IMG/VR virus record: IMGVR_UViG_3300045988_070840
Strand: one strand, 5' to 3'
Source of the DNA: a virus
DNA length: 16,540 nt
A model generated the notes under the pieces. That model made no database searches. It was not told the DNA's origin and worked only from the letters and a program-made list of their open reading frames with translations. Position numbers and translations under genes: made by a program. Positions 1 through 16,540 of this stretch are shown here, one piece after another. The first letter of the stretch is position 1. The number at the start of each line of letters is the position of its first letter.

Positions 1-73
1 ACTATGGCCCCCCGAATCCCATGTACCTCCCCAGCGCCGTAAACTTGTACAGCGTGGGAGTACATGAGGGACG
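1..73. repeat. Left inverted terminal repeat (73 bp, perfect)
   Basis: Bases 1..73 are the exact reverse complement of 16468..16540. Identity breaks at position 74 versus 16467. Terminal inverted repeats are expected for a protein-primed linear genome. Confidence 0.97.
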
Positions 74-253
74 CTATTTATACTTGCAATGAATATAATA
101 CAGGACGCATATACCGCATACTACTATTAATGTTGGGTTGCTCGCGATTGCATCAATAATCGCGGCTATTATTTGTATAGCTGTAGTAAAGAAGTCTCCT
201 AACGTGTTAGCGATGTTATATACAGCTGTGTGAAGTTGTTCCGTGGTGGTCAT
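74..253 (-). CDS. Small hydrophobic (membrane) protein, 59 aa, not in the ORF track
   Basis: The minus-strand ATG is at 253..251, preceded by AAAGGAAA 6 nt upstream. Translation is MTTTEQLHTAVYNIANTLGDFFTTAIQIIAAIIDAIASNPTLIVVCGICVLYYIHCKYK, with two hydrophobic stretches. The stop TAG (76..74) abuts the ITR. A perfect consensus promoter lies upstream. Confidence 0.6.
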   Translation of the reverse strand: MTTTEQLHTAVYNIANTLGDFFTTAIQIIAAIIDAIASNPTLIVVCGICVLYYIHCKYK

Positions 254-271
254 GTCATTTCCTTTCGTTTG

Positions 272-391
272 GTGTACCTTGATTATAGATTAGTAGTGTA
301 CCGCTGTCAACTGTCAATCTTGCGCAAGTGAAAAATAATACTATATGTAGGAATTATGAAGGTACACGGCCATACTTGCAATCAGGTACAC
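272..391. promoter_or_regulatory. Four (A)GGTACAC boxes arranged symmetrically in the divergent promoter region (candidate operators)
   Basis: GTGTACC occurs at 272..278 and 296..302. GGTACAC occurs at 361..367 and 385..391. The outer and inner pairs are both centred on 331/332. One box sits inside the -35/-10 spacer of each divergent promoter. Confidence 0.5.
282..310 (-). promoter_or_regulatory. Leftward sigma-70/sigma-A type promoter, perfect consensus
   Basis: On the minus strand: TTGACA (310..305), a 17-nt spacer, then TATAAT (287..282). A second TTGACA lies at 317..312, one base further upstream. It drives the 74..253 ORF. Confidence 0.75.
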
Positions 392-404
392 AACCGTGTA
401 TATT
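376..404 (+). promoter_or_regulatory. Rightward early promoter
   Basis: TTGCAA (376..381), a 17-nt spacer, then TATATT (399..404). The predicted start near 411 lies downstream of the GTG at 409 used by the ORF track. Confidence 0.65.
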
Positions 405-453
405 ATAAGTGCACCAAACGAAAGGCGTTAAACATAGCAGAAAGGAACGTAAA

Positions 454-654
454 ATGATTGAAAACAAGGAAACGGCCTACTGTATGGCGAAACTTGAGGA
501 TGAAATTAGAGCAGAGTACAAGAGCGCCGCTATTTATCTCGATTGCAACGATGGAAAGCAGGACGCAACCTATAACCGCATGATTTCGCGTTGGTCGACC
601 ATGATTACAGCGTTCGAACTGGCTTTTGGCGTGAGATATTTCAAGCAGTACTAA
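454..654 (+). CDS. Hypothetical early protein (66 aa)
   Basis: This is the ORF-track frame 409..654, with the start moved to the ATG at 454. GAAAGGAA lies 6 nt upstream of that ATG. The GTG at 409 lies upstream of the predicted transcription start. I recognise no motif. Confidence 0.6.
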   Translation: MIENKETAYCMAKLEDEIRAEYKSAAIYLDCNDGKQDATYNRMISRWSTMITAFELAFGVRYFKQY

Positions 655-669
655 CTAATTTATGATTAT

Positions 670-693
670 GCGGGCGGCGAAAACGTCGCCCGC
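670..693 (+). terminator. GC-rich 10-bp hairpin without a U-tract (weak terminator, attenuator or RNA-stability element)
   Basis: GCGGGCGGCG-AAAA-CGTCGCCCGC contains one G.U pair. It lies between two + strand ORFs and is followed by TAAGAGAAAGG, not a T-run. Confidence 0.3.
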
Positions 694-713
694 TAAGAGA
701 AAGGGAAACCATT

Positions 714-1127
714 ATGAAACTGCGTTACATGTCTGCTACAGTCGATTTTGTCGACTCTATCACGCTCAAACTTGAAGACGGCGAGGATATCCATCTTAAA
801 AATGCGTATTTACTCACGTCGTACGCGTCCCGCGTCGCCGTTTATTGCAAGATGCGCGTTTATCTTCTTCCGCGCTATGATTACAGCGTTACGACGTGGA
901 AACATCTTCACGCCTTCATAGAAGACTATTGTAGTTTTGTGCGCGATTATGATGCGAAGACCATGCGAGAGATTGCATCGCATGGTGTAACTGATACAGA
1001 ATGTGAATACGCGTTCGCAAGCGGCATAGTCACAGGCGTTGAACCAGAATATTGCAATTGCGAAGGTTGCGCTAACTGGCCTTGCGTGGGAGTGTGCGGA
1101 CTTACGGAGCATATTGAGCGCTATTAA
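714..1127 (+). CDS. Hypothetical early protein (137 aa) with a Cys-rich C-terminus
   Basis: The ATG at 714 follows AGAAAGGGAAA. The C-terminal CNCEGCANWPCVGVCG cluster may bind metal. I cannot assign a family. Confidence 0.6.
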   Translation: MKLRYMSATVDFVDSITLKLEDGEDIHLKNAYLLTSYASRVAVYCKMRVYLLPRYDYSVTTWKHLHAFIEDYCSFVRDYDAKTMREIASHGVTDTECEYAFASGIVTGVEPEYCNCEGCANWPCVGVCGLTEHIERY

Positions 1128-1181
1128 TAGGGGCGATACTATGTGCATTTCATGGAGCGACTTGCAAGTTGGTTTTAATAC

Positions 1182-1210
1182 TTGACAAGCCGCATTGCAA
1201 GGCGTAATAT
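1182..1210 (+). promoter_or_regulatory. Sigma-A type promoter
   Basis: TTGACA (1182..1187), a 17-nt spacer, then TAATAT (1205..1210), 40 nt upstream of the ATG at 1251. Confidence 0.65.
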
Positions 1211-1250
1211 ATGAGTTGCCATTAAGGTATACAACAGAAAGGATTTCATT

Positions 1251-1511
1251 ATGGCACGCAACACGATTCAAAAGAAGTTCACCAGCACGGAGGTAAGAGG
1301 GTACGTCATTAAGGACGGTCAGCCCGTGCAGGTTACCTATCAGCTTGACAAGAAGTGTGGACTGAACACCGCGCAATCGCTCATTCGCAAGCAGACGCCT
1401 AGCTTTTCAGCCGTTGAGGTTGTGGAGAATGAGCAGTTATATAAAATGACTTTTGAAGATTTCAAGAAGTACGGCACACGCTGCGATGCTTCGGAAGATG
1501 ACGAGGACTAA
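1251..1511 (+). CDS. Hypothetical early protein (86 aa) with an acidic C-terminal tail
   Basis: The ATG at 1251 follows AGAAAGGA. The protein ends in ASEDDED. Its position upstream of the SSB/TP/polymerase genes suggests a replication accessory or DNA-binding role, but this is unproven. Confidence 0.6.
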   Translation: MARNTIQKKFTSTEVRGYVIKDGQPVQVTYQLDKKCGLNTAQSLIRKQTPSFSAVEVVENEQLYKMTFEDFKKYGTRCDASEDDED

Positions 1512-1564
1512 CACGCCAAAACGTGTAGCGTAAGGTACTCCGCCCATGAATGAAAGGAACGAAA

Positions 1565-1978
1565 ATGGAGAACGAACTTTCGACAATCACCAACGATGCG
1601 CCCGAATTTTCACGCGGGATGTATTGCTCAATCCATGCGGAGACGCAAGAGGACAGGTTGGACATTTACGAGGCTGTTTCTAACTCCCTCTCTCTCGATG
1701 ACATGGTGGGGAAGGTCGTGGAGGTTGAGAACGTCATTATTCAGCCCGTGGAAATGACCGACAATGTGACGGGTGAGATTATGCAGCGCAACCGCATCGT
1801 GCTTATCACCCCGAAGGGCGATGCCTACGGGTGCACTAGTACGGGCGTTGAAACCTCGATGAAGAACCTTTTCAGTATCGTAGGTTGCCCGCCGTGGAAT
1901 CCCGCAATCAAATTCGAAGTTGTGAAGAAGCAGGGGCGCAACGGGTACAAGTTCACCAGCTTGCAGCGCCACAAGTAA
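1565..1978 (+). CDS. Putative single-stranded DNA-binding protein (phage SSB-like, 137 aa)
   Basis: The ATG at 1565 has AAAGGAA 5 nt upstream; the track start at 1550 has no RBS. The pattern VGK..EVENV.IQPVE..D..TGE...RNRIVLI.P.G.AY.C.S.GV..S...L resembles, from memory, the Lactococcus-phage-type SSB family. The gene occupies the phi29 gene-5 position, just before TP and DNAP. Confidence 0.45.
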   Translation: MENELSTITNDAPEFSRGMYCSIHAETQEDRLDIYEAVSNSLSLDDMVGKVVEVENVIIQPVEMTDNVTGEIMQRNRIVLITPKGDAYGCTSTGVETSMKNLFSIVGCPPWNPAIKFEVVKKQGRNGYKFTSLQRHK

Positions 1979-2003
1979 ACACCCCGAAGCAGAGCGGAAC
2001 GCG

Positions 2004-2033
2004 AGGGCGGGCGAAATGCCCGCCCTTTCTGTT
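2004..2033 (+). terminator. Rho-independent terminator/attenuator
   Basis: AGGGCGGGC-GAAAT-GCCCGCCCT forms a 9-bp GC stem, followed by TTCTGTT. It sits between the SSB-like gene and the TP gene. Confidence 0.7.
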
Positions 2034-2047
2034 AAGGAGGTGAGCCG

Positions 2048-2863
2048 ATGACCAAGGCTAACGAGAACGCCCGCGCCCGTGTTGCGGATGCAGAACGGAG
2101 GGCGCGGCGCAAAATCAAGAGATTGCAGAACAAGGGCGTAAGAACGGGCGGGATTAGTCCATTTCGCGACGTTGACGAATCGAATACAAGGGAATTGAAA
2201 CGCTACGCGCGGGATTTAGAGCAGTTCGTTTCACGTTCTACAAGGTTCGTAGCAGGGCGAGACGGCACGCCTATACCGTACACCGCTTATAGGGACTACA
2301 AGCGCATTGAAAGGCAATGGAACAAGGAGCACAACAGATATTGGCAGAAGTTCGCGCAACATCCGTTTTTGACCGCATACGGCGAAGCTGATATGACGTT
2401 AGGACAACGGAGCGCGGTATCACACGTTAAAGGCTTGCCATTTGGTAATATCGGCTATCAACGTGAGTTATTGCCTGAACAGATAAGAAGCGTTAATGAT
2501 TTGGAGCAGCGCAAGAAGATTCTAAAACGGGAACTATCCCGCTCATTTCAACGCAAGCGGATTACGCAGCTACGTAAGAGCCTTCTGGAACATGCCGCGA
2601 CGTTTAATGACCCTCGAATCCCCAACATGATTAAGAAGCTGTCAAATGAACAGCTTTTTGCATTACAGAATTTTACCAATTTTGTACCTCTTTATTACCG
2701 CTATATCAATACGGACAGGGATAACGTAATGGGCGCACAGGCTGATGCTATGGATGATGAAGCGCAGAAAGAGCATATGGTTCTTACCATTCAGCAGGTA
2801 CAGAATCAATACCCCAAGAAGGCGGCACGAAAACGCAAGCGTAAAAACAAAAAACGTAGGTAG
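2048..2863 (+). CDS. Putative terminal protein (271 aa)
   Basis: The RBS is GGAGGTG. The gene lies immediately upstream of, and tightly packed against, the protein-primed DNAP, as in phi29 gene 3 then gene 2. The size is close to phi29 TP (266 aa). The N-terminus (RRARRKIKR) and C-terminus (KKAARKRKRKNKKRR) are both strongly basic. Sequence similarity was not verified. Confidence 0.6.
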   Translation: MTKANENARARVADAERRARRKIKRLQNKGVRTGGISPFRDVDESNTRELKRYARDLEQFVSRSTRFVAGRDGTPIPYTAYRDYKRIERQWNKEHNRYWQKFAQHPFLTAYGEADMTLGQRSAVSHVKGLPFGNIGYQRELLPEQIRSVNDLEQRKKILKRELSRSFQRKRITQLRKSLLEHAATFNDPRIPNMIKKLSNEQLFALQNFTNFVPLYYRYINTDRDNVMGAQADAMDDEAQKEHMVLTIQQVQNQYPKKAARKRKRKNKKRR

Positions 2864-2865
2864 CT

Positions 2866-4578
2866 ATGGATTACGTAGCAGATTTCGAGACGACCACAGA
2901 TGTAAATGATTGTCGCGTTTGGGCGTGGTGTGTTTGTGAGATTGATAACCCCGACGCACTAAGCTGTGGAACGAACATTGCAACATTTCTTGATTTCTGC
3001 AAGGTGCATGGCGGTACATATTATTTCCACAACGCTGCTTTTGACTGTGAGTTTATTCTGTGCTACCTGCTTACCAACGGATTTGAGTACAGTGAGAAGG
3101 CAAAAACAAAGACGTTCAAAACGCTTATATCTAGCATGGGCAAGTTCTATCAGATGCAAGTATGCTTTGAGAAGAAGGGTAAGAAGAAGGCTATTACCTG
3201 CACATTCAAAGACAGCTTGAAAAAACTCCCCATGAAGGTATCGCAGATTGCAAAGGCTTTCGACCTCCCCATATCCAAGTTGGAGATTGACTATACGGAG
3301 TACCGCCCCATAGGTCACGAGTTGACACCGCAGGAACGAGACTACATCAGGAACGATGTTCAGATTGTCGCACAGGCATTGCGCCAACAGTTCGGCAAGG
3401 GACTTACGAGATTGACAATTGGAAGCGACGCGCTCAACGGGTACAAGGACATAATCGGTTCAAAGTGGGATGATTGGTTCCCAAAAATTCATATCGAAAT
3501 GGATGCGATGATACGCAAAGCGTATCGTGGCGGGTATACCTATGCGAACCCTATCTATCAATCCGATGCAGACCATGAGGACAGATTGCAGGGCAGTGGT
3601 TCAGTATATGATGTGAACAGTCTGTACCCCGATGTTATGTACCATCGCCCCTTGCCGATAGGGCATCCAATTTATTTCAAAGGGTGCTATAAGGACAATC
3701 CCCAATATCCCCTTTATATCCAATTCCTAACATGCCATTGCAAGTTGAAACCAAACCACCTCCCCACATTGCAGATAAAGAACAACCCATTTTATTCGGA
3801 GACGGAGTATATACATGACACGGAGGGCACCGTTGACTTGGCTTTGACCAACATTGATTTGGAAATACTCATGCAGCAGTATGATGTTACGGTTTTCTCT
3901 TATAACGGCGGTTACATGTTTGAGCAGGCTACGGGACTGTTCAAAGAGTACATTGATTATTGGATGCACATAAAGGAGACAACCACAGGCGGTTTGAGAC
4001 AGCTTGCAAAGCTAATGCTCAACTCGCTTTACGGGAAGTTCGCAACCAACCCCGACGTTACGCCGAAGATTCCGTATCTGAAAGATGATGGAAGCGTGGG
4101 TTACAGATTGGGGGACAAAGAGACACGTGACCCTGTTTACACACCTATGGGGTGCTTCATTACTGCATGGGCAAGACATAAGACCATAACCGCCGCACAA
4201 AGCGTGTATGATAGGTTCATGTATGCGGACACTGATAGCATACATGTTTTGGGTACTGAACCAGTACAGGGAATTGAAGTCCATCCTACGCACCTTGGTG
4301 CTTGGAAACACGAGAGCAATTTCAGCATGGCTAAATATATCAGGGCTAAAACGTACATGGAAAGAATCTATCAGGTTGGCAAGATGGTTGATGGCGAATA
4401 CAGAATGGTTGACGTTCAGCCGTTCGATGACGTTAAGTGCGCAGGTATGCCAGAGGAATTGAAGCGCATGGTTACGTTCGACAGTTTCAAAAGGGGCTTG
4501 CAACTTCATGGGAAGTTGAAGCCAAGGCACGTTAGGGGCGGCATAGTGCTTGAGCCTATAACGTTCACGCTCACCTGA
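2866..4578 (+). CDS. Protein-primed family-B DNA polymerase (phi29 gp2-like, 570 aa)
   Basis: Exo I is DFETT, Exo II is HNAAFDCEF and Exo III is YIRNDV. Motif A is YDVNSLYP, motif B is KLMLNSLYGKF, motif C is YADTDS, and a KxY motif (RAKTY) is present. Confidence 0.97.
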   Translation: MDYVADFETTTDVNDCRVWAWCVCEIDNPDALSCGTNIATFLDFCKVHGGTYYFHNAAFDCEFILCYLLTNGFEYSEKAKTKTFKTLISSMGKFYQMQVCFEKKGKKKAITCTFKDSLKKLPMKVSQIAKAFDLPISKLEIDYTEYRPIGHELTPQERDYIRNDVQIVAQALRQQFGKGLTRLTIGSDALNGYKDIIGSKWDDWFPKIHIEMDAMIRKAYRGGYTYANPIYQSDADHEDRLQGSGSVYDVNSLYPDVMYHRPLPIGHPIYFKGCYKDNPQYPLYIQFLTCHCKLKPNHLPTLQIKNNPFYSETEYIHDTEGTVDLALTNIDLEILMQQYDVTVFSYNGGYMFEQATGLFKEYIDYWMHIKETTTGGLRQLAKLMLNSLYGKFATNPDVTPKIPYLKDDGSVGYRLGDKETRDPVYTPMGCFITAWARHKTITAAQSVYDRFMYADTDSIHVLGTEPVQGIEVHPTHLGAWKHESNFSMAKYIRAKTYMERIYQVGKMVDGEYRMVDVQPFDDVKCAGMPEELKRMVTFDSFKRGLQLHGKLKPRHVRGGIVLEPITFTLT

Positions 4579-4591
4579 TAGGAGGTAACAT

Positions 4592-4759
4592 ATGATTGAG
4601 CGTAGCTTTAGGATTGATGAAGTGATGTACGAGCAGCTTAAAGAAATAAGCGAGCGAGAGAATCTACCCGTTTCCTATCTTGTTCGCGTTGCGATTTCGC
4701 AGTTTTTGAACGCCTATTCCGATTCGATTGATTTGGTGAAAATGAACGCGAGTGCTTGA
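4592..4759 (+). CDS. Ribbon-helix-helix (CopG/Arc/MetJ-type) transcriptional regulator, 55 aa, not in the ORF track
   Basis: The RBS is GGAGGT, 6 nt before the ATG at 4592. Translation is MIERSFRIDEVMYEQLKEISERENLPVSYLVRVAISQFLNAYSDSIDLVKMNASA. It shows a beta-strand (RSFRID), helix A, a turn (LPVS) and helix B, which is the RHH signature. The stop TGA (4757..4759) lies inside the first AGTGCTTGAC repeat. Confidence 0.75.
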   Translation: MIERSFRIDEVMYEQLKEISERENLPVSYLVRVAISQFLNAYSDSIDLVKMNASA

Positions 4760-4778
4760 CAGTGCTTGACAGTGCTTG
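4751..4778 (+). repeat. Three direct AGTGCTTG repeats at exact 10-bp phasing (candidate operator array)
   Basis: AGTGCTTGAC AGTGCTTGAC AGTGCTTGTG occupies 4751..4780. Copies 1 and 2 each contain a TTGACA. A fourth AGTGCTTGA lies at 4544..4552, about 40 nt upstream of the RHH start. Confidence 0.8.
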
Positions 4779-4794
4779 TGAAGTGACATATATT
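4766..4794 (+). promoter_or_regulatory. Late-operon promoter
   Basis: TTGACA (4766..4771), a 17-nt spacer, then TATATT (4789..4794). A duplicate TTGACA sits 10 bp upstream at 4756..4761. Confidence 0.7.
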
Positions 4795-4800
4795 GGCTAT

Positions 4801-4968
4801 GGTGATACCCAATCCGTCTGGACGATGACCGATGCGGGGTTGCTACGGGTGATACCGCCCGCACGAGTGCGAGCCGCATTAGCAGCGGCGGCGTTTCGGG
4901 AATGGCAATATCACCAGCACAGTCAGCCCTTGCCACGGTCACAACCAGATGGCGGGGGCTATTTTGTT
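4801..4968 (+). ncRNA. Candidate structured non-coding RNA or leader (pRNA-like candidate)
   Basis: About 168 nt lie between the predicted start of the 4766..4794 promoter and a terminator-like hairpin. The hairpin pairs 4925..4935 with 4950..4960 (11 bp including 2 G.U) and is followed by ATTTTGTT. There is no RBS-preceded ORF. Self-complementary segments are dense: GGTGATACC occurs twice (4801, 4848) and can pair with TATCACC (4909..4915), and GCCGC-ATTAGCA-GCGGC lies at 4873..4889. Confidence 0.35.
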
Positions 4969-4981
4969 GAAAGGAGAAGGA

Positions 4982-5335
4982 ATGAACCTAGAGGAGTTGC
5001 TTGCATGGATTAGCGAGCGCATGGAGGCTAGTGAGTACGCCACCGCAGAGACGCTATTGAAGGACATGGAGAAGCGGGCTGCCGACTTTGACGAGTACCG
5101 CAGTTCTTCGGAAGCGCGAATGAGCGAGTACGCAGCTAACGAGGAAGAGATGAAGTCAGAGATTCAGTCCCTTAAAGCCCGCAATTATGACCTGCTGATG
5201 CAGGTACCTGCCGACAACAGCGGGGACAATGATGGTGACGGTGCGGTTGTTGAGGACGTTGACGATGATGGAACAGTGTACCACATCGACAGTCTTTTCA
5301 CCGATGATAAGGAGGATGGAAACAATGGCAATTAA
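4982..5335 (+). CDS. Scaffolding protein (phi29 gp7-like role, 117 aa)
   Basis: The ATG at 4982 follows GAAAGGAGAAGG. The protein is small, very acidic and predicted helical/coiled-coil. It lies directly upstream of the capsid gene and overlaps it by 11 nt. Confidence 0.65.
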   Translation: MNLEELLAWISERMEASEYATAETLLKDMEKRAADFDEYRSSSEARMSEYAANEEEMKSEIQSLKARNYDLLMQVPADNSGDNDGDGAVVEDVDDDGTVYHIDSLFTDDKEDGNNGN

Positions 5336-6770
5336 GACGGTTAAAACCCTGAACGCGACGAACGCAGAGATTTTGAACGCGATTCGCACTGATGCTTCGT
5401 TCGCGTATCAGCAGCGAATCCCTGCCGCCACGCAGGGAGACATTACCGACACGGTGAACAACCTGCTTGAATATCGCCCGATGATGAATGAGTTTATCGA
5501 CGCGCTTGTGAACCGAATCGGCGACGTGGTTATCAAGAGCAAGGTTTGGACTAACCCGCTTGCGCAATTCAAGCGTGGAATGATGCAGTACGGTGAGACT
5601 ATCGAGGAACTTGCAACCACGTTGCTGCAAGCCAAGCGTTATGACCCTAACAAGTCCTATGATGATGTGTTCGCTTGCAATCCGCCCGATGTTATGAGCA
5701 ATTTTCATAGCATCAACCGTCAGGATTTTTATGAGCTTACCATTAAAGATGTGCTTCTGCGTCGTGCTTTCCTTACCGATTATGGTCTGCAAGACCTCGT
5801 TGGGCGCATCATGGAAACGCCGTACACGTCTGATTATTGGGACGAATACTTGATTATGCGCAACCTGTTTGCGACGTACGCGAGCATCGATGGATTCTAC
5901 AAGGTGCAGGTGCCCGACGCTTCAGCAGCGTCCACCCGTTCGCAGAAGCAGGATGACGCGATGGCAATAACGGAAGCCGTGCGCTCGATGGCTGGAAAGA
6001 TGCGCTTCCTTTCTGGTCAGTACAACGCCGCTGGTGTTCCCACGTTCACGAAAAATGATGAACTTGTTCTGTTTGCCACGCCCGAATTTGTGGCGATGCT
6101 TGACGTGAACGTTATCGCGTTCGCGTTCAACGCATCCGCAGCAGATTTAAAGATGCGAGTTGTCGAAATTGACGATTTCGGAATTGACGGCTGCCAAGCC
6201 ATTCTGTGTGACCGAGGTTTCTTCATGTGTGCGGACACGCTGATTGACTTTGAGAGCATCCGCAACCCGAAGGCGATTTCGTGGAACTATTGGCTGCATC
6301 ACCACGGGATTTACTCTGTGTCCCGATTCGTTAATGCCGTTATGTTCACTACGGAAGCAGGTACTAGTGTAAGTGTCCCTGCCATTGAGGCAACTGGTGT
6401 TACGCTTGATTATGCGGTGGTTGACGGAGTGAAACCCGCTTACGCAGAGCGCGGTGGAAAGACGCGCCTTATCGCCACTGTTAATGGCACCGTAACGCCC
6501 AAGACGGAGGGGTACACGGTTCCGCAGGGCTGCACGTTCGCAATCACCGCGAACAACACGGGTGTTAATAGCGGCGGCGTTCGGTTGAAGCTGGGCACGT
6601 TCGTGGATGCCGAGGGCGTGCTGCACGTAGCCGAGGATGAAGTTGCGGAGAACGTGACTGTTACCGCGACCAGCACCTATATCAACCCGACGGTTTCGAT
6701 GGGCGAGCAGGAGTACAAGCACAATGGTTTGATTATCGGCATTGACAAGGCGTACACGCCCGCAGGTTAA
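5325..6770 (+). CDS. Major capsid protein (phi29 gp8-like, 481 aa) with a C-terminal Ig-like domain
   Basis: The ATG at 5325 follows AAGGAGGA. N-terminal segments (NAIR, LVNRIGDVVIKSKVWTNPLAQFKRGMMQYGETIEE) parallel phi29 gp8 as I remember it (NAIR, LVDRIGLVVIRQ..NNPLKKFKKG..GRTIEE). The C-terminal ~100 aa is beta-rich, as in the gp8 BIG2-like domain. Confidence 0.9.
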   Translation: MAIKTVKTLNATNAEILNAIRTDASFAYQQRIPAATQGDITDTVNNLLEYRPMMNEFIDALVNRIGDVVIKSKVWTNPLAQFKRGMMQYGETIEELATTLLQAKRYDPNKSYDDVFACNPPDVMSNFHSINRQDFYELTIKDVLLRRAFLTDYGLQDLVGRIMETPYTSDYWDEYLIMRNLFATYASIDGFYKVQVPDASAASTRSQKQDDAMAITEAVRSMAGKMRFLSGQYNAAGVPTFTKNDELVLFATPEFVAMLDVNVIAFAFNASAADLKMRVVEIDDFGIDGCQAILCDRGFFMCADTLIDFESIRNPKAISWNYWLHHHGIYSVSRFVNAVMFTTEAGTSVSVPAIEATGVTLDYAVVDGVKPAYAERGGKTRLIATVNGTVTPKTEGYTVPQGCTFAITANNTGVNSGGVRLKLGTFVDAEGVLHVAEDEVAENVTVTATSTYINPTVSMGEQEYKHNGLIIGIDKAYTPAG

Positions 6771-6780
6771 GGAGTATGAC

Positions 6781-8952
6781 ATGGCACAAGATTTCCCTGG
6801 GTTGCCAGAGAACATCTATGAATATGAGAACAGGTTTAATTATTCGGTATGGACACCGAACACTACCATTCTCATGTGCAACGTGCCGTGGGATTCTTCG
6901 TATCGCGATGTGGTGCGCTTTGATTCCGACAAGGAGCGGGATGCTTATTTTGCATCCCGCACATCCGATGGCTATGCGTTCACGCTTAATGGGCTTGTAT
7001 ATCTGCGATATGGTGAGCCTGTTCGCGTGAACGCGCCATTTGATATGGTTACACGTTGCAACTACATGGTTGTTAAGAACTCTATGCAGCCTATATCGCC
7101 AACAGAGGGCAGACAGCCCGATGTATTCTATTATTTCATTAACGACGCAAAGTATCTTGCGCCGAACACTACGCAGGTAAATGTGCAGCTTGACGTGTGG
7201 ATGACCTATTACGGCAGAATCAACTTCAACCTCTGCTATGTGAACAAGGGGCACATAGGCATCGCCAACGAGAACAGCACTATCGACAACTTATCGGACT
7301 ACTTGACCGACGCCGAGGGATTGAACATAGGAGACGAGTACGAGATTGCAGACATTGCAATCGACAACTTTCTCAACGAGCCGCCGTACATCGTCCTCAT
7401 GTGCACGGCTGATTTGACGGCGGGATTCGGCACAGTGTCCAACCCGACGCTCAAGACGGCTACAGGCTCGATAAACGACGGCATGCCATCTGGCTCTGCG
7501 GTGTACGCTTGCAACAGCGAGAACTTCCTCGCTCTGATGGGGAAGCTGCAAGATGCGCCCTGGGTCTCGCAGTGCATCAGCATGGTGACGGTTGTGCCAG
7601 CCCGATTCGTGCAGAACGCGACGAATACGACGGTAGCGGGCATAGATATGCTCACCATGCCCGACAACCCTGCTGAGAACATCAGGTCGCTGGACGTTCC
7701 GAACGTAATGGGCATGTTCCATATTCCAGAGCGCTACAGGAATCTCTTGAAATTCTACACGTCGCCGTATTGCGTGATAGAGATGACGGGGTACAACGGC
7801 GGAGAAGTCGTGATGAAGCCCGAATGCTTGGAACTTGACAATGACGGTGGGATTTCAATCCTCACCAACACGGTCGTCGCGCCGCCTGATATCCGCGCCT
7901 ACTCTTACGTTGCGGGCTACAATACGGCGAACGGCGTCGGCGGCAGCGTCGATGCGGACTACTATCTTCCGAGCGGGGGAGACCCGTTCCCTCATTCGGA
8001 GTACAACGAGGAGGGGCTGGACATTGCGGTTCAGTTCAGCAACTTTCCGCAGTTTTCGCTTGTGAACAATCAGTACATATACTATTTGGCGTCGAACAGG
8101 AACAGGCTCGCGTACCAGTTCGCCGCTGCGGACTGGTCGCAGCAGAAGTCGCTCACGGCGGCGCAGCTCTCGTTCAACCAGAGCGGCGCGAACATGCAGA
8201 ACGCTTGGGCGAACCAGCAGGTCGCGAACCAGGCGAACTGGGCTTTGAGCGGCATCTCGCAGGAGAAGAACCTGTGGAGCGGGGCTACGTCCATGGCATC
8301 GTCCGGGGTGGGCGCTTTGGGAGCCGGTTTGTCTGGAAACGCAGGCGGTGCGGCGGCGGGCGTCGCCAACATGGCTCTTGCAGGTGCGAACACCGCGCTG
8401 AACGCCGACTGGATTAACAGGACTACCGCGACGCAGGTGGGAGCGGCTACCGCAACCACGCAGAACAACATCGGCTTGCAGGGATACATCAGGGACACGA
8501 ACTACGATTACGCAGTGTACGCCGCGAACGGGGATTACGAGACTGCCATACAAGGCATACAGGCGAAGGTTCAGGATGCGCGGCTCACGCAGCCGTCCAC
8601 CTCTGGGCAGAACGGCGGCGACGCGTTCAACTTCTGCAAGGGCTACATGGGAGTGCGTTTGAAGTTCAAGCGGCTGAAGCCGAACTTCATGCGCCAAGTC
8701 GGCGACTTCTGGCTGCGGTACGGATACTACGTGAACCGCTGGATTGTCCCGCCCGCCGACTTGAAGTGCATGGAGAACTTCACGTACTGGAAGATGCAGA
8801 GCGTCTCTCTTGACTCTAGCGAGGTTCCCGAGCTGTTCAAGGAGAGCATCAGGGGCATTTTTGAGAAGGGCGTGACAGTTTGGAACGACCCTGATAAGAT
8901 GTACAAGGTTGATTTAGCGGACAACGAGCCTGTGAAGGGAGTGCGTTACTGA
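6781..8952 (+). CDS. Tail knob / distal tube protein (phi29 gp9-like, 723 aa)
   Basis: The ATG at 6781 follows AAGGAG with a 6-nt spacer. The N-terminal region (ILMCNVPWDSSYRDVVRF ... FYYFINDAKYLAPNTTQVNVQLDVWMTY) parallels phi29 gp9 as I remember it ([20 protein letters not shown] ... [31 protein letters not shown]). Gene order matches phi29. Confidence 0.85.
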   Translation: MAQDFPGLPENIYEYENRFNYSVWTPNTTILMCNVPWDSSYRDVVRFDSDKERDAYFASRTSDGYAFTLNGLVYLRYGEPVRVNAPFDMVTRCNYMVVKNSMQPISPTEGRQPDVFYYFINDAKYLAPNTTQVNVQLDVWMTYYGRINFNLCYVNKGHIGIANENSTIDNLSDYLTDAEGLNIGDEYEIADIAIDNFLNEPPYIVLMCTADLTAGFGTVSNPTLKTATGSINDGMPSGSAVYACNSENFLALMGKLQDAPWVSQCISMVTVVPARFVQNATNTTVAGIDMLTMPDNPAENIRSLDVPNVMGMFHIPERYRNLLKFYTSPYCVIEMTGYNGGEVVMKPECLELDNDGGISILTNTVVAPPDIRAYSYVAGYNTANGVGGSVDADYYLPSGGDPFPHSEYNEEGLDIAVQFSNFPQFSLVNNQYIYYLASNRNRLAYQFAAADWSQQKSLTAAQLSFNQSGANMQNAWANQQVANQANWALSGISQEKNLWSGATSMASSGVGALGAGLSGNAGGAAAGVANMALAGANTALNADWINRTTATQVGAATATTQNNIGLQGYIRDTNYDYAVYAANGDYETAIQGIQAKVQDARLTQPSTSGQNGGDAFNFCKGYMGVRLKFKRLKPNFMRQVGDFWLRYGYYVNRWIVPPADLKCMENFTYWKMQSVSLDSSEVPELFKESIRGIFEKGVTVWNDPDKMYKVDLADNEPVKGVRY

Positions 8953-9851
8953 TGGGAAGGAACCGCAAGGGAAAGCGCAACACGTGGCAGTCGGCCGAGA
9001 TGAACAATCTTCAGTACCGCATGTACTACGAGCTGCTTGAGCAGATGGCTTGCGCGATATACCGATGGGAGGGCTTGCCAGCGGAGATTGACCAGCGATT
9101 CTTGGAGCTTACGCTTTTCAATCGCGGTATGAGCGTGTTTTTCTGGGATGACGAGTACGACGCTTATTTCTCAACTATGGGCGCGCCGTCTGGGCAGATT
9201 AACATGTACCAGAATCCGTTGGCGTACATTGCGTATGGCACAAATGGGTTTCATCGCCGCTTGAAGTCAACGGAATGTGTCCCGATATGGAACAACTACT
9301 TGCGCCGCCCCGACATTAACGCCATGCGCATATACGCGCGTCGCCTTGCAGACATTGACAGAACCGTGGACGTGAACCTTATGAGCCAGAAAATGCCAAT
9401 CTTTGCGGTTGTTCCTGAATCGCAGAGGTTGACCATTCAGAACCTTATGAAACAGTACGTGGGCAACGAGCCTATTATTGTTGGCGCTGATGGGATGTTC
9501 GACCCGTCGCAGATAACGTATCTCAATTCTGGTGCACCGTTCATCACGCCAGAGCTGCTCAAAGCCAAGCAGACCGTGTGGTCAGAGATAATGACGTACT
9601 TTGGAATCGAGAACACTAACATAAGCAAGGCAGAGCGAGTGCAGAGCGCAGAGGTGGAAGCGAACAATGGGCAGATTGAAGCGAACAGGCTTATCCGCCT
9701 TAATTGCAGACGGGAAGCGTGCAGGCAAATCAACCGTAAATACGGTCTTGAAGTTTGGTGCGACATGAACAAGGATGTTTCTACCGACAATATGAACACG
9801 CTTCTTATGGTTGACCCCGAGATTCAATCGGAAGGGGGCATGGGGCTATGA
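8952..9851 (+). CDS. Portal / head-tail connector (upper collar, phi29 gp10-like, 299 aa)
   Basis: The protein is collinear with phi29 gp10 as I remember it: a basic N-terminus (MGRNRKGKRN versus MARKRSN), YRWEGLP versus FEWENLP, TVWSEIMTYFGI.N versus AVWNEMMTFLGIKN, and REACRQINRKYGL versus REEACEKINELYGL. Confidence 0.95.
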   Translation: MGRNRKGKRNTWQSAEMNNLQYRMYYELLEQMACAIYRWEGLPAEIDQRFLELTLFNRGMSVFFWDDEYDAYFSTMGAPSGQINMYQNPLAYIAYGTNGFHRRLKSTECVPIWNNYLRRPDINAMRIYARRLADIDRTVDVNLMSQKMPIFAVVPESQRLTIQNLMKQYVGNEPIIVGADGMFDPSQITYLNSGAPFITPELLKAKQTVWSEIMTYFGIENTNISKAERVQSAEVEANNGQIEANRLIRLNCRREACRQINRKYGLEVWCDMNKDVSTDNMNTLLMVDPEIQSEGGMGL

Positions 9852-10600
9852 GTTTGTATGAAGATGGAGAGTGCGGTGTCCCGTACCATCGTGGGGCTAT
9901 ATTCACGGTTGAACTTGGTTCGCTTGTTGAAAACGGTTTTGATTTGGGACTTGACACCTACCCTATTTTCGACGAGGATTACCGTGCGCCGCTGAACGCT
10001 AAGATTGTGGAGCATTTCTATTTCAGAGAGATTGGTCAGGAAACACCTGCGCTTTTCAGGCGTTTCCTCAATCGCAAGATGAACGAGATTATGCCGTTCT
10101 ACAACCAGCTGTACAAGAGCGCCCTGCATGACTTCGACCCGTTCAGCAACTATGATATGCGTACCGAAGGAAGCACCACAGGAACATCCGACCAATCTAG
10201 GGATTATTCGCGCACGGAGAATACGAACACGAAAGCCACGAGCGATACAGTCAACGACACGGACAGCACGGCAAGAACGGTTGTCAGTGCAACTCCGCAG
10301 ATGCAGCTTTCTGGAAACGAGGATTACGCTACCAACCTAACCGACAGCAACAGCAGCACCACTGCTAAAGGCACAAGCACACAGGACAGCAGCGCGGACA
10401 GCGCAGCAAGCGATACCACGAAAGCGAGTTCAAAGACGCTAGAGGATTACGTAACGCACGTGAGCGGCATATCGGGTATCACCAAAGCACAAGCCCTCAT
10501 GCAGTTCCGTGATACGTTCCTCAATATCGACATGATGGTGATTGGCGATTTGAACGAACTTTTCATGGGTATATACACTGATTATTGGAACGCTCTTTAG
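9848..10600 (+). CDS. Lower collar protein (phi29 gp11-like, 250 aa)
   Basis: An ATGA overlap links it to the portal stop. It occupies the gp11 position. The segment YPIFDEDYRAPLNAKIVEHFYFREIGQETPALFRRFLNRKMNEIMPFYNQLY is characteristic, from memory, of lower-collar proteins of small podoviruses. The middle is rich in S, T and D. Confidence 0.8.
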   Translation: MSLYEDGECGVPYHRGAIFTVELGSLVENGFDLGLDTYPIFDEDYRAPLNAKIVEHFYFREIGQETPALFRRFLNRKMNEIMPFYNQLYKSALHDFDPFSNYDMRTEGSTTGTSDQSRDYSRTENTNTKATSDTVNDTDSTARTVVSATPQMQLSGNEDYATNLTDSNSSTTAKGTSTQDSSADSAASDTTKASSKTLEDYVTHVSGISGITKAQALMQFRDTFLNIDMMVIGDLNELFMGIYTDYWNAL

Positions 10601-10613
10601 GGAGGTGATATTT

Positions 10614-11141
10614 ATGGCAATCTATTATCCGTTCCTTGGTGGAGGTCGAACGTGCAATCAGATTACAACGCCGCTTGTGTATGATGAATCGCTTTCCGTA
10701 GAGCAGCAGATTGCTTGCCTGTTTGGGAAGATTGCGGACATTGGCAGCGATTTTGTTACAACTGTTGAGTTTGATGATTTTAAGAATCAGATTCATGCAG
10801 AGCAGGTTTCACAAACTGAACAGATTGAAGGGTACACGAATTCAGAGATTGATAAGCTGGATAAAAACTTGCGAGATTTGATTGCAAATTTGCAGGTTGG
10901 TACGCTTATCTGGAATGTGACGGTGGGCACGTACGCAGACAATGTTAAAGCAATGCGTGACTTCTTCAATGACGTCACGGTGCACGCAATCACCGTAGAC
11001 CAGCTTGCGCAGCTTGACATGACCGTTGACCAGCTTGCCGACTGCGGGCTGAACGTCCGAGGGCTGGCAGTTTACAGCGGTCAGCTTATGGGGGACGGTT
11101 TTGTACCAGAAGGAATCATGTATGATGAGGAGAGTGTATAA
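10614..11141 (+). CDS. Putative tail fibre / appendage-associated protein (175 aa)
   Basis: The ATG at 10614 follows GGGAGGTG; the track start at the GTG at 10605 lies inside that RBS. The N-terminal PLVYDESLSVEQQIACLFGKI resembles the N-termini of Firmicute-phage fibre proteins. The gene lies between the collar and fibre genes. Confidence 0.45.
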   Translation: MAIYYPFLGGGRTCNQITTPLVYDESLSVEQQIACLFGKIADIGSDFVTTVEFDDFKNQIHAEQVSQTEQIEGYTNSEIDKLDKNLRDLIANLQVGTLIWNVTVGTYADNVKAMRDFFNDVTVHAITVDQLAQLDMTVDQLADCGLNVRGLAVYSGQLMGDGFVPEGIMYDEESV

Positions 11142-12037
11142 TGGCTACAGAGCACACACCGAACTATAATTTGGATTTGTACGCATCGGCGGACAAGCCG
11201 AACCTGCGCGACCAATACAACGCCGCGATGGGCAAGGTTGATGCGCAGATGAAGAAGACGGCGGACGACATTACCAATGCGAACGCGAACGTCCTCATGA
11301 TGCAGTCGCAGGTGAGCAAGAACAAGGAGGACATCGCGGCGCTGGAATCCACCGTGGAGACGCACGGTGCTCAGATTACGAGTGCTCAGAAGACGGCGGA
11401 CGACGCGCTCTCGCTCGCGCACACCAACAAGACCGATATCGCGGGTACGCAAGCCGACGTGACGGCGCTTACGGGAAGTGTGAGCGCGGTCGAGGGCGTT
11501 GCGAGCAAGAACAAGGACGACATTTCCACACTGAGCGCCAACGTTTCGCAGAAGGCACCGACACACCATGCGTCGTCCACCACGCTGTACGGCCAGGGAA
11601 CCGCGACCGAGTACGGCCATGTGAAGGTCGCCGACAGCGGCAGCGCTTCCGCTGCCACTGGCACTGCTGCATCGCCGCAGATGGTGAGCCAGGTAGCTGG
11701 GCAGGTTTCCTCGCTCACGGAACAGTGGGGCGCGGCTCCCGCCAGCATCGGGAGCGAGCTTTCGAGCGGGTGCCACGTCAGAACATGGGGGAAGGTCGTC
11801 GCGGTGACATGTTTGGACGTGAGCGTACCAGGCGACACGAAGACGATGATTGGCAAGCTAGGGGCACAGTACGTGCCGCCCGTAAAGACGACTGGCATTG
11901 TGATGAGTTCGTGCAACGGTGTCAACCGACCGGGATACTTGCAGGTCGATACATCGGGCAGTATTTTTATCAACATGGTGGCAGGTGAACCCACATCCGA
12001 GGTTGCGACGGGAGTTTTGATGTACCTCGCAGGATAG
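11141..12037 (+). CDS. Tail fibre / receptor-binding protein (298 aa)
   Basis: A TAATG overlap links it to the upstream gene. The N-terminus reads PNYNLDLY...YNAAMGKVD. A long coiled-coil shaft contains repeated SKNK(E/D)DI..L motifs. An HHAS..LYGQGT..EYGHVKVAD motif is typical of fibre proteins. A beta-rich C-terminal domain follows. Confidence 0.65.
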   Translation: MATEHTPNYNLDLYASADKPNLRDQYNAAMGKVDAQMKKTADDITNANANVLMMQSQVSKNKEDIAALESTVETHGAQITSAQKTADDALSLAHTNKTDIAGTQADVTALTGSVSAVEGVASKNKDDISTLSANVSQKAPTHHASSTTLYGQGTATEYGHVKVADSGSASAATGTAASPQMVSQVAGQVSSLTEQWGAAPASIGSELSSGCHVRTWGKVVAVTCLDVSVPGDTKTMIGKLGAQYVPPVKTTGIVMSSCNGVNRPGYLQVDTSGSIFINMVAGEPTSEVATGVLMYLAG

Positions 12038-12073
12038 GCGCAAGGACGAAGACAAGCTAGAAAGAGGTGCAGC

Positions 12074-13345
12074 ATGCCCACAACCAGAGCCATATGCTAT
12101 TATGCGATGTACGTCATAGGCGAGGTGGAGTCCGAGTGGGACTGGACAGCCGTGTATTACAGCGACCCTATCACGATAGGCATGATGCAATGGTACGGTA
12201 CGCGGGCGGCAGCCCTCCTCAACCGTGTCAAGGACGAGACGCCGACTGCCTACGGGGGGTTGGCATCCTCGCTGCGCTCCGACCTCGAATCGCACGATGC
12301 GGGCAGCACGTGGTGGAACAGCAGGTACCTCAACAGGGACGAGGGAAACAGCATCATATCTGTTTTCCAAGAGGAAGAAAACCACGTCATTCAAGAGAAT
12401 CAGGCCATCGCAGACTTCGAGGGCTACATCTCGACGCTCGAAAGCTGGGGCATGAGCCAGTCCTACCCTAAGACGCTGATTTTCGCGATGAGCATGTACC
12501 ATCAATCACCAGCAAGCGCAGGACAGGTCATTGCAACGGCAGGTGGTAGTGCAGACCTCGATAGGATTCACACCGTTTGCATGAACCATGGAGTTCTTGG
12601 GCAGTACAGAAACCGTTACAATACCGTGTACCAGAGATTGAAGGATTGGGATGGCGAGAGTGCCCCGCCTGATTTTGGGCAGAGCGGGGACGTTGACACA
12701 ACGCCTGGGGGCAACGAGCAAGGTATCGGAACAGGTGCGAGCAAGCTGGGCTATATCATTCAGAACGGAGACATGCTTGTCCTTTACGGCAAGGACGAGT
12801 ACAAGAACGGCGTCATATTCTATCCCGCGTCTGGACAGGTCTGGGTAAACGGATACAACGCTGACGGAACTGATATTGGCGGCGGCAACGAAGGCGGCGG
12901 TTCTGAAACAGGAAGTGAAGCACAGAATGCGATATGCAATTTGTACCGTTCGTGGCTTGACAAGTTTGCGTATTCACAGGGCGCTGGACGGCTCGACCCC
13001 GTTAGCAGCGGTTACGGCGACTGCTCATCGACGATTTGGTTCGCGTACCAGCAGGTTGCGGGAATAGACGTGGGGACGTGGACGGGAGACATGGCCGACA
13101 AGGGGGAGAGGATAGCCAGCGGGAACTCTTCTGACAACCTTCCCATTGAGGACATGGAGCCAGCCGACCTGGTTCTTATCATGTGGCGCGGATGGAACCC
13201 GTCGTTCGACCACGTGGAGCTGTATATGGGGAACAACGAGCTGTGGGGGCACGGTGGACCAGACTACGGACCAGACCAGACCACGACGGATGCGAGGAGC
13301 TACCCACGGCGCATGTACTACTGGGAGGTGAGACGGTACCTATGA
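12074..13345 (+). CDS. Tail-associated peptidoglycan hydrolase (phi29 gp13 position): N-terminal tail-lysozyme-like domain plus C-terminal NlpC/P60 peptidase
   Basis: The N-terminus reads GEVESEWDW...ITIGMMQWYGTRAAALL, an E...GxxQW pattern of the tail-lysozyme fold. Gly-rich linkers are present (GGNEQGIGTG, GGGNEGGGSETGS). The C-terminus has YGDCSSTIW (catalytic Cys), PADLVLI and DHVELYMG (His), matching NlpC/P60. Confidence 0.8.
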   Translation: MPTTRAICYYAMYVIGEVESEWDWTAVYYSDPITIGMMQWYGTRAAALLNRVKDETPTAYGGLASSLRSDLESHDAGSTWWNSRYLNRDEGNSIISVFQEEENHVIQENQAIADFEGYISTLESWGMSQSYPKTLIFAMSMYHQSPASAGQVIATAGGSADLDRIHTVCMNHGVLGQYRNRYNTVYQRLKDWDGESAPPDFGQSGDVDTTPGGNEQGIGTGASKLGYIIQNGDMLVLYGKDEYKNGVIFYPASGQVWVNGYNADGTDIGGGNEGGGSETGSEAQNAICNLYRSWLDKFAYSQGAGRLDPVSSGYGDCSSTIWFAYQQVAGIDVGTWTGDMADKGERIASGNSSDNLPIEDMEPADLVLIMWRGWNPSFDHVELYMGNNELWGHGGPDYGPDQTTTDARSYPRRMYYWEVRRYL

Positions 13346-14367
13346 GCGAGAGCATGTACTACGATGCACACGATATCATGACGCGGAACGCCATGTTCAA
13401 CTTCGTCATCGGCGGGCGCGGAACGGGAAAGACGTATGACTTCAAGTACAAGCGGATAAGGCATTTCATCAAGACAGGCAAACAGTTCATCTACCTGCGC
13501 AGGTACAAGTCGGAGTTCGACGACAAGCAGGAGTTCTTTCAGGATATTGTTGACCGCTTTCCATCGTGGGAGTTCAAAGTTGAGGGAATGAAAGGATACA
13601 TCAGAAAGGTTGCAATAGGTGATGAAAAGCCAGAGAAATGGCGTGTGCTATGTTTCTTCATCACGTTGGCAAACGCGTTGACCAAAAAGTCTGTACCCTA
13701 TCCCGACGTTGATATGATAGGATTTGACGAGTTCATAATTGACAAGGGTTCGCTACACTACTTGCAAAACGAGTTGAAGCAGTTTCAAGACTTCTACAAC
13801 ACGGTTGACCGATTTCAGGACAGGGTTAAGGTAATGTTCATGGCTAACGCCGTCGCACTGACTAACCCATACTTCATCGGATGGAGATTGAAGCCGAGAA
13901 AGGGTAAGCGCTTTCTCATGGCACACAAAGGGTACATGTGTGTTGAGATTGTGCAGAGCGAAAATTTTAGGGCGCACGTTGACAAAACTAGGTTTGGCCA
14001 GATGATACGTGGAACGTCATACTACGATTATGCAGTTGGCAACATGTTCTATGATGACAACGACAAGTTCATTGCCAAGAAGTCGGAGGAAGCGAGATTC
14101 TATTTCGCACTCCGATTCGACAACAGGACGGTTGGCGTGTGGGTGGACTACACGGAAGGTGTGTACTACGTTTCACGCAGGTATCCGAAGGATGCGCTGG
14201 TTTACGTCTTGACGAAATCGGACATGCAGCCTAACCTGCTTATGATAGAGAAATCGAGCGTGGTGCTGCGGAGCGTGCGAAAGCTGTACATGCAGGGAAG
14301 CGTGTTCTTCGACACGATTGAAACGCGAGAGTTCTTCAACAACGTGTTCGACTATCTGGGATTCTAG
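13342..14367 (+). CDS. DNA encapsidation ATPase (phi29 gp16-like, 341 aa)
   Basis: An ATGA overlap links it to the upstream stop. Walker A is GGRGTGKT and Walker B is DMIGFDEF. The size is close to gp16 (332 aa). The start is the ATG at 13342, not the track start at 13183. Confidence 0.9.
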   Translation: MSESMYYDAHDIMTRNAMFNFVIGGRGTGKTYDFKYKRIRHFIKTGKQFIYLRRYKSEFDDKQEFFQDIVDRFPSWEFKVEGMKGYIRKVAIGDEKPEKWRVLCFFITLANALTKKSVPYPDVDMIGFDEFIIDKGSLHYLQNELKQFQDFYNTVDRFQDRVKVMFMANAVALTNPYFIGWRLKPRKGKRFLMAHKGYMCVEIVQSENFRAHVDKTRFGQMIRGTSYYDYAVGNMFYDDNDKFIAKKSEEARFYFALRFDNRTVGVWVDYTEGVYYVSRRYPKDALVYVLTKSDMQPNLLMIEKSSVVLRSVRKLYMQGSVFFDTIETREFFNNVFDYLGF

Positions 14368-14382
14368 GATGGAGGTAAAATT

Positions 14383-14562
14383 ATGGACGTTACGTTTGAC
14401 ATGGTGATTACGGCTATCGGCAGCGTTGGTTTCCCTATCGTGGCTTGTTGCTTCATGGGGTGGCTTTACGTGAAGATGAACGACACGCTCAAAGACCTCA
14501 CGCTTGCCATTACCGCACTCACCACGAAGTTCGACGACCATGTAGACAAGATGGAGGGATAA
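14383..14562 (+). CDS. YvrJ-like small membrane protein, candidate holin (59 aa), not in the ORF track
   Basis: The RBS is GGAGGT, 6 nt before the ATG at 14383. Translation is MDVTFDMVITAIGSVGFPIVACCFMGWLYVKMNDTLKDLTLAITALTTKFDDHVDKMEG. It has one TM helix with a VGFPI motif, as in the YvrJ family. It ends 1 nt before the endolysin ATG. Confidence 0.7.
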   Translation: MDVTFDMVITAIGSVGFPIVACCFMGWLYVKMNDTLKDLTLAITALTTKFDDHVDKMEG

Positions 14563-14563
14563 C

Positions 14564-15292
14564 ATGCACATTGCGATTGCGGGCGGACATTCCGCCATCG
14601 CGAGGGGAGCATCGGGCTACCTCGACGAGTACGAGTGCGACCGCGCTTTCGTCGCCCAACTTATAGACGCTTTCGATGCGCAGGGCTGGCACGTCACCGA
14701 CTGTTCGAACGAGGAGTCCGACGTCTCCGCAGAGCTTCGCGAGGAGTGCCGAATCGCCAACGCGAGCGGGGCAGACCTGTTCATAGCTGTTCATTTCAAT
14801 GCGGGCGGCGGAACGGGAACCGAGGTTTGGCACTACCCTTATTCGATTGCCGAGACTTGCGCACGGGAAGTGAGCCGCGAGCTTGCATCGGCGCTGGGCT
14901 TGCCGAACCGAGGAGCGAAGAGCACCGAGGGGCTTTACGTCTTGAATCACACGGAAATGCCCGCCATCCTCATCGAGGTGTGCTTCGTGGACACCGAGCA
15001 GGACGCGGAAGCCTGGAACGCGACGAGCTGGAACGCCCTCTGCGGCGCGGTAGTGCGCGGGCTTGGAGGAGATTACGGAAACAAGGAGGAAGACATGTTA
15101 ACCGAGCATCAGGACAAGCTTTTAGCCACCATCTACGAACAGGTAACGGGCACGTACGACCCTACGGGTCGCGGCGTTGAGCTAAACGACCACGACCATA
15201 TCAAGTGGATTGCCAAGACGGTGACCGACAACTCCGAGGGCATCAAGGCCATCAAGGAGCAGCTTGCGGCGATTGCCGAGAAGCTGGGCTAG
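14564..15292 (+). CDS. N-acetylmuramoyl-L-alanine amidase endolysin (Amidase_3 type, 242 aa)
   Basis: The sequence shows IAGGHS...G..GYLDEYE, ADLFIAVHFNAGGGTGTEVW, RGAKS...LYVL and MPAILIEVCFVD, which match Amidase_3 zinc-amidase motifs. The C-terminal ~70 aa is helical and has no cell-wall-binding motif I recognise. Confidence 0.9.
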   Translation: MHIAIAGGHSAIARGASGYLDEYECDRAFVAQLIDAFDAQGWHVTDCSNEESDVSAELREECRIANASGADLFIAVHFNAGGGTGTEVWHYPYSIAETCAREVSRELASALGLPNRGAKSTEGLYVLNHTEMPAILIEVCFVDTEQDAEAWNATSWNALCGAVVRGLGGDYGNKEEDMLTEHQDKLLATIYEQVTGTYDPTGRGVELNDHDHIKWIAKTVTDNSEGIKAIKEQLAAIAEKLG

Positions 15293-15352
15293 CCGCACAG
15301 CCCTCTGAACGCTTCGGCAAGAAATGAGAAAGGCGGGAGAAACCAAACGGAA

Positions 15353-15382
15353 GCAGCCCTCGAAAAGGGCTGCTTTTCTTGT
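15353..15382 (+). terminator. Rho-independent terminator of the late/lysis operon
   Basis: GCAGCCCT-CGAAA-AGGGCTGC forms an 8-bp stem, extendable by flanking A/T pairs, and is followed by TTTTCTTGTT. Confidence 0.85.
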
Positions 15383-15410
15383 TGACATGGCAAGTGGTTT
15401 TTGATACTAT
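15382..15410 (+). promoter_or_regulatory. Right-end cassette promoter (extended -10)
   Basis: TTGACA (15382..15387), a 17-nt spacer, then TGaTACTAT (15402..15410). It directly abuts the terminator U-tract. Confidence 0.7.
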
Positions 15411-15444
15411 TCTATTGCAGGAAACCGATTGAAAGGAATGTGTT

Positions 15445-15732
15445 ATGACCAAGCTATTCTACTCGTACCGCGATGGGCAGGTGTACATGCTACACAAGTA
15501 CTGTCCGTTGGAGCTGCTCATGGACGAGCAGATAAGCGGCGGAGACGGTCTTCTGATTTACGCCAGCGAGGAAAAGTTTGAGATTGTGGAGTACATGAAC
15601 GGAAAGGAAACAGGTTACACAACCAAGGTGCGCCCGAGAACAGCCGAACCGCTGAACGTGGTCATGTTGACGAAGGTGGGAGAGAACAGCCGAACCGCTG
15701 AACGTGGTCATGTTGACGAAGGTGGGAGATAA
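15445..15732 (+). CDS. Hypothetical protein (95 aa); its 3' end is altered by a 46-bp tandem duplication
   Basis: The ATG at 15445 follows GAAAGGAA. The last ~15 codons are the second repeat copy read in a shifted frame. Confidence 0.6.
   Translation: MTKLFYSYRDGQVYMLHKYCPLELLMDEQISGGDGLLIYASEEKFEIVEYMNGKETGYTTKVRPRTAEPLNVVMLTKVGENSRTAERGHVDEGGR
15636..15729 (+). repeat. Perfect 46-bp tandem duplication (2.04 copies)
   Basis: 15636..15681 is identical to 15682..15727, with the unit GAGAACAGCCGAACCGCTGAACGTGGTCATGTTGACGAAGGTGGGA. Identity continues 2 nt further. The period is not a multiple of 3. Confidence 0.97.
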
Positions 15733-15915
15733 ATGATAATCTGCATTGCCTTGATTCTGTTCGGAACAGCGTTGATTTACTGCGCTTTGACAAGCACTGA
15801 TTGCAACACGTGTTGGAGACGCCAGCACGAGAACATAATCGCAGCACGTGCAGGAATGGGCATAGTCGTCGTCGGTTGCCTTTTGGTTTGCTATCAGTTC
15901 GCGTATTGGGGGTAA
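15733..15915 (+). CDS. Small two-TM membrane protein (60 aa)
   Basis: The ATG at 15733 follows GGTGGGAGA. Hydrophobic helices are IICIALILFGTALIYCAL and GMGIVVVGCLLVCYQFAYW, separated by a basic loop. Confidence 0.6.
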   Translation: MIICIALILFGTALIYCALTSTDCNTCWRRQHENIIAARAGMGIVVVGCLLVCYQFAYWG

Positions 15916-15917
15916 AG

Positions 15918-16220
15918 ATGGTCGCAGAGTTCATGGAGTTTGAAACTCCAAGCGAACCGCAAATGGGTTCAGCTAACGCCGTTCAGGTCAAGTACAACAG
16001 CATGATACTTGACCTGAACGATGATTTGCAGGATGAAATTGGTACACGTCAAGAACAGTTCAATTCCATTTCGCTTACTTGCTATGAGTTGGATACACGA
16101 ATTGGATTGATTGATGTTGAAATGAAGAAAAGGACAGAAAGGAACTTAAAACTTGCGGTTATCGGTATAACGATGGGGATGGTTGGAATATGCGCAAGCG
16201 TGGCTTCTATGATTTTGTAG
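15918..16220 (+). CDS. Tail-anchored membrane protein (100 aa): helical N-terminal domain plus C-terminal TM
   Basis: The ATG at 15918 lies 2 nt after the upstream stop, with GGGGG 5 nt upstream. The C-terminus LKLAVIGITMGMVGICASVASMIL is a TM segment. The longer track start at 15801 overlaps the previous gene. Confidence 0.55.
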   Translation: MVAEFMEFETPSEPQMGSANAVQVKYNSMILDLNDDLQDEIGTRQEQFNSISLTCYELDTRIGLIDVEMKKRTERNLKLAVIGITMGMVGICASVASMIL

Positions 16221-16252
16221 AATGTACCGATTCAAATACGAAAGGTGCGTCT

Positions 16253-16438
16253 ATGCTATCTGCACATGAGGATGTTAAGTACGAATACTGGTGCGACGGT
16301 GAACTTATCGTTTCGTTCACAGATAAGGACAAGGCTATAAACCACTACAAGAAACAGTGCAAACAGGCACCAACATCCTTACACACAATCTTCAAAGTTG
16401 TCCCTACCCGTAAAAACATTGTTCAATGGGTGCCGTAG
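16253..16438 (+). CDS. Hypothetical protein (61 aa; the start could instead be 16190)
   Basis: The ATG at 16253 has AAAGGTG 5 nt upstream. The alternative ATG at 16190 has a poorer RBS and overlaps the previous gene by 31 nt. The ORF ends 29 nt before the right ITR. Confidence 0.5.
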   Translation: MLSAHEDVKYEYWCDGELIVSFTDKDKAINHYKKQCKQAPTSLHTIFKVVPTRKNIVQWVP

Positions 16439-16467
16439 ACAGAGATAATGCTGTACTTTGTTCCCTC

Positions 16468-16540
16468 CGTCCCTCATGTACTCCCACGCTGTACAAGTTT
16501 ACGGCGCTGGGGAGGTACATGGGATTCGGGGGGCCATAGT
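16468..16540. repeat. Right inverted terminal repeat (73 bp, perfect)
   Basis: It is the exact reverse complement of 1..73. Confidence 0.97.

Follow-up and report, generated by a model that had tools for sequence, protein, structure and literature searches.

A putative counterpart of the phi29 prohead RNA, and a ribbon-helix-helix gene next to its promoter, at the early/late junction of a phi29-like phage genome

What is made from a promoter whose -35 box is embedded in 10-bp repeats at the very end of a small regulator gene, and do these repeats serve the regulator? The question is raised by a locus in the viral record IMGVR_UViG_3300045988_070840 of IMG/VR. The whole stretch of 16,540 nucleotides that was analysed is called the window here; it comprises the complete genome, 16.5 kb in size, of a phi29-like phage. 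An earlier note on this DNA proposed that a ribbon-helix-helix (RHH) protein binds the phased repeats, as a candidate early-to-late switch in analogy to p4 of phi29. We arrive at a different reading, which we hold to be fairly probable. The promoter is a strong one of the host type and would yield a counterpart of the prohead (packaging) RNA of phi29, the pRNA; the repeats are products of slippage, and the RHH protein is a real small DNA-binding protein.

The setting is that of phi29. The genome ends in 73-nt inverted terminal repeats, and profile searches with Pfam and PHROG reveal the phi29-type set of DNA polymerase, SSB, capsid protein, tail knob, connector and ATPase. The polymerase is 48.7% identical to gp2 of phi29 and 53% identical to the polymerase of Hungatella phage CH17P1; its C-terminal motif GGIVLEPITFTLT, which runs to the stop codon, is homologous to the terminal GGVVLVDDTFTIK of phi29. 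In phi29 the order is p6, SSB, (p4), terminal protein, DNA polymerase, small genes, promoter A1 and pRNA, and the order in the window is the same. Its early replication operon comprises a p6-like gene, SSB, terminal protein and DNA polymerase, with the RHH gene at the 3' end. The scaffolding-like gene has its Shine-Dalgarno sequence at 4970-4976, immediately 3' of the RNA described below. The connector starts with MGRNRKGKRN; this N-terminus is very basic, which is in keeping with a prohead RNA. In the case of the packaging ATPase, the PHROG match begins at residue 54 of an open reading frame that extends from 13183 to 14367. The features are compiled in Table 1.

Table 1. Positions of genes, signals and predicted RNA elements in the window
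Feature	Position	Strand	Remarks
DNA polymerase gene	2866..4578	+	Pfam DNA_pol_B_2 2.7e-77; PHROG 1907 3e-161
Isolated AGTGCTTGA copy ('fourth repeat')	4545..4553	+	inside DNA polymerase ORF, codons ATA GTG CTT GAG (I V L E)
Shine-Dalgarno AGGAGG of RHH gene	4580..4585	+	kept in relatives
RHH protein gene, 55 aa	4592..4759	+	protein MIERSFRIDEVMYEQLKEISERENLPVSYLVRVAISQFLNAYSDSIDLVKMNASA
Tandem repeat AGTGCTTGAC x2.8	4751..4778	+	Tandem Repeats Finder: period 10, 100% match
Sigma-70/sigma-A type promoter TTGACA-17-TATATT	4766..4794	+	-35 at 4766-4771, -10 at 4789-4794
RNA domain I, 115 nt	4801..4915	+	comparative folding
Domain I closing helix	4801-4807 with 4909-4915		continued by 4809-4811/4903-4905 and 4814-4815/4899-4900
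Domain I small hairpin	4816-4829
Domain I 'C' helix	4830-4838 with 4858-4865
Domain I one-sided bulge	4839-4845		GUUGCUA
Domain I 'E' hairpin	4846-4857		CGG-GUGAUA-CCG
Domain I 'D' hairpin	4869-4894		loop AUUAGCA at 4878-4884
RNA linker, 9 nt	4916-4924	+
RNA domain II	4925..4969	+	hairpin AGCCCUUGCCA (4925-4935) with UGGCGGGGGCU (4950-4960), then AUUUUGUUG (4961-4969)
Scaffolding-like coiled-coil protein gene, first late gene	4982..5335	+
Major capsid gene	5325-6770		downstream of scaffolding-like gene
phi29 gp10-type connector gene	8952..9851	+	Pfam Phage_connector 3e-56
phi29 gp16-type packaging ATPase	13342..14367	+	PHROG 2150 1.9e-80

The RHH gene itself, as recognized in the earlier note, stands up to scrutiny. 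Its open reading frame stays below the usual cut-off of 60 amino acids. The product passes the thresholds of two Pfam families, RHH_1 with 26.9 bits (cut-off 20.5) and RHH_3 with 25.6 bits (cut-off 21.6), and falls into PHROG 3180, 'Arc-like repressor' (1.2e-10). RHH_1 is also matched by 9 of 15 positional homologues. The gene is syntenic across many lineages, and its codon differences from relatives are predominantly silent, the ratios of synonymous to non-synonymous ones being 18:3, 13:4 and 3:0. A tblastn search of GenBank phages with the protein gave no match. In RHH proteins the N-terminal strand forms in the dimer only. Our AlphaFold2 model is a monomer, built from the single sequence with a pLDDT of 84; residues 1-9 are non-helical and two helices follow (10-23 and 27-53). 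The top PDB matches of this monomer in Foldseek are CopG, PutA, CdbA, NikA, AmrZ and Arc; their E-values, 0.3-1, are weak.

With the repressors Arc, Mnt, CopG and omega the protein shares its small size and, in its sequence profile, the succession of an N-terminal strand and two helices; it is encoded by a phage and adjoins a promoter. It differs from them in that helix 2 of the model is long and reaches the C-terminus, and in that the direct repeats beside its gene are not conserved across lineages. Judging from profile matches, synteny and codon differences, we are dealing with a real small DNA-binding protein of the Arc/CopG type. Its role is most likely that of a repressor or modulator. 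In other lineages the same slot is occupied by a second type of RHH protein (L086-L091; such labels denote relatives of the window) or by a Cys-rich open reading frame (L054). These, too, are small putative DNA-binding proteins, which is compatible with a regulator that acts locally.

The protein might, of course, regulate promoters elsewhere. Phage repressors of the Arc/Mnt type act on other promoters such as early ones, and the RHH protein could shut off the divergent early promoters at the left end of the genome or autoregulate the replication operon. Such a role is conceivable but doubtful. The left-end region 254-452 contains an operator-like array of GGTACAC/GTGTACC (at 272, 296, 361, 385 and 409), the sites of which are located in two divergent promoters, in their spacers and +1 regions; this layout is conserved in L072. 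The array is, however, absent from L063, L080, L078 and L088, all of which have the RHH gene; for lack of co-occurrence it was rejected as the RHH operator. Nor was any motif common to all RHH-bearing lineages found; in the promoter region, they have nothing in common beyond the -35 and -10 boxes.

The reading that we prefer, a pRNA counterpart made from a host-type promoter, starts with the promoter next to the RHH gene. The earlier note had assigned it to the structural operon and had placed its -35 box in the second repeat. The latter is correct, and the promoter as such withstands comparison. Its score of 11/12 makes it the second-best site of the genome in the promoter scan, and its -35 box is conserved in relatives. 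In 9 of 15 sequences scanned, a promoter of at least 10/12 has its -10 box ending 6-10 nt before the 5' end of the RNA. In the sense of a conserved position, as the comparison of these sequences indicates, the promoter is real. It is not simply 'the late promoter'. What it would give rise to first is a structured RNA that is conserved. A separate promoter between this RNA and the scaffolding-like gene was not found: there is no room for it, and the scan yields no match.

The RNA is predicted to start 6-10 nt past the -10 box, around position 4801, and would comprise about 170 nt. In its domain I, 93.5% of the cells are paired (RNAalifold, pair counts), as compared to 32-45% in slid controls. 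Compensatory changes are seen in 14 of 25 pairs, whereas shuffled alignments yield 4.8 ± 1.4 and not one of 500 shuffles reaches 14. A covariance model, R1, detects the RNA in 13 other loci searched, with E-values from 1e-13 to 1e-25. Between L050 and the window the RNA is 93% identical, the RHH gene 69% and the polymerase 76%. The RNA is non-coding, as far as can be judged from its reading frames, none of which remains open across lineages. Two candidate coding frames that overlap it, 4756-5013 (+) and 4664-4942 (-), were discarded for this reason.

The one-sided bulge of domain I and the loop of the 'D' hairpin are complementary, and they covary, in 10 of 11 lineages. The window has UGCUA/UAGCA, L048 has UGCCA/UGGCA, L052 UGAUA/UAUCA, L051 ACGC/GCGU and L086 UUGUGA/UCACAA, and there are others. 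When cognate and non-cognate combinations are permuted, the former score 49 and the latter 35.9 ± 2.9 (P = 3.5e-5). In the L089/L091 lineage the complementarity was looked for and is missing. The bulge/loop and 'D'-hairpin pairs were analysed by script; MAFFT alignments lose the register of the 'D' hairpin. The loop of the 'E' hairpin is conserved as GUGA(A/U)A. The helices meet in a four-way junction in the window's clade and in a three-way junction in L086-L088; in the L086 clade the three-way junction goes along with a long closing helix. Model R1 misses the RNAs of L054, L055 and L086-L091, which were compared by eye and folding only, and it also misses the pRNA of phi29.

At the site of domain II every lineage has a hairpin of 9-12 bp. 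The sequences differ, the energies range from -17 to -29 kcal/mol, and several lineages have a weak U tail. Domain II is probably a leaky intrinsic terminator. The minimum-free-energy fold of 4795-4985 as a single sequence is rod-like and pairs the wrong copy of GGUGAUA; it was overruled by the comparative data. Such folding of the window also suggests a possible long-range pairing between the region of the small hairpin and the loop of domain II, which holds in the close clade only.

Which known RNA does it resemble? No Rfam family matches the locus at the gathering threshold or at E <= 1. RF00044, the family of phi29 pRNA, gives 145 bits on phi29 and no match at E <= 1 in the window. A blastn search of GenBank phages with the RNA was equally negative. 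The resemblance to phi29 pRNA lies in the architecture. In the RF00044 consensus, as in the window, the two ends of domain I, 5' and 3', pair with each other and so close it, and one of its helices carries a bulge that is confined to the 5' side. A short hairpin, its loop 6 nt long, leads straight into the return strand, a second hairpin comes next, and the loop of the latter is complementary to the bulge. The sizes are also similar: domain I, linker and domain II measure 117, 13 and 44 nt in phi29 (PMC5066667) and, as predicted, 115, 9 and 45 nt (hairpin plus tail) in the window. The layout of phi29 domain II (PMC5066667) is matched by the hairpin that follows the linker. Both RNAs have their own sigma-A promoter downstream of a DNA polymerase gene, and the window genome, like that of phi29, has genes for a connector of the gp10 type and an ATPase of the gp16 type. 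By position, the promoter corresponds to A1, the pRNA promoter of phi29, and not to A3.

The two RNAs are not alike in every respect. Similarity of sequence, or similarity detectable by covariance models, is lacking. The closing helix exceeds 20 bp in phi29, but has only 12 bp in the window, and the additional small hairpin of the window's clade turns the junction into a four-way one. The conserved 'E' loop is a peculiarity of the window's RNA family. Finally, the pRNA gene is located at the genome end in phi29, whereas the RNA of the window is the collinear leader of the late operon.

Related loci are also found in cultured phages. In Hungatella phage CH17P1 the polymerase gene is followed by a promoter, a related RNA without a separate 3' hairpin, and the gene of the packaging ATPase; an RHH gene is not present. 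Curtobacterium phage Pize also carries a related RNA, of which R1 matches the bulge and the hairpin arm with E = 8e-4. Arthrobacter phage Mendel (gp9, Anjalivirus) shares the layout of the window: it has a DNA polymerase, a protein annotated as 'ribbon-helix-helix DNA binding domain protein', a non-coding gap of 172 nt, a small gene and then the major head protein. There, however, divergence has put the RHH protein beyond the reach of tblastn; the gap carries no annotation, and in the details it folds differently.

The conserved RNA could alternatively be a cis-acting leader, either riboswitch-like or an attenuator that depends on a protein. Its terminal hairpin would then gate the late genes, and bulge and loop would form an intramolecular pseudoknot. 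The location of the RNA immediately upstream of the first late gene fits this possibility, as does the hairpin with its U tail that ends a few nucleotides before the ribosome-binding site. The failure to find a separate late promoter, or any match to known pRNAs at the sequence level, also speaks in its favour. Yet a conserved antiterminator pairing was not found; a linker joins the closing helix to the terminal hairpin, and the two are separate modules. The sole candidate, UGGCAA with UUGCCA, has not survived in most relatives, where UCGCCA is read instead. The weak U tails, the lack of a riboswitch match in Rfam, and CH17P1, where a related RNA precedes a different gene and does without a separate 3' hairpin, also argue against a leader of this kind. 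Topology, size and the position behind the polymerase all agree with phi29 pRNA, and we consider a purely cis-acting function rather unlikely.

There remain the repeats. Copies of AGTGCTTG start at 4751, 4761 and 4771, spaced by 10 bp as the earlier note had stated. The first copy contains the stop codon of the RHH gene (TGA, 4757-4759), the second supplies the working -35 box and the third, with TTGTGA, lies within the promoter spacer; TTGACA is present at 4756-4761 and 4766-4771. By chance, the 8-mer should occur 0.5 times per genome. Three copies head to tail are therefore not accidental; they are a tandem duplication. Two copies are seen in all 15 close relatives from IMG/VR and in 26 of 27 relatives from metagenomes (41 in all). 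Three are confined to the window genome and L114, and the spacer background of L114 is different; by this criterion its third copy was gained independently. With up to 2 mismatches allowed, AGTGCTTGAC shows no enrichment in the genome and is absent from other promoters.

The fourth copy of the earlier note does exist, at 4545-4553 instead of 4544-4552, but is part of the polymerase codons, within the C-terminal motif GGIVLEPITFTLT. Relatives L007-L015 read AGTGCTCGAA at this site, which is a synonymous change, and in relatives that retain the promoter repeats the copy drifts synonymously (CTT to CTC, GAG to GAA). By its pattern of substitutions, it evolves like plain coding DNA.

Could RHH dimers nevertheless bind the phased AGTGCTTG repeats cooperatively, use the upstream copy for looping or autoregulation and switch on the late genes as p4 does? 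Omega of pSM19035 is an RHH protein that binds tandem direct repeats, and the promoter borders, in many lineages, on the RHH gene, which is a genuine one. In 17 distinct promoter variants of the close clade, moreover, the columns of copy 2 in the spacer vary in 0-3 variants and the neighbouring spacer columns in 2-9. Within this clade the repeats may conceivably have a lineage-specific operator function. However, at least 10 lineages that retain the RHH gene and the promoter have no repeat (L016/L017/L050, L037, L036/L053, L045, the L038 group, L047, L048, L051, L052). The earlier note had itself named such an absence as grounds for giving up its model. In L016/L017/L050 even the first 10 residues of the protein, MIERSFRIDE, are identical to those of the window. 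The third copy is due to private or recurrent slippage, and the upstream one, as mentioned, looks like ordinary coding DNA. The promoter and the RNA are also found without any RHH gene, in L082/L084 and in CH17P1.

The comparison with p4 meets with similar difficulties. Like the RHH protein, p4 is a small early protein encoded near the junction of early and late genes. It acts with the phi29 promoters A2b, A2c and A3; from a site upstream of a late promoter without a -35 box, it recruits RNA polymerase. The promoter of the window has a consensus -35 box, and the genes are collinear, not divergent. A promoter so close to the consensus needs no activator, and a repressor made early would oppose an early-to-late switch. 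Homology between p4 and the RHH protein is lacking; Pfam and PHROG yield RHH families only. The AGTGCTTG repeats are thus unlikely to be the RHH operator, and a late switch of the p4 kind built on them appears decidedly improbable.

If the RNA is a counterpart of pRNA, the locus would work as follows. With its 3' end, the early replication operon abuts the strong host-type promoter, the -35 region being fused to the stop codon of the RHH gene. The first product would be the structured RNA. Its bulge GUUGCUA could pair with the loop AUUAGCA, probably that of an adjacent molecule, and a ring on the portal would result. Polymerases that pass the terminal hairpin would carry on into the genes for scaffold, capsid and tail, since these have no other promoter at their disposal. 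The repeats of 10 bp are, in our reading, copies of the -35 region multiplied by replication slippage; the extra copy of the window genome leaves the protein and the core promoter unchanged. A phased promoter repeat, striking as it is, can be a neutral product of slippage.

The literature searched describes pRNA for phi29 and its relatives among the Bacillus phages only. A review of 2024 considers it unique to these phages according to current knowledge (PMC11476376), and the seeds of an Infernal search for new pRNAs in 2025 were exclusively pRNAs of Bacillus phages (PMC12670572). On balance, we lean slightly towards a true prohead RNA family beyond the Bacillus Salasmaviridae, common to phi29-like phages of the gut Clostridia type and of actinobacteria, which is transcribed here at the 5' end of the late operon, as its leader. 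The proportion of packaging RNA to structural mRNA would then be determined by a single promoter together with a leaky terminator, and the RHH protein, whose gene overlaps the promoter, would be an accessory modulator. The cultured members, Hungatella phage CH17P1, Curtobacterium phage Pize and Arthrobacter phage Mendel, make the claim of a pRNA directly testable. If true, a second pRNA family, unrelated in sequence, would provide comparative data on what is essential in such molecules, with the conserved GUGAAA loop, the bulge/loop pairing and a closing helix of variable length as candidates, on condition that this family has the phi29 topology and covarying loops that form the ring, and that it occurs in phi29-like phages of the gut and of actinobacteria. 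It would also offer new self-assembling RNA scaffolds, and it would mean that RNA-dependent packaging motors are widespread in the phi29-like virus group.

The 73-nt perfect inverted terminal repeats and the phi29-type gene set identify the window (16,540 bp) as a complete phi29-like phage genome. Its polymerase is 48.7% identical to phi29 gp2; the best cultured-phage match is that of Hungatella phage CH17P1 (53%). Its close relatives were found in metagenomes of the human gut. An ORF of 95 aa near the right end contains a perfect 46-nt tandem duplication.

Features of the window and elements of the RNA
Feature	Position	Strand	Remark
Gene of a 59-aa hydrophobic protein	74-253	-	only leftward gene
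Divergent promoter region	254-452		
GGTACAC/GTGTACC sites	272, 296, 361, 385, 409		
Inverted repeat, 27 nt	261-287 and 399-425		
Leftward promoter	310..282	-	TTGACA-17-TATAAT
Doubled -35, TTGACAGTTGACAG	305-317	-	
Rightward promoter	376..404	+	TTGCAA-17-TATATT
p6-like dsDNA-binding protein	1251-1511	+	
phi29-type SSB	1550-1978	+	
Hairpin GGGCGAAATGCCCGCCC, then TTTCTG	2009-2025		terminator-like; between SSB and terminal protein genes
Terminal protein (probable)	2048-2863	+	
Protein-primed DNA polymerase	2866-4578	+	
Isolated repeat copy	4545-4553		
RHH protein, 55 aa	4592-4759	+	AGGAGG at 4580-4585; stop TGA 4757-4759
Tandem repeats AGTGCTTG	4751, 4761, 4771		TTGACA at 4756 and 4766
Promoter	4766-4771 and 4789-4794	+	TTGACA, 17 nt, TATATT
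RNA, closing helix	4801-4807 with 4909-4915		plus two short continuations
RNA, extra small hairpin			between closing helix and bulged helix
RNA, bulged helix			CGAUGCGGG with CCCGCACG
RNA, bulge GUUGCUA			7 nt, 5' side
RNA, hairpin CGG-GUGAUA-CCG			leads directly into return strand, then 3 nt
RNA, hairpin GCCGC-AUUAGCA-GCGGC			then closing strand
Scaffold-like protein	4982-5335	+	
phi29-type major capsid protein	5325-6770	+	
Connector N-terminus MGRNRKGKRN	8952-8981	+	strongly basic
Tail knob, connector, lower collar, holin, endolysin genes		+	
gp16-type packaging ATPase	13342-14367	+	
ORF, 95 aa	15445-15732		duplication 15636-15727

The ribbon-helix-helix (RHH) gene postulated by the earlier note is present; its product scores above the Pfam gathering thresholds of RHH_1 and RHH_3 and matches a PHROG "Arc-like repressor" at 1e-10. 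In a single-sequence AlphaFold2 model (pLDDT 84), two helices come after a non-helical N-terminus; the PDB folds that match it best, with weak E-values, are CopG, PutA, CdbA, NikA, AmrZ and Arc. Synonymous exceed non-synonymous codon differences in comparisons with relatives (18:3, 13:4 and 3:0), and the gene keeps its place between the polymerase and scaffold genes even where RHH identity is as low as about 40%. A clade with a polymerase of only 48-50% identity holds a second RHH type in the same slot, and in the cultured Arthrobacter phage Mendel a "ribbon-helix-helix DNA binding domain protein" is annotated at the equivalent position. The gene is real; as a finding, it is ordinary. In the more distant relative L054, a 58-aa Cys-rich (zinc-ribbon-like) ORF (2791-2967) takes its place, downstream of the polymerase gene and ahead of the structured RNA.

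The promoter and the tandem repeats are likewise as described before, as are both TTGACA motifs and the position of the RHH stop codon within copy 1; Tandem Repeats Finder reports a period of 10, 2.8 copies and a 100% match. The isolated fourth copy exists, one base away from where it had been placed, within the polymerase ORF: it lies in the IVLE codons of GGIVLEPITFTLT*, a motif homologous to phi29 GGVVLVDDTFTIK*. The claim that the array is the operator of the RHH protein does not survive. Two copies, AGTGCTTGACAGTGCTTG, are the rule (15/15 close IMG/VR relatives and 26 of 27 related metagenome contigs). The remaining contig, L114, has three in a spacer background different from the window's, so the third copy was gained at least twice; being an exact tandem copy, the duplication alters neither the C-terminus of the protein (ASA*) nor the TTGACA-17-TATATT core. 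The copies are degenerate in L014. L016, L017 and L050 retain only GCTTGACAG, yet share with the window the first ten RHH residues, MIERSFRIDE, which form the DNA-reading strand, and the repeat is wholly absent from L037, L036/L053, L045, the L038 group, L047, L048, L051 and L052. RHH gene and promoter thus persist without the repeats, e.g., in L016/L017/L050 and L037, an outcome that the earlier note itself had named as refuting its model. The upstream copy shows a synonymous change (AGTGCTCGAA) in L007-L015, where the promoter repeats persist, and no enrichment of the motif was found elsewhere in the window genome. The only residual support for an operator is that copy 2 varies less than the remaining spacer within the close clade, a pattern that repeat homogenisation by slippage could also create. 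As judged from these comparisons, the repeats do not behave as a conserved operator, and this part of the finding, too, is ordinary.

The sigma-70-like promoter itself recurs across lineages, its -10 ending 6-10 nt before the 5' end of the RNA; in ten lineages the TGA of the -35 (TTGAC/TTGAT) is the RHH stop codon. Because this near-consensus promoter would function without RHH in other lineages, an activator role of the protein is disfavoured; it would probably be a repressor or modulator.

A different set of sites occupies the left end. The GGTACAC sites fall in the spacers and +1 regions of both divergent promoters, a four-site layout is the same in L072, and the array looks like an operator array for some early regulator. 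As a target of RHH it was rejected, since array and RHH do not co-occur. The doubled -35 upstream of the perfect leftward promoter, which drives the leftward gene, is the second tandemly duplicated -35 region of this genome. Due to the 27-nt inverted repeat, the two divergent early transcripts have nearly identical leaders at their 5' ends (...CACCAAACGAAAGG), and the ribosome-binding site is part of this similarity.

Downstream of the promoter lies a conserved RNA. The sequence between about 4801 and the ribosome-binding site of the scaffold gene is nearly invariant in relatives with diverged flanking genes; in L050 it is 93% identical to the window, as compared to 69%, 76% and 75% for the RHH, polymerase and scaffold genes, respectively. 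In this region no reading frame open across lineages, no tRNA or tmRNA and no Rfam match was found. RNAalifold predicts 25 pairs from 17 sequences, with 93.5% of cells paired (32-45% in slid-partner controls). Compensatory changes affect 14 of these pairs versus 4.8 +/- 1.4 in 500 shuffles, none of which reached 14. Domain I measures 114-119 nt in every lineage; R1, a covariance model derived from it, detects the RNA in 13 other loci (E 1e-13 to 1e-25). The 9-nt linker leads in all lineages to a hairpin of 9-12 bp (-17 to -29 kcal/mol) that differs in sequence, then to a more or less U-rich tail and the scaffold Shine-Dalgarno sequence.

The bulge and the loop of the second hairpin are complementary and change together across lineages, L089 and L091 excepted. 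Permuting the loop-to-bulge assignments yielded 35.9 +/- 2.9 against an observed 49 (P = 3.5e-5). In L089 (1838-1989) and L091 closing helix, bulged helix and 3' hairpin are present; bulge AAGCAA and loop UAGCAG are alike instead of complementary, and both are complementary to UUGCUU in the closing strand.

Complementary bulge and loop sequences in the window and related loci
Locus	Bulge	Loop
window	UGCUA	UAGCA
L036	GCUA	UAGC
L045	UGCCA	UGGUA
L038	CCC	GGG
L047	UUGCC	GGCAA
L048	UGCCA	UGGCA
L051	ACGC	GCGU
L052	UGAUA	UAUCA
L082	GCCA	UGGC
L086	UUGUGA	UCACAA

This architecture resembles the prohead RNA (pRNA) of phi29. In its Rfam consensus, the closing helix is followed by a helix that is bulged by 9 nt on its 5' side alone. 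A hairpin of 4 bp, whose loop measures 6 nt, leads straight to the return strand; after 3 nt, a second hairpin precedes the closing strand. Between neighbouring phi29 molecules, the bulge of one (AACC) pairs with the second hairpin loop of the other (GGUU). The sizes agree with those of phi29 pRNA: 117 nt for domain I, 13 nt for the linker, 44 nt for domain II, 174 nt in total (PMC5066667). The gene order does so as well: with a single orientation throughout, it is p6, SSB, p4, TP, DNAP, small genes, promoter A1 and pRNA in phi29; p6-like, SSB, TP, DNAP, RHH, promoter and RNA in the window. The position of the window promoter therefore makes it the counterpart of A1 rather than of the late promoter A3. 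The connector N-terminus is comparable to the MARKRSN segment of phi29 gp10, which is implicated in pRNA binding. The gp10 N-terminus is the subject of PMC1636484.

Beside the observed anatomy, conservation and covariation of the locus, we infer how it would be transcribed. Host RNA polymerase would start near 4801 and make the RNA; the terminal hairpin with its U tail would stop a fraction of the transcripts, thereby releasing the pRNA-like RNA, while the others would run on into the late genes. Such read-through is suggested because the promoter scan of the window detected no other late promoter, nor is there room for one. Early-operon transcripts would also enter the region, since no terminator lies between RHH gene and promoter. 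The hairpin at 2009-2025 could attenuate transcription into the terminal protein, polymerase and RHH genes; it also accounts for a weak Rfam match to SorX on the opposite strand.

The RNA extends beyond the lineages that have the RHH gene. In the distant clade L086-L088 its closing helix is long and its junction three-way; the GUGAUA hairpin loop is kept, and the 5' end contains the RHH stop codon. L054 has a structured gap after its Cys-rich ORF, and L082/L084 have promoter and RNA without RHH. In Curtobacterium phage Pize, R1 matches the bulge and hairpin arm (E = 8e-4), with bulge GCAA opposite UUGC in the next hairpin loop. CH17P1 has no RHH; its polymerase gene is followed by a gap of 235 nt and then by the packaging ATPase gene. 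The gap shows TTGACA-17-TAACAT, a long closing helix, CGG-GGUGAAAU-CCG and GCUA/UAGC complementarity, at an R1 score of only 7.7 bits. The cultured phages CH17P1 (13576-13810), Pize (3937-4110) and Mendel (4934-5105) each have, behind a polymerase or RHH gene, an unannotated non-coding gap (170-235 nt) with sites resembling promoters and a fold akin to that of the window RNA. This distribution argues that the RNA is the constant element, the preceding small protein being exchangeable or dispensable. Since the literature searched places pRNA only in Bacillus phages (PMC11476376; PMC12670572), and the gap carries no annotation in the reviews on the actinobacterial and gut relatives or in their genome records, the window RNA would, pending experiment, be a variant of pRNA outside the Bacillus phages.

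Follow-up and report, generated by a model that had tools for sequence, protein, structure and literature searches.

A conserved structured RNA in the late-operon leader of phi29-like phages resembles the phi29 packaging RNA in layout

Results

The late-operon leader of a phi29-like phage

We analysed a stretch of 16,540 nucleotides of viral DNA (IMG/VR record IMGVR_UViG_3300045988_070840), which is called the window in the following. It holds the complete 16.5-kb genome of a phi29-like phage with terminal repeats, a protein-primed type B polymerase and a phi29-type capsid protein (Pfam Phi29_MCP, 7.7e-109). The genes and signals to be considered are:

4592..4759, + strand: 55-aa ribbon-helix-helix (Arc/CopG-like) gene (PHROG 3180 Arc-like repressor, 1.2e-10; Pfam RHH_1, 4.5e-6)
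4766..4794, + strand: putative sigma-70-type promoter, TTGACA (4766-4771), 17-nt spacer, TATATT (4789-4794)
4970-4976, + strand: ribosome-binding site AAAGGAG, read from the sequence
4982 (ATG) through 5335, + strand: putative scaffold gene, by gene assignment the first late gene
8952..9851, + strand: phi29-type connector of the gp10 family (Pfam Phage_connector, 3.3e-56; PHROG upper collar connector, 4.5e-70)
13342..14367, + strand: phi29-type packaging ATPase of the gp16 family (Pfam Podovirus_Gp16, 3.9e-73)

The gp16-like ATPase and the portal that the initial annotation had named were thus both recovered by profile searches. The ATPase match spans profile positions 1-326 of 331, with the C-terminal domain included, and makes ATG 13342 the probable start of this gene. 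For the connector, the initial annotation had taken the basic N-terminus (MGRNRKGKRN) as a sign of RNA binding; this marker was dropped, since it is inconsistent among phages that carry the RNA described below.

Between the ribbon-helix-helix gene and the scaffold gene lies a gap of 222 nt (4760-4981), the longest intergenic non-coding stretch among the assignable genes. The upstream stop codon is located 6 nt 5' of the -35 hexamer, and the promoter, which agrees with the consensus hexamers at 11 of 12 positions, is the best + strand match of the window. From its position the RNA is predicted to start at G4801, 7 nt past the -10 hexamer. A hairpin and a U tract end 12 nt ahead of the scaffold ATG. 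Positions 4801-4969 hold a non-coding, folded RNA of ~165-169 nt, which extends from the promoter up to and including a terminator-like hairpin. Between 4969 and 8872 no second promoter-like site was seen on the + strand, so that transcription can reach the scaffold gene solely through the hairpin.

The sequence features listed by the initial annotation are all present where it had placed them: GGTGATACC at 4801-4809 with a second copy at 4848-4856, TATCACC at 4909-4915, CCGCC at 4855-4859, GGCGG at 4887-4891 and GCCGC-ATTAGCA-GCGGC at 4873-4889. The same applies to the long non-coding stretch after a consensus promoter and to the 11-bp hairpin before the scaffold ribosome-binding site. From these features a structured non-coding RNA of about 168 nt had been proposed, a length and character with which the fold described next agrees.

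A four-way-junction RNA fold backed by covariation

The structure was derived by comparison with related phages. A raw MAFFT alignment with RNAalifold recovered it only partly and misaligned P4 and the 3' hairpin, which is why hand-seeded covariance models (R1 to R3) were used instead. Domain I comprises 115 nt, in which the paired 5' and 3' ends (helix A) and three hairpin arms meet in a four-way junction. A linker and a 3' domain follow:

4801..4815, + strand: 5' strand of helix A (pairs 4801-07/4909-15, 4809-11/4903-05 and 4813-15/4899-4901)
4816..4829, + strand: short hairpin P2 (pairs 4816-18/4827-29; 82-93% of cells paired, 3 pairs double-changed)
4830..4865, + strand: arm P3 (pairs 4830-31/4864-65 and 4834-38/4858-62)
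4839-4845, + strand: bulge GUUGCUA on the 5' side of P3, opposite strand empty
4846-48/4855-57, + strand: distal 3-bp helix of P3, closing the hexaloop GUGAUA (4849-4854)
4869..4894, + strand: arm P4 (outer pairs 4869-71/4892-94, inner stem 4873-77/4885-89, loop AUUAGCA 4878-4884)
4841-4845/4880-4884, + strand: complementary bulge UGCUA and loop UAGCA, candidate kissing or pseudoknot contact
4916..4924, + strand: single-stranded linker AGCACAGUC, 9 nt, joining domain I to the 3' hairpin
4925..4969, + strand: 3' domain, hairpin 4925-4960 (11 + 3 bp) followed by AUUUUGUUG (4961-4969)

Across the relatives 89-94% of the cells of this structure are paired, compared to 30-41% in slid controls, and double (compensatory) changes occur in 36-38 of the 39 proposed base pairs. 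The covariation check suggested by the initial annotation thus turned out in favour of a structured RNA. In helix A compensatory changes were found for all 13 pairs, with variants such as GGUGGCA/UGCCAC in lineage L019 and GGUGGUU/AACCACC in L026. The stem of P2 varies between 3 and 5 bp among relatives. Helices 4, 5 and 7 of the model, which belong to P3, are 95-100% paired and carry double changes at each pair, and the inner stem of P4 is fully covarying (for example GAACC/GGUUC in L030 and CGAUU/AAUCG in L018).

Of the pairings proposed initially, the stem 4873-4877/4885-4889 is supported as part of P4. Both copies of GGTGATACC had been considered as partners for TATCACC; the first copy does form this helix (4801-4807/4909-4915, within helix A), while the pairing of the second is not conserved. 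The suggested pairing of CCGCC with GGCGG found no support, the bases being part of P3 and P4. Folding of the window sequence by itself yielded a minimum free energy of -74.4 kcal/mol (z = -2.2) as opposed to -64.8 kcal/mol for the conserved fold. This single-sequence fold, which uses the second GGUGAUACC copy as well as long-range pairs, is not conserved and was rejected.

Bulge-loop complementarity

The P3 bulge and the P4 loop are complementary over 3 to 7 bases in all 25 lineages compared, in line with the loop complementarity that the initial annotation had proposed to look for. In fixed alignment columns 81-88% of the cells pair, compared to 16-60% when slid, and four of the five pairs show double changes. 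The covariance model does not include this contact. Compensatory variants of bulge and loop include UGCUA/UAGCA, UGCCA/UGGCA, UGUUG/UAACA, GCAA/UUGC and ACUG/UAGU. Such a pairing may connect neighbouring RNA molecules; it could equally be an intramolecular pseudoknot.

Linker and 3' hairpin

The 3' hairpin (4925-4935/4950-4960) has 9 Watson-Crick pairs and 2 G-U pairs. It continues inward with 4937-4939/4944-4946, and its calculated energy is -23.3 kcal/mol. With AUUUUGUUG behind it, the hairpin resembles an intrinsic terminator. A GC-rich hairpin occupies the same place in 18/18 lineages examined, and most of them also have the U tract, which is weak or absent in L018, L025, L035 and L084. 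As read from sequences and folds, an unpaired linker of roughly 4-16 nt precedes the hairpin in these 18 lineages.

In most of the 18 lineages the predicted ensembles give high probabilities to helix A as well as to the hairpin. No antiterminator-like pairing of the hairpin with the 3' strand of helix A is conserved; a 6-nt match in the window (4903-4908/4930-4935) needs U4931, a base unique to the window. Since domain I and the hairpin coexist in this way, a switch between alternative pairings is not indicated.

Distribution and conservation

Searches with the covariance models found the element in ~40 related phi29-like genomes, among them Curtobacterium phage Pize, Arthrobacter phage Tillums and Rhizobium phage RHph_N3_8. 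These three are cultured phages. The carrier hosts comprise Actinobacteria, Rhizobium and unknown gut bacteria, and the carriers have no common metabolic gene context. In every carrier genome examined the element lies on the same strand as, and directly 5' of, the scaffold and capsid genes, and the gene order polymerase, ribbon-helix-helix gene, element, scaffold, capsid protein is conserved in relatives. In L017, L030, L018, L024 and L028 the -35 and -10 hexamers place the transcription start on the first base of helix A as well, which matches the expectation for a primary transcript. No recognisable promoter for the element was seen in the distant relatives Pize, Tillums, L082 and L107 nor in high-GC relatives; in the first four genomes the element starts at the stop codon of the preceding gene.

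Among relatives that share 68-89% identity in the neighbouring genes, domain I reaches 97-100%. The element is the best conserved DNA of its neighbourhood, with a constraint above that of the surrounding genes. Given this identity, the excess of paired cells over slid controls and the double changes at nearly all pairs, the element is a real, conserved, structured non-coding RNA, far beyond chance.

A motif scan of IMG/VR with TGCYMYGGGTGAWACCRCC together with the model searches located the complete RNA only in phi29-like contigs. Nine further matches to TGCYMYGGGTGAWACCRCC outside this set were discarded as chance, since the 19-mer alone matches. In the related phages Av-1, PineapplePizza, Voltaire and BadAargau2 the covariance-model search detected no copy. 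When the whole window was compared with GenBank phages by megablast, the only match was one of 120 bp to an unannotated gut phage. Rfam gave no family match at the gathering threshold across the whole window, and permissive scans (E up to 10) of positions 4500-5300 and 1-480 and of nine relatives produced only noise. The RNA family is missing from Rfam 15.

A 62-aa reading frame from ATG 4825, whose conservation the initial annotation had regarded as an argument against a packaging RNA, is open in the window and its nearest relatives. Comparison with further relatives refuted coding: in L005 a frameshift follows the fifth codon, in L030 and L016 only 8 codons are left, and the ATG is missing in L018, L022, L024, L025, L026 and L028. 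The frame also has no ribosome-binding site and overlaps the scaffold start, and we consider a small protein gene practically negligible as an explanation of the locus.

As stated initially, no other non-coding RNA candidate for packaging was found in the genome parts checked. A left-end gene placed as for phi29 pRNA was rejected, since the minus-strand transcript from a perfect promoter (310..282) carries a ribosome-binding site and a 59-aa ORF. This ORF is conserved as a protein down to 32-35% identity.

Comparison with phi29 pRNA

To our knowledge, pRNA is the sole RNA known as an essential component of a viral DNA-packaging motor. The same reduced ATPase that it serves is present in many other phages. 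The phi29 ATPase gets to the prohead through pRNA only (10.1101/2020.07.06.188573; PMC5066667), and recent reviews still regard pRNA as a peculiarity of phi29 and related Bacillus phages (PMC11476376, PMC12670572).

Like phi29, the phage in the window encodes both a gp10 connector and a gp16 ATPase, and the RNA follows the phi29 pRNA element by element. Domain I has 115 nt compared to 117 nt in phi29, its ends being closed by an A helix in both; the linker has 9 nt compared to 13 nt (PMC5066667); and the 3' domain is a terminator hairpin with U run in both, domain II of phi29 consisting of a hairpin plus a 3' UUUU. The total length is 166-169 nt here and 174 nt for phi29 pRNA. The order of the arms is also the same, a bulged arm being followed by a hairpin arm; the loop of the latter and the bulge are complementary over 3-5 bases and covary. 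P3 corresponds in layout to helices C and E of phi29 with the CE bulge and the E loop, and has a distal helix of 3-4 bp and an empty strand opposite the bulge. Its 6-nt loop is GUGAUA in the window, whereas distant relatives have UUGAAU and phi29 has UUGAGU (PMC5066667). The P4 loop takes the place of the phi29 D loop and pairs with the CE-type bulge; in known pRNAs two loops pair via 3-4 covarying bases (PMC12670572).

There are also clear differences. Because of the additional covarying hairpin P2, the junction is four-way here rather than the three-way junction (A, C, D) that defines known pRNAs. The phi29 pRNA gene lies at the genome end and is transcribed from an early promoter in the direction away from the late genes, whereas the element is located mid-genome, in the late-operon leader and co-directional with it, a difference in location that the initial annotation had pointed out. 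Moreover, its carriers infect hosts outside Bacillus.

At the level of sequence models no significant match was obtained in either direction, neither with the Rfam pRNA model against the window and nine relatives, a check proposed initially, nor with our own models against phi29 pRNA. With filters off, model R2 ranked domain I of phi29 pRNA first in the left 600 bp of phi29, a weak match (7 bits, E 0.14) whose alignment, though weak, is full length and in register. Model R3 with filters off found nothing significant in phi29, Cp-1, Av-1, Voltaire or BadAargau2. The initial proposal of a pRNA-like identity is partly supported, by the order of the elements; the mismatch to Rfam and the four-way junction speak against it.

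Discussion

We consider a packaging RNA of the pRNA type to be the best reading of the element, with about an even chance of being correct. RNA polymerase would initiate at G4801 from the promoter at 4766-4794. Some transcripts would stop at the hairpin and provide a discrete RNA of ~165 nt, while the remaining ones would read through and serve as late mRNA, encoding scaffold, capsid, tail, connector and ATPase. As counterpart of phi29 pRNA, the released RNA would then join with further copies head to tail via bulge-to-loop pairing into a ring that sits on the connector of an empty prohead. The outward-facing helix A would dock the gp16-type ATPase, itself presumably unable to bind the prohead alone, and the RNA would depart once the DNA is packaged. 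With the RNA gene in the late-operon leader, RNA synthesis would be coupled to the synthesis of head proteins. In its full form the proposal is a first packaging RNA beyond the Bacillus phi29 group: a four-way-junction pRNA of a broad phi29-like clade (Actinobacteria, Rhizobium and human-gut phages), made as a terminated late-operon leader in which the proportion of motor RNA to head protein would be determined by one promoter and one leaky terminator. We hold this more tentatively, at slightly below an even chance.

Against the packaging-RNA reading stand the lack of a significant match to known pRNAs, the four-way junction, a position resembling that of a cis-regulator and the distant relatives with no recognisable promoter, as well as the related phages with no detectable copy, the unconserved basic N-terminus of the connector and the possibility of an intramolecular pseudoknot.

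The main rival is a cis-acting antitermination leader, which we judge to be rather unlikely, yet the most serious alternative; the initial annotation had itself named an attenuator or antitermination element as the other possibility. Domain I would act on its own polymerase or bind a phage or host factor and thereby allow passage of the hairpin at 4925-4969, comparable to processive antitermination by put RNA of HK022 or by the EAR element of Bacillus, with the bulge-loop contact as an intramolecular pseudoknot. The order promoter, structured RNA, terminator-like hairpin and first late gene, kept in all ~40 genomes, fits such a leader, as do the lack of another promoter ahead of the scaffold and capsid genes and the regulator of the ribbon-helix-helix type that is always encoded directly upstream. 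In Av-1, too, a strong terminator follows a promoter and a short leader at this place, from which a leader terminator seems general to the group. The known systems share with the element a structured RNA between promoter and a terminator that has to be passed for expression of the operon. The put RNAs are two simple stem-loops of ~70 nt, while EAR has several helices and a pseudoknot. Unlike in these systems, domain I persists here in lineages whose hairpin has no usable U tract. An unpaired linker separates domain I from the hairpin, both coexist in the predicted ensembles, and neither EAR nor any other Rfam leader matches. A cis-acting leader would furthermore leave the detailed likeness to pRNA unexplained and the phi29-type motor without its RNA. 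The lambda pR'-tR' region is comparable in that a late promoter yields a short terminated RNA of similar size with the late genes past the terminator. Its leader gives rise to a 194-nt '6S' transcript, which is not known as a conserved folded RNA, and read-through depends on Q loaded at the promoter; Pfam and PHROG profile searches found no Q-like gene in this genome.

Other roles for the RNA appear less probable still. As a 5' stability or processing element of the late mRNA, or as a trans-acting small RNA against host or phage transcripts, it would account for strong conservation, an abundant-looking RNA and its 5'-terminal location in the main late transcript. A simple stabiliser, however, would need neither 34 covarying pairs nor a covarying tertiary contact, and no conserved single-stranded seed stands out beyond the mutually pairing bulge and loop, such that we regard these roles as improbable. 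A ligand-sensing riboswitch, with domain I as aptamer and the 3' hairpin as expression platform, is highly improbable in our view. A multi-helix junction, a P1-like closing helix and a loop-bulge contact followed by a terminator are a common riboswitch layout; here, however, the closing helix and the terminator are not mutually exclusive, any alternative pairing between them is not conserved, no Rfam riboswitch matches, and the diverse hosts provide no shared metabolic context.

If the element is a packaging RNA, the range of pRNA architectures would widen to include a four-way junction and kissing pairs of 3 to 7 bases, and new self-assembling RNA scaffolds as well as a new coupling of motor-RNA supply to late transcription would become available. 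If it is instead a cis-acting antitermination element, it would represent a new family of phage late-gene regulators. With a conserved RNA family of pRNA layout in phi29-like phages outside Bacillus, whether the ATPases of such phages use RNA would become directly testable in the three cultured carriers.

Genome context and conservation of the element

The window is the complete linear genome (16,540 bp) of a phi29-like podovirus. Its inverted repeats are identical over the first and last 72 bases (1-72 / 16469-16540) and diverge beyond, which fits a complete protein-primed linear genome, and its gene set is that of a phi29-like podovirus. Nearly all genes lie on the + strand. In gene order the genome agrees with Actinomyces phage Av-1 and the small actinobacteriophages and departs from phi29 itself.

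Genes of the window
253..74, - strand: 59-aa hydrophobic ORF, good RBS
2048-2863: ORF, probable terminal protein gene, judged by its position ahead of the polymerase
2866-4578, + strand: type B protein-primed DNA polymerase
4592-4759, + strand: ribbon-helix-helix protein, 55 aa
4982-5335, + strand: putative scaffold protein
5352-6770, + strand: phi29-type major capsid protein
8952-9851, + strand: gp10-type connector
about 13342-14367, + strand: gp16-type packaging ATPase
no coordinates given: tail knob protein, lower collar protein, amidase

Within the early gene block a terminator-like hairpin (2009-2034, GGGCG-AAATGCC-CGCCC followed by TTTCTGTT) separates ORF 1550-1978 from ORF 2048-2863, within a gap of 69 nt.

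No stretch lacking an assignable gene is longer than the 222-nt gap 4760-4981. It holds the top-scoring + strand promoter match of the genome (TTGACA-17-TATATT, 4766-4794). The initial annotation had proposed a structured non-coding RNA at 4795-4981, and the sequence features it described were all found in place. The single-sequence fold of the stretch is only mildly unusual (z = -2.2) and the resulting structure is not conserved, such that the case rests on the comparison with relatives. These were collected via the capsid protein, which yielded 32 IMG/VR contigs (29-93% protein identity) and in a second round 49 further new loci (about 40-46% identity); individual contigs and genomes carry L numbers below. 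Throughout the relatives, polymerase and ribbon-helix-helix gene precede the gap, and scaffold and capsid follow it, in constant order. Domain I, the 5' part of the element (4801-4917), shows 97-100% DNA identity in contigs whose flanking genes (polymerase end, ribbon-helix-helix gene, scaffold and capsid, compared at DNA level) are at 68-89%. It is still recognisable (62-77%) where the scaffold gene is down to 38-72%. The 62-aa frame starting at ATG 4825, the coding alternative raised initially, was rejected as a gene since it is not maintained in relatives: it is shifted by a 1-nt insertion in L005, runs for only 8 codons in L030 and L016, and lacks its ATG in six other lineages. Judged by these comparisons, the stretch is non-coding and strongly selected.

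Conserved fold

The fold was derived from visible compensatory changes and then served as seed for a covariance model, which was rebuilt twice from its own hits (models R1-R3). RNA position 1 corresponds to window position 4801.

Parts of the conserved fold (RNA positions)
1-7/109-115, 9-11/103-105, 13-15/99-101: helix A
16-18/27-29: P2
30-31/64-65, 34-38/58-62, distal helix 46-48/55-57: P3, hexaloop GUGAUA
39-45: P3 bulge GUUGCUA, 7 nt, 5' side only
69-71/92-94, 73-77/85-89: P4, loop AUUAGCA at 78-84

For 25 and 24 distinct sequences, standard pairs were found in 93.7% and 89.4% of the cells (slid partners: 30-41%), both-sided changes in 36/39 and 38/39 pairs, and a covariation score of 0.68-0.74 compared to about 0.1 in controls, where the pairing and covariation figures are inflated because the alignments were fitted to the model. 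The slid controls, together with the many independent pair types (e.g. GC, CG, UA and AU at single positions), place the reality of helices A, P2, P3 and P4 beyond doubt on comparative grounds. Conservation and covariation in relatives thus confirm and strengthen the original observation of a structured RNA.

In the window clade the hexaloop GUGAUA makes GGGUGAUACC (4848-4856) repeat the 5' end of the RNA (4801-4809), and energy minimisation favours pairing of this second copy with 4909-4915 (-74.4 vs -64.8 kcal/mol). We rejected this alternative fold, which is not conserved because other lineages have GUGAAA or UUGAAU loops.

Part of the P3 bulge (UGCUA, 41-45) is complementary to the P4 loop (UAGCA, 80-84). 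This contact is absent from the covariance model and provides an independent test. Bulge and loop of the same RNA share 3 to 7 complementary bases in 25/25 lineages. In fixed alignment columns 81-88% of the cells pair, compared to 16-60% when slid. Double changes occur at 4/5 positions, which was matched by 5 out of 500 shuffles.

Bulge/loop variants
UGCCA/UGGCA: L026
UGCCA/UGGUA: L024
UGCC/GGCA: L025
CCC/GGG: L018 group
CGC/GCG: L028
GCAA/UUGC: phage Pize
ACUG/UAGU: L089
UGUUG/UAACA: Rhizobium phage RHph_N3_8

3' hairpin and promoter

Downstream of domain I, each of the 18 lineages examined has a GC-rich hairpin of at least 13 pairs, separated from it by a short unpaired linker. In most of these the hairpin leads into a U-rich tract and then, within a few bases, the scaffold RBS; L025, L084, the L018 group and Arthrobacter phage Tillums (L035) have a poor U tract. 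For most of the 18, high probabilities are predicted for both helix A and the hairpin in the same ensemble, such that the two domains are not in competition. Where sigma-70-like promoters are legible (window, L017, L030, L018, L024, L028), the -10 hexamer ends 5-8 nt ahead of the first base of helix A, which fits a primary transcript beginning with this helix. High-GC relatives have no recognisable promoter, and there the element begins at the preceding gene's stop codon.

Three tandem 10-bp units (G/C)AGTGCTTGA at 4750-4779 overlap the ribbon-helix-helix stop codon and the -35 hexamer. L008 and other close relatives have two units only; the 10-bp duplication in the window yields a second TTGACA at the wrong spacing and may be relevant to regulation by the adjacent ribbon-helix-helix protein. 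A U-for-C difference unique to the window, at 4931 within the 3' hairpin (5' arm), leaves a G-U in place of a G-C pair and gives rise to an antiterminator-like 6-nt match (UGGCAA, 4903-4908 / UUGCCA, 4930-4935). This candidate was dismissed, being absent from all relatives.

Comparison with phi29 pRNA

The 174-nt phi29 pRNA comprises domain I (1-117), a 13-base single-stranded linker and domain II (131-174), and its CE and D loops pair between molecules (PMC5066667). Part for part, the element follows this order at nearly equal sizes, with 115 nt for domain I and 9 nt for the linker. In the phi29 sequence the CE bulge is confined to the 5' side of its arm, the E helix measures 4 bp and the E loop reads UUGAGU. 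The bulged arm of the element similarly has a 7-nt bulge on the 5' side only, a 3-bp distal helix and a 6-nt loop (GUGAUA in the window, UUGAAU in distant relatives). The loop of its hairpin arm is complementary to the bulge, as is the phi29 D loop to CE. Loops of known pRNAs pair by 3-4 covarying bases (PMC12670572), and the element likewise shows covarying complementary loop bases. Domain II of phi29, a hairpin plus UUUU at the mapped 3' end, has the form of an intrinsic terminator; the 3' domain is a terminator hairpin in both RNAs. The element differs by the extra hairpin P2, giving a four-way junction, and by a shorter helix A.

With filters off, the top R2 hit among the left 600 bp of phi29 was pRNA domain I, with CE, E and D aligned in register with P3 and P4, at a weak score (7 bits, E 0.14). 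R3 found nothing significant on phi29, and the suggested scan with the Rfam pRNA model gave no match here. The likeness to pRNA is one of architecture; homology is not demonstrable.

Whereas the left end of phi29 holds the pRNA gene, the corresponding position of the window (74-310, minus strand) holds a conserved protein gene. A perfect promoter (TTGACA-17-TATAAT, 310..282, minus strand), preceded by tandem TTGACAGTTGACAG, drives the 59-aa ORF, whose membrane-like product is conserved among relatives down to 32-35% identity. The parts of the genome looked at, left end included, hold no other pRNA candidate.

Possible function

Given the phi29-type motor proteins and the lack of another candidate where we looked, the best-supported reading of our analysis is that the element would act as the counterpart of pRNA. 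In phi29 the ATPase gets to the prohead solely via RNA (10.1101/2020.07.06.188573). Transcripts would start at the promoter 4766-4794; some would stop at 4961-4969, giving an RNA of roughly 165 nt, while the remainder would read through into late mRNA. Lineages lacking the U tract would need to excise the RNA from a long transcript. The RNA would then form a ring and bind the prohead.

The main competing reading is an antitermination leader acting in cis on the late genes. It accounts for the hairpin and for the invariant position ahead of these genes, and is consistent with Av-1 (L033), where, at 4474-4611, the late genes are immediately preceded by a promoter, an approximately 60-nt leader and a strong terminator. 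The Av-1 terminator, at the syntenic position, reads GGTAGGCTAGGAAC-GTAA-GTTCCTAGCCTACC-TTTTT. Such a leader explains neither the pRNA-like design nor why domain I persists where the hairpin is no terminator. The two roles are compatible and not mutually exclusive. A riboswitch is unlikely, given the lack of alternative pairing and of an Rfam match and the diversity of hosts. The initially proposed pRNA reading is partly supported, with the shared architecture in its favour and the four-way junction and the missing Rfam match against it.

Distribution among phages

The covariance models matched the element at E-values from 1e-32 to about 0.1, always on the coding strand and 420-570 nt upstream of the capsid gene. 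Carriers are all close relatives and, further, L028, L071, L082, L091, L086, L090, L107, L084, L089, L094, L095, L067, L099, L078, L079 and L108. Three cultured phages carry it exactly within annotated intergenic gaps.

Copies in cultured phages
Curtobacterium phage Pize, 3938-4047: between gp04 and gp05
Arthrobacter phage Tillums, 5482-5585: just after the ribbon-helix-helix gene
Rhizobium phage RHph_N3_8, 5587-5693: between gp10 and gp11

The GenBank records of these three phages carry no annotation in the gap, and Rfam 15 has no family for this RNA. Reviews from 2016 (PMC5066667) and 2024 (PMC11476376) confine pRNA to Bacillus phages, and a 2025 survey treats it as Bacillus-phage only (PMC12670572). 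In a literature search that covered few subscription journals, we found nothing relevant on pRNA in Curtobacterium, Arthrobacter or Actinomyces phages and no description of this RNA; an earlier report is possible. The element represents an RNA family that is new and widespread in phi29-like phages, with pRNA architecture and a candidate function.

Model searches detected no copy in Av-1, PineapplePizza, Voltaire, BadAargau2, Cp-1 and phi29, nor in the first 1.2 kb of GA-1 and of B103. Searching IMG/VR with a degenerate P3 19-mer gave matches in nine unrelated contigs, 0/9 of which contain the whole RNA. At the syntenic position of Av-1, R3 gave a weak match (4452-4561, 10 bits). The 'packaging RNA' of the Av-1 GenBank record (16295-16402) lies at the right, i.e. 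opposite, genome end, overlaps ORFs B and C on the other strand and matches none of our models; this annotation is a guess.

By eye, Voltaire and BadAargau2 have a hairpin and a similar-sized domain at the same place.

Syntenic gaps
BadAargau2 (L119, Bifidobacterium phage), 13051-13229, - strand
Voltaire (L120, Glutamicibacter phage), 4769-4930

Both gaps measure about 160-180 nt and are closed off, ahead of the scaffold gene, by a strong hairpin. In BadAargau2 there is also a TATAAT box, and the 5' GAGCGAGGCGG could base-pair with CCGCCGCUC some 110 nt further on. The two gaps may be divergent members that escape the models. Streptococcus phage Cp-1 (L124) has a 220-nt gap ahead of its scaffold gene (4655-4875) without a covariance-model match; its mapped late transcription starts (4740 and 4835) imply a leader of at most 136 nt in the corresponding place. 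In Tillums the annotated start of gene 11 (ATG 5607) falls in the loop of the 3' hairpin following the element (region 5593-5670). The in-frame ATG 5670, with AAGGAG ahead, is the more likely start, and the annotated one is probably 63 nt too early.
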